A stretch of DNA of 64,000 nucleotides from Betaproteobacteria bacterium (GTDB lineage Bacteria > Pseudomonadota > Gammaproteobacteria > Burkholderiales > JAHFQX01), in contig JAHFQX010000011.1 of the NCBI GenBank assembly GCA_023259135.1, forward strand, positions 54 to 64,053, read 5' to 3'. The translations under genes and the position numbers were made by a program. Shown piece after piece: positions 1-64,000 of this stretch. The notes beneath the pieces were generated by a model. That model saw nothing but the letters and a program-made list of their open reading frames with translations. It was not told the origin of the DNA and did no database searches. The first letter of the stretch is position 1. Every line of letters begins with the position of its first letter.

Positions 1-441
1 CTCATCGGCATCAACAGCGCCATTTATTCCCGCACCGGCGGCTCCCTGGGGATCGGTTTCGCCATCCCCGTGAGCCTCGCCAAGCAGGTGATGGAGCAGA
101 TTGTCCGGAACGGCTCGGTCACCCGCGGCTGGCTGGGAGTGGAAGTGCAGGACGTCTCCCCGGAACTGGCGGAGTCGTTCAAGCTGGCGACGGCCAAAGG
201 CGCCTTGATCGCCGGGGTGGTGCGGGGCGGACCGGCCGACAAGGCGGGGATCAAGCCCGGCGACATTCTGGTGGCGGTCAACGACAAACCCGTCACCGAC
301 TCAGCCAACATGCTCAACTTAGTGGCGGCGCTGTCTCCCGGCCAGGCCGCCAACTTGAAAATTCTGCGCAACCAAGCCGAGCTGGGGGTGCGGGTTCTGA
401 CCGGCAAGCGTCCGGCGACCCGGCCAGAGGAGCAACGCTAG
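1..441 (+). CDS. DegP/DegQ/MucD-family periplasmic serine protease, C-terminal part (5' end outside window)
   Basis: Frame 1 is open from nt 1. LIGINSAIYSRTGGSLGIGFAIP marks the end of a trypsin-like domain. A PDZ-like segment follows: RGWLGVEVQDVSPELAESF...GIKPGDILVAVNDKPV. Stop at 439-441. Confidence 0.85.
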   Translation, partial: LIGINSAIYSRTGGSLGIGFAIPVSLAKQVMEQIVRNGSVTRGWLGVEVQDVSPELAESFKLATAKGALIAGVVRGGPADKAGIKPGDILVAVNDKPVTDSANMLNLVAALSPGQAANLKILRNQAELGVRVLTGKRPATRPEEQR

Positions 442-648
442 GAAGGGTCTGGATGAGTGGCCGCGGTGGCCCGCACTACCTCACAGCAGGCGTGGGGGGC
501 CATAAGCAAAGCGTATTGCGTCGCATGACATGAGGGTCATGAGGGTCAGACACGATATATGCAATGCAACGGCGAGCGAGATCAAAAAATGGTTTGTGCC
601 GCGGGTCGAAGCATGACGGATTTTTCTATCTCACCGACGAATTTAGCA

Positions 649-1389
649 TCAATCCTCGGCAGCTTCAGGCTGGGCTGTGCGCCGCTCCAGGGCGGCGGCT
701 ACCAGCACTCCGGCTTCGTAGAGCAGCCATAGGGGCAGGGCCAGCATGATCTGAGAAATCACGTCCGGGGGCGTGAGGATGGCGCCGATCACGAAGGCGC
801 CGACGATGACGTAGGGGCGCGATTCCCGCAGGGTAGCCACGTTGACCACGCCCATGCGCGCCAGCAGGATCACGGCGATGGGGACTTCGAAGGTGACCCC
901 GAAGGCCACGAACAGGGTCAGGACGAAATCCAGGTATTTGCCGATATCGGTCATCACCGCCACGCCCTGGGGGGCGATCCCGGTGACGAACCGGAAGACC
1001 ACCGGAAACACCAGGAAATAGGCGAAAGCCATGCCGCAGAAAAACAGCACGGTGCTGGCTACCACCAGCGGCCCGACCAGGCGTTTTTCGTGGGCATAGA
1101 GGCCGGGAGCGACGAATGCCCAGACCTGATGCAGCACGTAGGGCAGGGCCAGCAGCAAGGCCGCCAGCAGCGTGACTTTCATGGGCACGAAAAACGGTGT
1201 GGTGACTTCGGTGGCGATCATCTGCCCGCCGGCGGGCAGGGCCGCCAGCAAGGGCCGGGCCAGCAGCGCGTAGAGTTCCCCGGACCAGGGCAGCAGCGCC
1301 AGAAAAGCGATGCCTACCGCGATCAGTATCCGCATCAGCCGCTGGCGCAGCTCCACGAGATGGGAGAGCAGGTTTTCGGAGGAATCCAC
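649..1389 (-). CDS. tatC: Twin-arginine translocase subunit TatC
   Basis: 246-aa polytopic membrane ORF with N-terminal LSHLVELRQRL and C-terminal TPPDVISQ. GTG start lies 6 nt after the tatB stop, in tatA-tatB-tatC order. Confidence 0.93.
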   Translation of the reverse strand: MDSSENLLSHLVELRQRLMRILIAVGIAFLALLPWSGELYALLARPLLAALPAGGQMIATEVTTPFFVPMKVTLLAALLLALPYVLHQVWAFVAPGLYAHEKRLVGPLVVASTVLFFCGMAFAYFLVFPVVFRFVTGIAPQGVAVMTDIGKYLDFVLTLFVAFGVTFEVPIAVILLARMGVVNVATLRESRPYVIVGAFVIGAILTPPDVISQIMLALPLWLLYEAGVLVAAALERRTAQPEAAED

Positions 1390-1395
1390 GGGAAG

Positions 1396-1812
1396 TTATC
1401 CGGGTCGGCTGTCGCCGGGCTGCCGGGGACTGCCGGAAAAAGGCAGTTCCAATTGAGAGTGGGGGGCGGCGGGTTCCGGAGTTGCTGCCGGCGACTCGGC
1501 GGGTGCGGCTTTCACGCCCGGATCGGGGGAGGGTTCCGGCGGAGGTTGGAGCGCTTGTTCCAATTCCCCGACCGCCGCGGTGACGGAGGTTTCGATGGAA
1601 TGGGCGGTCTGCTGGACCGAATCCTTCAGGGAACGCAGCTCTTCCACCTGCATCTGCCGGGAGATATCGGCCTTGACCTCGGCCACGTAACGCTGCATCC
1701 GGCCCAGCAGGTGGCCCAGGGTGCGGGCCACCTTGGGCAGCCGCTCCGGGCCGATCACCACCAGCGCCACTACGGCGATGACCAGCATCTCCGAAAACCC
1801 GACATCGAACAC
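1396..1812 (-). CDS. tatB: Twin-arginine translocase subunit TatB
   Basis: (M)FDVGFSEMLVIAVVALVVIGPERLPK TatA/B-type N-terminus, amphipathic helix and Pro-rich tail. GTG start. Confidence 0.9.
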   Translation of the reverse strand: MFDVGFSEMLVIAVVALVVIGPERLPKVARTLGHLLGRMQRYVAEVKADISRQMQVEELRSLKDSVQQTAHSIETSVTAAVGELEQALQPPPEPSPDPGVKAAPAESPAATPEPAAPHSQLELPFSGSPRQPGDSRPG

Positions 1813-1824
1813 CGGAGCGCCCGC

Positions 1825-2067
1825 CTAGGAGGAGCGGCTATGGTCCTTTGTCTTGCCCTCGTAGGTGTGTCCGGCGGTCGGGGTCTGATCCAACTGGTCC
1901 GGTTTTTTTGCGGTCGCGTCCTGATTTTCCGCGTCCCGCATGCCTTCCTTGAAGCCCTTCACGGCGCCGCCCAGATCCTGGCCGATATTGCGCAGCTTTT
2001 TGGTGCCGAAGACCAGGACGATGATCAGCAGAACGACCAGCCAATGCCAAATGCTGAAGCTACCCAT
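1825..2067 (-). CDS. tatA: Twin-arginine translocase subunit TatA
   Basis: 80 aa: [43 protein letters not shown]. Confidence 0.93.
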
Positions 2068-2079
2068 GATTGCAACTCC

Positions 2080-2436
2080 TCAAGAAGCGCGGGCCAACAT
2101 GACCGGCAGGAGGTGGGGGCCGCCGCCCACCACGTGGAAATGAATATGCATGACTTCCTGGCGCCCCACCCGCCCGGTGTTGGCGATGGTGCGAAAGCCG
2201 TCGCCCAGCCCCTGTTGCTTGGCCAATCGGGAGATGAGGAGCATCAGCTTGCCCATCACGGCTTGGTGGCTGTCGTCCAGGTGGGCCAGGGACTCGATGT
2301 GTAATTTCGGGATCACCAGGAAATGCACCGGCGCCTGGGGATGGATGTCGTGGAATGCCATGAGATCGGCATCCTCGTGGATTTTCCGGCTGGGCAATTC
2401 ACCCCGGGCAATTTTGCAAAAAACGCAGTTATCCAT
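2080..2436 (-). CDS. HIT-family (histidine triad) nucleotide hydrolase
   Basis: 118 aa with CVFCKI near the N-terminus and the histidine triad HIHFHVVGG near the C-terminus. Confidence 0.9.
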   Translation of the reverse strand: MDNCVFCKIARGELPSRKIHEDADLMAFHDIHPQAPVHFLVIPKLHIESLAHLDDSHQAVMGKLMLLISRLAKQQGLGDGFRTIANTGRVGRQEVMHIHFHVVGGGPHLLPVMLARAS

Positions 2437-2442
2437 GATCGA

Positions 2443-2778
2443 CTATTCCAGGGGGGGAGTGCCGCGGGAGGCTTTTTCGTCCACCCCCGAGATGCCTTCC
2501 CGGCGGCGCAGTTCGGCCAGCACGTCTTCCGGCCCCAGACCGTGCCAGGCCAGCAACACCAGGGAATGGAACCATAGGTCGGCCAATTCCCGGACGATAT
2601 GCAGTTTATCACCGTCCTTGGAGGCCATCAGAACCTCGGCGGCTTCCTCGGCGACCTTCTTGAGGACGGCGTCGTGGCCCTTGGCGAACAGGCCGGCCAC
2701 GTAGGAACGGGCTGGATCGCCGGCTTTGCGGCTGTCGATGGTGGCGCCCAGGCGCTTGAGAATGTCGGCGTCGATCAT
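2443..2778 (-). CDS. hisE: Phosphoribosyl-ATP pyrophosphatase HisE
   Basis: The internal ATG (2776-2778) of a longer ORF gives 111 aa: [17 protein letters not shown]...[10 protein letters not shown]...KVAEEAAEV...[13 protein letters not shown]. Lies directly downstream of hisI. Confidence 0.9.
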
Positions 2779-2786
2779 GATTGGAG

Positions 2787-3185
2787 TCAGTCGGTTTTGC
2801 CCGGATAAATCGCCCCCGGGTCCTTGAGTTGCGGCTCCACCGTCACCCAGCGGGCTTCTTCCAGGCGCCGGAAGAAGCAGTGGTGCCGGCCGGTGTGGCA
2901 GGCGATGCCGCCGACCTGCTCCACGCTCAGCAGCACCGCGTCCGCGTCGCAGTCCAGGCGGATTTCCTTGACCCGCTGCACATGGCCGGAGGCCTGGCCT
3001 TTCTTCCACAGCCGGTTGCGGGAACGGGACCAGTATACCGCTTCCCCGGAGGCCGCCGTCAGGGCCAGGGCCTCCCGGTTCATCCAGGCCAGCATCAGCA
3101 CCCTGCCGCTGCCCGCCTCTTGGGCCACGGCGGCGATCAGGCCGCTTTCCGGCCATGCCACTTGATCGAGCCACGAGTCACTCAT
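2787..3185 (-). CDS. hisI: Phosphoribosyl-AMP cyclohydrolase HisI
   Basis: 132 aa: [11 protein letters not shown]...[22 protein letters not shown]...DCDADAVLL...GIACHTG. ATGA overlap with the hisF stop. Confidence 0.92.
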
Positions 3186-3952
3186 AGTCGGACCTCCACT
3201 CCATGCCGGGCCAGGTATTCCTTGGCTTGACGGACGGTGAACTCGCCGTAGTGGAAAATGCTAGCGGCCAGCACCGCATCCGCCCGCCCGTCCCGGACGC
3301 CTTCCAGCAGATGGGCGAGATTGCCGGCGCCGCCGCTGGCGATGATGGGAATGTCCAGGGCATCCGAAAAGGCCCGGGTCAGCGGCAGGTCGAAGCCGTC
3401 CCGGGTGCCGTCCCGATCCATGCTGGTGAGCAGGATTTCCCCGGCCCCCGCGGCTTGCATTCTGCGCCCCCAATCCACGGCGTCAAGGCCGGTGGCTGTT
3501 CGGCCGCCGTGGGTGAATACTTCCCAGCGGGGCGCGGGACCGCCGGCCGCTTGCTTGGCGTCCACCGCTACCACGATGCATTGGGAGCCGAACCGGCCGC
3601 CGGCTTCTTCCACCAGGGCGGGATTTTGCACCGCCGCGGTGTTGATGCTGACCTTGTCGGCCCCGGCGTTGAGCAGCCGCCGCACGTCGTCCACGCTGCG
3701 CACCCCGCCGCCCACGGTGAGGGGAATGAAGACTTGGCCGGCCACCTGTTCCACCACCTCCAGGAGGAGATCCCGGTCATCGCTGCTGGCGGTGATATCC
3801 AGGAACACCAGCTCATCCGCTCCTTGCTCGTCGTAGCGCCGGGCCACTTCCACCGGATCCCCCGCGTCCCGCAGGTTGACGAAATTCACTCCCTTGACGA
3901 CCCGCCCGGCGTTGACGTCGAGGCAGGGGATGACGCGCTTGGCGAGACCCAT
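3182..3952 (-). CDS. hisF: Imidazole glycerol phosphate synthase cyclase subunit HisF
   Basis: 256 aa: [35 protein letters not shown]...[13 protein letters not shown]. Confidence 0.95.
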
Positions 3953-3964
3953 GAAATATCCGGG

Positions 3965-4720
3965 CTAGCCGGTCGCCCGGGCGCCGGAAAGCTGGTCGGC
4001 CAAGCGCTGCGCTTCCTGGAGATCCAGGACGCCTTGGTAGAGGGCCCGCCCGGTGATGGCGCCCATGATGCCCTCGGATTGCACCGCGCACAGCCGGCGC
4101 ACGTCCTCCAGGCTGGCGATGCCGCCGCTGGCGATGACCGGCACCGTCAGTTCCCGAGCCAGGGCGACGGTGGCTTCGATGTTGATGCCGGTGAGCATGC
4201 CGTCCCGGCCGATATCGGTGTGGATAATCGCTTCCACGCCGTAATCCTGGAATTTCCTGGCCAGATCCACGACGTCGTGGCCGGTGACCTTGGACCAGCC
4301 GTCCACCGCCACCTTGCCGTCCTTGGAATCCAGCCCCACCATGATATGGCCGGGAAAAGCCGAGCAGGCGTCGTGCAGGAAGCCGGGGGTCTTCACCGCC
4401 GCGGTGCCGATGACCACGTAGCCGATGCCGTCGTCCAGATAGCGCTCGATGGTGTCCAGGTCGCGGATGCCGCCGCCCAGTTGCACCGGGATGGCGTCTC
4501 CCACCGCGGCGACGATTTCCAGGATGGCTTTTTCGTTCTTGGGCCGGCCGGCGAAAGCGCCGTTCAAATCCACCAAGTGCAGCCTGCGGGCGCCTTGGGC
4601 GACCCAATGCCGGGCCATGGCGGCCGGATCCTCGGAAAAGGTGGTGGCGTCTTCCATGACGCCTTGCTTGAGCCGGACGCAATGTCCGTCCTTGAGGTCG
4701 ATGGCGGGAATGATGAGCAT
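3965..4720 (-). CDS. hisA: ProFAR isomerase HisA
   Basis: The internal ATG at 4718-4720 gives [20 protein letters not shown]...[13 protein letters not shown]. The upstream part of the ORF overlaps hisH and is not HisA-like. Confidence 0.93.
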
Positions 4721-4763
4721 CGGTTGCGGCCTGGCTGGATGAAGAAACGGGATGGATTCGGGT

Positions 4764-5399
4764 TCAGGGGCGCCAAGCGACGAAATTGCGCAGCAGCGCG
4801 AGCCCGGCGGCTTGGCTTTTTTCCGGGTGGAACTGTACGGCAAAAATATTGTGCCGCGCCACCGCGGCGGCGAACGGCGCGGGATAGCGGCTGATGCCCA
4901 GCGTCAAGCTCGTGTCCGCGGGCTCCGCATAGTAACTGTGGACGAAGTAGAAGCGGCTGTCCTGAGGGATATCCCGCCACAGCGCATGGGATCGCTCCTG
5001 ATGCACCTGGTTCCAGCCCATGTGGGGCACCTTGAGGCGGAGCCCGGCGGCATCGGTCATGGCGGCGGGGAAGCGCCTGACCCGCCCCGGCAGGATGCCG
5101 AGCCCCGCGACATTGCCTTCCTCGCTGGATTCGAATAGCATTTGTAGGCCGATGCAAATTCCCAGGAACGGCTTGTGGCGGGAGGCCGCGATGACGGCAT
5201 CCCGCAGCCCCCGGCCGGTCAATTCCCGGATGCAGTCGGGCATGGCCCCCTGGCCAGGGAACACCACCCGGCCGGCCTGGTTGACGGTCGCGGCATCACC
5301 GGCGACGGCGACCCGCAATCGGGGGGCGACATGCTCCAGGGCTTTGGCCACCGATTTCAGGTTGCCCATCCCATAATCCACGACGACGATATCCGGCAT
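4764..5399 (-). CDS. hisH: Imidazole glycerol phosphate synthase glutaminase subunit HisH
   Basis: 211 aa: [27 protein letters not shown] (nucleophile elbow), VQFHPEKS. Confidence 0.94.
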
Positions 5400-5441
5400 T
5401 CGACGACCTATCCACGATCCCCAGAGAACGCAAGCTTCCGT

Positions 5442-6035
5442 CTACAGGGTTCCTTTGGTGGAGGGCAGCGCCGAGCCTTCCCGGGGGTCACGCTCGATCG
5501 CTATTCTGAGGGCGCGTCCGAAAGCCTTGAAGGCGGTTTCGGCTTGATGGTGGGCATTGTTGCCCTTGAGGTTGTCCACATGCAGCGTGACCCGGGCATG
5601 GTTGACGAAGCCCTGGAAAAATTCCCGCAGCAGGTCCACGTCGAAATCGCCGATCAGGGGCCGGGTATAGGCGACTTGATAGTCCAAGCCCGGCCGGCCG
5701 GAGAGGTCCACCACCACTCGGCTTAGCGCTTCGTCCAAGGGCACGTAGGCATGGCCGTAGCGGCGGACGCCTTGCTTGTCGCCGATGGCCTGGGCGAAGG
5801 CCTGGCCCAGGGCGATGCCGACGTCTTCCACGGTGTGGTGGCTATCCACGTGCAGATCGCCGGTGGCGGAGAGGGTCAGATCCAGCATGCCGTGCCGGGC
5901 CAATTGCTCCAGCATGTGATCGAAAAAGCCGATGCCGGTGGCGATATTGAATTGGCCGCTGCCGTCCAGGTTCAGCTCGACGACAATCTGGGTTTCCAGC
6001 GTGTTGCGGGTGATTTCGGCGGTGCGCATGGTCAT
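5442..6035 (-). CDS. hisB: Imidazoleglycerol-phosphate dehydratase HisB
   Basis: 197 aa: [18 protein letters not shown]...[17 protein letters not shown]...[12 protein letters not shown]...[14 protein letters not shown]. Confidence 0.95.
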
Positions 6036-6051
6036 GGGAAAAGCCAGGGGG

Positions 6052-7125
6052 TCAGGCGGCGAGCAGAGCTCGCAGGGCTTTGACGAAGCATTCGTTTTCT
6101 TCCGGGGTGCCGACGGTGACCCGCAGGCAATGCTCCAGCATGGGGTGGCTGCCGTGGAGATTTTTCACCAGTATGCCGTTTTGCCGCAAGCCTGCAAAGG
6201 CCGCCGGAGCATCGGACACCCGGAACAGGATGAAATTGGCGGAACTGGGAAACGGCACGACCCCCGGCAAGCCCAGCAATTGCTCGCGCAAGGCCACGCG
6301 GTCCCGCTTGATCCGGGCGGCCTGCCGGAGCAAAGGCGCGGGGTGTTCCAGAACCGTTTCGGCAACCGCTTGAGTCAATGCGTTCACGTTATAGGGCAAG
6401 CGCAATTTTTCCAATTGGGTGATCCAGGGTGGCGGCCCCGCCAAAAAACCCAACCTGAGACCCGCCAGCCCCAGCTTGGACAGGGTGCGCATCACCAGCA
6501 AGTTGGGATGACGGCCTACCTGGGCCATGAAGCTGGCATCGGCAAAAGCATGATACGCCTCATCCACCACCACCAGTCCGGGGGCGGCTTCGATGATACG
6601 CGCTAGGGTATCCCCATCAAACAGATTCCCACTGGGATTGTTGGGATAAGCCAAGAACACCGCCGCCGGTCGATGCCGGCGGATGGCGGCGAGCATGGTT
6701 TCCGGATCCAGGCGGAAATCTTCCCGCAGCGGAACGCCGACATAGCCGATGCCGGCGGCGGTGGCGAGCATGCGAAACATGACGAAGCTGGGCTCGACGC
6801 TCAAGGCGACCGCGCCGGGCCGGGCCACCGCCAGGGCGACGATCTGGATGATCTCGTCGGAGCCGTTGCCCACCATGATCTCGGCGCCGGCGGGGATGGC
6901 CATGCTCTCCCGCAGGCAAGCCTTGAGCGCGTCGGCATGGGGATCGGGATAGCGGTTCAAGGGCACGGCCGCCAGCCGCTTCGCCACGGCGGCCCGCAAT
7001 TCCTCCGGCAACGGATAGGGGTTCTCCATGGCATCCAGCTTGATCAGTCCCGCGCTGTCGGGGACGTGATAGGGCGACAGGGACAGCAACTCCGGGCGTA
7101 TCAGTCGTTCGGGCGGCAGCGGCAT
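6052..7125 (-). CDS. hisC: Histidinol-phosphate aminotransferase HisC
   Basis: Class-II aminotransferase with YPDP...LK, NPNNPSGN and PLP-lysine context [12 protein letters not shown]. First ATG at 7123-7125; the ORF track extends 2 codons further to a TTG at 7131. Confidence 0.9.
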
Positions 7126-7134
7126 GGGCAAAAT

Positions 7135-8466
7135 TCAGGAAGCTTCCCGGGTCCGGCAGCGGGCGGATGCGGCGTGGGCCGGCAAGCCTTCCCCGTCGGC
7201 CAGGGCGGCGGCGGTCTCGCCCAGGCGGCGGGCGGCGGCGGCGGAGATTCCAATCAGGCTGGTGCGCTTCTGGAAGTCGTAGACGCCCAGGGGCGAGGAG
7301 AAGCGCGCCGTGCCCGAGGTGGGCAGCACGTGGTTGGGGCCGGCGCAGTAGTCGCCCAGGGACTCGGAAGCGTAGCGGCCCAGAAAGATGGCGCCGGCGT
7401 GGCGGATGTGAGGCAGCCAGGCTTCGGGATCGGCCACCGACAGCTCCAGATGCTCCGGGGCGATGGCGTTGGCTAGTGCGCAGGCTTCCGCCAAGTCCCG
7501 CACTTCGATCAAGGCGCCGCGGCGGGCCAGCGCGGCCCGGATCACCGCTTGGCGGGGAGTGGCGGCCAGGCAGCGGGTCATGGCGGCGGCCACGGCGTCG
7601 AGGCAGCGGGGATCGGGGGACAACAGCAGGGATTGGGCTTGCTCGTCGTGCTCGGCCTGGGAAAACAAATCCCAGGCGACCCATTCGGCGGGGGTTTGCC
7701 CGTCGCAGATGACCAGGATTTCCGAAGGGCCCGCCAGCATGTCGATGCCCACCGCGCCGAACACTTGGCGCTTGGCGGCGGCGACGTAGGCGTTGCCGGG
7801 ACCGACGATTTTGTCCACTCGGGGGATCGTCGCCGTGCCGTAAGCCAAGGCGGCGATGGCTTGCGCGCCGCCGATGCTGAAGAGCCGGTCCACTCCGGCG
7901 ATGGCGGCGGCGGCCAGCACCAGCTCGTTGATCCGCCCGTCGGGGGCCGGGGTGACCATGATCAGCTCGCCTACCCCCGCCACCTTGGCGGGCAGGGCGT
8001 TCATCAGCACCGACGAAGGGTAGGCCGCCTTGCCGCCGGGGACGTAGAGGCCTACCCGGTCCAGGGGCGTGACCCGCTGGCCCAGCAGCACGCCGTCGCC
8101 GTCGTCCTGGCTCCAGGATTCTAGCTTTTGCCGCTGGTGGTAGGCCGTGATGCGCCGGGCGGCGGTTTCCAGATGGGCCCGCAGGTTTTCCGGAATGGCC
8201 TCCAGGGCGGCGGCGCGGCGCTCGGCGGGAAGCTCCAAGGACTCTACCGACGGGGCTTCCAGGCGGTCGAAGCGGCGGGTGTATTCCAGCAGGGCGGCAT
8301 TGCCCCGGCTCCGGACTTGTCGCAGGATTTCCGCGACGGTGTTTTCCACGTTGCCATCCAGGGCGGCGTCGTAGGCCCGCAGCTCGGCCAAGCGTTCCGC
8401 GAAATCCGCTTGGCGGGTGGCAAGGCGGCGGATTTCAAGCATGGCCGACGGCTCGGGCAAAGGCAT
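7135..8466 (-). CDS. hisD: Histidinol dehydrogenase HisD
   Basis: 443-aa ORF with [24 protein letters not shown] and [14 protein letters not shown]. An alternative ATG at 8442 would cut the overlap with hisG to 8 nt. Confidence 0.93.
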
Positions 8467-9079
8467 CCAGCACCGGCTGGATTTGCCGGCGCTTGAGTTT
8501 CAAGGCGGCTTGATTCACCACTAGCCGGGCGCTCACTTCCATGATGGATTCCACCGCCACCAGATGATTGGCCCGCAGCGTATTGCCGCTGCTGACCAGA
8601 TCGACGATGGCATCGGCCAGGCCCACCAGGGGGGCCAGCTCCATGGAGCCGTAGAGCTTGATGAGATCCACGTGGACGCCCTTGGCGGCGAAGTGGCGGC
8701 GGGCGGTGCCCAGGTATTTGGTCGCCACCTTCAAGCGGCTGCCCCGGCGCACCGCTCCTGCGTAGTCGAAACCTTCGGGCACCGCCACCATCATGCGGCA
8801 GCGGCTGATGGCCAGGTCGATGGGTTGATACAGCCCCTCGCCGCCATGCTCTTCCAGCACGTCCTTGCCGGCAATGCCCAGGTCGGCGGCGCCGTATTGC
8901 ACATAGGTCGGCACATCGCTGGCACGCACGATGATGATGCGGATCTGGGGGTGGCTGGTGCCCACGATCAGCTTGCGGGTCTTTTCCGGGTCCTCGGCGG
9001 GGATGATGCCGGCGGCGGCCAGCAGCGGCGCCGCCTCGGCGAGGATGCGGCCCTTGGAGAGGGCGAGGGTCAAGGTCAT
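8435..9079 (-). CDS. hisG: ATP phosphoribosyltransferase (short form) HisG
   Basis: 214 aa: [12 protein letters not shown]...[10 protein letters not shown]...[12 protein letters not shown]. First gene of the his block. Confidence 0.92.
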
Positions 9080-9080
9080 G

Positions 9081-10370
<1,290 letters not shown>

Positions 10371-10607
10371 TCATCGTGCCGCCCAGGCTTCCGGGGTGTA
10401 GGTTTTCATGGACAGGGCATGGATTTCCTCCCGCATCCGGTCGCCCAGGGCGCGGTACACCAACTGGTGCTGCTGGACCCGAGATTTGCCGCGGAATTCG
10501 GCGCTGACGATGACGGCCTCGAAGTGATGGCCGTCGCCTTCCACCCGGACGTGATCGCTGGGCAGATGCTGCTGGATGTGGGATTGAATGTCTTGGGAGG
10601 TGACCAT
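10371..10607 (-). CDS. ibaG: BolA-family protein (IbaG/YrbA-like)
   Basis: An internal ATG gives 78 aa: MVTSQDIQSHIQQHLPSDHVRVEGDGHHFEAVIVSAEF.GKSRVQQHQLVY. Sits between the mla/ABC genes and murA, as in E. coli mla-ibaG-murA. Confidence 0.8.
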   Translation of the reverse strand: MVTSQDIQSHIQQHLPSDHVRVEGDGHHFEAVIVSAEFRGKSRVQQHQLVYRALGDRMREEIHALSMKTYTPEAWAAR

Positions 10608-10609
10608 GA

Positions 10610-11365
10610 TTAGGAGCGGAGTTTGTATCCGGTCTTGAGGAGCCAAAGGGTGAGCAATGATAAGGCCAAAAAACAGCCCGCGACAACGGCAAGACTCAAC
10701 AGCGGGGGCACGTCGGAGGTCGCCAGAAAGCCGTAGCGAAATCCGTCGATGATGTAGAACACCGGGTTGAAGTGCGACAAGCCCTGCCAGAACGGAGGCA
10801 GGGAGCGGATCGAGTAGAACACCCCCGACAGAAAGGTCAGCGGCATGATGAGGAAGTTTTGGAATGCCGCCAACTGGTCGAACTTGTCGGCCCAGATGCC
10901 GGCGATGATGCCCAGCGTCCCCAGAATGCCGCTGCCCAGCAGCAGGAAGGCCAGCGCCCAGAACGGATGGGGCAGGGCAAGATCGGCGAAGGGGGCCGCC
11001 ACCAGGAACACTCCGAGCCCCACCATCACGCCGCGGGCCAGGGAAGCCAGCAGATAGGCCCAGAAGATTTCCGTGGGGGACAGGGGGGGCAGCAAGACGT
11101 ACACCAGATTGCCGGTGATCTTGGATTGGATGAGGCTGGAGGAGCTGTTGGCGAAGGCATTTTGCAGCGCCGACATCATGGCCAGCCCCGGAATGAGAAA
11201 GGCGGCATAGCCGATTCCGGGATAGACCTGGACGTGGCTTTCCAGCACATGGGAAAAGATCAGGAGATAAAGCAAGGCCGACAGCACCGGGGCCAGCAGG
11301 GTCTGGAAGCTGACTTTCCAGAAGCGTAGCAGCTCTTTTTGGCACAGCGTGAGGAAGCCGCCCAT
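10610..11365 (-). CDS. ABC-2 type exporter permease
   Basis: 251-aa six-TM protein. Its start lies 1 nt after the stop of the upstream ABC ATPase. YadH-like architecture. Confidence 0.8.
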   Translation of the reverse strand: MGGFLTLCQKELLRFWKVSFQTLLAPVLSALLYLLIFSHVLESHVQVYPGIGYAAFLIPGLAMMSALQNAFANSSSSLIQSKITGNLVYVLLPPLSPTEIFWAYLLASLARGVMVGLGVFLVAAPFADLALPHPFWALAFLLLGSGILGTLGIIAGIWADKFDQLAAFQNFLIMPLTFLSGVFYSIRSLPPFWQGLSHFNPVFYIIDGFRYGFLATSDVPPLLSLAVVAGCFLALSLLTLWLLKTGYKLRS

Positions 11366-11366
11366 C

Positions 11367-12266
11367 TCAGGATTTCCTCATGATCTTGACGAACACTTCT
11401 TCCAGGTCGGGCTGGAGCAATTGCATTTCCAGAATGCGGATGCCGGCCCTGCGCAGCTCCGCCAGCACGTGCTCCAGGGTTCCATAGCCCTGCAACGCCA
11501 AAGTGCGCTCTCCGTTTTCGGAGGCGCCGGCCAAGGATTCCAAAGAGGCGGGCAGGCGGTCCGGGTCGAGCCGCAGCTTGAGGATTTGCTCGGAGACCGC
11601 ATTGATGAGGTTCTGGGTGGTATCCAAGGCGACCACCCGGCCCTGCTTGAGCATGGCGATGCGCTGGCACAGGGCCTCGGCTTCTTCCAGGTAATGGGTG
11701 GTGAGGACGATGGTGTGGCCTTCGCTGTTGAGCTTGCGGATGAAAGCCCAGAGGGCTTGCCGCAATTCCACGTCCACGCCGGCGGTGGGTTCGTCCAGCA
11801 CGATGACCTGGGGCTTGTGCACCAGCGCCTGGGCCACCATCACCCGGCGCTTCATGCCTCCGGACAGGGCCCGCATGTTGACGTCGGCCTTGTCTGCCAA
11901 ATCCAGGTGGTGAATGATTTCGTCGACCCAGTCGTCGTTGCGGCGCAAGCCGAAGTAGCCGGACTGAATCCGCAGCGCTTCCCGCACCGTGAAGAACGGG
12001 TCGAACACCAGTTCTTGGGGCACCACGCCCAGGGCTCTGCGGGCTTGCCGGTATTGGGTGGCGACATCGAAGCCCAGCACCGAGGCCTGGCCGCGATCCG
12101 CCTTGACCAGGCCGGCGAGAATGCTGATGAGGGTGGTTTTGCCGGCGCCGTTGGGCCCCAGCAGGGCAAAAAATTCGCCGGGCATCACTTCCAGATCCAC
12201 CCCGTCCAAAGCCCGGAGTGTTCCATAGCTTTTGTAAAGCTGCCGAGCGCAAATTGCGGGAGTCAT
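11367..12266 (-). CDS. ABC transporter ATP-binding protein (ABC-2 partner)
   Basis: The internal ATG (12264-12266) gives MTPAICARQLYKSYG...; Walker [10 protein letters not shown], signature LSGGMKRR, Walker B VIVLDEPT. Confidence 0.9.
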   Translation of the reverse strand: MTPAICARQLYKSYGTLRALDGVDLEVMPGEFFALLGPNGAGKTTLISILAGLVKADRGQASVLGFDVATQYRQARRALGVVPQELVFDPFFTVREALRIQSGYFGLRRNDDWVDEIIHHLDLADKADVNMRALSGGMKRRVMVAQALVHKPQVIVLDEPTAGVDVELRQALWAFIRKLNSEGHTIVLTTHYLEEAEALCQRIAMLKQGRVVALDTTQNLINAVSEQILKLRLDPDRLPASLESLAGASENGERTLALQGYGTLEHVLAELRRAGIRILEMQLLQPDLEEVFVKIMRKS

Positions 12267-12310
12267 GGCGGATGGAGTTTGCGGGGCCGGAGGACGGGCC
12301 CGGAGGCCGG

Positions 12311-12601
12311 TCAGGAATCGGCCGGCTGGAAAATGAGGTCGGTCACCCCGTAGAGCTGGGCAAGACTGGTTAAATTGGTGGGTAGATTGATAAAGCGCAG
12401 CGGTTGACCCTTGTCGAGGCCGGCCCGTGCCCATTCGAGCAACAGGCTGACCGCGGAGGAATCCACCTCGGTCACCTGGGAGAGGTCCACCTCGGTGACG
12501 CCGTTTTGCGCCAGCTTGAGGCCCGCTTCCCGCAAGGCGGCGACGTTGGCCAGGGTCACGCTACCGCTGACCACCATGCGGTTGCCCGCTGCTTGGATCA
12601 T
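12311..12601 (-). CDS. mlaB: STAS-domain protein MlaB
   Basis: 96 aa from the internal ATG with an anti-sigma-antagonist-like fold (VDLSQVTEVDSSAVSLLLEW). ATGA overlap with the mlaC stop; last gene of the mlaFEDCB order. Confidence 0.8.
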   Translation of the reverse strand: MIQAAGNRMVVSGSVTLANVAALREAGLKLAQNGVTEVDLSQVTEVDSSAVSLLLEWARAGLDKGQPLRFINLPTNLTSLAQLYGVTDLIFQPADS

Positions 12602-13236
12602 GGCTTGATGCCGGGAGCCGGCGGCGGAGCGCCCCGGTTCTTCTCGGCCAAGGTTTGGATCAGCCCGTCGATGCCGGATTTCTGGATTTCGGTGGTGAAG
12701 GTGCCGCGGTAGTTGGTGACCAGGCTGACCCCTTCGATGACCACATCGTAGACCTTCCACCCGGCCGGGGTTTTTTGCATGCTGTAGTCCACCGCGAGGG
12801 GCTGGGCGCCGGGTTGGATGATCTGGGTTTTCACCGTGACGTCGGTGTCTTCCGGGGCCATTTTGAAGGGCTTGAATTCCACCGTCTGGTTTTTATAGGA
12901 ACGGAACGCCGTCGTATAAGTGCGAACCAGCAGCGTGCGGAACTCATTCACCAAACTCTGTTGCTGGGCGGGAGTGGCTTGGCGCCAGTTCTTCCCCACC
13001 GCCAGCCGGGTCATGCGGATGAAGTCGAAGTGAGGCAGCACCTTGGCTTCCACCAGGCTCAGCAGCTTTTTCTGGTTGCCGGACTGTAATTCCTTATCCT
13101 GCCGGATGAGGGTCAGCACCTCCTCGGTGGTGGTTTTGGCGAGCTGGTCCGGAGCGATATCGGCGCCAGCCGCCGCAGCCGTCGCCATGATGGCCGCCAG
13201 CCCAGCGAAAAGGAATTTTGAGAATATCGCTTTCAT
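12598..13236 (-). CDS. mlaC: Phospholipid-binding periplasmic protein MlaC (Ttg2D family)
   Basis: 212 aa with a signal peptide (MKAIFSKFLFAGLAAIMATAAAAGA) and ...VLPHFDFIRMTRLAVGKNWRQATPAQQ... Confidence 0.9.
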   Translation of the reverse strand: MKAIFSKFLFAGLAAIMATAAAAGADIAPDQLAKTTTEEVLTLIRQDKELQSGNQKKLLSLVEAKVLPHFDFIRMTRLAVGKNWRQATPAQQQSLVNEFRTLLVRTYTTAFRSYKNQTVEFKPFKMAPEDTDVTVKTQIIQPGAQPLAVDYSMQKTPAGWKVYDVVIEGVSLVTNYRGTFTTEIQKSGIDGLIQTLAEKNRGAPPPAPGIKP

Positions 13237-13269
13237 GTTGTCCCTGCCATTTCTGATGAATCGTGAATT

Positions 13270-13746
13270 TTATTTGCCGTTGTTGCCGGTCCCGCCTTCG
13301 GCGGCGCGGCTAAGGAATTGGCCGATGAGTTTTTCCAGCACCACCGCCGATTGGGTGAGCTGGATCGCGTCCTGGTCCTTCAGGAGCGCCTCATCGCCGC
13401 CCCCGTCCAGGCCGATGTACTGCTCTCCCAACAACCCGGAGGTGAGCACCGAGGCCGTGGTGTCCTTGGGGAATTGGTAGCGCTTGTCGATCTTCAAGCC
13501 CACCCGGGCCTGGAATCGCTTATTGTCGAATTGAATATCGTCGACCCGCCCCACCACCACGCCGGCGCTTTTGACCGGGGCCCTGATCTTGAGGCCGCCG
13601 ATATTTTCGAAGTCGGCGTAGATCTTGTAACTGTCGGACAAGTTGATGCTGCTGGCGTTCCCCACCTTGAGCCCCAATACCAACAAAGCAACTATACCCG
13701 CGGTGACGAATATCCCGACCCAAAGGTCCATTACGCTGCGTTCCAT
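13270..13746 (-). CDS. mlaD: MCE-domain protein MlaD
   Basis: 158 aa with an N-terminal TM and MCE core YKIYADFENIGGLKIRAPVKSAGVVVGRV. Confidence 0.92.
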   Translation of the reverse strand: MERSVMDLWVGIFVTAGIVALLVLGLKVGNASSINLSDSYKIYADFENIGGLKIRAPVKSAGVVVGRVDDIQFDNKRFQARVGLKIDKRYQFPKDTTASVLTSGLLGEQYIGLDGGGDEALLKDQDAIQLTQSAVVLEKLIGQFLSRAAEGGTGNNGK

Positions 13747-13751
13747 GAGTG

Positions 13752-14546
13752 CTATACCCCTCTAAACATGAAGGCTGTGAGGATGAAATCCAAGGCCAGG
13801 ATCGCCAGGGACGACGTGACCACCGTGCGGGTGGTGGCTCCGGAGACGCCTTCCGCCGTGGGGGGGGCGTCGTAGCCCTCGAACAGGGCGATGGCGGTGA
13901 CCGCCACGCCGAACACGAAGCTCTTGATGACTCCGTTGAGAATATCCTGCTGTAAATCCACCGCCGCCTGCATCTGCGACCAGAACGCTCCCGAGTCCAC
14001 GCCGATCAGCACCACCCCGACCAGGTAGCCGCCGAATACACCGACCGCGCTGAACATCGCCGCCAGCAAGGGCATCGAAATCACGCCTCCCCAGAAACGG
14101 GGGCCCACTACCCGGGCGATGGGATCCACCGCCATCATTTCCATGGCGGAGATTTGCTCGGTGGCTTTCATCAGGCCGATCTCGGCGGTCATGGCCGATC
14201 CGGCGCGGCTCGCGAACAACAGCGCGGCCACCACCGGCCCCAACTCCCGCACCAGGGAAAGCGCCACCAGGGTGCCCAAAGCCTCCGCCGAGCCGTAGCG
14301 CTGCAGGGTTTCGTAGCCTTGCAAGCCCAGCACCATGCCGACGAACAGACCGGACACCACAATGATGATGAGGGACAGCGCCCCGGTGAAATAAACCTCC
14401 CGGATGGTGAGCCTGATGCGGCGGAAACTCAAACTCGATTTCAACAGAGTCAGGGCGAAGAAGCGGCTGGCGTAGCCCAGCCGCCAGACGCCGTTGATGA
14501 CCGGATGGCCTACGCTGCGCAGCCCCCGTTGCAGGCGGTCAAGCAC
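13752..14546 (-). CDS. mlaE: Phospholipid ABC transporter permease MlaE
   Basis: Polytopic permease. GTG at 14544-14546 overlaps the mlaF stop (GTGCTTGA) and gives about 264 aa. The ORF track extends to 14615. Confidence 0.88.
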   Translation of the reverse strand: MLDRLQRGLRSVGHPVINGVWRLGYASRFFALTLLKSSLSFRRIRLTIREVYFTGALSLIIIVVSGLFVGMVLGLQGYETLQRYGSAEALGTLVALSLVRELGPVVAALLFASRAGSAMTAEIGLMKATEQISAMEMMAVDPIARVVGPRFWGGVISMPLLAAMFSAVGVFGGYLVGVVLIGVDSGAFWSQMQAAVDLQQDILNGVIKSFVFGVAVTAIALFEGYDAPPTAEGVSGATTRTVVTSSLAILALDFILTAFMFRGV

Positions 14547-15348
14547 CGGAAGCCTCCGCCAACTCCAGATCGCCGGAATAATCCGCCGCCGGATAATGGA
14601 AGGGCACCGGACCATCCATTTCGCCGTGGACGAATTGATGAACGAAAGGGATTTCAGAGCGCCGCATGGCGTCGGGGGCGCCGTGGGCGACGATCTTGCC
14701 TTCGGAGACGAAGTAGACGTAATCGACGATTTTTAGAGATTCCTGAACGTCGTGGGTGACCACGATGGAAGTCGCTCCCAGGGCATCGTTGAGCCGGCGG
14801 ATCAAATTGCCGATCACCCCCAGGGAAATGGGATCCAGGCCGGCGAAGGGTTCGTCGTACATGATCAGCATGGGGTCCAGAGCGATGGCGCGGGCCAGCG
14901 CCACCCGCCGCGCCATGCCGCCAGAAAGCTCCGAGGGCATCAGGCGATGGGCGCCCCGCAAGCCGACGGCGTGCAGTTTCATCAGCACCAAGTCCCGGAT
15001 CATGGATTCGGGCAGTTCGGTGTGCTCCCGCATCTGGAATGCCACGTTGTCGAACACCGACATATCGGTGAACAGGGCGCCGAACTGAAACAGCATGCCC
15101 ATGCGCCGGCGCATGGCGTAGAGCTCGTCGGCATCCAGCTCGTGCATGATGCGCCCGGCGACCTTGACATGGCCCTGGGAGGGGCGAATCTGCCCCCCGA
15201 TCAAGCGCAGCAGGGTGGTTTTGCCGCAGCCGCTGCCGCCCATGATGGATACCACCTTGCCGCGGGGAATCTCCATGTTGATCCCCGTCAAGATTGGACG
15301 CTTGTCGTAGGCGAAATTGAGCTCTTTGATCTCGACCAGGTTTTCCAT
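14539..15348 (-). CDS. mlaF: Phospholipid ABC transporter ATP-binding protein MlaF
   Basis: 269 aa with Walker A GGSGCGKTT, signature LSGGMARR and Walker B LIMYDEPF. Confidence 0.93.
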   Translation of the reverse strand: MENLVEIKELNFAYDKRPILTGINMEIPRGKVVSIMGGSGCGKTTLLRLIGGQIRPSQGHVKVAGRIMHELDADELYAMRRRMGMLFQFGALFTDMSVFDNVAFQMREHTELPESMIRDLVLMKLHAVGLRGAHRLMPSELSGGMARRVALARAIALDPMLIMYDEPFAGLDPISLGVIGNLIRRLNDALGATSIVVTHDVQESLKIVDYVYFVSEGKIVAHGAPDAMRRSEIPFVHQFVHGEMDGPVPFHYPAADYSGDLELAEASGA

Positions 15349-15462
15349 GGGGGCCCCGGGAGGGGTACCAAATAAACCGAAGGCGTGAATTCTAAACCAG
15401 CCGCGTTGCCGAAGCTAGGGAAAAGGCCGCCCCAAGCCGGTTTCCGGAGGTTTATTCCCCTG

Positions 15463-16077
15463 TTATCCCGAGGGGGATGCTCCCCAGCGGGGCATCAGCC
15501 GATGGGGGACATCCAATTGATCCAAGATACGGGCCACCACGAAATCCACCAGATCCGCCAGGGTTTGGGGGTGGTGGTAAAAGCCGGGATTGGGGGGCAG
15601 GATGACGGCGCCGGCCCGGGCCAGCCGCAGCATGTTTTGCAGATGAATGATCGAGAAAGGGGTTTCCCGGGGCACCAGGACGAGCTTGCGGCCCTCTTTC
15701 AGCAGCACGTCGGCGGCCCGTTCGATGAGATTGTCCGAGAGTCCCGCCGCCACCGCCGCCAAGGTGCCCATGGTGCAAGGGCAAATCACCATGGCGTCGG
15801 GGGGATTGGAGCCGGAGGCCACCGGGGCGAACCATTCTTCACGCCCCAACACCTGCAGCCGGCCTTGCGGGGTGCCCAGGGTTTCCCGCAGCAGGCGCTC
15901 CGCGTCCTTGCCGCGGGACGGCAGCGTCAGTCCGGCCTCTTGCTTAGCCACCACTTGGGCGACCTGGGAATAGAGCAAATAGACGTGCAGGTCGGCTTGC
16001 AGCAGGCACTCCAGCAGCCGCAGACCGTAGGGAATGCCGGAAGCCCCGGTCCAGGCGAGGGCGACGGTGCGGGTCAT
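15463..16077 (-). CDS. ubiX: Flavin prenyltransferase UbiX
   Basis: 204 aa: [21 protein letters not shown]...[39 protein letters not shown]. Confidence 0.9.
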
Positions 16078-16562
16078 CGGAGGCGGGGCTGGATTTGGGG
16101 AGTGTCGGAAAATGCCGCGGTCCGTGGCGCCGGAGTTTCAGTGCGCCGCTCCGCATCCGGCTGTTCCGCCGCCATGGGGCAGAGCGCCTTGGCAACGGCA
16201 TCGCCCACGGAGCCGGGGTCGAGGGGGACGGGTTCCGGATGGGGGGTGCTCTCTTGCCGGGCCCGTAGGCCGCTGTCGGTGTAGAGCAGGTAACCCAGAG
16301 TTTTCAGGGTACGGGCCCGACAGTCGAGCCGCTCCCGGAATAAGCCAGTGCTTACGGGAGTCGTGGCTATTTTTTGGGACGGGCGGAACGACACCTTGCG
16401 CCAGTAAGTGATTTCCTCGTCTTGGATGAGGAGGGTTCTGCGGTCGAAATACTGGCGATCTTCCCCCGGCGCGTCGGCTACCGGGATCCATTCAGCGGCT
16501 CCGGCGGTCTTTGTTAGGCCCAGGCAGAGCAGGGCAATCATCCCCGTCCGGCGCTTTTTCAT
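16074..16562 (-). CDS. Secreted hypothetical protein (possibly surface-adhesin-E-like fold)
   Basis: The internal ATG gives 162 aa with a Sec signal ([25 protein letters not shown]). ATGA overlaps with the rapZ stop (16559-16562) and the ubiX start (16074-16077). Confidence 0.6.
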
Positions 16563-17395
16563 GGCAGCTCCCGATGGCGGACCAGCACCTGATAATGCCC
16601 CGCAAAGTGGCGGGCCAGGGCTTCGACGAAATACACCGAACGGTGCTGGCCGCCGGTGCATCCCACGGCAACGGTGATATAGCTGCGGTTGTCCCGCAGG
16701 TAGCAAGGCAGCCAGTTTTCCAGGAAACCCCGGACATCGCCCAGCAGGCCGAGGACTTGGGGCGTGGCCTCCAGAAAGGCCGCCACGGCGGGATCCTTGC
16801 CGGTCAGCGGCCGCAGCAGCGGGTCGTAATGGGGATTGGGCAGGCAACGGACGTCGAACACCAAGTCCGCATCCAAGGGGATGCCGTGCTTGAAGCCGAA
16901 GGATTCGAGCAGCACGGTGGTGCGCGACGGGTCCAGTCCGGCGAAATCCTTCACCCAGGCCCGCAGGGCATTGGGGCTCAAGTCGCTGGTATCGATCCGG
17001 TGGGCCAGATCCGCCACGTCGGCCAGCAATTCCCGCTCCCGCTGGATGCATTCCGGCAGGGTCGAGTGCTCGTCGCTCAAGGGGTGTCGGCGCCGAGTTT
17101 CGGAAAAGCGCTTGACCAGGGTGTCGGTTTTGGCTTCCAGAAACAGGACGGTGAGATCGGCGCCCTGACGACGCAGCTCGGCGATGGGCTGGGACAGGGC
17201 CAAGGGATTGCGGTCGCTGCGAGCGTCGATGCCGATGGCGACGTGGGGATACCCTTGGCTGTTGAGATAATCCGCGGCCGCGTGCAGAAACCGGCCGGGC
17301 AGGTTGTCGATGCAGTAATAGCCGGCGTCTTCCAGGACATTCAGGGCGACCGATTTTCCCGATCCCGACAACCCGCTGATCAGCACCAGGCGCAT
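16559..17395 (-). CDS. rapZ: RNase adapter protein RapZ (YhbJ)
   Basis: 278 aa: [33 protein letters not shown]...[10 protein letters not shown]. Confidence 0.94.
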
Positions 17396-17404
17396 GATGG
17401 GGTG

Positions 17405-18364
17405 TCAGTCGCTTCCGGAATCCAGTTCGGCCTGGCGTAGATACTCTTGCTGCCGGGCCACGAATTCCCGGGTACTGTCGATGCCGCGCAGTTGCAACAC
17501 GAAGTTGCGCACCGCCGCTTCCGAAAGCACGGCCAGGTTGCGCCCCGCCGCCACCGGCAACAATACCGTATTGACCTTGACGCCGAGGATTTCCTCGTAG
17601 CTAGCCTCCAGCGGCAGCCGTTCCAGGCCGGGGACCTGTCCCCCCACCGGTTTTTCCAGGCGGATGATGAGCTTCAGGTTCATTTTTTTTCGTACCGCGG
17701 TTTCCCCGAAGATGGTGCGGATATTGAGCATGCCCAATCCCCGCACTTCCAGAAAATCCCGCAGCGGCGCTGGGCAACGGGCCTCCAGCACCCGAGGGGC
17801 GGTGTGATACAGTTCCACCACGTCGTCGGCCACCAAGCCGCTGCCGCGACTGATGAGCTCCAGGGCCAGCTCGCTTTTCCCCACTCCGCTGTCGCCGGTG
17901 ATCAGCACCCCGACTCCCAGGGTGTCCAGCATCACCCCGTGACGGGTGACGGATTCGGCCAGCACCTGGGCCAGATAGTTACGCAACGCCCACATCATGC
18001 GGGCGCTGGGCTGGCGGGAGGACAAGACCGGAATGCTGGCTTGCCGGGCCAGCTCCAGCAATGGCGCTGGCGCCGCCTCGGAGCCCGCCATGATCAAGCA
18101 GCACAGTCCTTGCCGCAGCAGTTCGCGGAAGGCGGTTTCCCGAGCCGCCGGATCCAAGCCAACAAAATAAGCGGTTTCGATGTCGGTCAGAATCTGGATC
18201 CAATTGGGATGGACGAAATTCAGGTGGCCGACCAAGCCCTGGGAGGAGCGGCCCACCTGGGCGGCGTCCAGCACGGCGTGTTCGCCGGGCTCACCGCAGA
18301 CCCAAGAGAGTTCCAGCTTGTCCCGGTTGGTTTCGTACAACTGGGCGACCGACACGGAAGGCAT
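17405..18364 (-). CDS. hprK: HPr kinase/phosphorylase
   Basis: 319 aa with P-loop GDSGVGKSE and ...LEVRGLGMLNI... Confidence 0.92.
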   Translation of the reverse strand: MPSVSVAQLYETNRDKLELSWVCGEPGEHAVLDAAQVGRSSQGLVGHLNFVHPNWIQILTDIETAYFVGLDPAARETAFRELLRQGLCCLIMAGSEAAPAPLLELARQASIPVLSSRQPSARMMWALRNYLAQVLAESVTRHGVMLDTLGVGVLITGDSGVGKSELALELISRGSGLVADDVVELYHTAPRVLEARCPAPLRDFLEVRGLGMLNIRTIFGETAVRKKMNLKLIIRLEKPVGGQVPGLERLPLEASYEEILGVKVNTVLLPVAAGRNLAVLSEAAVRNFVLQLRGIDSTREFVARQQEYLRQAELDSGSD

Positions 18365-18388
18365 GAAGGGCTCCTGACGGTTGAGGGC

Positions 18389-18709
18389 TTATTGGGCTTC
18401 AGGGGGCAGGCTAGGCGCGAAGCGGCCGGCCCCGTTTTTCCCTTTATGCTTCAGCACCTGCCGGTCCAGCTTGTCGGCCAGCAGGTCGATGGCGGCGTAC
18501 ATGTCCTCGTGCTCGCTTTCCGCAAACAGATTCTTGCCCCGCACGTGCAGCGTGGCCTCGGCTTTGCGGGATAGTTTTTCCACCGCCAACACGACGTTGG
18601 CATCAATGACGTGGTCAAAATGCCGGGCGATCCGGGCCAATTTGGCCACGACATAGTCCTTGATGGCGGGGGTAATTTCCAGGTGACGGCCGCTGAGTTG
18701 CAGGTTCAT
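18389..18709 (-). CDS. hpf: Ribosome hibernation promoting factor (sigma-54 modulation protein)
   Basis: 106 aa: MNLQLSGRHLEITPAIKDYV..KL.....FD.V....VVL. Lies immediately downstream of rpoN. Confidence 0.92.
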   Translation of the reverse strand: MNLQLSGRHLEITPAIKDYVVAKLARIARHFDHVIDANVVLAVEKLSRKAEATLHVRGKNLFAESEHEDMYAAIDLLADKLDRQVLKHKGKNGAGRFAPSLPPEAQ

Positions 18710-18734
18710 AGGTTTCCTTTTTCGGGTCGATCGG

Positions 18735-20177
18735 TTAAAGAGTCTTGCGTAGATGGGTCGGGAGAACGTTCAGGGATTCCCGATACTTGGCCACCGTGCG
18801 CCGCGCCACCACGATACCCTGCTGGCCGAGAATTTCGGCGATCTGGCTGTCGCTCAAGGGCTTCTTGGTGTCCTCGGCGGCCACCAGCTTGCGGATCAGG
18901 GCGCGTATCGCGGTGGCCGAGCAGGCGCCGCCGGTGTCGGTGCCGACATGGCTGCCGAAGAAATACTTGAGCTCGAAAATTCCCCGGGGGGTGAGCATGA
19001 ATTTTTGGGTGGTGACCCGGGAGATGGTGGATTCGTGCAAATCCAGGGCTTCGGCGATTTCCCGCAGCACCAGCGGCCGCATGGCTACTTCGCCGTGTTC
19101 GAAGAAGCGGCGCTGCCGGTCGACGATGGCCTGGGAAACCCGCAGAATGGTATCGAAGCGTTGCTGCACGTTCTTGATGAGCCACTTGGCTTCCTGCAGT
19201 TGCCCCGCCAATTGCGAGGAGCGGCTGCTCCGGTTGCGTTGCAGGATTTCGGCATACAGCCGGTTGATGCGCAGCCGCGGGATGGCTTCGGAGTTCAGCG
19301 CAGCGACCCACAGGCCTTTTACTTTTTTGACCGCCACATCCGGCATCACGTAGCGGGTTTCCTGATTGGAAAAATCCGCCGCCGGCCGGGGATTGAGACC
19401 GGTGATCAGCCGCTGTATTGCCCGCAGCGCGTCGTCGTCGCAGTGGAAGAGCTTTTTCAGCTTGGGAAATTCCCGTCCCGCCAGCAATTGCAAGTGGTGA
19501 CGCACGACCTCCAGGGCCTCCCGGCGGTAAGGCGTGGATTCGGGCAGGGCCTCCAGTTGCAAGGCCAGGCACTCGGACAAATCGCGGGCCCCGATGCCTC
19601 GGGGTTCCAGGTTTTGTAGCTGCCTCAGGGCAACGCACAGATCGTCGGGAGCCACTTCCAGCTCGGCGGGGAGCATGGCGGCCAGCTCGTCCAAATCCTG
19701 GGTGAGGTAACCCCGCTCGTCCAGGGTGTCGATCAATAGGGCGACGATCCGTTTATCCCGTTCCGGCAAAACGGTGAGCCCCAATTGCGAGTGCAGGTGT
19801 TCCCGCAGCGTCGGGCCGGGACAGGCCAGTTGGGGGTAGTTGCCTTCTTCGTGGGGGCTCCCGCCGCTCCGGGAAAAAGGGTCGATTCCCCAATCGGATT
19901 CCCCGGAATCGGCCTCGGCTTCCGTTTCTGCTTCGGAGCGGGCGGGAGCATCGGCCGATGGGGCGGATTCTTGCGGTTGAGCGGGGCCATATTCCGGCAT
20001 CGGCGGAATCCTGTCCCCGCCGGGTTCGATCCGCTCCAGCAAGGGATTTTCCCGGAGGGTCTGCTCCAACTCCTGCTGCAGTTCCAGGGTGGACAGTTGC
20101 AGCAGCCGGATGGACTGCTGCAACTGGGGGGTCAGGGTAAGGTGCTGGGAAAGCCTGAGCTGTAGAGAGTGTTTCAT
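18735..20177 (-). CDS. rpoN: RNA polymerase sigma-54 factor RpoN
   Basis: 480 aa with N-terminal LQLRLSQHLTLTPQLQQSIRLLQLS and the C-terminal RpoN box ARRTVAKYRE. Confidence 0.97.
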   Translation of the reverse strand: MKHSLQLRLSQHLTLTPQLQQSIRLLQLSTLELQQELEQTLRENPLLERIEPGGDRIPPMPEYGPAQPQESAPSADAPARSEAETEAEADSGESDWGIDPFSRSGGSPHEEGNYPQLACPGPTLREHLHSQLGLTVLPERDKRIVALLIDTLDERGYLTQDLDELAAMLPAELEVAPDDLCVALRQLQNLEPRGIGARDLSECLALQLEALPESTPYRREALEVVRHHLQLLAGREFPKLKKLFHCDDDALRAIQRLITGLNPRPAADFSNQETRYVMPDVAVKKVKGLWVAALNSEAIPRLRINRLYAEILQRNRSSRSSQLAGQLQEAKWLIKNVQQRFDTILRVSQAIVDRQRRFFEHGEVAMRPLVLREIAEALDLHESTISRVTTQKFMLTPRGIFELKYFFGSHVGTDTGGACSATAIRALIRKLVAAEDTKKPLSDSQIAEILGQQGIVVARRTVAKYRESLNVLPTHLRKTL

Positions 20178-20263
20178 GGCCGAGGCTCTAAATTGTCGGG
20201 CAATGCTCCGGAATGGCGTCCCGGCGCAAGGTCCAACCGGGGAAAATCCCTGTGCGGTGCCCG

Positions 20264-20986
20264 CTACAATCGAAAATGTTCTCCTAAATAGACTTTTCTC
20301 ACGCTGTCATTGTAGACGATTTCATCGGGAGTGCCGCAGGCTAGCACGCTGCCCTCGTTGATGATGTAGGCCCGGTCGCAGATGCCCAGGGTTTCCCGGA
20401 CATTGTGGTCGGTGATCAGCACGCCGATGCCCCGGTCCTTGAGAAAGCGGACGATCTGCTGGATGTCCAGCACCGCGATGGGGTCTACTCCGGCAAACGG
20501 CTCGTCCAGCAGAATAAAGCGCGGCTGAGTGGCCAGCGCCCGGGCGATTTCCACCCGGCGGCGTTCCCCTCCGGACAGGCTGACGGCGGGATGGGCCCGC
20601 AGATGGGTGATATGCAGATCCCGCAGCAGATCCTCCAGGCGGGATTCCACTTCCTCGTCCGACAGCGGCTGCAATTCCAGCACCGCCCGGATGTTTTCCG
20701 AGACGGTCAGGCGCCGGAACACCGAAGGTTCCTGGGGCAGATAGCTCAAGCCCAGGCGAGCCCGGCGGTGGATGGGCAGGTGGGTGACGTTTTTGCCGTC
20801 CAGCGTCAAGCGGCCCCCGTCCACCGGGACCAAGCCTACCATCATGTAAAAACAGGTCGTTTTACCCGCGCCGTTGGGCCCCAGCAGCCCGACCACTTCT
20901 CCGCTGGCGACTTCCAAGGAAACATCCTTGACGACCGACCGGAATTTGTAGCGTTTCTTCAAATCCGCCGCCTGCAATCGGCTCAT
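20264..20986 (-). CDS. lptB: LPS export ABC transporter ATP-binding protein LptB
   Basis: ATG at 20984-20986 gives 240 aa: [19 protein letters not shown], Walker [18 protein letters not shown]. The longer ORF to 21043 starts with GTG. Confidence 0.93.
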
Positions 20987-21035
20987 GGGCGCCAGCCCGG
21001 AAACGCCGCTGGCGAGGCCGCCGGGCTGTTGGGGG

Positions 21036-21626
21036 CTATTCACGGGACGGGGCGATGTTTTCGGCGGGTTTCAGGGAGATCGGCGGCGCGGCGGGAGGCG
21101 GGGTCTTGGGCTTGGGTTGAATGATGGCCCGAACCCGTCCTTGGGGATTATCCGGGCTGGCGCTTTCCTTGCCCCCGGCCACCCGGAAAAACTCGGTGGC
21201 GGCATCATAGGTGATCTGGTTGCCGCGAATCTCGTCCTGGCCCCGCTTTAGGTAAGCCTGCTCGAAAAACTGGACCTTTTCCGTGCGGGCGTCATATTCC
21301 ATCCGGTTGCCGTAGCCCTCGACGTATTCGTCCAGTCCCTCCCGTTTTTGCCGGAAGCTGGCGGGGGCGCCATGGACGGTGCCTTGATATTGGCCCTGGG
21401 CGTCTTGCCTGACGACGATGCGGTTGCCCCGGATGAGGAGGGTGCCTTGGATGAAGCTGACATTGCCCTCGAAGGTGGTGATTTGCTTGGCGTCGTCCAC
21501 CGTGACCCGATCGGCTTCCAATTGAATGGGCTTGTCGCGGTCGGCCTTCTCCGCCAAGGCCGGGGAGCAGAGGGGGAACAGCAGCAGGGCAAGCGCCAGC
21601 CCTTTCCAGAAACGGGCGAGGGGCAA
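21036..21626 (-). CDS. lptA: LPS transport periplasmic protein LptA
   Basis: OstA-like: [45 protein letters not shown] at 21624-21626, 8 nt after the lptC stop, gives signal peptide (M)[24 protein letters not shown]. An upstream ATG at 21701 is the alternative. Confidence 0.85.
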
Positions 21627-21633
21627 GGCTGCT

Positions 21634-22212
21634 TCAGCGGCGCGGACGGGGAGGATAAAGTCCCTTGACTTGAGAATGCAGCGTAAGGAGTTGGGTTGCA
21701 TGGTTGAATTCTAAGCCAACCGCGGTGATGGTGCTATCGCCTCGGATGATCGTCACGGGGCGATCGGTTTGGGCGATGCCTGGGTCCGGGGTCACTTGCA
21801 AGGCGCTGGTTTCCAATAACAGAAAGGGACGTTTCCCGACGGGAGGCTGGGTTAACCGGACATTGCCGGTGAAAAAAACCTGCTTGCCGTCGGCCAAGCT
21901 CCGGGCCTGCTCGGAGCGAATGTCGAAGGAGGCCCCGCCATTGCTCAATTGAGCGAAATGGGGCATATCTAGATGAGTGGTGTCGTCATCGGGGTAATGC
22001 ATCATGCGGGCCGCCTGCAAGGTGTAGCGAGGAGTGCCGTCGGCTCCCAGGCGGGTGGCGTGGAAATTTTCCACGATGAAATCCGGATCGTGCCGGGCGC
22101 TGCCATCTTTGGGAGGGGGCGGGGGCTGGACTTTTCGGTCCAGCCAGAAAGTCAGCAGCGCCAGCAGGACCAGCAAGGCCAGCGGGAACGCGGCGGTGAG
22201 GCGGGGCTTCAC
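21634..22212 (-). CDS. lptC: LPS export protein LptC
   Basis: N-terminal TM anchor followed by PDFIVENFHATRL...G...Y.L.A..M.HY. GTG at 22210-22212 overlaps the kdsC stop (GTGA). The ORF track starts at a TTG at 22221. Confidence 0.85.
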   Translation of the reverse strand: MKPRLTAAFPLALLVLLALLTFWLDRKVQPPPPPKDGSARHDPDFIVENFHATRLGADGTPRYTLQAARMMHYPDDDTTHLDMPHFAQLSNGGASFDIRSEQARSLADGKQVFFTGNVRLTQPPVGKRPFLLLETSALQVTPDPGIAQTDRPVTIIRGDSTITAVGLEFNHATQLLTLHSQVKGLYPPRPRR

Positions 22213-22778
22213 CTCAGGCAACGGTCGAGCTGGGGTTGCAGCGCGCCCTGGGCCCGCAGCATGAGCTCGCAGGCTTCCCGGACCGCGCCGGCTCCCCCCG
22301 AACGATGGGTGACATAGTGGGCGTGGCGTTTCACCCAGGGGGGGGCTTCGGGGACCGATAAAGCCAGGCCGCAGCGACGCATCACCGGCAAATCCACCAC
22401 TTCATCCCCCATGAAGGCGGCGGCGTTCTCCTCCAGGCCCAGCTCGGCCAAGAGTTGTTCATAGCAGGCCAGCTTGTCTTCTATTCCTTGATACACCAGT
22501 TGGATGCCCAATTCGGCGGCTCGCCGATCCACGCAAGGCGAATCGCGGCCGCTGAGCAGGGCGAGATCGATGCCGGCCTGCCGCAGCATTTTCAAGCCGT
22601 GGCCGTCGTGGCTGTGGAAGACCTTGAAGACTTCGCCAGCCGGCCCGTAATACAGCCGGCCGTCGGTCAGCACTCCGTCCACGTCGAAAATCGCCAGACG
22701 AATGTGCCGGGCTTTGTTCAATACATCTTGCATCTGGGAATCCCCGGTGGCCGATTTTAGTGGCCCTTCAGTGGCCAT
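22209..22778 (-). CDS. kdsC: KDO 8-phosphate phosphatase KdsC
   Basis: HAD motif RLAIFDVDGVLTDGRLYY. Alternative ATG at 22733 (174 aa). Confidence 0.9.
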   Translation of the reverse strand: MATEGPLKSATGDSQMQDVLNKARHIRLAIFDVDGVLTDGRLYYGPAGEVFKVFHSHDGHGLKMLRQAGIDLALLSGRDSPCVDRRAAELGIQLVYQGIEDKLACYEQLLAELGLEENAAAFMGDEVVDLPVMRRCGLALSVPEAPPWVKRHAHYVTHRSGGAGAVREACELMLRAQGALQPQLDRCLR

Positions 22779-22818
22779 TGTTTTTGGGCTACTGGTGGCC
22801 GATTTTGTTTCTGGGTCA

Positions 22819-23802
22819 TTAGATAACCTTGGCTCGGAACAGGTCGTGGGTATTGAGCGCCCCCGCCAACCGGGAGGTGTCGTCCACCACCAGCAGTTGG
22901 CTGATCTTGCGTTCCTCCATGATCTGGGCGGCCTCCACCGCCAGCCGGTCGGCGGCGATGGTGCGGGGAGAACGGGTCATGACCGCCGCCACCGGGGTAT
23001 TGCGCAGGTCGGCGAGCTTTTCGAAAGAACGGCGCAGGTCGCCGTCGGTGAAGATGCCCACTACCCGGCCGGCGGCATCCAGCACCGCGGTCATGCCCAT
23101 GCCTTTGCGGGACATCTCCAGGATGGCCTGGGGCAGGGAAGCCTCTTCAGGCACCGTCGGGATCTCCGCTCCGGTCCGCATCACATCCCGCACATGGGTC
23201 AGCAGCCGTGCCCCCAGGGCGCCGCCGGGATGGGAGCGGGCGAAATCCTCGGCGCTAAAGCCGCGGGCGTCCAACAGCGCCACCGCCAGGGCATCTCCCA
23301 GGGCCAAGGCGGCGGTGGTGCTGGCGGTGGGGGCCAGCCCCAACGGACAGGCTTCCTCGGCCACCGCGCCGTCCAAGACCGCATCCGCTTCCCGGGCCAG
23401 GGTCGAGCGGCTGTTGCCGGTGAGGGCGATGAGCCGGGTCCCGCGGCGCTTGATGAGGGGGACGATGGCCAGCAGCTCTGGACTTTCCCCGGAGTTGGAC
23501 AGGGCCAGCACCACGTCCTCCCGGGCAATCATGCCCAGGTCGCCGTGGCTGGCCTCGGCCGGATGCAGGAAAAACGCCGGGGTTCCGGTGCTGGCCAGGG
23601 TGGAGGCGATTTTGCGGGCGATGTGGCCGGACTTGCCGATGCCGCTCACCACCACTCGGCCGCGGCAGGCCAGGATCAATTCCACGGCGCGGGAGAATTG
23701 GCCGTCCAGCCGATCCACCAGCCCGGCCACCGCCTGAGCCTCGATTTCCAGCACCCGGCGTGCCAGCGCCAAGGCTCCGTCACGGGAAGCAGAAGAGTTC
23801 AT
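22819..23802 (-). CDS. kdsD: Arabinose-5-phosphate isomerase KdsD (SIS + 2 CBS)
   Basis: The internal ATG at 23800-23802 gives 327 aa with SIS motif VVVSGIGKSGHIARKIASTLASTGTPAFFLHP and C-terminal CBS pairs. The rest of the 730-aa ORF is a non-coding read-through. Confidence 0.93.
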   Translation of the reverse strand: MNSSASRDGALALARRVLEIEAQAVAGLVDRLDGQFSRAVELILACRGRVVVSGIGKSGHIARKIASTLASTGTPAFFLHPAEASHGDLGMIAREDVVLALSNSGESPELLAIVPLIKRRGTRLIALTGNSRSTLAREADAVLDGAVAEEACPLGLAPTASTTAALALGDALAVALLDARGFSAEDFARSHPGGALGARLLTHVRDVMRTGAEIPTVPEEASLPQAILEMSRKGMGMTAVLDAAGRVVGIFTDGDLRRSFEKLADLRNTPVAAVMTRSPRTIAADRLAVEAAQIMEERKISQLLVVDDTSRLAGALNTHDLFRAKVI

Positions 23803-23861
23803 GGGCGGAGTATAGAGGCTGGGCGGCGCCACATAAAGCCGAGGGGATTCCTCGTCGCGCC

Positions 23862-25034
23862 CTACAGCGCGATGCGTTCTACCAGCCGGGCATAGCGCCA
23901 GCGCAGCGCCAACAGCCCCGCCAGGGCGGCAGCGGAACCCAGACCGAAAGTGGCGGCGGGACCGACGGACTGCCACAGGGAGCCGCTCAGAACCCCTCCC
24001 AGGAAGCCACCGGCACCGTAGCTCAAGCTGCTGTATAGCGCCTGCCCCTTGGCTTGGTGGGGACCGGGGAACAGCCGATGGATCATGGCCACCGCGGCCG
24101 CATGGTAGCTGCCGAACGTGGCGGCGTGCAGCACCTGGGCCGCCAGCAGCACGGCCAGGGAATCGGCGCCCCAGCCGATGGCGACGAAGCGCAGCACCGC
24201 GCAGGCCAGGCTGAAGGCCAGCACCGCGGGCAGCGAAAACCGTCCCACGAGGCGCGGCAGGGCCAGGAACACGGCGATCTCGCAGATCACCCCCAGGGCC
24301 CATAGCCCACCGATGGTGGCCTTCGAATAATCGTGTTCGGCGAGATGGATCGAATAGAAGGTGTAGTATGGCCCGTGGGCCATGGTCATCAGAAAGCAGG
24401 CGGCGAACAAGGCCAGCACTTCCGAGCGCATCAGGATATCCCGTGCCCGGACGGGAGGCGATGGGGACTCGGGCCGATGGGGAGCGCCTTCCGGTAGGCG
24501 CCAGGAAAAAGCCGCCGTGCCGATCTGCAACAGCAGCACTAGATAGACCAGGAAGCGGATGTCCCAGCGGTCCAGGGCCGCCCCCACCGCCACCACCGCC
24601 ACGATGAAACCCACCGAGCCCCATAGCCGGATTCGGCCGTAGCCGGCGGTACTGCCGCCGAGCAGCCGCAGGGTGGTAGCTTCCACCAGGGGCAAGGTGG
24701 CGCTGGAGAAAAATCCCATCAGCGCCATCGCTCCGAAGATCCAGAAAAATTCCTGGCCCAGCAGCACCAAGGCCAGGCTGGCCGCGCTCAATATCGAACA
24801 GACGCGGATGATGGGGGCGTGGCGCCCCAGGCGGTCGGCGAGCCAACCCCACAGATTGGGGGCGAAAATCCGCATGACCTGGATCAAGGCCATCAGCACG
24901 CCGATGCGCAGCGGGTCGAAACCTAGGGTGTCGAGATACAGCGGCCAGTAGGGGGAGAACGCGCCGATGAAGGCGAAATAGAAAAAGTAGTACCCCCCCA
25001 GGGACCCCCAAGGGGATGAGCGGGGGAGCGGCAT
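23862..25034 (-). CDS. MFS transporter (MFS_1-like, PPP/HcaT-like family)
   Basis: The ATG at 25032-25034 gives about 390 aa and 12 predicted TM segments: GYYFFYFAFIGAFSPYWPLYL...WGWLADRLGR. Confidence 0.8.
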   Translation of the reverse strand: MPLPRSSPWGSLGGYYFFYFAFIGAFSPYWPLYLDTLGFDPLRIGVLMALIQVMRIFAPNLWGWLADRLGRHAPIIRVCSILSAASLALVLLGQEFFWIFGAMALMGFFSSATLPLVEATTLRLLGGSTAGYGRIRLWGSVGFIVAVVAVGAALDRWDIRFLVYLVLLLQIGTAAFSWRLPEGAPHRPESPSPPVRARDILMRSEVLALFAACFLMTMAHGPYYTFYSIHLAEHDYSKATIGGLWALGVICEIAVFLALPRLVGRFSLPAVLAFSLACAVLRFVAIGWGADSLAVLLAAQVLHAATFGSYHAAAVAMIHRLFPGPHQAKGQALYSSLSYGAGGFLGGVLSGSLWQSVGPAATFGLGSAAALAGLLALRWRYARLVERIAL

Positions 25035-25056
25035 CGAAAGAGGAGAGTGGGAGCGG

Positions 25057-26163
25057 CTAATCGCCCGAGGGCCGGCCCGGGAGGGGCGGCGTGGGCAATA
25101 CGACGTCGGCGTTCTGGGCGCGGTGGCGCAGCGCATGGTCCATCAGCACCAGCGCCAGCATCGCTTCGGCGATGGGGGTGGCGCGGAGGCCGACGCAAGG
25201 GTCGTGGCGGCCGTGGGTGGCGACTGCCTCGGCCTCGCCCCGGATATTCACCGAGCGGCGCGGCAGCCGGATGCTGGAGGTGGGCTTGATGGCCAGGCTC
25301 ACCAGCACGTCCTGGCCGGTGGAAATGCCGCCGAGAATACCGCCGGCGTTGTTGGACAAGAATCCTTCCGGAGCCATTTCATCGCCGTGTTCCGTGCCTT
25401 TTTGCTCGACGGCGGCGAAGCCGGCGCCGATCTCCACGCCCTTCACCGCGTTGATGCTCATCATAGCGGCGGCCAGATCGGCGTCCAGCTTGCCGTATAC
25501 CGGCTCGCCCCAGCCCGGCGGGACCTTTTCCGCCATGACGTTGATGCGGGCCCCCACCGAATCCCCCGATTTGCGCAGCCGATCCATGAAGGTTTCCAGT
25601 TCGGGGACGATGGACAGATCCGGGGCGAAGAAGGGATTGCGGTCCACGTCGTCCCAAGCCTTGAAAGGTATTTTCAGCGGGCCGAGTTGCGCCAGGTAAC
25701 CGCGAATGACCACCCCGTAGCGCTCCTTCAGCCATTTTTTGGCGATGGCCGCCGCTGCCACCCGCACCGCGGTTTCGCGAGCGGAAGCACGGCCGCCGCC
25801 CCGGTAATCGCGGATGCCGTATTTGCGCCAATAGGCGTAGTCGGCGTGGCCGGGGCGGAAGGCTGCCTTGATGGTTTCGTAGTCGCGGCTGCGAGAGTCG
25901 GTATTGCGGATCAACAGGCCGATGGGGGTGCCGGTGGTGCGGCCTTCGAAGATGCCGGAAAGGATTTCCACTGCATCGGATTCCCGGCGCTGAGTGACGT
26001 GGCGGGAGGTGCCCGGCTTGCGCCGGTCCAGCTCCCGCTGGATATCGGCCGCCTCCAGGACCAGACCGGGCGGGCAGCCGTCCACCACGCAACCGATAGC
26101 CGGCCCGTGGGACTCTCCGAAGGAGGTGAGGCGAAACAGGGTTCCGAGAGTGTTTCCGGCCAT
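25057..26163 (-). CDS. aroC: Chorismate synthase AroC
   Basis: 368 aa: [34 protein letters not shown]...RHDPCVG.RA.PI.EAM. Confidence 0.97.
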
Positions 26164-26306
26164 GATGGGGCGCGCTCAAAAACCCCCGCAGTGTATCACA
26201 GGCGCCCTCGGCACTTTATCGCGAACGCACCCATCGCGTTGTCGCAAGCATTCGACCTGAAACCACCCGTCTACGCATAAGGGGACACACTTTTTAATCC
26301 CGAAAA

Positions 26307-27134
26307 CTATTTCGCGCGAAGGTACAGAACCTTCTGATTTGACCCCGGCGTCTGCCGTTCTTCTGTCACGAAGAGCTCTGTCTTCGCTTTGACGAGATCA
26401 GAGAGCTTCTTGTAGCCGTATAGCCTGGAGTCAAAGTCGGGTTGTAGCTTGGTCAGGTAGCTCCCGAAGGTGCCAAGACGCGCCCATCCGGCGTCGTCAA
26501 TAGACTGCTCCAGCGCGGTGAGAACGAACTTTTTGGGGAATTCAAGCTTTGGCTCTGTTGCTTCGGCAGGTCTCTGGGGCGAAACGGTTTTTTTCTTACC
26601 CGCCACTTTCGGTGGCAGACCGACCGGCTCGGCTGCGGCGCTGGGTCGAAGGACTTCGGTGAACACAAATTTATGGCAGGCATTGCGGAACGCCTCCGGT
26701 GTTTTCTTTTCGCCAAAACCGAGAACCGTGAGCCCCTCTTCGCGCAATCGCATCGCCAGGCCCGTAAAATCGCTGTCGCTGGTGATCAGGCAAAAGCCGT
26801 CGAATTTCCGCGTGTACAGCAAGTCCATGGCATCGATGATCAGCGTGCTGTCCGTGGCGTTCTTTCCGGTCGTGTATGCGAACTGTTGGACCGGCTTGAT
26901 CGCGTATCGCTGCAACACCTTTTTCCATGAGGAACTCGCTGGCGCAGTGAAATCGCCGTATATGCGCCTCACAGTGGCTTCCCCAAATCTTGCGATTTCC
27001 GCGAGCAGACCTTCAATGACGGCGGCCTGGGCGTTGTCAGCGTCAATGAGAACGGCCAATCGAAGAGTAGGCTCTTCGGACTCGGTTTTTTCGGCTAGTC
27101 GTGGAGATGTCAATAGGACTCCAGTCTTCTTCAA
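26307..27134 (-). CDS. NYN-domain (LabA-like) predicted RNase with C-terminal OST-HTH/LOTUS domain
   Basis: NYN core LAVLIDADNA...ATDSTLIIDAMDLLY...FCLITSDSDFTGLAMRLREEGLTVLGFG. A Lys/Pro linker precedes the C-terminal LOTUS-like GWARLGTFGSYLTKLQPDFDSRLYGYKKLSDLV. No ATG lies upstream of the NYN core; the start is a TTG (27134 or 27062). Confidence 0.8.
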   Translation of the reverse strand: MKKTGVLLTSPRLAEKTESEEPTLRLAVLIDADNAQAAVIEGLLAEIARFGEATVRRIYGDFTAPASSSWKKVLQRYAIKPVQQFAYTTGKNATDSTLIIDAMDLLYTRKFDGFCLITSDSDFTGLAMRLREEGLTVLGFGEKKTPEAFRNACHKFVFTEVLRPSAAAEPVGLPPKVAGKKKTVSPQRPAEATEPKLEFPKKFVLTALEQSIDDAGWARLGTFGSYLTKLQPDFDSRLYGYKKLSDLVKAKTELFVTEERQTPGSNQKVLYLRAK

Positions 27135-27212
27135 CGTTCCCGCTCAGGCGTGCGCCGAGCTTGGCGGTTGAAAACAAGGTGGCCGCTCCAGCGCGTCGCC
27201 TGCAGCGGGCAG

Positions 27213-27473
27213 TTAGCCGACGAGTTTATCGTACTCGCCATGCGTGCCAATCCAGAACCAATGGACGCCGTCTGGTACAGGGAGCCCGAGTGCCCTGTAG
27301 TAGAGGCCAACTCGGACGCTGTGATATTGGCCGTTTCCAAGCGTCTTGAAGTGCAACGATGGATGCGCCGGATCGGTCTTGAGCAACGCGTAGTTCCTGT
27401 GTGCGAGAGCTTGAACGTCAGGGGGTAGCGCTTCGAGACACTGCCAAAAGCGTTTTGACGCTGTGTGTCTCAA
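27213..27473 (-). CDS. ParE/RelE-superfamily toxin (ParE-like)
   Basis: 86 aa: ...DPAHPSLHFKTLGNGQYHSVRVGLYYRALGLPVPDGVHWFWIGTHGEYDKLV, the typical ParE-like toxin C-terminus. TTG start overlaps the antitoxin stop (TTGA). Confidence 0.7.
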   Translation of the reverse strand: MRHTASKRFWQCLEALPPDVQALAHRNYALLKTDPAHPSLHFKTLGNGQYHSVRVGLYYRALGLPVPDGVHWFWIGTHGEYDKLVG

Positions 27474-27670
27474 AGCTCTCGCGCCGAGCCAGCGCGATAG
27501 TCGGCAAGCGCTTCCGCAGCCAGTCCGTCAAGCTTGCCGGAGGCAGCATCTTGCTCGATTTGCTTGTCCCACGCAGCCGCATCGAACTCAGCGAACCAGC
27601 GCCGGAATTCAGCTAGTTCTGAAGGCGGCAGTGATTCCACGGCTTTCTCAATCGACTTTACGTTTCCCAT
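27470..27670 (-). CDS. Cognate antitoxin of the ParE-like toxin (small acidic protein)
   Basis: 66 aa from the ATG at 27668-27670: MGNVKSIEKAVESLPPSELAEFRRWFAEFDAAAWDKQIE... Lies upstream of the toxin and overlaps it by 4 nt. Confidence 0.6.
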   Translation of the reverse strand: MGNVKSIEKAVESLPPSELAEFRRWFAEFDAAAWDKQIEQDAASGKLDGLAAEALADYRAGSAREL

Positions 27671-27821
27671 GCTTCCACTCCAATTGGGATGCCACAACAT
27701 CATGAAGTATGCGGCAAGTCGGTGCCTAAGCACAATTTCGTCGACTAACGTTTGCCGTGAACCGGGCGCGGATTTGGGCGCGTCGGTTTCGACGGCACGG
27801 TTGGGTGGCAAAAGGCCGCGC

Positions 27822-28034
27822 TCATAAGTCCCCGGGGCTCAGCCCTGTGCGCTTGGCAATTCGGGCGAGCATCTTGGGGCCAATCGTCTCGCCATCGTGA
27901 AACGCAAAGACGAAATCAGGCCAGCCAGGACGAGAGAGAGTTTTGTGCGATCCGGACTGGCGCTTGAACGTCCAGCCAATCCGAAACAGTGCGGCGAGAA
28001 CACTGCGGGCCTTCGTCGAAGGCCATGAGGTCAT
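27822..28034 (-). CDS. hicA: HicA-family mRNA interferase toxin
   Basis: 70 aa: ...GWTFKRQSGSHKTLSRPGWPDFVFAFHDGETIGPKMLARIAKRTGL. ATGA overlap with the hicB stop. Confidence 0.85.
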   Translation of the reverse strand: MTSWPSTKARSVLAALFRIGWTFKRQSGSHKTLSRPGWPDFVFAFHDGETIGPKMLARIAKRTGLSPGDL

Positions 28035-28237
28035 GCGGCCGGGACAGCAATCGAGATGGGCTGAGGCCCAGCTTCATTATGTTCGAGGCGTTCGGCCAGC
28101 ACGCGCAGGGCGAGCACCTCGGCCTTTGCCATTGCTTCCTGGGGCGTTGCGCCATAGGCAAGAACCCCGGGTAGTTCCGGGACTTCGGCGAGCCAGCGGC
28201 CGTCTTCTTCGCGTTCATGCTCGATAGTGAAATTCAT
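28031..28237 (-). CDS. hicB: HicB-family antitoxin (short form, no DNA-binding domain)
   Basis: 68 aa from the ATG at 28235-28237, preceded by GGAGG: MNFTIEHEREEDGRWLAEVPELPGVLAYGATPQEAMAKAEVLALRVL. Confidence 0.8.
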   Translation of the reverse strand: MNFTIEHEREEDGRWLAEVPELPGVLAYGATPQEAMAKAEVLALRVLAERLEHNEAGPQPISIAVPAA

Positions 28238-28374
28238 AGGGACCTCCGCAATGGCCACTATATTACGCTCATTCGGGTTTTGCCACCCAACGTCGCCGTT
28301 CACCCGGCCGAGGGAAGGCGCGCAGCGCCGCTCCCGAGGGTCGGGTGCAACGGCCTGTTATTACCTCAGCCTGG

Positions 28375-28677
28375 TCACGCGGCTATCTTTCGAAGCACGG
28401 ATGGATGCAGCTCTGCAACTTTGATCAAAGTCTTCGCAGCCGCATTGGGCTCACGACGTCCTTGCTCCCAGTCCTGAAGGGTGCGCACCGACACCCCCAG
28501 CAATTCGGCAAACTTGGCCTGCGAGAGTCCAGATTTCTCCCTCGCCCGGACAATGGGGTAGGACTCAATCGTGTAGCGCCGCCCAACGCGACCAGCTTTG
28601 ATATCCCGGATTCCCCGAAGAATCTCCTCCCCGATATTTCGGGACTTTTCCCATTTGGCCAATTGTTTGTCAGTCAT
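28375..28677 (-). CDS. XRE-family HTH antitoxin (HigA-like partner of a DUF1044/RelE-type toxin)
   Basis: MTDKQLAKWEKSRNIGEEIL.GIRDIKAG...REKSGLSQAKFAELLGVSVRTLQDWEQGRREPNAAAKTLIKV. The ATG at 28675-28677 overlaps the stop of the upstream toxin frame (ATGACTGA). The ORF track starts at 28692. Confidence 0.8.
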   Translation of the reverse strand: MTDKQLAKWEKSRNIGEEILRGIRDIKAGRVGRRYTIESYPIVRAREKSGLSQAKFAELLGVSVRTLQDWEQGRREPNAAAKTLIKVAELHPSVLRKIAA

Positions 28678-29011
28678 CTTTCGCATCTTCAATTGCCTCT
28701 TTCAACGCCTTCAACACGTGGGCCGGGATGTCCTCGCGCACGTTCTTGCCGTAGAGCGTGAGCATCCAAATATGGCCACGAGCAAGACGCAAGCAGTAAA
28801 TGATCCTCAGGCCACCACGTTTTCCGCGCCCTGCGGCGGCTCATCGGAGTTTCCGTACGCCCCCGGAGCCCGGAACGATCTTCCCGGACTCAGGATGTTC
28901 GTTCAGATACGTCTGCAACTCCCGGTATCCGTCGTCATCGAGATATCGATCAAGACTCTTGGTAAAGAACGGTGTCTCGATGAACTCGAACATTCGGCTA
29001 TAATACGGCAT
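28670..29011 (-). pseudogene. RelE/HigB-type toxin (DUF1044/PF06296-like) inactivated by an in-frame TGA
   Basis: The minus frame reads MPYYSRMFEFIETPFFTKSLDRYLDDDGYRELQTYLNEHPESGKIVPGSGGVRKLR*AAAGRGKRGGLRIIYCLRLARGHIWMLTLYGKNVREDIPAHVLKALKEAIEDAKDD*. The TGA at 28841-28843 sits where the family has a conserved Trp (GG.RK.RW). Neither half reaches the 60-aa ORF-track threshold. Confidence 0.75.
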
Positions 29012-29052
29012 TGCCGTAGCCGTGTCCAGAGCTTCGCCGATGTTGATGCTGA

Positions 29053-29075
29053 GGTATAACGACGTGAATTATACC
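29053..29075 (-). promoter_or_regulatory. Putative promoter/operator of the higB-like/XRE module
   Basis: Perfect 7-bp inverted repeat GGTATAA-N9-TTATACC. On the minus strand it contains TATAAT (29068-29073), about 57 nt upstream of the toxin ATG. This is the typical autoregulatory operator layout of type II TA loci. Confidence 0.4.
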
Positions 29076-29101
29076 GCGCGCTTGTGGAGGGATCCTCGGG
29101 G

Positions 29102-29731
29102 CTACGCATCGCGGTACCGATCGTGCGAGTACCGCTGAACCAACAGCGCCGGATCGGCGTCAACAAGTCGTTGGTACTCCACTGAATCCTTCAGAGCATG
29201 GACCAGGCTTGGAATATCTCCAGACTGCATCGTTGCGGCAATCTCAAAGGGCCCACCGATGGCCTCACGATGCGCTGCGTCCGCGAAGGTCTGAAGGTGC
29301 TCCCAAAACGCGAGTTCTTCAGCTTGAGCCACTTCGCCGAGCGCGACTGCATTGAGCCGCGCGCGCAAGTCCAGGTGCGCGATAAGCTTGCGCCTCGCGT
29401 CGACGATCTTTTCTCGAAACTCCATGAGACGCGCGTTCGCTTCGACTAGCACACCGCGGGTCTCGTCGCTCCAGTCCAGCGCGAGAATGTAGTTGGTGGT
29501 TAGATTGTCTTTGTCCTTCCCCATTGACTCCGGGTCCGTCAGCTTGCATTGCTGGAGCAGGATGTACTCGATCATCATCAGATTCAGGTCGTGGAAAAAA
29601 GTATCCGCCACCTCAAGGAGCAGTGCACTCCGCTGATCCGAAGATTCGAAGAGCTCGCCAAAGTGGGTCCGAAGGCTTCGCACCCACACGCACTCTTCGC
29701 AGAAGGCATGAACTATCGCGCGTCGATCCAT
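29102..29731 (-). CDS. HEPN-like protein (AbiU2-type abortive-infection candidate)
   Basis: 209-aa all-helical-looking protein with an R-x4-H motif in VDARRKLIAHLD (RKLIAH). AT-richer codon usage and TA/defence-island context. Family assignment comes from motif memory only. Confidence 0.45.
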   Translation of the reverse strand: MDRRAIVHAFCEECVWVRSLRTHFGELFESSDQRSALLLEVADTFFHDLNLMMIEYILLQQCKLTDPESMGKDKDNLTTNYILALDWSDETRGVLVEANARLMEFREKIVDARRKLIAHLDLRARLNAVALGEVAQAEELAFWEHLQTFADAAHREAIGGPFEIAATMQSGDIPSLVHALKDSVEYQRLVDADPALLVQRYSHDRYRDA

Positions 29732-29813
29732 GGCCTAAGCGGTATAACGTTCAAGGTCAGGGACGCTGCGCGGCTTTATCGCGCAGCGTCCCCTGCACCA
29801 CAGGGTTAGCCAA

Positions 29814-29845
29814 GATAGATAGATGATAGATAGAGATGATAGATA
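29814..29845. repeat. GATA-rich low-complexity tract
   Basis: gatagatagatgatagatagagatgatagata, immediately left of the REP array. Confidence 0.8.
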
Positions 29846-29910
29846 GGGGACAGACCACGGTTTCGATAGATAGGGGACAGACCAATAGATAGGGGACAGA
29901 CCACGGTTTC
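29846..29910 (+). repeat. REP array: three direct copies (one truncated) of GGGGACAGACCACGGTTTC
   Basis: Full copies at 29846-29864 and 29892-29910; truncated copy GGGGACAGACCA at 29873-29884. Each is preceded by (GATA)n. The array abuts the 3' end of the RAYT gene. Confidence 0.85.
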
Positions 29911-29913
29911 TTG

Positions 29914-30633
29914 TTACTCATAACCCTGGATCGCAGGCCCCGATTCGACCGTCTTGCTGGGCCGTCCCGATTTTCCCGGTGTCGCTCGCCTGCCCAGCGC
30001 TTCCGATATTTGGGCAGTAAAACGCTCATTACCCAGCGCATAATTGCCGTTCGTTGCCCTTCGTATTTCATCCACCAGTCCGGGATCAAGTTGGTAACGG
30101 AACAGTTCGCGGTAAGCCGCTTGCCTGGCGGCTGCGTCCATTCCCAATGCGTTGTAGAGCGGATGGGGTTTCAAGAGTGCATCATGTTCCCCTTGCGCGT
30201 TCGCCCGATAGCTCGACCAACGATATTCTCCCGGATGGTCCACTATGCCCGCACGTACCGGGTTGAGTTCGATGTAGCGCTGACAGGCCAGCAGATATGT
30301 TTCTTCCTGCGTCAAACAGGAGCGGTAGCGCCCTTCCCACAAGGTGCCGCTACGCCGATAGGTACGGTTCACATGTTGCACATAGCGCTGTCCCAGCGCT
30401 TTCATCAGTTCGCCCGGAGCCTCTGCCCGGTTGACCGATAGCAACATATGCACATGGTTGGTCATTAGCACATAAGCATGGACTTGGCAGCCAGTCTTGT
30501 CGGCGTATTCAGCCAGCCAATCCAGATAAAAGCGGTAGTCTTCGTCAGCAAAGAAACAGGCTTGGCGATTATTGCCGCGCTGGATCAGGTGAAGCGGAAC
30601 ATTCGACAACATGAGCCGGGCTCGGCGGGGCAT
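29914..30633 (-). CDS. REP-associated tyrosine transposase (RAYT; IS200/Y1 HUH family)
   Basis: 239 aa: MPRRARLMLSNVPLHLIQRGNNRQACFF, HUH motif LMTNHVHMLL, catalytic-Tyr region ACQRYIELNPVRAGIV, then YRWSSY. Confidence 0.88.
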   Translation of the reverse strand: MPRRARLMLSNVPLHLIQRGNNRQACFFADEDYRFYLDWLAEYADKTGCQVHAYVLMTNHVHMLLSVNRAEAPGELMKALGQRYVQHVNRTYRRSGTLWEGRYRSCLTQEETYLLACQRYIELNPVRAGIVDHPGEYRWSSYRANAQGEHDALLKPHPLYNALGMDAAARQAAYRELFRYQLDPGLVDEIRRATNGNYALGNERFTAQISEALGRRATPGKSGRPSKTVESGPAIQGYE

Positions 30634-30682
30634 GGGATGGCTCCAAACAGGAGGGCATGATGGAGTTTATCAGAATACCGTA

Positions 30683-30702
30683 GAATACCGTGGTCTGTCC
30701 CC
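30683..30702 (-). repeat. REP copy (reverse orientation) upstream of the RAYT gene
   Basis: gaataccgtggtctgtcccc is the reverse complement of GGGGACAGACCACGGTATTC. It is preceded by a duplicated agaataccgt. Confidence 0.8.
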
Positions 30703-30971
30703 TATCGCGCCATCACCCAGACGCTCATCTCCGACTACGAGCAGGATCGCCGACGCCTCCACGCCGAGATGATCGTGAAGGTCGCGAAGATCCTCGGGGT
30801 CAGCACCGACGAGCTGCTCGGCAGCAAGGCCGCGCGCAGCGCAGCCAACGGGCCGCTGAGCCTCAAGCTCACGCGGCGCCTGCACCGCACCGCATCGAAG
30901 AACTATCCCCCGCGCGTCAGAAGCTCGTGCTGCAATCCCTCGACACCCTGCTCAAGGGCGCCAGCAGCTAA
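30703..30971 (+). pseudogene. XRE-family HTH regulator remnant (5'-truncated at the REP and frameshifted)
   Basis: Reads ...AITQTLISDYEQDRRRLHAEMIVKVAKILGVSTDELLG...NGPLSLKLTRRLHR, then shifts frame at a tandem 5-bp duplication caccg/caccg (30883-30892) to IEELSPARQKLVLQSLDTLLKGASS*. There is no N-terminal half and no start codon. Confidence 0.55.
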
Positions 30972-31019
30972 AACAACAACGCCCGCGCACGGCGGGCGTT
31001 GTTGGCGACGGGGAATTGG

Positions 31020-31331
31020 TCACTGACCCTGATTGCTCTTCACTATGCAAGAGCTCTCCACCCAAATTGAATGAAGCACACCTTCCTGGTCAGTGAATTC
31101 GAGCTCCGAATTACCTTGATCGTTGAATCCTCTAATCTCCAAGCGCTTTCCGATTTGTGCCTTTATCGCAATCTGGTCTTCGACCGGCAAATCTCGAAGT
31201 AAACCCTGACTCGCTTGCTCGAAGGTGACGAAATCGCCGAGCGTGAGCGACGTTCCATTTCGATCTACTGGCATAGAAGCTTCCAATCTCGCGTCAAATC
31301 TGAGCGTCTCAAGTATTAACTCCCGGCGCAC
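31020..31331 (-). CDS. Hypothetical small protein
   Basis: 103-aa ORF from a GTG start, or 84 aa from the ATG at 31272-31274 (MPVDRNGTSLTLGDFVTFEQ...ELEFTDQEGVLHSIWVESSCI). AT-richer. No family recognised with confidence. Confidence 0.4.
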   Translation of the reverse strand: MRRELILETLRFDARLEASMPVDRNGTSLTLGDFVTFEQASQGLLRDLPVEDQIAIKAQIGKRLEIRGFNDQGNSELEFTDQEGVLHSIWVESSCIVKSNQGQ

Positions 31332-31433
31332 TTACAGGGGATGTGTTTGGGCTGCATTCCGAGATTCCGAGTAGCCCTTCTTTTCGCTTCCTTAACGGCT
31401 TTCGGGCAGTTGGCCTCTGTAATAATAATAATA

Positions 31434-31496
31434 GGGGACAGACCACGGTTTCTTGCTACGGCAGACAGGCTGCCCTGAAAACCGTGGTCTGTCCCC
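31434..31496. repeat. REPIN-like doublet: two inverted copies of the island REP
   Basis: GGGGACAGACCACGGTTTC (31434-31452), a 24-nt spacer, then GAAAACCGTGGTCTGTCCCC (31477-31496). Can fold as a long hairpin. Preceded by an (AAT)4 tract. Confidence 0.85.
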
Positions 31497-31986
31497 TGTT
31501 TCCTGGTCCCTGGAGGCTGTAGGGCGCCGTGCCGTCGCTGCCGATCGGGCCGCCGTTCGCCAGGAATTCCACCTGCGCCACCGTACCGTCGGGATCGGCG
31601 GCGCTGGCGCTCAGGGTGATCGGGCTTCCGGCCTGATGAAGGCTTCCGGCGCCAGGGGCGGTGAGGGACACCGTGGGGGCCAGGTTGGTGCAGGGGAGGG
31701 CGCCCGCGCGCGCCCGAAACCGCACCCGCCCGCCCGAGGGAAGGCTGGCGTAGCTGAGGGTGACGACGCCGCTCGCGGTGAAGCCGTTCGCCATCGGGGG
31801 GTAATAGAAAAAAAGGTTCTGCTCGGCCTCCTGGTTGGTCCCCGTCTGCGACAGGCTTCCCGTGACCGATTGGCCGTTGAGACTGCTCACCGTGGCGGCC
31901 AGGATGGTCTGCGGGCCGATGCTCGCGTTGGTGCTCACGGCAAACTGCAGGCCATTGCCCGCCTCCATCCCCGAGGGGTAACTCAA
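31456..31986 (-). pseudogene. Fragment of a secreted protein with an Ig-like (bacterial Ig/chitinase-N type) domain, truncated at both ends
   Basis: GC-rich ORF with PTVSLTAPGAGSLHQAGSPITLSASAADPDGTVAQVEFLANGGPIGSDGTAPYSL. The last 18 codons are a translation of the REPIN. TTG pseudo-start with in-frame stops just upstream. Confidence 0.45.
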
Positions 31987-32040
31987 GCTCAGTAAATCAA
32001 TTCGAGCCTGGAACCTTTTTCGTTCTAGGCCGGGCGTCGA

Positions 32041-32283
32041 TTACTTTGTGTTCGCAGGACCTTTTGGTACATCTTTCGCAGAAGTCCCGCCAGGTTTCGG
32101 GACGATGGTAATCGCATCGGGAGGCGGTTTGTCACCAACCCGAGCAACCCAGACCGTTAGAACTACCGACGGAATAACGAACACTGCAAGCGCAAGCGCA
32201 ATGCGCAGCGGTAATCCGAACTTCGACATCAGGAAGAAGACGATAACTCCAAGAACAAAGAAGCCGACGTAAGCAAAGATCAT
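32041..32283 (-). CDS. Small two-TM membrane protein, hypothetical
   Basis: ATG at 32281-32283: MIFAYVGFFVLGVIVFFLMSKFGLPLRIALALAVFVIPSVVLTVWVARV, followed by a Lys/Pro tail. Confidence 0.45.
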   Translation of the reverse strand: MIFAYVGFFVLGVIVFFLMSKFGLPLRIALALAVFVIPSVVLTVWVARVGDKPPPDAITIVPKPGGTSAKDVPKGPANTK

Positions 32284-32401
32284 TGGCAAACCCCGCACTC
32301 TTTACGCACCTTAGGATCATTGGCGAGACGACCGTACTCATTCCTGACGCGCTCAGCCCAAGTCTGGCAGTTCCGGCCGATGATGCAATAAGACGGTAAC
32401 G

Positions 32402-32506
32402 GTGGAGTACTCCCCACAGCCTTACGCATACTCGACGCTGGGCTACGTCAGCCCGATGCAGTTCGAGAATAACTGGACCGCGGCACAGTTGAAGAAAGTC
32501 GCATAA
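32402..32506 (+). pseudogene. Degenerate 3' remnant of an IS3-family transposase (integrase C-terminus)
   Basis: VEYSPQPYAYSTLGYVSPMQFENNWTAAQLKKVA* resembles the ..YN..RPHS.LGY.SP..FE end of IS3 OrfB. A stop lies immediately upstream. Confidence 0.35.
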
Positions 32507-32547
32507 TGGTCCGGTTAAGAACTACGGAATTCAGGGGCAAGGTCAGC

Positions 32548-33099
32548 CTATTCCGGGTAGATCCGAACTTGCGAGAAACGAGCGCGCGACGCCGCGAGAA
32601 TCGCTCGCTCGGCTTTTGTATCAATCGAGTCGTCCAGCAGACCGCGAAGCTTCTTGGGCAGATCGTCGTTGTTGAGCATGAATCCGACCGTAGGCATTCG
32701 GTTGAAGACGACGAAGTAACCTGTGTCCGTTGGTTCGAGCTTCGCATTCCCATACCGCTTTTTCGCATCGCCAAGCCGCGAACCGAGGCCGATTCCATCC
32801 CTGTTGCGGCAAGCCGCATAGATGTCGATAAACACAACTCGCCCATCATTGCTCAGCGAGAAGGAGTAAAGCCTTTCACGCGATGGCAATTGAAGCACTT
32901 CGATTCGGCGCTGCGCGCCCTGGGTTGAGCGCTCTGCGACGCTGTAGTCCGCAGTAAACGCCTCTCGAATCTTCTGCTCCGGATCACCGATCTTTATCTG
33001 TGGTAACCCCTTTGGATCGAACACGCATTCGCCGCCGTAGACCCATGGCGGGTTCATAAGCACGAGGAGAGCGACCAAGGCTAGCTGAATCGTTCTCAT
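32548..33099 (-). CDS. Candidate periplasmic immunity protein for the RHS C-terminal toxin
   Basis: The ATG at 33097-33099 overlaps the toxin stop (ATGA). Signal peptide MRTIQLALVALLVLMNPPWVYG. 183 aa, no recognisable family. Confidence 0.55.
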   Translation of the reverse strand: MRTIQLALVALLVLMNPPWVYGGECVFDPKGLPQIKIGDPEQKIREAFTADYSVAERSTQGAQRRIEVLQLPSRERLYSFSLSNDGRVVFIDIYAACRNRDGIGLGSRLGDAKKRYGNAKLEPTDTGYFVVFNRMPTVGFMLNNDDLPKKLRGLLDDSIDTKAERAILAASRARFSQVRIYPE

Positions 33100-33917
33100 G
33101 GCGTACTCCGGATCTGCTGGCACACGCACTCGTCCGGCTCGATCTTTGGATTGAAACCATTTCTGAGATCAACGTGAACGTGCGCAGGGTAGTCCTTCGC
33201 CAAGACGAAGAATCCGCACTCTGCCGCTGCCCGGCGAAGCTTTGACTTCGATGGGGGTACGTGCACGTCTGCAGCAAGTCCTGTGAGGTGGTAACTCTTC
33301 GGCGCCGCCCCTGGCGTCCCAAGGTTCTGCCCAGGACCGCGCGTACCGCTGGACAGGTAGATTGTCGTATTCAGGCATGTGCTCATGCACTCGAGACCCA
33401 CCATGACAAGCGGATCTGGGAGGCCTGACGTCATGCCGCAACAAGTCTGTACCTCTCGGCCGTCCGGATCGAATGCCGAAATGGGCCGGCCAAGTGCGTA
33501 GAGGTAAAGGTTGGCTAGCTGCGTCGTAGCCGTGGATCCACTTGTCGTAGTAGTACCAATGCCGGCCGGGTCCGGCTGCGTGTAGCGCCCGAGGCCTGGG
33601 TCGTAGGCATCGCGCTCACCGTTATAGAAGAGGCCGGTTTCGCGATCCCGGCGCTGCCCCGGGAAGGCGAGGTCGAACTGGAACGTTCCTAGTCCTGACG
33701 GATTTTCGTCGGCGGGCGAGCCGCCGAACGGTTCTGTGTTGTCTGAACGCCAGACCAGCTGTTGCTGATCGTTATAGACTTGGCGCGGTGTCCCTAAATG
33801 ATCGGCGTGCACGAAGAAATACGCCGGCGCCGTCTGCACGTTCACCGGCACCAAGCGTATCGCATCCGCGATCACATAGAAGGAAGGGGTCAGGTCTTTC
33901 GTTATCACATTGCTCAT
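33096..33917 (-). CDS. RHS core C-terminal end plus polymorphic toxin domain (LAS/peptidase-M15-like), detached fragment
   Basis: YFFVHADHLGTPR...FPGQRRDRETGLFYNGERDAYDPGLGRYTQPDPAGI is the canonical Rhs core end with DPxGI, followed by linker NLYLYALGRPISAFDPDG. The toxin carries SYHLTGLAADV (S-x-H-x2-G-x-A-x-D) and AHVHVD. The first 11 codons (MSNVITKDLTP) are encoded by the inserted element. Confidence 0.75.
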   Translation of the reverse strand: MSNVITKDLTPSFYVIADAIRLVPVNVQTAPAYFFVHADHLGTPRQVYNDQQQLVWRSDNTEPFGGSPADENPSGLGTFQFDLAFPGQRRDRETGLFYNGERDAYDPGLGRYTQPDPAGIGTTTTSGSTATTQLANLYLYALGRPISAFDPDGREVQTCCGMTSGLPDPLVMVGLECMSTCLNTTIYLSSGTRGPGQNLGTPGAAPKSYHLTGLAADVHVPPSKSKLRRAAAECGFFVLAKDYPAHVHVDLRNGFNPKIEPDECVCQQIRSTP

Positions 33918-34850
33918 CTCCGGTCCGCTTCATAAGCCTTCACCAACCGGCTCACGGTCGTGTAGTGCACGCCGAAATGCTCTGCAATTGCCGCCATCGT
34001 ATGCCGACCGGACAAATAGGCAAGAGCAATGGCTTCGTCGCGCGCGTGCGCGGCGGCATAGTCGGACAGCGCACGCTTGAGTGCGCGGCGTTGCGTGCGC
34101 GGGATCTCTGTGAGCGAAGGTTTTTTGTCGACCCAAGCCTGCATTTTCGCGACGAACGCGTCCGAGCCGAGATAGACTTGCCCCTGCAATTGGCTCCACA
34201 CACTGGACAACCGCGCGCCCTCGCGGACAAAGGCCACATATTTCGCGATGGCGCGGGCACGCTGTGACGCGAATTGCGAAAGGGTGAAGTCAACTTGCAA
34301 CCACTCCGGCCTGGCCGCTTGCCCACAGGTGGCGGGGAAACTGCTCCACGGCCATTGATCGAGGCGCCGGACCCGCTTGGCGCGCAGCGGGTTCAGAACG
34401 ACGTAACGGGCAAGCTCCAGCAGATAGCGGTCCTTTTCCACCAGAATGGCTTTGTAGCGCCCTTGAAATACGTGTCCCACGCGCCCATGGCTGCGGTTGA
34501 ATCGCTGAGTGTACACCCCGTTCAACTGGCGCATGCCTTTCGAGAGGTTGGCATCCGGCGTTTCGATGAGTAGATGATAGTGGTTGGTCATCTGGCAATA
34601 GGCATGGCACGCCCAGTTGAAACGGGTGCAGACTTGAGCCAGAGTTTCAAGCCATGCCACGCGATCCTCATCGGACAGGAAAATGTCCTCGCGCCCGTCC
34701 CCGCGAGAAGTGACGTGATAGAGCGCGCCTGCGAGTTCCAGTCTTAGCGGTCTGGCCATGATGGGCTGGATAATAGCCGGGCGGATGTGATAATGAAAGA
34801 CCTGACCCCATTACCTGGTGTGACCCCATTACCGTGGTGACCCCATTACC
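33886..34850 (-). mobile_element. Y1-transposase element inserted in the rhs gene
   Basis: 23-bp inverted repeats with 1 mismatch: GGGGTCAGGTCTTTCGTTATCAC (33886-33908) and GTGATAATGAAAGACCTGACCCC (34787-34809). Three direct copies of TGACCCCATTACC at 34803-34815, 34821-34833 and 34838-34850. Confidence 0.7.
33914..34759 (-). CDS. IS200/RAYT-like Y1 (HUH) transposase with C-terminal DnaA-C-like HTH
   Basis: 281 aa: MARPLRLELAGALYHVTSRG, HUH motif QMTNHYHLLIE, Tyr region ELARYVVLNPLRA, WPWSS, and C-terminal LSGRHTMAAIAEHFGVHYTTVSRLV. Confidence 0.85.
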   Translation of the reverse strand: MARPLRLELAGALYHVTSRGDGREDIFLSDEDRVAWLETLAQVCTRFNWACHAYCQMTNHYHLLIETPDANLSKGMRQLNGVYTQRFNRSHGRVGHVFQGRYKAILVEKDRYLLELARYVVLNPLRAKRVRRLDQWPWSSFPATCGQAARPEWLQVDFTLSQFASQRARAIAKYVAFVREGARLSSVWSQLQGQVYLGSDAFVAKMQAWVDKKPSLTEIPRTQRRALKRALSDYAAAHARDEAIALAYLSGRHTMAAIAEHFGVHYTTVSRLVKAYEADRR

Positions 34851-36965
34851 CCGTGGAGAATCGCTGATGCCCGTCAGCCGGTGGGCGGCATCGTAGGCGT
34901 AGGTGAGCGAGGAGCCGTCGGGCAGCGTGACTTGCGTCAACTGTCCCACGCCGTCATAGGCGTAGCCCGTGGTCTCGCCGCCCACCGAGCGGGAGAGGAG
35001 CCGCCCGCGGGCGTCGTAGGCGAGCTGGGTGGTGAGCCCGTTGGGATCGACGATCGTCAAGGGCCGGCCATGGGGGTCGTAGGCGGGGATGCTCGTGGTG
35101 TGGCCGAGCGCGTTCGTCATCGTGGCCAGGTTGCCCCGCTTGCCGAGATCCGGATCGTCGGGGGGGTGGTAAGTGATGGTGGTGAGGTCGGCAACGTCGG
35201 TGCGGGGACCGTCCACGATCATTTGGGTAACCAGTCCTGGGGTCGTGGCTGAGTAGCTGGTGCTGTGGGTCCAGACCCGGCTTTTGCCGGAGGCGAGGTC
35301 GGTGACGGTCTTGCCGAGCAAGTTGCCCAGGGCATCGTAGGTCAAATCCGTGGTGCGCCCCGGCTCGGTGATGCGGGTCGGCAGCCGGAAGGTGGGGTGC
35401 CAGATCGTGCCAATGGTGCGGGCCTGGGGGGTGCCGGAGGCTTCGGTGCGGGAGGTTTCCAGGTCGGCTCGCCCATAAGCATCCGCTCTCTGATAGGTGG
35501 TCTGGATGCCGTTCCAGTCGGTACGCGAAGCGGTGAATCCGTTGGCGTCAAAGCTGCTGGCAGCAGGCCCGCAGCCGGGGCAGGCCGCACCGGCAATCGC
35601 CAGGGTGCGTACGCTGCCCAGCATGACCTGGAAACTGTATGTCCGGGTGGCGGATACCGTGGAGCTAATGGACTGAGTGACGGTGGAAATGCCGGGATCG
35701 TAGGCGACCGTCACCCGGTTCGCTCCTCCAGCGTGCTCGGAGAGGGTGGCGCGCCCCGCGCCATCGTAGCTCCAGGTCGCAAAGCGGTCACCGTTTTCGT
35801 CGGTAATGCCGGTCAGCGCATGGGGGAAGCCGGGATTCTCATAGTGGTAAATCCGGGTTTTGTTATCCGGATAGCGTATGGAAGCGAGGTGACCTTCCCC
35901 ATCGTAGCCCAAGGTGAATACCTCGCCTCCGGGAGCGGTAACAGTGGCGATTCGATCCTGGGCGTCGTAGCTAAAGGTCAGCGTTCCTCCGAGACTGTGG
36001 GTGACCGAGGCAAGCCTTCCCAGGGCATCATAGGCCAGCGCGTGGGTCAGCCCGGCCCGATTGGCGATGGCGGTTAACCGGCCATCGATGTCGTAGCTCT
36101 CGACCTCATCGTCTGGCGCGGGGGTATAGCGCCAGCCGGCCGGAGCACCCTGGGCGTCGGTCAATCGCTCTAAACGATCCGTGATGTCGGCATCGGGCAC
36201 CCAAGCGCCGCCATTCAGATTGAACAGCAAGGTGCGCCCGTCAGGGCGTCGCACATAAGCGGTACTGATCCCCGCCATGACAGAGAGCTTGATGGAGCGG
36301 TGGTAATTTCCGCGCCAACGCCAGCCTAGGCTCGCTTTGAGGGCTGAAGGGTGGCTGTTGTAGGTCCGCACGAAGCGCAGCGGAAATGGCCCCGCTCCTT
36401 GGTAGTCGGTCTCGACCTGTACCTTGTTGCCAGTGCCAATGTTGATCGGGTTGGTGCAATCGGAGGTGCAGTCGCTGCCATTGTTTTTTTGGGGATCGAG
36501 CGCGGTGTCGCTGAGCGTGCAGGTCCCATCGGCCCCGTTTTGCCACCACCCCGCAGGGCAAACGTTGGCTTTGACAATGATGCGATTTTGGAGGTAGATG
36601 CCAGCACCACACCCCGTTTCATAGCACGTGCAGCCGTAGTCCCAGCCCTCGGACGCGAAGGGGGGCGGAAGATCCGGTGAGACTCCGCAGTACTCAATGT
36701 GACGGATTGAAGTCGTTCCCGTCAGCCCCGACTGGTTTAGCGGGACCAAACCGCATAGGGTGCAGGCGCCGGCGTTAAGCGGGACCGGGATCGAGTCCGC
36801 GGGAACAAAGGTTTCAATGGCGATGGTGGCGGCGGACGCGGGGATCGCCCCGGCCAACGGGCTAAGCCACAGCGCAAGGCAGGCTACCCGGCGGAGATGC
36901 GCTCCAACGGCGCGCATGACGCAACTACCGTCGCCGACTGGGCGGGATGCGAGCGCAACTGGCAT
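34668..36965 (-). CDS. RHS/YD-repeat protein, N-terminal part (interrupted; RHS-derived only down to about 34853)
   Basis: Signal peptide (MRAVGAHLRRVACLALWLSPLAGAIPASA) and a Cys-rich N-domain, then repeated YD motifs (YDALGRL, YDAQDRI, YDGEGHL, YDGAGRA, YDALGNL, YDARGRL, YDGVGQL, YDAAHRL). The C-terminal about 60 codons translate element repeats. Confidence 0.85.
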   Translation of the reverse strand: MPVALASRPVGDGSCVMRAVGAHLRRVACLALWLSPLAGAIPASAATIAIETFVPADSIPVPLNAGACTLCGLVPLNQSGLTGTTSIRHIEYCGVSPDLPPPFASEGWDYGCTCYETGCGAGIYLQNRIIVKANVCPAGWWQNGADGTCTLSDTALDPQKNNGSDCTSDCTNPINIGTGNKVQVETDYQGAGPFPLRFVRTYNSHPSALKASLGWRWRGNYHRSIKLSVMAGISTAYVRRPDGRTLLFNLNGGAWVPDADITDRLERLTDAQGAPAGWRYTPAPDDEVESYDIDGRLTAIANRAGLTHALAYDALGRLASVTHSLGGTLTFSYDAQDRIATVTAPGGEVFTLGYDGEGHLASIRYPDNKTRIYHYENPGFPHALTGITDENGDRFATWSYDGAGRATLSEHAGGANRVTVAYDPGISTVTQSISSTVSATRTYSFQVMLGSVRTLAIAGAACPGCGPAASSFDANGFTASRTDWNGIQTTYQRADAYGRADLETSRTEASGTPQARTIGTIWHPTFRLPTRITEPGRTTDLTYDALGNLLGKTVTDLASGKSRVWTHSTSYSATTPGLVTQMIVDGPRTDVADLTTITYHPPDDPDLGKRGNLATMTNALGHTTSIPAYDPHGRPLTIVDPNGLTTQLAYDARGRLLSRSVGGETTGYAYDGVGQLTQVTLPDGSSLTYAYDAAHRLTGISDSPRGNGVTTVMGSHQVMGSGLSLSHPPGYYPAHHGQTAKTGTRRRALSRHFSRGRARGHFPVR

Positions 36966-37082
36966 GAAACCTCCCTAGGTCATTCAGCGCATCCGCTTCA
37001 TCTGAATGGCATGTTGGGTTAACTCCGTCGGATTCCAGCATGGTGATAGTGAGTTATCAAGCAAATTCGTCTTAGAGAGCGG

Positions 37083-38618
37083 TCAAGGCACCCGTTTCGA
37101 AAAATCCTTGGGTCTGATCCCGGTGAGCCATAAGCCAACCCAATAGACTATGGCCCCCAGCGGAACCAGCCACCCCAGCCGCCCGATCCGGCCGAACAGC
37201 GGCGCCGAGAGCCACCAATCCGCCGCCCCGGCCGCGGCCCACAGGGTGATCCCCATCAGGGCCAGGGCCGCTGTCACTTGCAGCAGAAATTTTCGCCAGC
37301 CTGGCTGGGGGCGATAAATTTCCGCCCGGCGCAGTTCCCGATACAACAGCCCGGCGTTGAGGCAGGCTCCCAGGCCGATGGCTAGCGCCAATCCCGCGTG
37401 CCGCAGGGACCAGATGAAAAGCAGATTCATGGCCTGGGTGGCCGCCAGGGTGATCAGGGCGATTTTCACCGGGGTCTTGATGTTCTGCCGGGCATAAAAA
37501 CCGGGGGCCAGCACTTTGACCAAAATCAGTCCGAGCAAGCCGATGCTGTAAGCCACCAGGGCTTGCCGAGTCATTTCCACATCCGCGACGCCGAACGCCC
37601 CATGGTGGAATAAAGTGGCGATCAGCGGAACCGCCAGCAACGCCAAGGCCAAGGCGGACGGCAGCGCCAGCAGCAAAGTCAGCCGCAGCCCCCAATCCAG
37701 CAGCCTGGAATATTCTTCCGTATCCCGGCTTGCATGATGCTTGGCCAGGGTGGGCAACAAGATGGTCCCCAGAGCCACCCCCAGCAAGCCTGTCGGAAAC
37801 TCCATCAGCCGGTCCGCGTAATACAGCCAGGAAACGCTGCCGTTGGCCAGAAACGAGGCGAAAACGGTGTTGATGAGCAAGCTGATTTGGCTGATGGAAA
37901 CGCCGAACACTGCCGGCCCCATGAGCCGGACGATGCGCCATACGCCTTCGTCGCGAAGATTCAGGCGCAGCCTGGGCAATAGCCCATGGCGCGCCAGAAA
38001 GGGCAACTGAAAGGCCAACTGCAATGCTCCGCCCAGCAAGACTGCCCAGGCCAGCGCCATGACCGGAGGATCGAAATAAGGCGCCAGCCCCAGGGCGAAA
38101 ACGATAAAAGAAACATTCAGCAACACCGGGGTAAAAGCCGGGACCGAGAACTTCCCATAGGTGTTGAGCAGTCCGGCGCAGAGCGAAACCAGGGAAATAA
38201 ACAAAATATAGGGGAAGGTGATCCGGAGCAGATCGACGGTGAGGGCTGCCTTTTCCGGGGTGGCGGCGAATCCCGGGGCCGTCAGGTAAACGATCTGCGG
38301 GGCGAGCAGGACGCCCAGGGCCGCAACCGTCAGCAGCGCCACCAGCAACAAGCTCGCCACGTGGCCGACCAGTTCCAGGGTGGCGCTCGACCCGCGCCGG
38401 TTCTTGTATTCCGCCAGGATGGGAACAAAGGCCTGGGAAAAAGCCCCTTCGGCGAACAGCCGGCGGAGCAAATTGGGAATGCGGAAAGCGACAAAGAAGG
38501 CATCGGTGGCGGCGCCGGCTCCGAAGGCCCGGGCGATGGCGGCATCCCGGATAAAACCGAGAATCCGGGACAGCAAGGTATAACCGCTGACGGTGGCCAG
38601 GGCTTTGAGGAGATTCAT
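37083..38618 (-). CDS. murJ: Lipid II flippase MurJ (MviN)
   Basis: 511 aa: MNLLKALATVSGYTLLSRILGFIRDAAIARAFGAGAATDAFFVAFRIPNLLRRLFAEGAFSQAFVPIL. Confidence 0.95.
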   Translation of the reverse strand: MNLLKALATVSGYTLLSRILGFIRDAAIARAFGAGAATDAFFVAFRIPNLLRRLFAEGAFSQAFVPILAEYKNRRGSSATLELVGHVASLLLVALLTVAALGVLLAPQIVYLTAPGFAATPEKAALTVDLLRITFPYILFISLVSLCAGLLNTYGKFSVPAFTPVLLNVSFIVFALGLAPYFDPPVMALAWAVLLGGALQLAFQLPFLARHGLLPRLRLNLRDEGVWRIVRLMGPAVFGVSISQISLLINTVFASFLANGSVSWLYYADRLMEFPTGLLGVALGTILLPTLAKHHASRDTEEYSRLLDWGLRLTLLLALPSALALALLAVPLIATLFHHGAFGVADVEMTRQALVAYSIGLLGLILVKVLAPGFYARQNIKTPVKIALITLAATQAMNLLFIWSLRHAGLALAIGLGACLNAGLLYRELRRAEIYRPQPGWRKFLLQVTAALALMGITLWAAAGAADWWLSAPLFGRIGRLGWLVPLGAIVYWVGLWLTGIRPKDFSKRVP

Positions 38619-38636
38619 GGAAACGATGTCCGCCGG

Positions 38637-40574
38637 TCAGGCGACTCGAGCGGCTTCGGCATCCTCGGGATGGGCGGCGATGGCTTTCAAGACGGTATCC
38701 AATTCCCCAATCTGTTCGCGCAATTGCCGATGCCGGGAAGCCAGCTCCTGAAAACGATCCCGGGCGGAGTGCACGTCGGCGGCGATTTTCCGGGCGCTTT
38801 GCGCCCGATCGATCAAAAGGGCCTCATGGCGCTTGATCTGGGACAGGATTGGGGCAAAAGCGCCCTTGAGCCAACTCTCGGTTTCCTGGCGGGCTTCGGC
38901 GAACAACAACCGCGCTTCGGTGGCCAGTCTGTGATAAAACTTGCGGATCAGAAAGCGCTTTTCCGTCATCACGTTGATCGGATCGGTGCAAAAAGCCTGA
39001 GTGGCCGCCTCCAGGGCCTGCATGCGCAATGCATAGCTGTCCATATCCAGAGGTGGGACAGGAACTCGGGGGAAGCCGCATTTTTCGTGGAATTCGTCGT
39101 AGGCGGAGTCCACCGTTTCCTTTGTCCGGTTCGCGTAGGCGGCGATTTTGTCGGTTTGCTCGCGAAAATGCCGGAGCAGGGAGATCATCCCCCGGGCTAA
39201 TCCCGCCGTGGTCCAGCTTCCCTCCAAATCGGCCAGCTCGGTTCTCAAAATCGTGTCGATACGCTGGCTTTCCAGGGCGGCTAGCAGCAGGGCGCCGTGC
39301 TTCATGAGTTCCTGGCGGCGGTTTTTGAAGGCGCCGACCACCTTGCGCAGCCCGGCCTTGTCGTTTTCCAGCCGGGCGGCCAGCGACTCATAGGCTTCGC
39401 GGCCCTGTCCCGCCAGTTCCTTGAGCTCCGCCAGCTCCCGGTGCAGCGCCTCCAGCTCGCTCCGGACGCCTTGCCGGGAAGCCACAACCATGTTGCCGAT
39501 TTCCCGTCCCACCGCGGCGCGTAAAATATTCAGCCGGGCGGGAATGATTTCCTCGGCCAGCAGCCGTTCCAGGCGCCGGATTCCGCTTTTCTCCAGCATG
39601 GCCTCGTCGTTTCGGATCTTGGCCAACAGCGCTTTCTGGGCGGAGAGAGCCAGCACATGTCGCCGCGGAAGATCCAGGATCTCGGCGGTATTCTCGATTT
39701 GACGCTGGATGGTTTCGCGAATCTCCTCATCGGATTTGAGCTCGTCCCACAGCAGGTCGATCTTGTTGAGGACGGCAATGCGGTGCGCCACGGCGCGCTG
39801 CACGCATTTTTCCCAGACTTCCATGTCGGAGCGGGTCACGCCCGTATCCATCGCCAACAGGAACAGCACCGCGTGAGCATGGGGAATCATGCTCAAGGTC
39901 AGCTCCGGCTCCACGCCCAAGGCGTTCAGGCCCGGCGTGTCGAGGATCACCAAGCCGTTTTTCAGCAGCGGGTGGGGATAATTGATGAGGGCGTGGCGCC
40001 AGGCCGGGATTTCCAGCTTATCGTGCTTCACCACCACGGTGGTGATTCCGGCGCCTTCCGCCCCCACCGCCAGCCCGAGCTCGCGGGCCTCATCGAGGGT
40101 GACGGTCTTGGATTCGGTCAGGCTCTTCATGGCCTGCGCCATTTGCTCCGGGGATTCGAGATTGAGGCGGATTTTGAGCCATTCGACGGGCTTGCGCCGC
40201 AAGCTGGCCAGACTCTCGTCGCTGCGCCGGGTTTCGATGGGCAGCAGCCGGATGTGGGGAACGTCATCGGGATCGTAAAAAATTTCCGTGGGGCACATGG
40301 TGGTGCGGCCCACGTCGGAGGGCAGCAGCCGCCGCTTGAAATCCGAGAAGAACAAGGCATTGATCAGCTCGGTTTTGCCTCTGGAGAACTCGGCGAGGAA
40401 GGCCAGCGTCACCCGGTCATGACGCAAGGCCTCGGTCAAATCGTAGATGCGCAAGGATTGCTGAATATCGCCGAAACCCTGTCGTTCCAGCCAGCTTTGG
40501 TAGGATTGAATGGTGATGATGAGTTCGTCCCGCCAGCGACGGAAACCCTCGATCTGCCGTTCCAGCAAGGTCAT
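38637..40574 (-). CDS. Bacterial dynamin-like GTPase family protein
   Basis: The ATG at 40572-40574 gives 645 aa. P-loop-like LAEFSRGKTELINALF, G-domain ILDTPGLNA, NKIDL, and a long helical stalk. ATGA overlap with the yggU stop. Confidence 0.75.
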   Translation of the reverse strand: MTLLERQIEGFRRWRDELIITIQSYQSWLERQGFGDIQQSLRIYDLTEALRHDRVTLAFLAEFSRGKTELINALFFSDFKRRLLPSDVGRTTMCPTEIFYDPDDVPHIRLLPIETRRSDESLASLRRKPVEWLKIRLNLESPEQMAQAMKSLTESKTVTLDEARELGLAVGAEGAGITTVVVKHDKLEIPAWRHALINYPHPLLKNGLVILDTPGLNALGVEPELTLSMIPHAHAVLFLLAMDTGVTRSDMEVWEKCVQRAVAHRIAVLNKIDLLWDELKSDEEIRETIQRQIENTAEILDLPRRHVLALSAQKALLAKIRNDEAMLEKSGIRRLERLLAEEIIPARLNILRAAVGREIGNMVVASRQGVRSELEALHRELAELKELAGQGREAYESLAARLENDKAGLRKVVGAFKNRRQELMKHGALLLAALESQRIDTILRTELADLEGSWTTAGLARGMISLLRHFREQTDKIAAYANRTKETVDSAYDEFHEKCGFPRVPVPPLDMDSYALRMQALEAATQAFCTDPINVMTEKRFLIRKFYHRLATEARLLFAEARQETESWLKGAFAPILSQIKRHEALLIDRAQSARKIAADVHSARDRFQELASRHRQLREQIGELDTVLKAIAAHPEDAEAARVA

Positions 40575-40876
40575 GGCAATCGTTCCCAGCGGGCCAATAG
40601 CGGCTGGCTGTCCTCGGCGGCGGGGGCCAATTCCAGCATTTTCCTCCGCCCACGGTTGCCTTGGAGCAGCGCCACGCGGCTGGGCGCCACGCCGAAGCTG
40701 CGGCCAAGAAACTCGATCAGGGCGGTGTTGGCCCGCCCGTCCACCGCCGGCGCCGCCAATTTTATTTTCAACGCGTCTCCATGAACGCCTACCACCGCCG
40801 TCCGGGAAGCGCCCGGCTGCACCGTCACGACAAGCCGCAACCGGCCGTCCCGCCAATGATACCAAGACGCCGTCAT
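40571..40876 (-). CDS. yggU: DUF167 protein YggU
   Basis: 101 aa: L.V.VQPGASR....G.HGDALKIKLAAPAVDGRANTALIEFL. Confidence 0.85.
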   Translation of the reverse strand: MTASWYHWRDGRLRLVVTVQPGASRTAVVGVHGDALKIKLAAPAVDGRANTALIEFLGRSFGVAPSRVALLQGNRGRRKMLELAPAAEDSQPLLARWERLP

Positions 40877-40880
40877 GAAG

Positions 40881-41459
40881 TCAGAACAGCCGGGGAGCCA
40901 GGCTTTCCAGCCATCCTACCAGAACGATCAACGCGACCTGACAGGCGATCAACAGAATCAGGGGGGAAAGGTCGACGTTGGCGATGGGCGGGATGCGCTT
41001 TTGCAGCGGCCGCAGGAAAGGCCGGGTCAGGCCGTTCAACAGCGGAGCCAGGGGATGGTAGGGATTCACCCAACTGAATACGGCCTGGATCACCACCGCA
41101 ACCATGAGGATATAAACCGACAGCCGCAGCAAATAAACCGTGGCCAGCCAGGCGATCGACAGGAAAACGAAGCCGCGGCCGAAAATCATGGCGCCCCGGG
41201 GGCTGAGCAGGCTCAAGGTCAGCAGCAAAACGAACGACACTCCCCAAGCCAGCACCAGGGTGGCCATATCCATTTTCCGGAATGCCGGAATGACGCGGCG
41301 GGCCGGCCGCACGGCGAAATCGGTCAAGGCGATGAGAAAACGGCCCACCGGGTTGCCGAAGGGCAGCCGGAAAAGTTGCAGATAGAAGCGCAGCAACAGC
41401 GCCAGCAAAAAAAAGCTCAGCACGCTGTTCAGCAAAAACTGCAAGGCGTGGTTGATCAT
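40881..41459 (-). CDS. yggT: YggT-family integral membrane protein
   Basis: The internal ATG at 41457-41459 gives 192 aa with two YggT repeats (...FAVRPARRVIP... / ...LTRPFLRPLQKRIPPIANVDLSPL). Confidence 0.85.
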   Translation of the reverse strand: MINHALQFLLNSVLSFFLLALLLRFYLQLFRLPFGNPVGRFLIALTDFAVRPARRVIPAFRKMDMATLVLAWGVSFVLLLTLSLLSPRGAMIFGRGFVFLSIAWLATVYLLRLSVYILMVAVVIQAVFSWVNPYHPLAPLLNGLTRPFLRPLQKRIPPIANVDLSPLILLIACQVALIVLVGWLESLAPRLF

Positions 41460-41617
41460 AACGGACCAGTGAAAAACAAAGGTTTGTATTCTACATGCTA
41501 TCCTTAGACCGGCGCCGAAGCGAGTCGCGCAATCCCGCGGCTGCGCAGGGGGACTTTTCCGGGGGTGGGCATGGGGCAAGCCGCCGAGTTAAGATGCGCC
41601 ATCCGGAGTGATCTGCC

Positions 41618-41647
41618 CCGGCCCGCTTGGCCGCGGGCCGGCTTTTT
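41618..41647 (+). terminator. Intrinsic-terminator-like hairpin in the yggT / tonB-family divergent intergenic region
   Basis: CCGGCCCGC (41618-41626), loop ttggcc, GCGGGCCGG (41633-41641), then C TTTTT (41643-47). Lies 10 nt upstream of the tonB-family ATG. No upstream plus-strand CDS. Confidence 0.45.
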
Positions 41648-41656
41648 GTCGATTCC

Positions 41657-42325
41657 ATGTCCGTTCTCGCTCCCCTTGCCCGGTTCCGCCTCACGTCGGG
41701 TTCGCAAAAGCTGCTGTTGGCATTGCTGCTGTCCTTGGCCGGTCACGGCGTGCTTGTTCAGCGACTTTCCTGGCGGCCGGCGATTCCCTCTCCGGTTGTT
41801 CCGCCGCCCTTGACGGTGGCGCTGAAAGCCCCGCCCCGCCCCGTTGTTCCCGTGGCTACGGGGGCCCCGCAAAAAATATCGATGGCCCGGGCTTCCCGGC
41901 AGCCGCTTGCTCCGGCGCCGCTGCTGACCGCCCCGCAAGGGCCGGCGGAAACATCGGTTCCGCCCGCCCCCGCCCTCCTTCCCCGGCCGGCGGAGGCGCC
42001 GGCGGAGCGGGCAGCGAGTCCCACTCCCGCTCCGTCCCGTGAAGCGCCGCCGCGCCGCTTCGGCGCGGGCTATCTCAATAATCCGCCGCCCCCTTATCCT
42101 GCCTTGGCCCGGCGCTTGAAGTTGCAAGGCACGGTCATGCTGCGGGTCACGGTGAGCCGGGAAGGCGCTGCGCGGGCCGTGGAGGTGGACGAGTCGTCGG
42201 GCAGCCCGTTGCTGGATCAGGCCGCGGCCCAAGCAGTGCGGAATTGGCGCTTTACTCCGGCGCGGCTGGGGGACGTTCCGGTGGAGGAAGCGGTGCGGGT
42301 GCCGGTCAGCTTCCGGCTGGAGTAA
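41657..42325 (+). CDS. TonB-family energy transducer (C-terminal TonB domain)
   Basis: TM anchor, Pro-rich spacer, and C-terminal domain YPALARRLKLQGTVMLRVTVSREG....V.V..SSG...LD.AA..AVR.WRF.PA. The ORF track starts at a TTG at 41627. Confidence 0.85.
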   Translation: MSVLAPLARFRLTSGSQKLLLALLLSLAGHGVLVQRLSWRPAIPSPVVPPPLTVALKAPPRPVVPVATGAPQKISMARASRQPLAPAPLLTAPQGPAETSVPPAPALLPRPAEAPAERAASPTPAPSREAPPRRFGAGYLNNPPPPYPALARRLKLQGTVMLRVTVSREGAARAVEVDESSGSPLLDQAAAQAVRNWRFTPARLGDVPVEEAVRVPVSFRLE

Positions 42326-42349
42326 GCGGAATCGGCGCCGGCCCCGGAG

Positions 42350-43168
42350 TCAGTCGGCGCCCAGCGCATCCCCCATTTCCCGGGAACGCAGCGCCGCGGC
42401 GCGGGCGGCCCGGATGATCCAAGCCTGCACGCCTCCCTGGTCCAATTCCGCCAGCGCCCGCTCGGTGGTGCCGCCTTTGGAGGTGACGTTGGCCCGCAAG
42501 GTGGCGAACGAGTCCGGACTTTGCCGAGCCAATTCCGCCGCTCCGGTCAGCGTATCCAGCGCCAATTGCCGGGCCATGGCCTGATCCAGGCCCAACTGGG
42601 CGCCGGCCTGTGCCAGCGCTTCCAAGAAATAGAACACATAGGCCGGGCCGCTGCCGGAGATGGCGGTGACGGCATCCATTTGCTCTTCGTCTTGCAGCCA
42701 TAGCACCGCGCCCACCGCTTCCAGGATCCGCTCGGCCATGCGCCGTTCTTCCGGCCCGGCGCCGGGCAAGGCGAACAGCCCTGAAACGCCCCGCGACACC
42801 AGGGCCGGGGTGTTGGGCATGACCCGCACGATTCGCCGATAGCCTCCCAGCCAACGCGACAGATCTTCGGTCCGCACCCCCGCGGCGATGGAGATGACCA
42901 GTTGTTCCCTGAGCAAAGGGGCTAATTTCCGAGCCACATCCCGCAACTGCTGGGGCTTGACCGCCAACACCACGCAAGCGTCGGCGGCGAGGCCCTCGGC
43001 CAGCCCGGAGAAAGCCGCGACGCCGAGATTCTCCCAGCGCCGCCGGGCCTCCGGGACGATTTCCACCACCCGGATGGCCGCCGCAGGAATGCCTTGCCGC
43101 ATCAATCCACCGGCCAAGGCGGCGGCCATATTGCCGCCGCCCACAAAGGTGATTTTCATTTCGGTCAT
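42350..43168 (-). CDS. proC: Pyrroline-5-carboxylate reductase ProC
   Basis: The internal ATG gives 272 aa: ITFVGGGNMAAALAGGL...VRVMPNTPALV..G......SGSGPAYVFYF.EAL...VTSKGGTTE.AL. ATGA overlap with the yggS stop. Confidence 0.93.
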   Translation of the reverse strand: MTEMKITFVGGGNMAAALAGGLMRQGIPAAAIRVVEIVPEARRRWENLGVAAFSGLAEGLAADACVVLAVKPQQLRDVARKLAPLLREQLVISIAAGVRTEDLSRWLGGYRRIVRVMPNTPALVSRGVSGLFALPGAGPEERRMAERILEAVGAVLWLQDEEQMDAVTAISGSGPAYVFYFLEALAQAGAQLGLDQAMARQLALDTLTGAAELARQSPDSFATLRANVTSKGGTTERALAELDQGGVQAWIIRAARAAALRSREMGDALGAD

Positions 43169-43869
43169 GGGTTCAATTCTCCGACGGTCTTGCGCTCCCC
43201 GAAAATAGCCGTCCCCGGCCGCACCAGCGTGGCGCCTTCGGCGACGGCCGCCTCCAAATCGCCGGACATGCCCATGGACAGGGTATCCAAGGGCAGGCCC
43301 TGGCGGATCAACTCTTCCCTCAAGGCCCGCAATGCGGCGAATGGACCGCGTTGCTTGGCCGGATCGGCGCTGGGGCGGGGAATCGTCATCAGGCCCCGCA
43401 AGCGCAGCCTGGGCAGCTTCAGGATATCTCGTGCCAGCTCCGCCACGGCGGTCGGCGGCGCTCCTTGTTTGCCGGCCTCGTCGTCCAGGTTCACCTGCAC
43501 GCACACCGAGAGCGGGGGCAGATGGGGCGGCCGCGCCGCGTTCAAGCGCTCGGCGATCTTGAGACGGTCCACCCCGTGAACCCAGTCGAAACGCTCGGCG
43601 ATGGCGCGGGTCTTGTTGCTCTGAATCGGCCCGACGAAATGCCATTCCAGCGGCAAGTCCGCCAACCCGTCCATTTTGGCCAGGGCTTCTTGCAGATAGC
43701 TCTCCCCGAAAGCACTTTGACCGGCGGCGTAGGCTTCCCGAATACAGTCCGCCGGCCGGGATTTGCTCACCGCCACGATCGTCACCGATTCGGGACGGCG
43801 GGAGGCGGCGGCCGCGGCCCGCGCCAGCCGATCACGAACAGCTTGCAAGCGCTCCGCAATCGTTGCCAT
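43165..43869 (-). CDS. yggS: PLP-homeostasis protein YggS (COG0325)
   Basis: 234 aa: TIVAVSKSRP (PLP Lys), FGESYLQEA..K......EWHFVGPIQSNK, LSMGMSGD. Confidence 0.92.
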   Translation of the reverse strand: MATIAERLQAVRDRLARAAAAASRRPESVTIVAVSKSRPADCIREAYAAGQSAFGESYLQEALAKMDGLADLPLEWHFVGPIQSNKTRAIAERFDWVHGVDRLKIAERLNAARPPHLPPLSVCVQVNLDDEAGKQGAPPTAVAELARDILKLPRLRLRGLMTIPRPSADPAKQRGPFAALRALREELIRQGLPLDTLSMGMSGDLEAAVAEGATLVRPGTAIFGERKTVGELNP

Positions 43870-43941
43870 AATCCCAAGCGCATCCAGGTCGTTCGGACCC
43901 GCGTCCGGGCCGACCTCTATTCACCAAACGGAAAATTATAC

Positions 43942-44985
43942 ATGGACATCTCCGAACTGCTGGCTTTCGTGGTCAAGAGCAAGGCGTCGGACTTGCACCT
44001 TTCCTCCGGGCTGCCCCCCATGATTCGGGTGCACGGCGACGTGCGCCGCATCAACCTGCCGCCCCTGGAACACAAGGACGTGCATGCCATGGTCTACGAC
44101 ATCATGAACGACGGCCAGCGCAAGCACTACGAGGAGAACCTGGAACTGGATTTTTCGTTCGAGATTCCCAATCTGGCGCGCTTCCGGGTCAACGCTTTCG
44201 TGCAGCAACGCGGGGCGGGGGCGGTGTTCCGGACCATTCCTTCCAAGGTGCTGACCTTGGAGGAGTTGAAATGTCCGCAGATTTTCAAGGACATTTCCGA
44301 ATACCCGCGGGGCGTGGTGCTGGTGACCGGGCCCACCGGCTCCGGCAAATCCACCACTCTGGCGGCCATGGTCAACCACATCAACGAGAACGAGTACGGC
44401 CACATCCTCACCATCGAGGACCCCATCGAATTCGTCCATGACAGCAAGAAATGCCTCATCAACCAGCGGGAAGTGGGCCCCCATACCCTGTCTTTCGCCA
44501 ACGCCCTGAAGTCGGCGCTGCGCGAGGATCCGGACATCATTCTGGTGGGGGAGTTACGGGACCTGGAAACCATTCGCCTGGCGCTGACCGCGGCCGAAAC
44601 CGGCCACTTGGTATTCGGCACGCTGCATACCAGTTCCGCCGCCAAGACCGTGGACCGGATCATCGACGTGTTTCCGGCGGCGGAAAAGGAAATGGTGCGG
44701 GCCATGCTGTCGGAGTCGCTGCGGGCGGTGATCTCCCAGACGCTGCTGAAGACCAAGGACGGCGCGGGACGCGTCGCCGCCCACGAGATCATGATCGGCA
44801 CCCCGGCCATCCGCAACCTGATCCGCGAGGCGAAAATCGCTCAAATGTACTCGGCCATCCAGACCGGCCAGAGTATCGGCATGCAGACCCTGGACCAGAA
44901 TCTCCAGGACTTGGTGCGCCGGGGCGTCGTGGCTCCCGCCGAAGCCCGGGGCAAGGCAGCCAATAAGGATGCGTTTCCCGGCTAA
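43942..44985 (+). CDS. pilT: Type IV pilus retraction ATPase PilT
   Basis: ATG at 43942; 347 aa: MDISELLAFVVKSKASDLHLSSGLPPMIRVHGD, Walker A GPTGSGKSTT, AIRNLIRE. Confidence 0.95.
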   Translation: MDISELLAFVVKSKASDLHLSSGLPPMIRVHGDVRRINLPPLEHKDVHAMVYDIMNDGQRKHYEENLELDFSFEIPNLARFRVNAFVQQRGAGAVFRTIPSKVLTLEELKCPQIFKDISEYPRGVVLVTGPTGSGKSTTLAAMVNHINENEYGHILTIEDPIEFVHDSKKCLINQREVGPHTLSFANALKSALREDPDIILVGELRDLETIRLALTAAETGHLVFGTLHTSSAAKTVDRIIDVFPAAEKEMVRAMLSESLRAVISQTLLKTKDGAGRVAAHEIMIGTPAIRNLIREAKIAQMYSAIQTGQSIGMQTLDQNLQDLVRRGVVAPAEARGKAANKDAFPG

Positions 44986-45014
44986 GCCGGAATCACCAGT
45001 CAAGGAGCGGAAAA

Positions 45015-46151
45015 ATGGAGCGGGAACAAGCGGTCAATTTCATGCACGAACTGCTGCGGGCCATGCTGGCCAAGAAGGCCTCGGACCTGTTCGTTACCGT
45101 GGGTTTTCCGCCGGCCTTCAAGGTGGACGGCAAGATGACTCCGGTATCGAACCAGGTCCTCACCCCCCAGCACACCCAGACGCTGGCGCGGGCCATCATG
45201 AACGACAAGCAGGCCGCCGAGTTCGAGGCCACCAAGGAATGCAATTTCGCCATCAATCCCCCCGGCATCGGCCGCTTCCGGGTCAACGCTTTCGTGCAGC
45301 AGCAGCGCGTCGGCCTGGTGCTGCGGACCATCACCACCACCATTCCCAAATTCGACGACCTGGGACTGCCCAAGGTGCTGAAGGACGTGGTCATGTCCAA
45401 GCGGGGGCTGGTGATTTTCGTCGGAGGCACGGGCTCGGGAAAATCCACTTCCCTGGCGGCGATGATCGGCTACCGCAACGAGAACAGCTACGGCCACATC
45501 ATCACCATCGAGGACCCGGTGGAATACGTCCATGAGCACAACAACTGCCTCATCACCCAGCGGGAAGTGGGGGTGGATACCGAATCCTGGGAAGCCGCCC
45601 TCAAGAACACCCTGCGGCAGGCACCGGACGTGATCCTCATCGGCGAAATCCGCGATCGGGAGACCATGGACCACGCCATCGCCTTCGCCGAAACCGGCCA
45701 TCTGGCCATGGGCACCCTGCACGCCAACAGCGCCAACCAGGCCCTGGACCGGATCATCAACTTCTTTCCGGAAGAGCGCAAAGCGCAACTCTTGATGGAT
45801 CTGTCCCTCAATATGCGCGCCCTGGTCTCCCAGCGGCTGATCCCCAAGAAAGACGGCAAGGGGCGGGTGGCGGCTATCGAAATCCTGCTCAATTCTCCGT
45901 TGATTTCCGACCTCATCTTCAAGGGGGAGGTCCACGAGATCAAAAGCGTCATGGCCAAATCCCGGGAGATGGGCATGGTGACTTTCGACCAGGCCTTGTT
46001 CGATCTTTACGAAGCCGGACTCATCAGCTACGAAGACGCCATGCGCAACGCCGATTCCATGAACGAGCTGCGCTTGCAGATCAAGCTGCATGGCCAGGAG
46101 ACCAAGGACAAGGACATTATGTCCGGCATCGACCATATCAACATCGTCTGA
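45015..46151 (+). CDS. pilU: Type IV pilus ATPase PilU
   Basis: 378 aa preceded by AAGGAG. ASDLFVTVGFPPAFKVDG, Walker A GGTGSGKSTS. PilT paralog directly downstream of pilT. Confidence 0.92.
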   Translation: MEREQAVNFMHELLRAMLAKKASDLFVTVGFPPAFKVDGKMTPVSNQVLTPQHTQTLARAIMNDKQAAEFEATKECNFAINPPGIGRFRVNAFVQQQRVGLVLRTITTTIPKFDDLGLPKVLKDVVMSKRGLVIFVGGTGSGKSTSLAAMIGYRNENSYGHIITIEDPVEYVHEHNNCLITQREVGVDTESWEAALKNTLRQAPDVILIGEIRDRETMDHAIAFAETGHLAMGTLHANSANQALDRIINFFPEERKAQLLMDLSLNMRALVSQRLIPKKDGKGRVAAIEILLNSPLISDLIFKGEVHEIKSVMAKSREMGMVTFDQALFDLYEAGLISYEDAMRNADSMNELRLQIKLHGQETKDKDIMSGIDHINIV

Positions 46152-46165
46152 TTCGAGCCGTTGTT

Positions 46166-46193
46166 GTCGGGTTACGGCTTCGCCTAACCCGAC
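46166..46193. repeat. REP-like GC hairpin between convergent pilU and pilY1 (possible bidirectional terminator)
   Basis: GTCGGGTTA-cggcttcgcc-TAACCCGAC, followed by CTAC. Resembles the widespread ...AACCCGACCTAC-type palindromic elements. Confidence 0.5.
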
Positions 46194-46302
46194 CTACCCA
46201 TCTGGATGAGAAGCCGTTCGTGGTGAGTAGCTTCGCTATGCAAGGCCCTTCGACGGCGCCAGGACAGGCGTATCGAACCATGAAGGGCGTGCGATTGCCT
46301 AA

Positions 46303-49300
46303 TTATTGAATAATCTCCCGCCAAGATACCCGCTTGCCCCCGGCCGCGGCGGCGGCGCTGGTGTGGACCCCCACGGTCAGCTTGGCTCCGGTGGCCGTGG
46401 TGGCGATGGTCTTGAGGGCGCCGCTGGGCAGCCGGATCACCACGTTTCCCACGGCGATGGCGTCGGCCAGTTTGCTGCCCCCCACGGAACCGGGGGATGA
46501 CGCCACGAAGCTCCCCGTCAGGTAGTTGAACAGGTAAAACCAACTGGAGCCGCCGACGCTGCATGCGCTGTTCCCCGGAACATTGGTGGTCACCAGCAAG
46601 GTTCCCAGCACCAGTTGAGGATCCAAGTTGACCCGTTCTCCGGGAGTGGCGTTGCTCGGGTTGAAATCCACGTACCAGCCGTTCTTCGCGGTCCAGTCCA
46701 CTGCATTGGCGCTCAAGGTTCGGTTGTTGGCGTCGAGGGCGGTCAGGGTCTGAGCCACCAAGGTGCCGCCGGCCCGGGGGTCGCCCAGAAAAGCCCCGGT
46801 GTCCTTGATGGCGTAGAAACTTTGCTGGTAGGCATAAGGTTGCGGGGGCACCAAAGTGGCGGGGTCCACCAGATCGTCCACTCCCAGATAGCGGCCGGTG
46901 CCGACGAAGATCACCCGGTTGGAATAGACGTTGGCCAGTTCGAGCCGGCTGGTGACGGACTGGGGCTTGCCGCTGCCGTCCTTCAAGGTGGCGAGCTTCA
47001 AGGCGGTGGCGGGAGCGGCGGTGAAATCGAAGCGCCACAGGTTGCCTTCCAAGTCTCCCGCGTAAACCCATTTGGTGGTGTTGTCCTGGGCGCCGTTGTC
47101 GGTCCACTGGGATAGCTTGGACAGCCCCAGGGGGGTGGTGGTGCTGCCCTCGCCGGTGTCGATTTTTTGCAGCACGGCGCCGGTCAGGGCATTCAAGACG
47201 TAGAGATAGCCTCGCCCGGTGCCGGGAGAGACGTTGTTGTAGCCCGAGGCCACGATGACCACCCAGGTCCCGTCGGAGGCCCGCTTGGTGATCACCGGGT
47301 TGCCATAGCTGTAGCCCAGATCGCTGTCCGACACGGCGCATAGGCTACTGTCGTGGCAGAACTCCCAGAGCCCCTTCGGGTTGGCGGGGTCGGTTACATC
47401 CAAGGCATAGTAGCCCCGGCCGCCGCCGCCCAGCCCGGCCACCAGAATGGTTTTCCAGGCGCTGCCGGTGAACACGTCCATGGTTTCGGGGGAACCGTCG
47501 ACGAAATACTGGTGATTGGCGCCGTAGTTGTTGTCGGCCAGCTTATAGAGTCCGGACAGCACCATCCGCGGAATGTAAGCCCAGCTTTCCTGCCCGGTGT
47601 CGCCGTTGAAGGCATGCAGCATGCCGTCGTTGGCGGCCACGTACAACGTCCCTGGGCGGGAAGCGTTGGCCGCCTTGAAGGTCGGGTAATCGGGAGTCAC
47701 GGCATCGGCGAAGGACCAGGGCGGCACCCGCACGTAGGCGGGAGTGGCGTTGACGGGGTCGCCGAACACGTGCTCCCGGTTGCGGAAAGCCTCTCCGTCG
47801 TGCTCGGTATGCCCCCGCAGGTATTCCATCAATATTTGCCCGCTGTTGGCGGTGGCCTGCACGTCGGGAGCCAGGCTGCCGCATTGCGACAGGGAGGCGC
47901 ATTTATTGTTGAAGTAGGCTTTCTCGGTGGCGGTCAAATCGGTCCACTGGAAAGGCTTGAGCTGGGTCGCGGTGCCGGAATCGAACAGATGAATGGTCCG
48001 GTCGTCGCTGCTGGGAGTGAGAATCCGATTGTCCAACAAGGCTTGAGCCGACCAGACGACGTCCGGCAGCACATTGCCGCTGCTGGTGTCGATGAGCTGG
48101 GCGGTCACCTCGCCGTCCCACTTCACGGTGCGGTAGGTGGAACTGTAGATGAAGCGGTCGGTCTCGGTGATGTTGGGGCTGCTGGTGGCCGAGGCCGCCG
48201 CCGCGCCGGTCCGCACCTGCACCCCCGCCAGGGCGGCGCTCAGGGACTGAGCCAGGGAGGTGGGATCCCGGGCGCTGAAGTAGACGCCCCGTCCGTTCAC
48301 CGCGGCGTGCCACAAATCGTCCAGCGCGGTGGCGGTATCCCCCACGGGCAGCGGCCAATTGCAGGTACCCCCGGTCCAGGAACATCCCGTTTCGCCGTTG
48401 ACGATCTTGTGGAAATCGCCGCTGTCGGCGCTTTCGTAATCCGGGCGATAGCTCATGGCTCCGTCCAAGCCCAGCCCCAGGGTGAAGGTGGTCATGTGCT
48501 GGTGGGGGGCCAGATCCTTGCTGCTGGTGGGCACGTTGTCCAGGGAAACGTCGCTGCCCAGCGCCCCCAGGCTGCCGCTGGTCCGTAGGTCGGTTTTGTA
48601 GTAGTACATGGCCACGTCGGCCAGGGTGCTGCTGGCGCCGATATTGCCGTCGAAGGTGCCGGAAGCGCGGCTGACGTATTTCACCGCGCCGGTATCCTCC
48701 ACGTTGTCCTGCTCGCCGATGGAGGTTCCGTCCAGCTTTTGTCCGGCGGCGCCGTTCCAATAGCCGTCGGTGGTCAGGATGGAGAAATTCTGCTGGCAGG
48801 AATACTGCATCGGATCGGCGGACATGCCATTGTTGATGCCGCTGGTGATGTGGGCGTAATGCCGGCCGACCCGGGACAGGGCTTCCCGCAGCGGGGTGCC
48901 GCCGCCGGGACTGATGCCGAAGAGCTTGTTGTACCAGGCATGTTTCTGGCCCCCCGCGGATCCGGCGAAGTCGCCGATGGCCAGATACTTGCCGGAAGAC
49001 ACCGGGCTGCCGGGGTTGATGGTGATGAAGCCCACCCGGTAGGCGTTGTCGATGGAAGAGAAGGACCGGCTGGCCGCCGATTTCATCGTTTGCATGCGAG
49101 TGCGGTAATAGGCGTACCAGTTGGCGAAGTTGGTCATCTCCTCGGCGTAGGTGCAGGTGGCTCCGGCGCAATCGGTGCGGCTGGCCGCCTTGGGATAGCT
49201 GTCGTTGCTGGAAACGATGTCGGTGCGGGAGAATTGCCCCACCCCCACCCGGGTATCGGTGGACGGCGGAATGGCGTCGGCGCCGCCGGTGAAGTTGGTG

Positions 49301-50853
49301 GAGGTCACCGGAATTCCCCCCGAGGTCACCCCCCCGCAGAGGGCGTCGTTGATCGGGGAGCAATCGGAGATGGTCACGGGTAGGGTGCCGGACTTGGCCA
49401 GCAGCCGGTTATTGGCCGAGGCACCCTCGGCGACGCTGGCGGAAATCGTCACCACGTTGCCGCTGGAAGTGGCGCCGTAGCCCGAGGTGGCGCCGTAGGC
49501 GTTGATGGCGTTGCGCAGCGCCGTGGCGGCGGCGGTGCGCTCGCTGCTGGCGTTGGTGCCGGTGGCCGCGGTGACGGCGCTGGTGATGAGGGGGGCGCCG
49601 TTGATGGTCAGGCCGGTGATGTTCACCGAGGCGTTGGATCCCGAATTGCCGATGGTGACCGTGGCCGTGGCGGCGGTGACGCCTGCCGCGCTGGAGCCCA
49701 CCGCGACGGCATAGCCGTTGTACGCCGGGCCCGGAGCGGGGGCGCTGATGGTCACCACCGCCCCGCTGGAGGTGGCGCTGTAATCCGGCGTGGAAACGAA
49801 GCTGTTGATGGCATTCTTCAAAGCGGTGGCGGCATTGGTGCGTTCGGTGGAACTGTTGGTGCCGGTGGATGCCGTGACGGTGGCGCTGATGATATTCACC
49901 CCGTTTACCGTCAGGCTGGAGATATTGACTGAGTTATCCGAGCCCGAATTGCCGATGGTGACCGTGGCCGTGGCGGCAACGGCGGCGCTGCCGGCGCCTC
50001 CCGGAGTGACCGTTCCCAGGTATTTGGCCCGGGTGAAACTGCCTAGCCGCTTGGCCTGGCAGGTGGTCAGGGCGGCATCGCTGCACCAGCGCACCCGGGC
50101 GGGGAAAATATAGGCGCCGGTGGGCACCGTGGAGGCGGTGCAACTGGTCAAATCGGCGGTGGTGCAATGCTCGGTGGGGTTGATGCCGTAGTAGTACGGA
50201 GCGCCGAAGACGTATTTGACGCTGCCGCCGCCGGTGAGGCCGTAGGGATAGGCGGCATCGGGGTAGGAATAGGCGGCGTTTTTCTTGCAATTGGCTCCGG
50301 CGGCGGCATCCGACGGATCGGTGCACCATACCCGATCGGGATATTGGGTGGTCAGATCCCGGGTGGTGACGGTATTGCCCAATTGGTCCTTGTTCTGGAT
50401 GCCGAAGGCGTCGGTCAGCACCGCGGTCCAGTTGGCGGTGTTGGCGGCGTTCTGGGTTGGCTTGCTGGTGCCGTCGTAGTTGAGGGCCGGGCTGTAGCTG
50501 ATCGCGGGGTTGTAGTATTGACCGTTGAAATCGCGGCTCATGAAAGGCGGGTCCCCGACACGGCAGGCATCCGGGCTGCCGGTGATGGTGCCCGAGCTAT
50601 CGTCCCCGGCGTCGAAGCATCCCACGTTGCTGTCGTTGACGTAATCCGGCATGTAGTCCCAGTCCATGCTGCCGGAATCGTCCAGAATGAACATGATGTT
50701 GGGCTTCACTTCGCTGGCGGCGGAATCCGCCAGGGGAGCGCTGGCCAGGTCGGTGACGGCGGCTTGGCTGAGGTGCGGCTGAGCGTTGAGGGCGGCTATC
50801 AGGGAATACGCCATGCAGCGACGCAGCGCATGGGAGGGACGGCGATTTTTCAT
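46303..50853 (-). CDS. pilY1: Type IV pilus tip adhesin/biogenesis factor PilY1 (vWA-like N-part, PilC beta-propeller C-part), unusually large
   Basis: 1516 aa. Signal peptide, MIDAS-like FILDDSGSM, later GTPLREAL and ILTTDGYWN. The C-terminal PilY1/PilC region contains WVYAGDLEGNLWRFD. Last gene of the minor-pilin operon. Confidence 0.9.
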   Translation of the reverse strand: MKNRRPSHALRRCMAYSLIAALNAQPHLSQAAVTDLASAPLADSAASEVKPNIMFILDDSGSMDWDYMPDYVNDSNVGCFDAGDDSSGTITGSPDACRVGDPPFMSRDFNGQYYNPAISYSPALNYDGTSKPTQNAANTANWTAVLTDAFGIQNKDQLGNTVTTRDLTTQYPDRVWCTDPSDAAAGANCKKNAAYSYPDAAYPYGLTGGGSVKYVFGAPYYYGINPTEHCTTADLTSCTASTVPTGAYIFPARVRWCSDAALTTCQAKRLGSFTRAKYLGTVTPGGAGSAAVAATATVTIGNSGSDNSVNISSLTVNGVNIISATVTASTGTNSSTERTNAATALKNAINSFVSTPDYSATSSGAVVTISAPAPGPAYNGYAVAVGSSAAGVTAATATVTIGNSGSNASVNITGLTINGAPLITSAVTAATGTNASSERTAAATALRNAINAYGATSGYGATSSGNVVTISASVAEGASANNRLLAKSGTLPVTISDCSPINDALCGGVTSGGIPVTSTNFTGGADAIPPSTDTRVGVGQFSRTDIVSSNDSYPKAASRTDCAGATCTYAEEMTNFANWYAYYRTRMQTMKSAASRSFSSIDNAYRVGFITINPGSPVSSGKYLAIGDFAGSAGGQKHAWYNKLFGISPGGGTPLREALSRVGRHYAHITSGINNGMSADPMQYSCQQNFSILTTDGYWNGAAGQKLDGTSIGEQDNVEDTGAVKYVSRASGTFDGNIGASSTLADVAMYYYKTDLRTSGSLGALGSDVSLDNVPTSSKDLAPHQHMTTFTLGLGLDGAMSYRPDYESADSGDFHKIVNGETGCSWTGGTCNWPLPVGDTATALDDLWHAAVNGRGVYFSARDPTSLAQSLSAALAGVQVRTGAAAASATSSPNITETDRFIYSSTYRTVKWDGEVTAQLIDTSSGNVLPDVVWSAQALLDNRILTPSSDDRTIHLFDSGTATQLKPFQWTDLTATEKAYFNNKCASLSQCGSLAPDVQATANSGQILMEYLRGHTEHDGEAFRNREHVFGDPVNATPAYVRVPPWSFADAVTPDYPTFKAANASRPGTLYVAANDGMLHAFNGDTGQESWAYIPRMVLSGLYKLADNNYGANHQYFVDGSPETMDVFTGSAWKTILVAGLGGGGRGYYALDVTDPANPKGLWEFCHDSSLCAVSDSDLGYSYGNPVITKRASDGTWVVIVASGYNNVSPGTGRGYLYVLNALTGAVLQKIDTGEGSTTTPLGLSKLSQWTDNGAQDNTTKWVYAGDLEGNLWRFDFTAAPATALKLATLKDGSGKPQSVTSRLELANVYSNRVIFVGTGRYLGVDDLVDPATLVPPQPYAYQQSFYAIKDTGAFLGDPRAGGTLVAQTLTALDANNRTLSANAVDWTAKNGWYVDFNPSNATPGERVNLDPQLVLGTLLVTTNVPGNSACSVGGSSWFYLFNYLTGSFVASSPGSVGGSKLADAIAVGNVVIRLPSGALKTIATTATGAKLTVGVHTSAAAAAGGKRVSWREIIQ
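49438..49977 (-). repeat. In-frame tandem duplication inside pilY1 (period 303 bp = 101 aa, about 79-aa conserved core)
   Basis: AATATVTIGNSGS(D/N)..VNI..LT(V/I)NG..(I/L)I(S/T)(A/S).VTA.TGTN.S.ERT.AATAL.NAIN......Y.ATSSG.VVTISA occurs twice (aa 293-371 and 394-472). An identical 35-nt stretch lies at 49640-49674 and 49943-49977. Confidence 0.9.
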
Positions 50854-50901
50854 GTTGGGCTCCTGGCTCCGGTCTCGCCGTGGGGATTCATCGCCCGGTT
50901 C

Positions 50902-51531
50902 TCAAAGCGGGATGAATACGACGGTTTGAATCACGCTCAAGGTGTTGCGAGGGCCTTGAATTCGTGAAGTGATGCGGTAATACAGTCCTTGGGTCACCAG
51001 GCCGGTAATGGCAGCCGGTCCCCGGGTGCTGCTGCCCCCTCCGGCCGTCGCGCTGGTGCCCTGGGCGCATTGGTTGGGGTTGCCCAAAGGGCTGATCTCG
51101 TTGTAGGGAAGATCGGGCTCGGTGCAGAGACGGTGAATGACGTAGGAGACGATATTGCCGGCGGCATCGGCGCCGCAACCGGCGACGGCGCACTGGGCAT
51201 TGGTCCAAGCGCTGCTGTCGTACCAGTTGGGCTCGGGGGAGGGGATGGCCGAGATGAATCCCGCGGCGGCATTGGTGTTGTTGAGGGTGGTGCCTCCGGC
51301 ATTGGCGATCAGCCATTGGTACGCCGCCTCGGTGCCCGAGTCCCCGGCCTGGATGGAAGCCTGCTTGAAGGCCAAATTGCCGGCCACCACGGTGCCGGTG
51401 TCCACCGAGCGCATCATGCCGATCCCTGCCAGGGTCATGGCCACCAGCACGATGAGGGCGATGAACAGCACCACTCCCCGCTGCCGCCGGGGGGGGGCGG
51501 GAAAAGCGCGTCTGGGCGGTGTCGATCGCAT
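50902..51531 (-). CDS. pilX: Type IV minor pilin PilX
   Basis: The internal ATG at 51529-51531 gives a PilX_N-type N-terminus RRQRGVVLFIALIVLVAMTLAGIGMMRS. 1-nt overlap with the pilW stop. Confidence 0.8.
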   Translation of the reverse strand: MRSTPPRRAFPAPPRRQRGVVLFIALIVLVAMTLAGIGMMRSVDTGTVVAGNLAFKQASIQAGDSGTEAAYQWLIANAGGTTLNNTNAAAGFISAIPSPEPNWYDSSAWTNAQCAVAGCGADAAGNIVSYVIHRLCTEPDLPYNEISPLGNPNQCAQGTSATAGGGSSTRGPAAITGLVTQGLYYRITSRIQGPRNTLSVIQTVVFIPL

Positions 51532-52670
51532 CAGGGCTTCCAAATCAGGTTGCGCAGCGGCACCGTGGTCTCGAACACCCGGTAGCGGTAGCACTGCCAG
51601 TCGGGGTCGGCGCTCAAGTCGAAAGCCCCGCCGCTCCAGCTCGGGGCCGTCGTGGTGGCGGCGCACACCCCGGCGGTATTGGGTTTTTCCCGATTGGCGC
51701 TGCGCGCCACCAGGCCGATGCGCGCCGCCAGCACCCGGTCCCAACTGGCGGGAGGCGCGGCGTTCCAGGTGTCCACCCGGACCGGCGGAGTATTGACGGT
51801 GTCTTTTCCGTAGACCGCCTGGAGATTGACAATGTTGTCGGCGATGCGCAGCGACGTGACCGTGGGGAGCGTGGTGGTCAGCATCAGGTTGCCGCTCAGA
51901 ATGGAGTAGGCGTTGTTGTTGGGCAGGCTGCCGATGTTGAACAACTTGCCGTTGGTGGTGTAGCTCACTCCCAGCCCGCTGGGCTTGTTGTAGCGGGCGT
52001 TGACCGTGGCCCCTTCCGGGTTGGTGTAGGTGCCGTTGTTGTGGATGACGTTGTCGGTCTGCGGCGTGCCGGGCAGATTGGTGACTTCCGCCAGGGTGCA
52101 GTCCTTGCCGGGCTCGGCGGCGATGACCAGATCGCCTTTCTTGAAGCCGAAACGGTTGGCGACCTTGAAGGTGGCGGCGGGGGAGGGCATGTTCTGGGTC
52201 AGGGCGGCCGGCATCACCAATAAACTGGCGGTGCCGTAGGTGATGGTGATGACGTCGGAATCTCTCCCCACGCCGGTGGTGGCGTTGTTGTCGGCGCCCT
52301 GGGTGATCTGCAAGGGAATCAGGGTAATGTTGAAATCCGTGGGGACGCGCAGCTCGTCGTAGGCCAGCACAGTGCAGCCCAGGATGCTGGGGTCGGCGAT
52401 GCCGTAGCCCGCCACGCGCGCATCCCGCTCGATGTAAAACAGGGCCTGGATGCCGTTCTGCTGGGCATCCGATCCGCCGGTGGCCGTGCGCTTATAGCCT
52501 TCCGAGAGGGCAAAAACCTGAAAGATGACGATGATGCCCAGCAGGCCGATGACCATGCCCACCATGACTTCCACCAGGCTGAAACCGGTGGCCTGGCGGC
52601 CCTTGTGGTGGCCCTTTATAGGCCATAGCGGCCATTGACGGGCCGAGGGAAGCATAGGGACGGAGGTCAT
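51531..52670 (-). CDS. pilW: Type IV minor pilin PilW
   Basis: The ATG at 52668-52670 gives about 379 aa. Prepilin N-terminus ...TG/FSLVEVMVGMVIGLLGIIVIFQVF. ATGA overlap with the pilV stop. Confidence 0.82.
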   Translation of the reverse strand: MTSVPMLPSARQWPLWPIKGHHKGRQATGFSLVEVMVGMVIGLLGIIVIFQVFALSEGYKRTATGGSDAQQNGIQALFYIERDARVAGYGIADPSILGCTVLAYDELRVPTDFNITLIPLQITQGADNNATTGVGRDSDVITITYGTASLLVMPAALTQNMPSPAATFKVANRFGFKKGDLVIAAEPGKDCTLAEVTNLPGTPQTDNVIHNNGTYTNPEGATVNARYNKPSGLGVSYTTNGKLFNIGSLPNNNAYSILSGNLMLTTTLPTVTSLRIADNIVNLQAVYGKDTVNTPPVRVDTWNAAPPASWDRVLAARIGLVARSANREKPNTAGVCAATTTAPSWSGGAFDLSADPDWQCYRYRVFETTVPLRNLIWKP

Positions 52671-53095
52671 GGGTTGATGGTGGCGATGGCCATGTGGCTG
52701 TGGGGGGTGGCGGCTTGGGGGGGCTGCCAGAATACCCGCACTGTTATTTGATTGCCCGCGCCGATGACGATCTGGGGCGGATTCACGGTGTTGGTCACTC
52801 CCGGCAGGCCATTTTGGACTTGGGCGACCCAGTTGGCGAGGACGGCGGGGGGAGTCCCGGTGGTATAGGCGTAGGATGCCAGGTTGGCCTGATCCACCCA
52901 CATCTGGCCGATGACTTGGTTGGCCAGGAAGGCCGCGTCGGCCCGGTATTTGGCGTCGGAGACAGTGCTGATGGTCGTCGCCTGCATGCCCACCATGGCC
53001 AGGATGCCCATGGAAAAAATCAGGATGGCGATGAGCGCCTCCAGCAGCATGACTCCGCGCTGTTGTTTCCTTCCCGTGCCGATGGACTGGGTCAT
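52667..53095 (-). CDS. pilV: Type IV minor pilin PilV
   Basis: 142 aa from the ATG at 53093-53095: MTQSIGTGRKQQRG/VMLLEALIAILIFSMGILAMVGMQ. Confidence 0.82.
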   Translation of the reverse strand: MTQSIGTGRKQQRGVMLLEALIAILIFSMGILAMVGMQATTISTVSDAKYRADAAFLANQVIGQMWVDQANLASYAYTTGTPPAVLANWVAQVQNGLPGVTNTVNPPQIVIGAGNQITVRVFWQPPQAATPHSHMAIATINP

Positions 53096-53103
53096 GATCG
53101 TTC

Positions 53104-53631
53104 TCACGAGCAGGCCAGGGGATCCCCGGCGGCTATGTTGGGATCGCACATTTTCACGCCGCCCCCGGTGCTGACCCGCACCCGCAATTCCCGGCTATCG
53201 GCGGCCGGCAGCACCGCGGAATCCACATCCACCTGGGTAACGGGGGCGATATCGATCACCGCGCCGAAGCCGTTGAAGGTGACGGTGGTGGCGCCGGCGG
53301 GTGTCACCGTCACCACCGCGTTGCGGGTGCCCTCGCCGCCGGGGCGGGATTGGATCTGGGAACCGTCGGCCGCCACCGACACCGTCCAGGCCGGGGAAGG
53401 CAGCGCGGTCAGCACGAAGCGCACGTTGGTATTGCGCCGCACCGCCTCGGCCCGGGCGAGCTGCATGCCGTTGAGAATCGCCTCGGCTCCGGTGCGAATC
53501 TGCAAGTTTTGGATCCACGTGGTGTAAGCGGGGACTCCGGCCATCAGCAGCAGCCCGACGATGACCACCGCGATCATCATCTCGATGAGGGAAAAACCGC
53601 GGGGGATGGGCGGCACGGTCCTGGTTAGCAC
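53104..53631 (-). CDS. GspH/FimT/FimU-family minor pilin
   Basis: Prepilin N-terminus PRG/FSLIEMMIAVVIVGLLLMAGVP with a GspH-like body. GTG at 53629-53631 overlaps the pilE stop. The ORF track starts at a TTG at 53658. Confidence 0.8.
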   Translation of the reverse strand: MLTRTVPPIPRGFSLIEMMIAVVIVGLLLMAGVPAYTTWIQNLQIRTGAEAILNGMQLARAEAVRRNTNVRFVLTALPSPAWTVSVAADGSQIQSRPGGEGTRNAVVTVTPAGATTVTFNGFGAVIDIAPVTQVDVDSAVLPAADSRELRVRVSTGGGVKMCDPNIAAGDPLACS

Positions 53632-54137
53632 GACTCTCCCTGTTTGCTGATCCAGCAATTCAGCGGGAGCCCGGCGGCCCCGGGGAATGCGGTGGTTTGC
53701 CGAGCATTGTTATGATCGATGGTGAAGGTGTAGGCGCCGTCGGCCGCCCCCAAGCCCTGGCTGCTGCGGCCGGCGGCGGTGACCAGGAAGCTTTGGTTGG
53801 TGCCGCCGGCGCCCCAGTTGCAGGTATAGGAAAAATATTTGGCGGCGGCGCCAGTGGGCACGGGCACGCCGCAGGCGGCGGCGGTTGAGCCGTAGTTGCG
53901 GTTATCTTGATAAAATTGCTCCAGCTTGACCCGCATATCCGCCAAGTTGGCGGTGGCTTCGGCAAGCTTGCCCCGCACCACGTAATCGGTGTAGGCCGGC
54001 AGGGCAACGGCCGCCAGGATGGCGATGATGGCCACGGTCACCATCAATTCCACCAGGGTAAAGCCCCGTTGCCGCAGCGCCGTTTTCCGCCGGGCCGGAT
54101 TCACAACCCCCATATGGATTATCGTGCAATTTGTCAT
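53625..54137 (-). CDS. pilE: Type IV pilin PilE-like (N-methylation motif)
   Basis: ...RQRG/FTLVELMVTVAIIAILAAVALPAYTDYVVRGKLAEA with a C-terminal Cys pair. Alternative ATG at 54113. Confidence 0.85.
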   Translation of the reverse strand: MTNCTIIHMGVVNPARRKTALRQRGFTLVELMVTVAIIAILAAVALPAYTDYVVRGKLAEATANLADMRVKLEQFYQDNRNYGSTAAACGVPVPTGAAAKYFSYTCNWGAGGTNQSFLVTAAGRSSQGLGAADGAYTFTIDHNNARQTTAFPGAAGLPLNCWISKQGESC

Positions 54138-54279
54138 GAGCGCCCCTTTTCGCGGTGAATGATCTTAAAAGCCTTTCGCCCCCTCGCTTGGGTTTGCCCG
54201 ACAAAAGGCGGCGGCGGGGCGACGAACGGCAGTATAGCCCAGGCCGCCCCGACGCCAAGCCCCCCGGCGCTCTTACGGC

Positions 54280-55374
54280 ATGGCGATGAAACAGCCGGTT
54301 GCCGATTTTTTGGTGGTGGGGGCGGGGGTGATCGGACTGGCCACCGCCTTGGAGCTGCGCCGGGGCGGAGCCCGGGTCGTGGTTCTGGAAGCCGGCCGGG
54401 TGGGACGCAAAGCCTCCTGGGCCGGCGGCGGCTTGCTGTTTCCTTTGTTGCCCTGGGATTATCCCGACACCGTCACCCGGCTCGCCCTGTATAGCCTGAG
54501 CCTATTTCCCGGCTGGGCCGAGGAATGGGCCGCCGCTTCCGGCATCGATCCGGAATGCCTGGAGAGCGGTCTGCTGCTGCTGCCCCCCTACGACGAAGCC
54601 AAGTCCCTCGCCTGGTGCCGGGATCGGGGCATCGCCGCGGAGCCGGTCTCGTCCCGGGCTCGGGCGCCGGGTTTGGCCGATGACGGCCCCGGCCTCTGGC
54701 TGCCCCAGGTGCGGCAAGTCAGGAATCCCCGGTTGCTGCAAGCCTTGCGGCAATCCGCCCGGCACGCGGGGATAGAGATCATCGAGCAGACCCCGGTCAC
54801 TGGCTGGCAAACCCACGGAAACCGGGTCGCGGCGGCCCTGACCGCCACCGGCGCCTTGGCCGCCGGAAAATTCGTGATCTGCGCCGGAGCCTGGAGCGCC
54901 GCGCTATTTTCGCGCCTCGGGGCGGCGCCTCCCATCACCCCGGTGCGGGGGCAAATGCTGTTGTTCAAGCTGGAGGCCGGCGCGCTTTCCACCATGGTGG
55001 TGCGAGAACAGACTTACTTGATTCCCCGCGCCGACGGCCATCTGCTGGCGGGCAGCACCCTGGAACACGCGGGGTTTGACGAAGCCCCCACCCTCGCAGG
55101 ACGATGGGATTTACTGGAACGAGCCCAGGCGCTGCTGCCGGTGCTGACCGAAGAGCGTTTAGTGAACCACTGGGCCGGGCTGCGGCCGGGATCCCCCGGC
55201 AACCTGCCGATCATCGGCCCTCATCCCGCCCTATCCAATCTGTTCATCAACGGCGGGCATTTCCGCTACGGCGTCACCATGGCTCCGGGCAGCGCCCGCC
55301 TGCTGGCCAGCTTGGCTCTGGGGCAGAACTGCCCCCTCGATCCCGAGCCTTATCGCTGGAGGATGGCGCCATGA
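54280..55374 (+). CDS. FAD-dependent oxidoreductase, DAO family (ThiO-like glycine oxidase)
   Basis: 364 aa. Dinucleotide-binding N-terminus DFLVVGAGVIGLATALEL and C-terminal NGGHFRYGVTMAPGSA. No thiS or thiG neighbours. Confidence 0.7.
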   Translation: MAMKQPVADFLVVGAGVIGLATALELRRGGARVVVLEAGRVGRKASWAGGGLLFPLLPWDYPDTVTRLALYSLSLFPGWAEEWAAASGIDPECLESGLLLLPPYDEAKSLAWCRDRGIAAEPVSSRARAPGLADDGPGLWLPQVRQVRNPRLLQALRQSARHAGIEIIEQTPVTGWQTHGNRVAAALTATGALAAGKFVICAGAWSAALFSRLGAAPPITPVRGQMLLFKLEAGALSTMVVREQTYLIPRADGHLLAGSTLEHAGFDEAPTLAGRWDLLERAQALLPVLTEERLVNHWAGLRPGSPGNLPIIGPHPALSNLFINGGHFRYGVTMAPGSARLLASLALGQNCPLDPEPYRWRMAP

Positions 55375-55422
55375 AAAAGCCACGATTAGACGGAGTCCAA
55401 TTCTCAACTTATAATCAATCCC

Positions 55423-55857
55423 ATGCAACCAGAGCCTTGCAGCCGGGATGGACTCGCCGCCTTTTTGCGGGCCCACGACATCAATCCGACCCGCCAGCGG
55501 ATCGAAATCGCCCATGCGCTGTTTTCCCGGCGGGAGCATCTCTCGGCCGACCGGATTCTGGCCTTGGTGAACGTCCGCCATTCGGAGACTTCCAAGGCGA
55601 CGGTGTACAACACGCTGAACCTGTTCTTGGAAAAGAAACTCATCCGGGAAGTGATCGTGGATCCCAGCAAGGTGTTCTACGATCCTAACACCCATCCCCA
55701 CCACCACTTTTACGATGTGGCCACGGGGCGGCTGATGGATATCGACGCGGCCGAGGTCACCCTGGGAGGCTTGCCCGCTCTGCCCGCGGGCATGGCGATG
55801 GAACGGGTGGAGATCATCGTGCGGATCCGCCCGCGGGAGGCGGTCCGAGAAGGCTAA
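55423..55857 (+). CDS. Fur-family transcriptional regulator lacking CxxC motifs (Irr-like)
   Basis: 144 aa. Winged helix INPTRQRIEIAHALF...HLSADRILALV......SKATVYNTLNLF and a His cluster THPHHHFYD. Its only Cys (C6) lies in the N-terminal tail, outside the metal-binding half. Confidence 0.75.
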   Translation: MQPEPCSRDGLAAFLRAHDINPTRQRIEIAHALFSRREHLSADRILALVNVRHSETSKATVYNTLNLFLEKKLIREVIVDPSKVFYDPNTHPHHHFYDVATGRLMDIDAAEVTLGGLPALPAGMAMERVEIIVRIRPREAVREG

Positions 55858-56084
55858 CAGGCCTTCTTGAACAGGAACACGAATTCCTTGCCCTTTTCCG
55901 TGGATTCCAGCAGCGGGTGGCCGGTCTGCTGGGAGAAGACCGCAAAATCTATCGCCGTTCCCGGGTCGGTGGCCACTACCCGCAGCAATTGCCCGGCTTG
56001 CATATCGCTCAGCGCCTTCTTGACCCGCAAAATGGGCAAGGGGCAGTGCAAGCCCCGAACATCCAGTTCCTTGTCGGTTTCCAT
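55854..56084 (-). CDS. TusA/SirA-family sulfur carrier protein
   Basis: The internal ATG gives 76 aa: LDVRGLHCPLPILRVKKAL..M..GQLL.V.ATDPG...D. 4-nt convergent overlap with the Fur-like gene. Confidence 0.85.
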   Translation of the reverse strand: METDKELDVRGLHCPLPILRVKKALSDMQAGQLLRVVATDPGTAIDFAVFSQQTGHPLLESTEKGKEFVFLFKKAC

Positions 56085-56101
56085 GCCGATCCCCGTGGGA
56101 G

Positions 56102-56491
56102 CTATAACAAATTTTGCCCTTCGCGGCCGATCCAGCCGGCCAAGGCATCCAAGATTTCCGGGATTTCGCCCACCGCCGACGTCACCCGGAATGTGACCGC
56201 CGGGTGGCGTTGCCCAAGTTCCGCCAAGAGCCGGGGCAAGTCTTGCTTGATGTGCCCGCCCTGGGCCATGAACAGCGGCACCACCAATACCGTGGCCACG
56301 CCCTGGGCGACGAGGCGTTCCGCGGCCTGGTCCAGGGTGGGGGCCATCCATTCCAGGAAGGCCAACTCCACGGGCCACGTCGGGCCGGCGGCCAGCAGGC
56401 GCCGCTGAATTTCCTTGAAAGGCGTGGCCCATCCCGGGTCCCGGGCGCCATGGGCGAACAGCAGCAGGCCCAGCCGGGGCGTGTCGGGCAT
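56102..56491 (-). CDS. cbiX: CbiX-type (small) sirohydrochlorin chelatase
   Basis: 129 aa: GLLLFAHGARDPGW...VVPLFMAQGGHIKQDLP. Confidence 0.8.
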   Translation of the reverse strand: MPDTPRLGLLLFAHGARDPGWATPFKEIQRRLLAAGPTWPVELAFLEWMAPTLDQAAERLVAQGVATVLVVPLFMAQGGHIKQDLPRLLAELGQRHPAVTFRVTSAVGEIPEILDALAGWIGREGQNLL

Positions 56492-56495
56492 GGGC

Positions 56496-56957
56496 TCAGC
56501 TCCGCCCGGTGCTGCCGAAGCCGCCGGCGCCCCGGGCGCTTTCGCGAAATTCGTCCACCAGCGAAAAACCCACCTGCACCACCGGCACCACCATCAATTG
56601 GGCGATGCGCTCCAGCGGCTGCAACACGAAGGGGGATGTCCCCCGGTTCCACAGGGAGACAAAAATCTGTCCTTGGTAATCCGAATCGATGAGCCCCACC
56701 AAGTTTCCCAGCACGATGCCGTGGCGGTGCCCCAGTCCGGAGCGAGGCAGCACCATGGCGGCCAGCCCGGGGTCTCGCAGGTGCACCGCCAAGCCGGCGG
56801 GAATCAACTCCGCCTGGCCGGGAGCCAAGGTCAAGCTGGCCTCGATGCAGGCCCGCAAATCCAGCCCCGCGGAACCGGGGGTGGCGTAGGCGGGCAATTG
56901 ATCCTTGAGGCGCGGGTCCAGGATCTTGACCTCCACGGAGCGCTGCGACAGGGTCAC
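56496..56957 (-). CDS. dut: dUTP diphosphatase
   Basis: The GTG at 56955-56957 overlaps the coaBC stop (GTGA) and gives 153 aa: [10 protein letters not shown]....[15 protein letters not shown]...[25 protein letters not shown]...[10 protein letters not shown]. Confidence 0.93.
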
Positions 56958-58165
56958 GACTTTCCTTTCCGTTGCATGCGAGTCGAATACAGTTGCGCCG
57001 CGTGGACCAGCAATCGGCGGGCCTGTTCTGTTTTCGGCGCCTTGGGCAACACACGGCTGCCGCCGTCGTCCAGCAGGATCAATTCGCTCTCCTCGGCCCC
57101 CACCGCATGCTGCACCAGATTGGCGGCCAGCAGCGGCAGCTTCTTGCGGCGCCGCTTGGCCTCGGCGAATTCCAGCAGGTTCTCGCTTTCCGCCGCGAAG
57201 CCGACGCAGAAGGGCGGGTTCGGCAAGCCGGCCACCTCCGCCAGGATGTCCGGGTTGGGGATCAATTCCAGGTTCAGGTTTTGGTCGGTTTTCTTGATCT
57301 TCTGCTCCCGGGCCTGGGCGACGCCGTAGTCGGACACCGCCGCGACGCCGATGAACATATCGCATTGCCCGATCCGCTGCATGACGGCGTCGAGCATCTC
57401 CCGGGCGCTGACCACGTCCACCCGGGTCACTCCCGACGGCGTCGGCTGGGCCACCGGCCCGGCCACCATGGTGACCTCGGCTCCCGCCTCCTGGGCGGCC
57501 CGCGCCACGGCGAAGCCCATTTTTCCGGAGCTGCGGTTGGTGACTCCCCGCACCGCGTCGATGGCTTCGAAAGTGGGGCCGGCGGTCACCAGCACCCGTA
57601 CGCCTTGCAGCGGCTTGGGCCGCAAAAAAGCGGCTACCGCGCCAGCCAACTCTTCCGGTTCCAGCATCCGCCCGAACCCCGTTTCGCCGCAGGCTTGGTC
57701 GCCGCTGTCGGGCCCCAGGATTTGCACGCTGTCTTGCCGCAGCAGCGCGATATTGCGCTGGGTGGCGGGATGTTCCCACATCTGCCGGTTCATCGCCGGA
57801 GCCACCAGCAGCGGGCAATCCCGAGCCAGGCACAGGGTGGAGAGCAAATCGTCGGCCAGGCCATGGGCCAGCTTGGCCAGAAAATCGGCGCTGGCGGGGG
57901 CCACCAGCAGCGCATCCTTGTCTCGCGACAGCTCGATGTGAGCCATGGCGTTGCCCGCACGGGCGTCCCACATGTCGGTCCACACCGGGTGGCCCGACAA
58001 GGCCTGAAACGTGGCGGGAGTGACAAAACCGCAGGCGGCGGCGGTCATCGCCACCTCGACATGAAACTGCTCCTTCAGCAGCAAGCGCACCAGTTCGGCC
58101 GCTTTGTATGCCGCGATCCCGCCGGTCACTCCCAGCAACAGCCGCCGGCCTGTCGATTCGACCAT
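56954..58165 (-). CDS. coaBC: Bifunctional phosphopantothenoylcysteine decarboxylase/synthetase CoaBC (Dfp)
   Basis: 403 aa: [21 protein letters not shown]...PAMN..MW......N...L...VTAGPT.E.ID.VR...N.SSGKMG. Confidence 0.95.
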
Positions 58166-58218
58166 GGCGCGATCATCCCTTCAGTAGAAAAAAGCCTTGA
58201 AAGTTTAATACAGCCGAT

Positions 58219-59322
58219 TCAAGCCGGATACACCGCTCCCAGAATACGCTCCCCGGCGGCGCCGGTCACATCCGGCAGGTTCCCCGGCAGGCCGGATCGG
58301 GTGCGCCAAGCGAGCCAGGCGAAGGCCATAGCCTCCACGAAATCGGCATCCATCCCAAAAGCGTCGGTGGCATCCACCCGGCAGCCGGCCAAGGATTCCC
58401 GCAGTCTCGCCACCAGCACCGGGTTGCGGGCTCCGCCTCCGCACAGCAGCAGTTCTCGGCTCTCGGCGCAATGCCGCTTGATCGCCTCGGCTATGCCCCG
58501 CACCGTCAGGGCCGCCAAAGTCGCTTGAACGTCCTGGGGAGAGGGGTTGCCGGTCATGCAGGCTTCGACCCAAGACAAGGGGAAATTTTCCCGGCCCGCG
58601 CTCTTGGGCGGCGGCAAGGGAAAAAATTCGTGTTCCAAAAGTCGGTCCAGGGTATCGGGATCGACCCGTCCCCCGGCGGCCCAGGCGCCATTCTCATCCA
58701 TGGGCCGGCCCAGATGGCGGGCGGCCCAGGCATCCAACAGCAGGTTGCCGGGCCCGCAATCGAAACCGGTTACCGGACCGCGGGCCGGAATATGAGTCAG
58801 GTTGGCGATGCCGCCGATATTTACCACCACCCGATCGAGCCGAGGATTATGGAACACGGCGCGATGAAAGGCTGGGACCAAGGGGGCGCCTTGGCCGCCG
58901 GCCGCCACATCGCGGCTGCGAAAGTCTCCCACCACCGTGATGCCGCTCAGTTCCGCCAGCAGGGCCAAATTGCCGAGCTGCAAGGTGTAGCCTCGCTCAG
59001 GGCGGTGGCGGACGGTTTGGCCGTGGCAGCCAATGGCGGCCACCCTTTCCGCCGAGATCCCGGCTTGGGTCAGGAGTTTTTGGACCGCGGCGGCGTATTG
59101 TTTCGCCAGCCGGTTGGCGCAATGGGCGGCGCGATGCAGTTCGTCCGGCCCGGCGGACGACAGATTCAGGCATTCCGCCCGCAGTTCCGGCGGATAGGGG
59201 AGATAGCAGGATTGCAGCAATTCCGGCCGGCGCCGGCCGAAGCGGGCCAGCACCGCGTCCACCCCGTCCAGGCTGGTGCCGGACATGAGGCCCACATAGT
59301 ATCGGAGGGAGGATACGGCCAT
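58219..59322 (-). CDS. anmK: Anhydro-N-acetylmuramic acid kinase
   Basis: 367 aa: YYVGLMSGTSLDGVDAVL...IGCHGQTV.H.....YT.QLG......GI.VV.DFR..D.AAGGQGAPL. Confidence 0.93.
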   Translation of the reverse strand: MAVSSLRYYVGLMSGTSLDGVDAVLARFGRRRPELLQSCYLPYPPELRAECLNLSSAGPDELHRAAHCANRLAKQYAAAVQKLLTQAGISAERVAAIGCHGQTVRHRPERGYTLQLGNLALLAELSGITVVGDFRSRDVAAGGQGAPLVPAFHRAVFHNPRLDRVVVNIGGIANLTHIPARGPVTGFDCGPGNLLLDAWAARHLGRPMDENGAWAAGGRVDPDTLDRLLEHEFFPLPPPKSAGRENFPLSWVEACMTGNPSPQDVQATLAALTVRGIAEAIKRHCAESRELLLCGGGARNPVLVARLRESLAGCRVDATDAFGMDADFVEAMAFAWLAWRTRSGLPGNLPDVTGAAGERILGAVYPA

Positions 59323-59354
59323 ATTTGGACGCCGTAAGGATGGCGTCCGGGAGC

Positions 59355-60671
59355 TTATTCCAACAGGGCCAGGTTGGTGGCGCTTTTGAGCAGCGTCAAA
59401 CGGTGCGCCATGGGTTGGGCCAGTTGCTCGAAGGCCGCCCGGTTGCGGGCATTGATGGAAGCAGCTTGGGGCATGGCCACCCGCTGAGGATCCAAATGCA
59501 CGTCGTTGACCCGAAATTCGTAATGCAAGTGGGGCCCGGTGGCCAGACCGCTCATTCCCACATATCCCACCGTTTCCCCTTGCCCGATTCGCTGGCCGGT
59601 CCGCAAGCCCCTGGCAAAGCCGGACAGGTGACCGTAGAGGGTGCTGGTGTTGTTGGGATGGCGCAGCACGACTACGTTGCCGTAGCCTCCTTGGCGGCCG
59701 GCGAAGGCCACGGCGCCGTCGGCGGTGGCCCGCACTCGGGTACCCGTCGGAGCGGCGTAATCCACTCCCTTATGGGCCCGCCAGGTTTGCAGCACGGGAT
59801 GAAACCGGGCGGAACTGAAGCCGGAGCTGATCCGGGTGAACTCCAGCGGGGAGCGCAGGAAAGCCTTGCGCAGGCTCTTGCCTTCCGGGGTGTAGTAACC
59901 CTCGCCTTGCCCGTCCCGGAAATAAATGGCCTGATAGACGCGGCCCTGATTGACGAATTCCGCCGCCAGCACCCGTCCCGCGCCCAACGGCTGGCCTTCG
60001 GCGAAAGTCGCTTCGTAAACTACGGAGAAGCGGTCGCCGCGCCGCAGGTCCTTATGGAAATCGACGTCGCTGGAGAAAATCTCGGCCAGCTGCTGGGCCA
60101 CGCTATCCGGCACCCCGGCCTTGTCGGTGGCGGCGAACAGGGAGCTTTCGATGACGCCGGATTTCATGGATGTCCGCCCTTCGGTGCGGGCCGATTGTTC
60201 CCGCAGGCGGTAGCGGCCTTCTTCCCGTTGCACCGCGAAGACTTGTCCGTTGCCCAGAGGAAGAGCCAGGGAAAGCAGTTCGCCTGCGCCGCTGATTTCC
60301 GCTCGGACGGTGCGGCCCGGCACCAATTGGCGCAAGGCGGCGCGGCCCGATTGGCGCAGAAACGCGGCGCCGGCCGGGTCTTCCGCGCCAAGTCGGCTGA
60401 GCAAAATATCCAGGGTATCGCCCCGCCGGATGCGTTCTTCCCGAGCGTAGCGATCTTGTCCCGGATCCAGGAGTTCGGGGGCGGGCAAGGTGATTTCCTC
60501 GACCACGCGTTGCAGGTCCGGCGGCTCCGTGGCCGAAGGGGGAGCGACGCCGAAGGCGGTCAACACGCCGAGAAAGGGGATTGCCGCCAATCCCGCTACC
60601 CAGCGTACCGTATGGAGCCGGGTTCGTTGTGGGGAGTTTTCGGGTAAAATCGCGATATTATTTTGTTCCAT
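59355..60671 (-). CDS. M23-family murein DD-endopeptidase (MepM/YebA-like architecture)
   Basis: The internal ATG at 60669-60671 gives 438 aa. TM anchor, then the M23 core [20 protein letters not shown]...GYGN.VVL.H.....T.YGHLS......[22 protein letters not shown]. The rest of the 970-aa ORF is antisense to tyrS. Confidence 0.9.
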
Positions 60672-60776
60672 CGGTCTTTTTGGGATTTTCGGCCGCGCAA
60701 GGATAACCAAACTTGCGGCGAAAGGCAAAACCGAACCGTCCGATTTTCGACCCCCCTTCTGGCAGCGACATCGTTC

Positions 60777-62003
60777 ATGACCCCCGTTTTCCCCGTTTCG
60801 GAAGCCCTGGAACTCACCAAGCATGGCTGCCATGAATTGCTGGTGGAAGAGGAATTCGTCGAAAAACTGCGGGAGGGGCGTCCGCTGCGCATCAAAGCCG
60901 GCTTCGATCCCACGGCTCCCGACCTGCATCTCGGGCACACGGTGCTGCTCAACAAGATGCGTCAGTTGCAGGATTTGGGGCACCGCGCCTATTTCCTGAT
61001 CGGCGATTTCACCGGAATGATCGGCGACCCCAGCGGCAAGAACGCCACCCGCCCGTCCCTTACCCGGGAACAGGTGGCCCAGAACGCCGATAGCTATGCC
61101 AGCCAGGTGTTCAAAATCCTCAAGCCCGAGCAAACTGAGATCGTCTTCAACTCTAAATGGCTGGATCCCTTGGGCGCCGTCGATCTGATCCGGCTGGCCG
61201 CCACCCACACCGTGGCCCGGATGCTGGAACGGGATGATTTCGGCAAGCGTTACCAAAGCCGGCAACCCATCGCCATCCACGAATTCCTCTATCCTTTGCT
61301 GCAAGGCTACGATTCGGTGGCATTGAAGGCCGACTTGGAGCTGGGCGGCACCGACCAGAAATTCAATCTGCTGATGGGCCGGGAACTGCAAAAGCATTTC
61401 GGCCAGCCGCCCCAGTGCGTCCTGACCATGCCGCTCTTGGAAGGGCTGGACGGGGTGAACAAGATGTCCAAGTCGCTGGGCAACACCGTGGGCATCGCCG
61501 AAACTCCGGAGGAGATCTTCGGCAAGCTCATGTCCGTCTCCGACGAACTCATGTGGCGTTACCTGACTTTGCTGTCGGCACAGCCCCCGGCGGTGTTGCG
61601 GGCTTGGCGGCGCGAGGTGGAAGAAGAAGGCCGCAATCCCCGGGACATCAAGGTTCGGCTGGCCCAGGAAATGGTTGCCCGCTTTCATAATCGTCTCGAG
61701 GCTGAACGAGCCCTGGCCGATTTCGAGGCCCGCTTCAAGCAGGGCGCCCTGCCCGAAGACCTCCCCGAAGTGCGCCTGGCAACCGGCGCGGCTTCTGTCC
61801 CGTTGGTCCGGGTGCTGAAACAGGCCGGGCTGACCTCCAGCACGTCGGAAGCCTTGCGGCTCATCGGCCAAGGCGGAGTGAAAGTGGACGGAGCCAAGAT
61901 CACCGACAAATCCCTGACCCTGCCTGCCGGAACCGTGGCCGTGGTGCAAGTGGGCAAACGCAAGTTCGCCCGCATTGTTCTGGCGGAAGCCGCCCCGGAC
62001 TAG
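60777..62003 (+). CDS. tyrS: Tyrosine--tRNA ligase (TyrS type 2)
   Basis: ATG at 60777; 408 aa. HIGH motif [13 protein letters not shown] present, C-terminal S4-like domain. Confidence 0.95.
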
Positions 62004-62057
62004 CCGTCCAGTCGTGAGCGCCGATCCCGCCGCGGCGCTGGCTGCGGGAATTTTCCC

Positions 62058-63344
62058 TTGAAACAGCCCGCCTCCGAAGCTGTCCGGCTGTTGCGGCTTA
62101 TCTTCGGGCGCTTTCGGGAAGACCGCTGTTTCCAGGTGGCCGGGGGCTTGACCTTCACCACGTTGCTGGCTCTGGTCCCCTTGGTCACCATTGCCTTGAC
62201 CGTGATCTCCGCCTTCCCGGTTTTTTCCGGCCTGACCAGCCAGTTGAAGGTTTTTCTGCTTACCCACCTGGTTCCCGAATCAGCCGGCAAGATTATTTCC
62301 GTCTACGTGACCCAGTTTTCCGAAAATGCCGGCCGGCTCACGGCCATGGGCGCGGTGAGCCTGGCCGTCACCGCCGTGCTGCTGTTGTTCAGCATCGAGC
62401 GGGCTTTCAACGGGATTTGGCGGGTGCGCCGCCCCAGGCCCTGGACCCGCCGCGTCTTGATCTACTGGACCGCCCTGACCCTCGGTCCCCTATTGCTGGG
62501 AGCCAGCCTGTCTTTAACCTCCTGGCTGTTGGGCCCCTCGCTGGGGTTCGGGGCCCAGAAAATCGGGCTCGGCATGACTTCCCTGCGGCTGGGTCCTTGG
62601 ATTTTGACTTCCCTGGCTTTCGGGCTGCTCTACTATCTGCTGCCCAACCGGCCGCTGGCGCGACGGGACGCCGTCATCGGCGGGATAGTGGCCGGTATCG
62701 GCTTCGAGCTCATGAAGCGCGGCTTGACTTGGTACTTGGCGCATTTCGGCAGCTATAAGCTGGTCTATGGCACTTTCGCTGCGGTGCCGGTATTTCTGCT
62801 CTGGCTCTATCTGTGCTGGCTGGTGCTGCTGGCGGGAGCCGTGGTGGTGGCGGTGCTGCCGGATTGGCGGGACGGCGTGCGGCCCCGCCCGTTGCTGCCG
62901 GGAATGGCTTTCGTGGATGCGCTGGCCGTTCTGGTTGCCCTGGCCCAAGCCCATGACCGGGGCGTTCCCCAGCACATCGCCGGGCTGCGGCGCGAATTGG
63001 GGCTGGGGGCGGATGCGGCCGAGGAAATTCTGGAATCCCTTGCCGCCGCCGGCTGGGTGGCGCCGTTGCAGGAAACGGGGAGCTGGGCGCTGACCAAGGA
63101 CCCGGCCCACATTCCGCTGGCGGAGCTTTATCGCCGCTCGGTCTTCGATCCCGTGCGGCTCAAGGCCGTGCCGGGGAGGGATAAATTGGAGCCGTTGTTG
63201 TTGGCGCTGCAAGCCGAAAGCTCGGCCGCTCTGGGCATGACCGTGGCGGAATGTGCCGAACTTATTCCCGGCGCGGAGCCGTCCCGCCTCGTTCCACCAT
63301 CTGTAGCGCATTCCCGCCGGGAGCCGGGTATTTCCACTCATTGA
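62058..63344 (+). CDS. yihY: YihY/BrkB-family inner membrane protein with C-terminal winged-helix-like extension
   Basis: 428 aa from a TTG start: FQVAGGLTFTTLLALVPL...FSIERAFN.IW.V...R.W, multiple TM segments. Confidence 0.85.
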   Translation: MKQPASEAVRLLRLIFGRFREDRCFQVAGGLTFTTLLALVPLVTIALTVISAFPVFSGLTSQLKVFLLTHLVPESAGKIISVYVTQFSENAGRLTAMGAVSLAVTAVLLLFSIERAFNGIWRVRRPRPWTRRVLIYWTALTLGPLLLGASLSLTSWLLGPSLGFGAQKIGLGMTSLRLGPWILTSLAFGLLYYLLPNRPLARRDAVIGGIVAGIGFELMKRGLTWYLAHFGSYKLVYGTFAAVPVFLLWLYLCWLVLLAGAVVVAVLPDWRDGVRPRPLLPGMAFVDALAVLVALAQAHDRGVPQHIAGLRRELGLGADAAEEILESLAAAGWVAPLQETGSWALTKDPAHIPLAELYRRSVFDPVRLKAVPGRDKLEPLLLALQAESSAALGMTVAECAELIPGAEPSRLVPPSVAHSRREPGISTH

Positions 63345-63903
63345 GCCAAGCCCGCACCACCAGGTTGGGATACTGGGGTTGGCCCAGGCTGCCGTTGTAG
63401 CGCCCCAGGGCGCGAAAGTAATCTCCCTGCTCTATGTCCAGATAGTGGCGCAGGATGGTGCAGCCGTAGCGCAGGTTGGTGCGCAGGTGGAAAAGGTTAT
63501 GTTCCTGGGTGCCGATGAGCTTGCTCCAAAATGGCATGACCTGCATGTAACCCCGCGCCCCGGCGCTGGACACGGCGTATTTGTTGAAGCGGCTTTCCAC
63601 CTGGATCAGTCCTAGCACCAACTGGGAATCGAGCCCGGCCCGGCTGGCTTCGTATTGGACGCTGACCAAAAAATCCTCGCGGATTTTCGCATCCGGAATA
63701 AAGCGGGCCATGCGCTTGGACATGGCGGCCAGCCAGCTTCGGCCCTCCTCCTGGGTGGCGAAAGTCAGCCGGGGAGCGGCTTGGTCGGCCACCGTCTTTT
63801 GCAAGGCGGCTCGCACGCTGGCCGACAGCGGCTCGTACAGTTGGGCACCGGCCAGAGCCCCGGCGGATGCCAGCAGCAGGGAGAGCGTGGCGAGGATTCT
63901 CAT
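63262..63903 (-). CDS. SLT-domain lytic murein transglycosylase
   Basis: 213 aa with a signal peptide and catalytic region LGLIQVESRFNKYAVSSAGARGYMQVMP. Its 3' end overlaps yihY convergently by 83 nt. Confidence 0.85.
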   Translation of the reverse strand: MRILATLSLLLASAGALAGAQLYEPLSASVRAALQKTVADQAAPRLTFATQEEGRSWLAAMSKRMARFIPDAKIREDFLVSVQYEASRAGLDSQLVLGLIQVESRFNKYAVSSAGARGYMQVMPFWSKLIGTQEHNLFHLRTNLRYGCTILRHYLDIEQGDYFRALGRYNGSLGQPQYPNLVVRAWLNEWKYPAPGGNALQMVERGGTAPRRE

Positions 63904-64000
63904 CGCCGCTAAAGGGCCGTTAGCGGGTGGGTTTGCAAAAAATCCGCCACCCGATCCAGGGACAATGAGGTGGATTCCCGCTCCCGCCGCCCCTGGTATT

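Follow-up and report, generated by a model that had tools for sequence, protein, structure and literature searches.

A Y1-transposase element lies between two RHS-type open reading frames on the minus strand of a Betaproteobacteria contig, and this raises the question of whether a single toxin gene has been cut or whether the locus has lost more than its continuity. The stretch analysed, hereafter the window, comprises 64,000 nt of contig JAHFQX010000011.1. A first-pass annotation, made from the letters alone, had read the arrangement as one polymorphic-toxin gene split in two by a simple insertion. Comparison with related loci shows that this is a two-gene, putatively Sec-exported RHS toxin locus, now decayed, and that the element, a TIRtron, stands at a loss of ~2.7 kb, not at a clean split. 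No other RHS fragments were found within the 64-kb window. The coordinates are collected in Table 1.

Table 1. Features of the decayed toxin locus, in window coordinates.
Feature	Position	Strand	Description
Candidate immunity gene	32548..33099	-	183 aa from ATG 33099; signal-like N-terminus; no Pfam or NCBIfam family match
Gene B'	33096..33879	-	3' ~40% (last ~250 codons) of a B-type gene
TIRtron, whole element	33880..34857	-	0.98 kb; tip repeats, left TIR, transposase gene, right TIR, right tip TTCCTT
Right TIR	33886..33910	+	25 nt, partner of left TIR
TIRYT gene	33914..34759	-	281-aa Y1/HUH transposase with C-terminal helix-turn-helix
Left TIR	34785..34809	-	GGGGTCAGGTCTTTCATTATCACAT; starts with TIRYT motif GGGGWSAS
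Tip repeats	34803..34857	-	three tandem 17-19-nt units, CCACGG(GG)TAAT+GGGGTCA
Gene A'	34858..36965	-	5' 59% of an RHS shell gene, codons 1-703 of ~1192

Gene A' lies within the program-called ORF 34668..36965 (-), which runs on into element sequence as far as 34668. Its product opens with a signal-like N-terminus, MRAVGAHLRRVACLALWLSPLAGAIPASA|AT, read by eye as a putative cleavable signal peptide, and continues with a Cys-rich region, DUF6531 and YD repeats. Profile searches detected Pfam RHS_repeat (2.2e-46) in six stretches, DUF6531 (5.5e-17) and NCBIfam YD_repeat_2x (4.3e-37), confirming the shell repeats that had been described for this ORF. An exact look-up of the 765-aa ORF product returned no match. 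The end of RHS homology, earlier put at about 34853, was located at residue 703 (...GISDS), nt ~34857, and the tail beyond it indeed consists of element repeats, namely three tandem units that contain GGTAATGGGGTCA. With 703 of 1192 codons left, gene A' falls short of a complete shell, which would be a gene A of about 1100-1250 aa or a one-piece protein of 1200-1700 aa.

A syntenic contig without the element, L117, matches window positions 42147..34858 at 98.5% DNA identity over 7302 nt. The shared stretch covers dynamin, MurJ and gene A, and the match stops at ...GATTC. Gene A' is 98.4% identical in amino acids to the intact 1192-aa product, P0316 (11 differences in 704). Beyond the break, gene A of L117 runs on for another 489 codons to its stop codon. 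After 26 nt follows a 664-aa gene B, with a putative signal peptide of its own, three Golvesin_C domains, an Rhs core and a toxin. The same A|B order was found in L095, L097 and L093, where the stop and start codons are conserved and B again has a putative signal peptide. A and B are separate ORFs in all four loci, overlapping by 4 nt at one extreme and lying 26 nt apart at the other, and the shell genes are 1100-1250 aa long, ending in ...YLGD[IA]PV[AG]V[IFV]Q and the stop codon. By eye, the N-termini of gene A in L097 and of all B genes resemble the signal segment of gene A'. At the level of coding sequence, these loci show a native two-gene organisation. In the native state, gene A would encode a YD-repeat shell of ~1192 aa; gene B, 26 nt downstream, would encode a protein with its own signal peptide, three Golvesin_C domains, an Rhs core with DPxG[LI] and a C-terminal toxin; and an immunity gene would follow. 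This split RHS architecture, in which the shell and a Golvesin-plug-toxin protein with a putative secretion signal of its own are encoded by different genes, is documented here in four loci, and our literature search found no description of it. The ~1650-aa one-piece homologues were considered as carriers of the Golvesin domain and rejected, as the domain is absent from them.

Downstream of the element, gene B' retains the last Golvesin_C strand (YVIADAIRLVPV), the Rhs-associated core (...PDPAGI) and a Peptidase_M15_3 toxin domain, with matches to TIGR03696 (2.5e-16), PF03527 and PF08291 (Peptidase_M15_3, 2.6e-7). The program-called ORF 33096..33917 (-) had been taken for the RHS core resuming. 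The core is there, and the ORF belongs to the same kind of toxin system as the upstream one; 'FYVIADAIRLVP', however, is the last strand of Golvesin_C, ahead of the core. The called start, ATG 33917, lies inside the element and overlaps the transposase stop (ATGA). The Rhs core, with its DPxG[LI] site, has a variable toxin behind it and next to that a candidate immunity gene, whose start overlaps the toxin stop codon (ATGA) and whose homologues (56-64% identity) stand directly after M15-toxin homologues in L093 and L094. The right junction of B' and the downstream genes are 99.96% the same in a second assembly, L118. The core of B' is only 48% identical to that of gene B in L117 and the toxin is different, so that by sequence B' is not the orthologue of that gene; at least one further replacement event therefore lies between the two genomes. 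The contig is colinear with a real neighbourhood, because a Big_7 ORF lies downstream of the toxin/immunity pair in the window and also downstream of gene A in L117.

Alignment to intact homologues, the colinearity check that the first-pass annotation had proposed, revealed how much is missing between the two halves. Residue 14 of B' aligns to residues 274/400, 412/667, 417/657 and 415/664 of intact B genes, and the element has codon 703 of gene A on one side and, on the other, about codon 415 of a B-type gene. In the window, gene A is short of 489 codons and gene B of about 414, ~2.7 kb in total, a segment that corresponds to 12109-14847 of L117. This size is provisional, as is the original position of B', because the searches yielded no intact allele of the M15-toxin gene B, the nearest relatives having 61-75% identity; those from the metagenome contigs searched were 61-71% identical and were orphan cassettes. 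Among M15-toxin homologues of known context, the closest belong to an array of orphan cassettes (L093) or stand behind another RHS C-terminus (L094), and B' itself could once have lain further out in an array, as a distal cassette. Against ~90 one-piece RHS homologues, the N half stops 450-710 residues ahead of the start of the C half. Both break points are flush with intact element termini.

The left limit of the element was set where homology to L117 is lost (34858, ...GATTC), and the right limit where the window diverges from a 99%-identical copy, L001, and Golvesin/RHS homology starts at TAT GTG (YV). Both boundaries are good to about +/-2 nt, the right one with the help of a further copy of the element, as had been suggested for defining the ends. 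The TIRs, which the earlier sequence-only reading had not noticed, are 25 nt each and 96% complementary. GGGGTCAG is present at both element ends and fits GGGGWSAS, and most related loci, including some with as little as 56% protein identity, have the 12-mer GGGTCAGGTCTT at the corresponding position. The tip units are copies of the left TIR's outer 7 nt and of the short stretch directly outside it. Comparable tip duplication was found in 22 of 39 related loci, and the copy number of the tip repeats differs between samples in a single context. These unstable tandem duplications hint at the cutting site of the enzyme. A derivation of 'GGTAAT' (Gly-Asn) from RHS sequence, in which homologues read ...D[NS]LGN..., was rejected: just 6/9 nt match in the 98.5% allele, and the P0134 copies place the 5-7 nt outside the GGGGTCA core within the element. 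An Rfam search gave sub-threshold noise only. The window also contains a second element type, which has a REPIN-like miniature doublet at 31434-31496. Flush truncations were observed at both ends of the window element, in the Big_7 ORF at a mini TIR doublet and in a primase-like ORF of L117 at a solo TIR.

The transposase matches Pfam Y1_Tnp (8.9e-13) over residues 13-120, in keeping with the earlier claim of a Y1 mobile element that truncates an RHS polymorphic-toxin locus. Its C-terminal HTH domain (HTH_28 7.1e-7, HTH_23 4.9e-6; residues 244-278) is that of subclass 2.1 (below). In the translation, the HUH motif reads H60-Y61-H62, and Tyr119 (RYVVLNP) is the candidate catalytic residue. More than 8000 homologues were detected. 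A PDB sequence search found no relative, and the plasmid collection held distant relatives only (50% identity or less), annotated 'transposase'. On its sequence features, Y1_Tnp plus HTH, 25-nt TIRs and GGGGWSAS, the element is a TIRtron and its enzyme a TIRYT (TIR-associated tyrosine transposase), the class described by Di Nocera et al. 2013 (PMC3733652). Quentin et al. 2018 (PMC6006769) class such genes as TnpA_REP subclass 2.1, and these two papers were the only ones in our literature search to name the class. As far as their accessible text goes, both give GGGGWSAS as the TIR start motif of TIRYTs, and neither mentions systematic tandem tip duplication. The window element shares with the published class the RAYT-like Y1/HUH domain, the C-terminal HTH_23/HTH_28-like domain, long inverted repeats that flank the gene instead of REP hairpins, and a mostly single copy per genome (PMC3733652, PMC6006769).

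Other Y1 elements resemble it less. With RAYT/REPtron-REPIN systems it shares REP_Tyr_transpos as the best NCBIfam match (79.7 bits, 0.3 below the cut-off of 80) and a gene that has a short repeat on either side, in inverted orientation. In contrast to these systems, the flanking repeat is neither a GTAG-tagged palindrome nor self-complementary, no dispersed copies of it were found within the 64-kb window, and the transposase has an extra C-terminal region of ~140 aa with the HTH. IS200/IS605 elements (TnpA Y1, 'peel and paste') likewise have an HUH/Y1 domain, and the P0134 relatives with definable ends resemble them in having no target-site duplication. However, IS200/IS605 elements have subterminal hairpins and no TIRs, and their transposase is about 130-155 aa long without an HTH; the NCBIfam transpos_IS200 profile scored only 19.3 bits against a cut-off of 55.

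Published accounts regard TIRtrons as probably domesticated, with no evidence of movement (PMC3733652, PMC6006769), whereas the window element stands at a gene-destroying deletion junction and close relatives have moved. An identical 282-aa transposase with identical element ends (P0134), ~85% identical to the window element, is found in at least five places with unrelated flanks, and in none of them is the target duplicated. Comparison of these contexts shows that the family is mobile. The copy that is 99% identical to the window element is flanked differently on its right, and with the P0134 contexts this suggests that the transposase may act on its own ends. In the genome-contig collection, the best match among further copies is 85% identical. 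L003 and L006 were rejected as two contexts of one element, since the near flank is common to both and carries no mobility information.

Together, these observations point to TIRtron insertion with an element-associated deletion in a two-gene locus that has since decayed, which we consider the probable explanation. We infer the order and mechanism of the two events as follows. The TIRtron would first have inserted into the locus, and flanking DNA would then have been lost from one element end, either by transposase-mediated adjacent deletion or by homologous recombination between two directly repeated element copies. We know of no demonstrated mechanism for adjacent deletion by any Y1/TIRYT enzyme, nor of an experimental study of the TIRtron/TIRYT class. 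The product of gene A' would now be a shell cut short and ending in a nonsense tail. Gene B', having lost its putative signal peptide and its Golvesin domains, would at best be translated from the ATG in the right end of the element, and its toxin would therefore no longer be deliverable. The intact periplasmic immunity gene would persist as an orphan.

Recombination could alternatively have imported a block of part of A', the TIRtron, B' (M15) and the immunity gene from a diverged strain, with the junctions preformed; insertion and deletion would then have taken place elsewhere, or B' would never have been the neighbour of this gene A. We regard such an import as unlikely. The divergence of B' from gene B of L117 and the orphan-cassette or foreign-C-terminus context of its nearest M15 homologues would suit an import, and RHS loci diversify through cassette recombination (PMC3482391). 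Differences between gene A' and L117 also increase toward the junction (8, 4, 2, 1 per 200 nt), but this gradient is weak, with 15 differences in 800 nt. Moreover, an import merely shifts the origin of two flush junctions to another genome.

Less likely again is an assembly collapse, in which two direct TIRtron copies, one at codon 703 of A and one at about codon 415 of B, were merged and the 2.7 kb between them dropped. As a repeat, the element exceeds the length of a short-read insert, near-identical copies exist in metagenomes, many family members lie on stand-alone contigs of ~1 kb, and contigs L001, L002 and L118 break inside the element or at its ends. The left junction, between gene A' and the element, is known from this single contig. 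A collapse would nevertheless require two independent same-orientation insertions of one element within 2.7 kb, whereas the 65-kb contig spans the element and the 80 best-matching genome loci mostly have one family copy per genome.

A single continuous toxin gene, simply interrupted and restored in frame by excision, is hardly tenable: the two flanks do consist of RHS-system sequence, share a strand and stand in the correct order, but A and B are natively separate in L117, L095, L097 and L093, and the intact allele L117, the closest intact homologue, refutes the one-gene reading by the very test that the first-pass annotation had set for it. The proposed join of cca cgg to cct tcc ttc is arithmetically in frame. 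These codons are, however, most likely element tips and not RHS sequence, because homology to L117 stops at 34858 and the 99%-identical copy, in another context, likewise carries ...TGACCCCTTCCTT. Rejoining would restore nothing, and the two halves are not the ends of one interrupted frame, given the missing codons, the 48% identity of the B' core to that of L117 and the different toxin.

As a genome feature, insertion with deletion leaves something ordinary: a toxin island eroded by a mobile element, its toxin gene dead and its immunity gene orphaned. As in known Rhs polymorphic toxin loci (PMC3150448, PMC3967940, PMC3482391), there is a YD-repeat shell, a core ending in DPxG[LI], a variable toxin and a cognate immunity gene, and as in orphan Rhs toxin/immunity cassettes, a C-terminal fragment is left without its delivery module. 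Unlike in those loci, the plug and toxin natively have a gene of their own, with a putative Sec signal and Golvesin_C domains, the fragment arose at a mobile-element end and not by cassette displacement, and export is putatively by the Sec signal, with no T6SS genes adjacent. The value of the locus is as natural-history evidence for the understudied TIRtron class: the element at this gene-destroying junction has both ends complete, a near-identical 'empty' allele is available to compare it with, and several contexts define termini that show no target duplication. More tentatively, and on balance doubtfully, TIRYT elements may be active remodelers of polymorphic-toxin islands, their termini being hot spots of transposase-driven breakage and rejoining; if so, they could delete, and perhaps capture, toxin/immunity cassettes. 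This idea fits the tip duplications, which are family-wide and variable between samples, and the fact that several truncations are flush with element ends or repeats. It also fits the finding that in 6 of 80 genomes a TIRtron stands directly 3' of an RHS toxin-immunity pair, on the same strand every time.

Both RHS-related halves, the 5' part of a shell gene (gene A') and the 3' part of a toxin gene (gene B'), were aligned to ~90 full-length homologues, which range from 1200 to 1700 aa. In every alignment the N half ended at subject residue ~500-920, and the C half always began 450-710 residues beyond that end. The two halves are thus not contiguous with respect to intact homologues, contrary to the first-pass annotation, which took them for one gene that could be joined in frame; no further RHS fragments were found within the 64-kb window. 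The gene A' ORF has the signal-like start and the YD repeats already recognised in it, with DUF6531 and RHS_repeat hits, and the earlier description of the region was essentially accurate, the inverted repeats being an addition to it. The last RHS-homologous residue of this ORF is 703 (...AHRLTGISDS), and its product would be an incomplete shell of 703 residues followed by 62 residues of nonsense sequence.

Among the proteins that cluster with the N half at 90% identity is P0316, a 1192-aa shell protein encoded on the syntenic contig L117. L117 is 98.5% identical to window 42147..34858 across 7302 nt that include dynamin, MurJ and gene A, and the homology ends at ...GATTC (window 34858, L117 12108). 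Beyond L117 12108 the shell gene continues for a further 489 codons, terminating in ...EYIYLGDIPVAVIQ and a stop codon, and there is no transposase element at the corresponding place. Gene B of L117 is a separate gene of 664 aa, 26 nt past the end of gene A, with the order signal peptide (MKKIKTAGALVFGLWLLATGVVCAQS), three Golvesin_C domains that each terminate in GYVIADA..., then ...MYFVHTDHLNTPR, Rhs core and toxin. Three related loci (L095, L097 and L093) share this layout: gene A ends in YLGD[IA]PV[AG]V[IFV]Q and a stop, and a signal-peptide gene B begins within a few nucleotides. Across the four loci (L117 10001-15600; L095 979-6269; L097 594-5545; L093 2-3935), the shell gene has no core and no toxin, A and B overlap by 4 nt at one extreme and lie 26 nt apart at the other, and gene B encodes two or three Golvesin_C domains behind a Sec signal peptide, then an Rhs core and a variable toxin. 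The genes interpreted at first as one are therefore natively separate in all four, the observation that the first-pass annotation had itself named as refuting its reading. L095 has two gene Bs in series, L093 has additional stub orphans beginning at DHLNTPR, and a short motif, PV.V.Q, is found in two places, the end of gene A and the boundary between Golvesin and core in gene B. No Golvesin-Rhs link was found in the literature searched.

The Rhs core previously assigned to the gene B' ORF is present, but FYVIADAIRLVPV, which had been counted with it, forms the terminal strand of the final Golvesin_C domain in a B-type gene. In alignments with intact B genes, residue 14 of the C half falls at 274/400, 412/667, 417/657 and 415/664. 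Gene B' is only 48% identical to L117 gene B in the core and the toxins differ, indicating a different cassette. Scaled on L117, the window lacks 2.74 kb (L117 12109..14847) between its two break points, and the true loss may exceed that figure. The sole available start of gene B' is an ATG just upstream of the right TIR, within one of two ATGA stop/start overlaps (33914-33917, transposase stop and gene B' start; 33096-33099, toxin stop and immunity gene start). Given the position of this ATG, the first overlap is fortuitous, and it could couple translation of the stranded toxin fragment. Gene B' lacks the signal peptide and Golvesin domains, and its peptidoglycan peptidase, confined to the cytoplasm, would therefore be unable to act as a delivered toxin. 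Homologues of the adjoining 183-aa ORF (56-64% identity) directly follow M15-toxin homologues on two metagenome contigs, suggesting that it is the immunity gene; it is intact and may still guard against this toxin when relatives produce it.

Features of the rearranged locus and associated loci (window coordinates)
Feature	Position or loci	Strand	Details
Gene A' ORF	34668..36965	-	Signal-like segment (MRAVGAHLRRVACLALWLSPLAGAIPASA followed by AT), then Cys-rich stretch, DUF6531 (E 5.5e-17), RHS_repeat (six stretches, E 2.2e-46)
Tip repeats	34803-34857	-	Three tandem 17-19-nt units, CCACGG(GG)TAAT-GGGGTCA
TIR arms	34785-34809 + 33886-33910	inverted	25 nt, 96% complementary
Transposase ORF	33914..34759	-	281 aa, between TIR arms; Pfam Y1_Tnp 8.9e-13, C-terminal HTH (HTH_28 7e-7)
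Gene B' ORF	33096..33917	-	TIGR03696 Rhs-associated core 2.5e-16 (...PDPAGI), Peptidase_M15_3 2.6e-7
Likely immunity gene	32548..33099	-	183 aa, signal-bearing; start overlaps toxin stop codon (ATGA)
Big_7 (bacterial Ig) domain ORF	31456-31986	-	Breaks off at profile position 55/70
REPIN-like doublet	31434-31496		63 bp; two inverted GGGGACAGACCACGG repeats 33 nt apart, second element type
Second, different TIRtron	29846-30702; gene 29914-30633	-	239-aa Y1_Tnp protein, E 4.5e-15
Tip duplications, other loci	L014, L017, L023, L026, L036, L041, L047, L056, L065, L077, L080, L081, L085, L086, L088, L108, L112-L114		As at window 34803-34857
TIRtron downstream of RHS	L095(=L014), L021, L060, L068, L076, L081	same strand always	

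The element between the halves is a TIRtron/TIRYT, corresponding to TnpA_REP subclass 2.1. In the excerpted descriptions, TIRYTs are RAYT-like genes whose flanking TIRs share GGGGWSAS (Di Nocera et al. 2013, PMC3733652), and subclass 2.1 has a C-terminal HTH (Quentin et al. 2018, PMC6006769); within the literature searched, the term occurs only in these two papers. The transposase scored 79.7 bits against the NCBIfam model REP_Tyr_transpos (cut-off 80), and the IS200 model gave only 19.3 bits (cut-off 55). Homologues support the 281-aa start; as publicly annotated, the 65,375-nt source contig instead has a 225-aa transposase (P0321) that is without its first 56 residues. In related loci, GGGGTCAGGTCTT[GT]C... 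precedes the start codon by ~45 nt, and its inverse follows closely on the stop codon. A 99%-identical copy (L001) shares sequence up to ...TGACCCCTTCCTT and diverges thereafter, placing the right end at ~33880. One and the same 282-aa protein, P0134 (85% identical to the window transposase), occurs with identical element ends (GCAGA-GGGGTCA... and ...TGACCC-TAGATGC) between at least five sets of flanks unrelated to one another, none with a target duplication. Comparison of copies in different contexts thus supports mobility at the sequence level. Judging from the L001 and P0134 ends, the codons 'cca cgg' and 'cct tcc ttc', proposed earlier as the RHS join, are most likely element tips.

At both break points in the window, the flanking gene abuts a complete element end. 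Of the possible histories the simplest, which we consider probable, is that the TIRtron would have inserted once in the RHS locus, after which flanking DNA would have been lost from one element end or two direct element copies would have recombined. Differences between the window and L117 rise toward the junction (8, 4, 2, 1 per 200 nt) and the B cassette is non-orthologous to L117 gene B, which leaves room for import of an already rearranged segment by recombination, an unlikely course. Assembly collapse of two real element copies seems somewhat less likely still; in its favour, the left junction was seen in the window contig only. A second assembly, L118, reproduces the right junction and all sequence to 31400 at 99.96%. 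A simple in-frame split of one gene is effectively excluded, given the non-contiguous halves and the native separation of A and B.

More than 8000 transposase homologues were found, among them many at 77-90% identity and many located on contigs of ~1 kb. The best-matching 80 genome loci are mostly from Beta- and Gammaproteobacteria MAGs, with 56-85% protein identity and usually one copy per genome. Six of these 80 genomes have a TIRtron 100-550 nt downstream of an RHS toxin gene and a small immunity gene, and none of the six has it upstream of the pair; this placement looks non-random. Tip duplications were seen at either end in 22 of the 39 loci with a recognisable TIR pair; they comprise the outermost 6-13 nt together with the GGGGTCA start of the TIR, in some cases the entire TIR. 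Their copy number varies among samples at identical insertion contexts (L003/L007/L011; L112/L113). The pattern points to slippage at the tip or to recurrent cutting and rejoining there. The TIRYT descriptions excerpted from PMC3733652 and PMC6006769 make no mention of such duplications. On metagenome contig L006, compared with L003/L095, the three genes (192 aa, 260 aa and NTP_transf_8) to the right of the TIRtron encoding P0181 are also found on its left, suggesting that the element's surroundings are duplicated or composite. The components of the case (Rhs polymorphic toxin systems, orphaned toxin/immunity modules and TIRtrons) are all of known kinds. What may be new is a TIRtron at a gene-destroying junction with the empty allele at hand, defined TIRtron termini that lack target duplications, tandem tip duplications that are unstable, the recurrent position beside RHS toxin-immunity pairs, and the split RHS architecture.

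The protein of the second TIRtron is 29% identical to the first transposase, with no HTH detected. Its gene has GGGGACAGACCACGG on one side, at 30688-30702, and inverted copies on the other, at 29892-29906 and 29846-29860, and its right end carries a tandem tip duplication (GTCTGTCCCCTATCTAT x3) like that of the first element. The Big_7 ORF, 58% identical to the Big_7 region of the B-type M15 toxin protein P0242, breaks off ~13 nt before the REPIN-like doublet and is a second toxin-cassette-like fragment terminating at a TIR repeat; L118 has the same junction. L117 has a solo TIR of the first element's family at 17437-17486 (GGGGTCAGGTCTTGCATTACGACAT, preceded by GCAGACAC x3). It interrupts a primase-like ORF (...CPFHDDREPSLVIS...), and ~200 nt past it L117 matches window 31992..31933 at 98% identity. 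Break points associated with TIRs are thus a repeated feature of this neighbourhood in both genomes.

Follow-up and report, generated by a model that had tools for sequence, protein, structure and literature searches.

Background

Toxins that combine RHS repeats with Sec or 'T2SS' signal peptides were presented as a standard class by Zhang et al. 2012 (PMC3482391). The same paper described RHS proteins with L,D-peptidase tips as well as polymorphic toxins with NlpC/P60 peptidase tips, in both cases with predicted cell-wall targets, and it makes no mention of an M15, LAS or D-Ala-D-Ala peptidase toxin. Peptidases of the M15 type are known as predicted T6SS effectors, namely, Tpe14 of A. baumannii, composed of LysM and Peptidase_M15_3, and a VgrG-linked LysM/Peptidase M15 protein of Neisseria (PMC6833914, PMC10210955). 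Outside of the T6SS paradigm, the bacteriocin Bcn-A of Xanthomonas perforans is a T6SS-independent YD-shell toxin (PMC7259588), and bacterial teneurin-like proteins are Sec-targeted, with one C-terminal domain being toxic only if sent to the periplasm (PMC13018210).

Here, we analyzed a locus in a stretch of 64,000 nucleotides of betaproteobacterial DNA (hereinafter, the window). With the RHS toxins of Zhang et al. the locus and its relatives share the Rhs tail, the C-terminal toxin, the adjacent immunity gene, orphan cassette arrays, the N-terminal Sec signal and the (predicted) peptidoglycan target, but the M15/LAS domain is absent there and the immunity family found here has no Pfam model. 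The likeness to the T6SS effectors consists in an M15-type peptidase serving, as predicted here, as an interbacterial toxin that acts in the periplasm, whereas those effectors are VgrG-linked LysM proteins and here the carrier is a Sec-signal Rhs protein without PAAR, VgrG or LysM. Bcn-A and teneurin-like proteins are similarly large YD-shell proteins outside of the T6SS paradigm; however, their N-terminal domains and toxins are different, leaving the YD shell as the common ground. The initial annotation regarded a cell-wall peptidase tip on a Sec-signal RHS protein as an unusual combination. It is less so, given the Sec-signal RHS proteins and peptidoglycan-directed tips in PMC3482391 and the M15_3 T6SS effectors in PMC6833914. 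The parts are known, but the combination of an Rhs tail bearing an M15 tip with a YfeY-like immunity family is rare and appears undescribed in the literature searched.

Organization and context of the locus

All relevant genes reside on the minus strand, in the order (5'→3') 765-aa Rhs ORF, 281-aa transposase, 273-aa toxin ORF and 183-aa ORF. The locus is part of an island (~26.3–37 kb) bordered by aroC and murJ, with a GC content of 57–60% versus 62–68%. Other genes of this low-GC island code for an NYN protein, HicAB, a ParE-like toxin, an HTH antitoxin and a HEPN/AbiU2 protein; in addition, the island contains another RAYT gene, accompanied by REP copies. In agreement with the initial annotation, no T6SS, PAAR or VgrG genes were detected in the window when 33 of the longer ORFs were scanned with Pfam. 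A promoter/terminator scan of positions 32000–37200 returned nothing above chance. Type IV pilus genes at 43–54 kb resemble ordinary housekeeping pilus genes.

The C-terminal tip is a predicted M15A zinc peptidase

The 273-aa ORF (33096–33917, minus strand) carries all of the motifs quoted in the initial annotation (DPAGI, NLYLYALGRPISAFDPDG, SYHLTGLAADV and AHVHVD), each at its reported position. The first two had been taken for the end of the Rhs core and for a linker, respectively. However, the RHS-associated core model TIGR03696 covers aa 62–153 of the toxin ORF (59.9 bits with a cut-off of 32.5), and therefore the core ends not at DPAGI but at a second motif, DPDG|REVQ, while NLYLYALGRPISAFDPDG belongs to the core itself. 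The Rhs C-terminal tail, ending in DPDG, accordingly occupies positions 33459–33885 (minus strand), and in all homologues the toxin begins right after this motif. The tail aligns to aa 421–649 of the related protein P0021. It is preceded by 'FYVIADAIRLVPV', the final strand of a Golvesin_C domain that has otherwise been lost; the same junction with the Rhs tail is present in loci L005 and L009 and in proteins P0181 and P0183.

The remaining part of the ORF, aa 154–273 (33099–33458, minus strand), had been proposed to be a LAS/M15 zinc peptidase, and profile and structure comparisons, suggested as a check, substantiated the proposal by giving both a significant M15 match and a LAS fold. Peptidase_M15_3 (Pfam PF08291) matches aa 168–250 of the window protein with 31.2 bits (E=2.6e-7), above the gathering score of 23.2, and scores 37–52 bits for P0019, P0020 and the L009/L012 homologues. 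The toxin is also matched by PHROG 894, 'endolysin' (E=7.4e-10). When the family profile was searched against PDB, the Zn DD-peptidase of S. albus G (1lbu) was retrieved with E=0.003, and in the profile alignment R193, H210 and D217 stand opposite R138, H154 and D161 of 1lbu. Residues S208, H210, G213, A215 and D217 belong to the SYHLTGLAADV motif, and H246, H248 and D250 to AHVHVD. The predicted zinc ligands, H210 (33288–33290), D217 (33267–33269) and H248 (33174–33176), are invariant in alignments of Rhs tips with stand-alone M15_3 peptidases, as are R193 (33339–33341), S208 and G213, while D250 (33168–33170) is nearly so. The reading of AHVHVD as a zinc motif thus holds for its second histidine, H248, but not for the first, H246, which is variable in the family.

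The AlphaFold2 (AF2) model of the toxin has a pLDDT of 88.6 and a pTM of 0.84. Foldseek searches with this model against PDB produced leading matches to 1lbu (probability 1.0), Hedgehog N-domains, ChiX, LysECD7 and T5/RB49 endolysins, and searches against BFVD retrieved phage 'Peptidase M15A' proteins with E-values down to 1.4e-5 and TMq up to 0.66. Judged by HMM matches, motifs and predicted fold, the last 120 aa are a LAS/M15A zinc peptidase domain. LAS enzymes include DD-, LD- and L-Ala-D-Glu peptidases. The domain resembles M15A/Peptidase_M15_3 proteins (1lbu and phage endolysin domains) in fold, in its size of ~120 aa and in the shared motifs S-G-x-R, S-x-H-x2-G-x-A-x-D and H-x-D. It differs from them in being fused to an Rhs tail, and not a stand-alone protein or endolysin module, and by extra invariant cysteines and a dedicated immunity protein. 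The initial annotation had read the cysteines as a sign of an oxidizing compartment, but they give no clear pointer: in the alignment, a C-x-C-G motif of stand-alone M15_3 peptidases stands opposite the N-terminal pair, the extra invariant ones being C-x3-C and a C-x-C at the C-terminus.

Toxins of this kind are rare. Seven toxin-like clusters were found among 5.8 billion, and those with an examined sequence are all Rhs tips. When 1.84 billion representatives were searched with a profile, 11 clusters were obtained at E<1e-30, among them the full-length proteins P0019, of 1492 aa, and P0020, of 1876 aa, and those examined are again all Rhs tips. Below them there is a gap, followed by stand-alone M15_3 peptidases of ~120 aa at E-values of ~1e-11 or weaker. 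By this gap in E-values, the toxin is a separate, sequence-defined subfamily of M15_3 peptidases.

The downstream gene encodes a candidate immunity protein

The initial annotation had described the next gene as starting on an ATGA overlap and encoding a signal peptide, and both features are as claimed: the toxin stop codon TGA (33096–33098) overlaps the ATG (33097–33099) of the 183-aa ORF (32548–33099, minus strand), which lies directly 3' of the toxin. The protein starts with MRTIQLALVALLVLMNPPWVYG, and its signal peptide, at about aa 1–22 (33034–33099), has a basic residue followed by hydrophobic amino acids and by a V-Y-G/A-Y-G/A-Y-A site; signal peptides were called by eye and by conservation. 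The mature protein opens on an invariant Cys and contains the invariant pair C25/C97. Homologues of the partner, 28–74% identical, are found directly 3' of the toxin in nine independent loci (the window, L001, L004, L005, L006, L007, L009, L012 and L020), two of which have full-length Rhs genes. L001 and L006 show the ATGA overlap as well, and the homologue in L006 has a lipobox (LFVAAC); in the loci examined, the linked partner bears either a signal peptide or a lipobox. In L004 the toxin is 61% identical and the immunity protein 33%. Between loci, dN/dS is ~0.1–0.2 for both genes (0.08–0.12 for the toxin and 0.15–0.18 for the immunity gene), these values being approximate as dS is near saturation.

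By sequence, the window protein has no match in Pfam, NCBIfam or PHROGs, and a diverse alignment of immunity proteins has none in profile searches of Pfam or PDB. The same checks as for the toxin had been suggested for the partner, and here it was the structural one that was informative: the AF2 model (pLDDT 79) matches E. coli YfeY (2qzb) in Foldseek with E=3.6e-5 and a probability of 1.0. YfeY is a lipoprotein of unknown function in E. coli, and a literature search on it returned materials-science papers only. Based on strict linkage, parallel divergence of toxin and partner, and the export signal, the 183-aa protein is likely to be the cognate periplasmic immunity protein, as had been suspected; it presumably neutralizes the toxin.

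A mobile element has broken the carrier gene

Between the shell and toxin ORFs resides a mobile element (33886–34855, minus strand) with 25-nt inverted repeats at 33886–33910 and 34785–34809 (96% complementary) and, according to a repeat search, three tandem TGACCCCATTACC units at 34803–34855. Pattern searches recovered two copies of the 25-nt repeat and three of the TGACCCCATTACC unit, with none expected; no further copies of the 25-nt repeat element are present within the window. The element encodes a Y1 (IS200-like/RAYT-like) transposase of 281 aa with a C-terminal HTH (33914–34759, minus strand; Pfam Y1_Tnp, E=8.9e-13), which scores 79.7 bits with the NCBIfam model REP_Tyr_transpos (cut-off 80). 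The start codon of the toxin ORF (33915–33917) is located 5–7 nt inside the element's right inverted repeat (33886–33910) and overlaps the transposase stop codon (33914–33916) in another ATGA. The toxin reading frame is fully intact and, given this overlap, may retain some residual expression, but it has neither a signal peptide nor a shell and therefore the toxin cannot be delivered from the window locus.

On the other side of the element there is a 5' fragment of an Rhs shell gene (34857–36965, minus strand) with a Sec-type signal peptide, a Cys-rich N-domain, DUF6531 and RHS repeats. The ORF to which it belongs (34668–36965, 765 aa) contains eight RHS repeats (Pfam RHS_repeat 155.8 bits, DUF6531 62.3 bits), but past aa ~703 ('GISDS') the Rhs homology ceases, and the last 60 codons are read-through into the element. 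The fragment is collinear with aa 230–736 of P0020 and with aa 31–343 of gene A in L020. The equivalent of the break point is aa 736 of 1876 in P0020, aa 94 in P0021, and aa 343 of the 842 visible in gene A of L020, which is cut by the contig end; intact 'gene A' shell proteins are ~1220 aa long. Since the shell ends at aa ~703 and the C-terminal fragment resumes at the end of Golvesin_C, ~2.8 kb, encoding ~500 aa of YD shell and a Golvesin_C module of ~425 aa, has been replaced by the 0.97-kb element, the size of the deletion being estimated from relatives at 41–51% identity. Two independent ENA assemblies share the broken arrangement, and hence it is no artifact of a single assembly. The C-fragment opens with a Golvesin_C strand, and we considered whether the N- and C-fragments might come from different genes. 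This was rejected because in P0181, P0183 and P0266 shell, Golvesin_C and tail form one chain.

Overall, we consider it probable that the locus is a genuine cassette of an Rhs M15A toxin and its periplasmic immunity protein, stranded after its carrier was broken. The reading is founded on the identity of the domain, its catalytic motifs and fold, the conserved pairing of the two genes and the purifying selection on both, from which we infer the substrate, the periplasmic site of action and neutralization by binding. In a working system the toxin tip would be released from the Rhs tail at DPDG|R and would cut peptide bonds of peptidoglycan, or of its lipid-linked precursor, in the periplasm of the target cell, whereas the 183-aa partner would be Sec-exported (as a lipoprotein in at least one relative) and would neutralize the toxin in the periplasm. 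In the window, a RAYT-type element would have taken the place of the ~2.8 kb of the Rhs system and destroyed the delivery vehicle. Starting in the repeat of the element and devoid of signal peptide and shell, the toxin ORF is best viewed as part of a stranded, silent cassette. This remnant is probably kept for its immunity gene, which is intact and could still shield the cell from neighbors with the same toxin.

Alternatively, the 273-aa fragment might still be made, with the transposase-coupled ATGA serving for its translation, and together with its partner act as an addiction-like module with a stabilizing effect on the element or the island. The start of the fragment does overlap the transposase stop in an ATGA, but GGAG abuts the ATG, which makes for poor spacing. 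Although the toxin ORF is intact and both genes are under strong purifying selection, that selection reflects between-locus history and not the time since the insertion. Toxin–antitoxin modules are abundant in the island, yet the related loci offer no precedent for this one, and with the toxin lacking a signal peptide and the antidote exported, the two would end up in different compartments. We therefore regard such a module as improbable and favor the stranded cassette.

Intact relatives reveal Sec-signal carriers

Complete YD shells are found in P0019 and P0020, as well as in loci L027 and L028. According to Pfam, neither of the full-length carriers P0019 and P0020 contains PAAR, and the N-terminus of P0020 is a Sec-type signal peptide. 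Thus, the Sec-signal RHS carrier assumed in the initial annotation exists in intact form in P0020, whereas in the window the gene is interrupted. No PAAR, VgrG or T6SS genes were found within 10 kb in L026–L029. More generally, proteins that combine a signal peptide with three or four Golvesin_C domains, an Rhs tail and a toxin that varies are common: 644 clusters were obtained at E<1e-20, the majority of them contributed by MAGs of Burkholderiales, Betaproteobacteria and Gemmatimonadaceae, and NCBI names them 'RHS repeat-associated core domain-containing protein'. In P0181, P0183 and P0266 the Golvesin_C block is inserted in-frame, after the last shell repeat (…YLGDIPVMVV) and ahead of the tail. 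In L005, L009, L020, L027 and L028, by contrast, the shell gene stops exactly after …YLGDIPVxVxQ, and a second gene with its own signal peptide follows within 0–25 nt (with a 4-nt overlap in L020 and L027). Judging from these sequences, the intact vehicle is a PAAR-less Sec-signal Rhs protein, encoded either as a single chain or by two overlapping genes each with a signal peptide.

Full-length Rhs proteins bear the M15 tip, as does the carrier P0025 with a Big_7 tail, and most often the tip is found as an orphan cassette, which in L001, L004, L005, L009 and L020 is located behind another toxin. Proteins consisting of Big_7, an Rhs tail and a toxin are present in L020 and P0025. Other tips on Golvesin_C-type carriers include Colicin_M, Tlde1_dom, phospholipase A2, Ntox10 and Ntox16, several of which (colicin M, Tlde1 and phospholipase A2) act on the envelope.

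L027 adjoins a T2SS-like gene cluster. A search for a recurrent secretion system beside the intact relatives found this cluster in L027 only, and not in L026, L028 or L029; therefore, no link is claimed.

The envelope-acting tips on the same type of carrier also bear on where the M15 domain acts. Cytoplasmic VanX and the Hedgehog N-domain belong to the LAS superfamily, and Hedgehog domains are among the Foldseek matches, so that one might suppose that the domain acts on cytoplasmic wall precursors, by VanX/VanY-like cleavage of D-Ala-D-Ala or UDP-MurNAc-pentapeptide, or that it is a non-catalytic LAS fold, the partner in either case not being an immunity protein. However, the catalytic Arg, His, Asp and His-x-Asp are all conserved, the nearest relatives are M15A peptidases of the phage endolysin type, and the examined loci show a signal peptide or a lipobox on the partner, to which the toxin is strictly linked. 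We consider this option even less credible than an addiction-like module. Least plausible, and hardly tenable, is that the source cell delivers the M15 toxin by way of a functional Sec-signal Rhs protein: the shell N-fragment does have a signal peptide, DUF6531 and RHS repeats, and the same toxin is present on intact Sec-signal carriers elsewhere, but the shell ORF enters the transposase element at aa ~703 and then stops, ~500 aa of the shell and the Golvesin_C module are gone, and the toxin ORF starts in the inverted repeat of the element without a signal peptide.

Implications for Rhs toxin delivery

The Rhs repertoire gains a rare but well-defined pair, an M15A zinc peptidase and a YfeY-like periplasmic protein. 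For the source genome the message is smaller, the cassette being a remnant. Of greater interest is the Sec-dependent type of Rhs carrier that contains Golvesin_C and is sometimes encoded by two genes. The carriers point to Sec signals in place of T6SS adaptors, and a toxin that needs only the periplasm and has a muropeptide read-out would be a handy probe of the delivery of Sec-exported Rhs/YD-shell proteins in Gram-negatives. One may speculate, and at present we hold it to be rather doubtful, that Sec-exported Rhs relatives define a T6SS-independent toxin route that may be specialized for periplasm-only toxins (M15 peptidase, colicin M, Tlde1 and phospholipase A2 tips), on which the M15 and YfeY-like proteins would be a new pair. 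The carriers meant here are single-chain or split at a fixed point, with external Golvesin_C or Big_7 modules. The window itself holds a remnant of a Big_7 Ig-domain ORF downstream of the immunity gene (31456–31986, minus strand; Pfam Big_7, E=1.2e-15), cut by a REP pair at 31430–31500, which may represent the beginning of another carrier or of an orphan module.

Organization of Rhs carriers in related genomes

Some Rhs systems contain an inserted Golvesin_C (or Big_7) block that separates the final shell repeat from the Rhs tail. Such systems are found at loci L005:2-2319, L009:2-3935, L020:543-4210, L027:6342-12067 and L028:6308-11746 and in proteins P0181, P0183 and P0266. At five loci, the Rhs gene is divided exactly at the block site, with a stop codon after YLGDIPVxVxQ, and the second gene, which carries its own signal peptide, begins 0-25 nt further on or, in L020 and L027, overlaps the first gene by 4 nt. 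The remaining systems with the inserted block are single uninterrupted ORFs. No description of an Rhs gene split at a Golvesin_C/Big_7 block was found in the literature searched.

Tips of the Colicin_M, Tlde1 and phospholipase A2 types occur on Golvesin_C-Rhs-tail carriers (P0185, P0234, P0183 and P0173). All three are envelope-acting toxins, which fits carriers that need to get only as far as the periplasm. A T2SS-like cluster (secretin, PilN-like, T2SSE, T2SSF and T2SSG pseudopilin genes; L027:1-5634) adjoins the intact split system of L027 in divergent orientation. No such cluster was seen in L026, L028 or L029, and thus the adjacency may be a coincidence.

Features of the toxin domains

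In alignment A4 (Rhs-tip toxins and stand-alone M15_3 peptidases), the T-C-C-G stretch of the Rhs toxin lines up with an N-terminal E-F-x-C-x-C-G motif common to the stand-alone enzymes. Extra invariant Cys pairs, C-x3-C and a C-terminal C-x-C, occur in the Rhs toxin family; they might form disulfides or bind a second metal ion. The main toxin of the Big_7-tail protein L020:3068-4210 is without a Pfam match and contains an S-G-H-Y-S-G-D-A-V-D ... H-Y-H pattern; this protein may thus carry another LAS-like toxin, one that has diverged further. The 197-aa gene downstream of it shows 18% identity to the immunity family, with no clear relation.

Surroundings of the toxin-immunity pair

A short reading frame (32400-32506, + strand), which closes with STLGYVSPMQFENNWTAAQLKKVA and a stop codon, directly adjoins the immunity gene's end. 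By eye, it resembles the 3′-terminal part of an IS3-family transposase; the frame is too short to give a Pfam match. Further downstream, the Big_7 ORF is truncated by a head-to-head AGGGGACAGACCACGGT pair at 31433-31497. This sequence occurs in five copies (29842-30706 and 31430-31500) versus 0.01 expected, and within 29842-30706 a second Y1/RAYT-like gene (29914-30633) lies between inverted copies, which is a REP/RAYT-type arrangement.

An island adjoining aroC (26307-29731) is a toxin-antitoxin and defence gene cluster, including an NYN/OST-HTH protein. Also encoded are a ParE-like toxin (27213-27473), HicA/HicB (27822-28303), an MqsA/XRE-type HTH protein (28375-28692) and a HEPN AbiU2 protein (29102-29731). 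A 742-aa dynamin-family protein (38637-40865, − strand) is encoded directly beside murJ.
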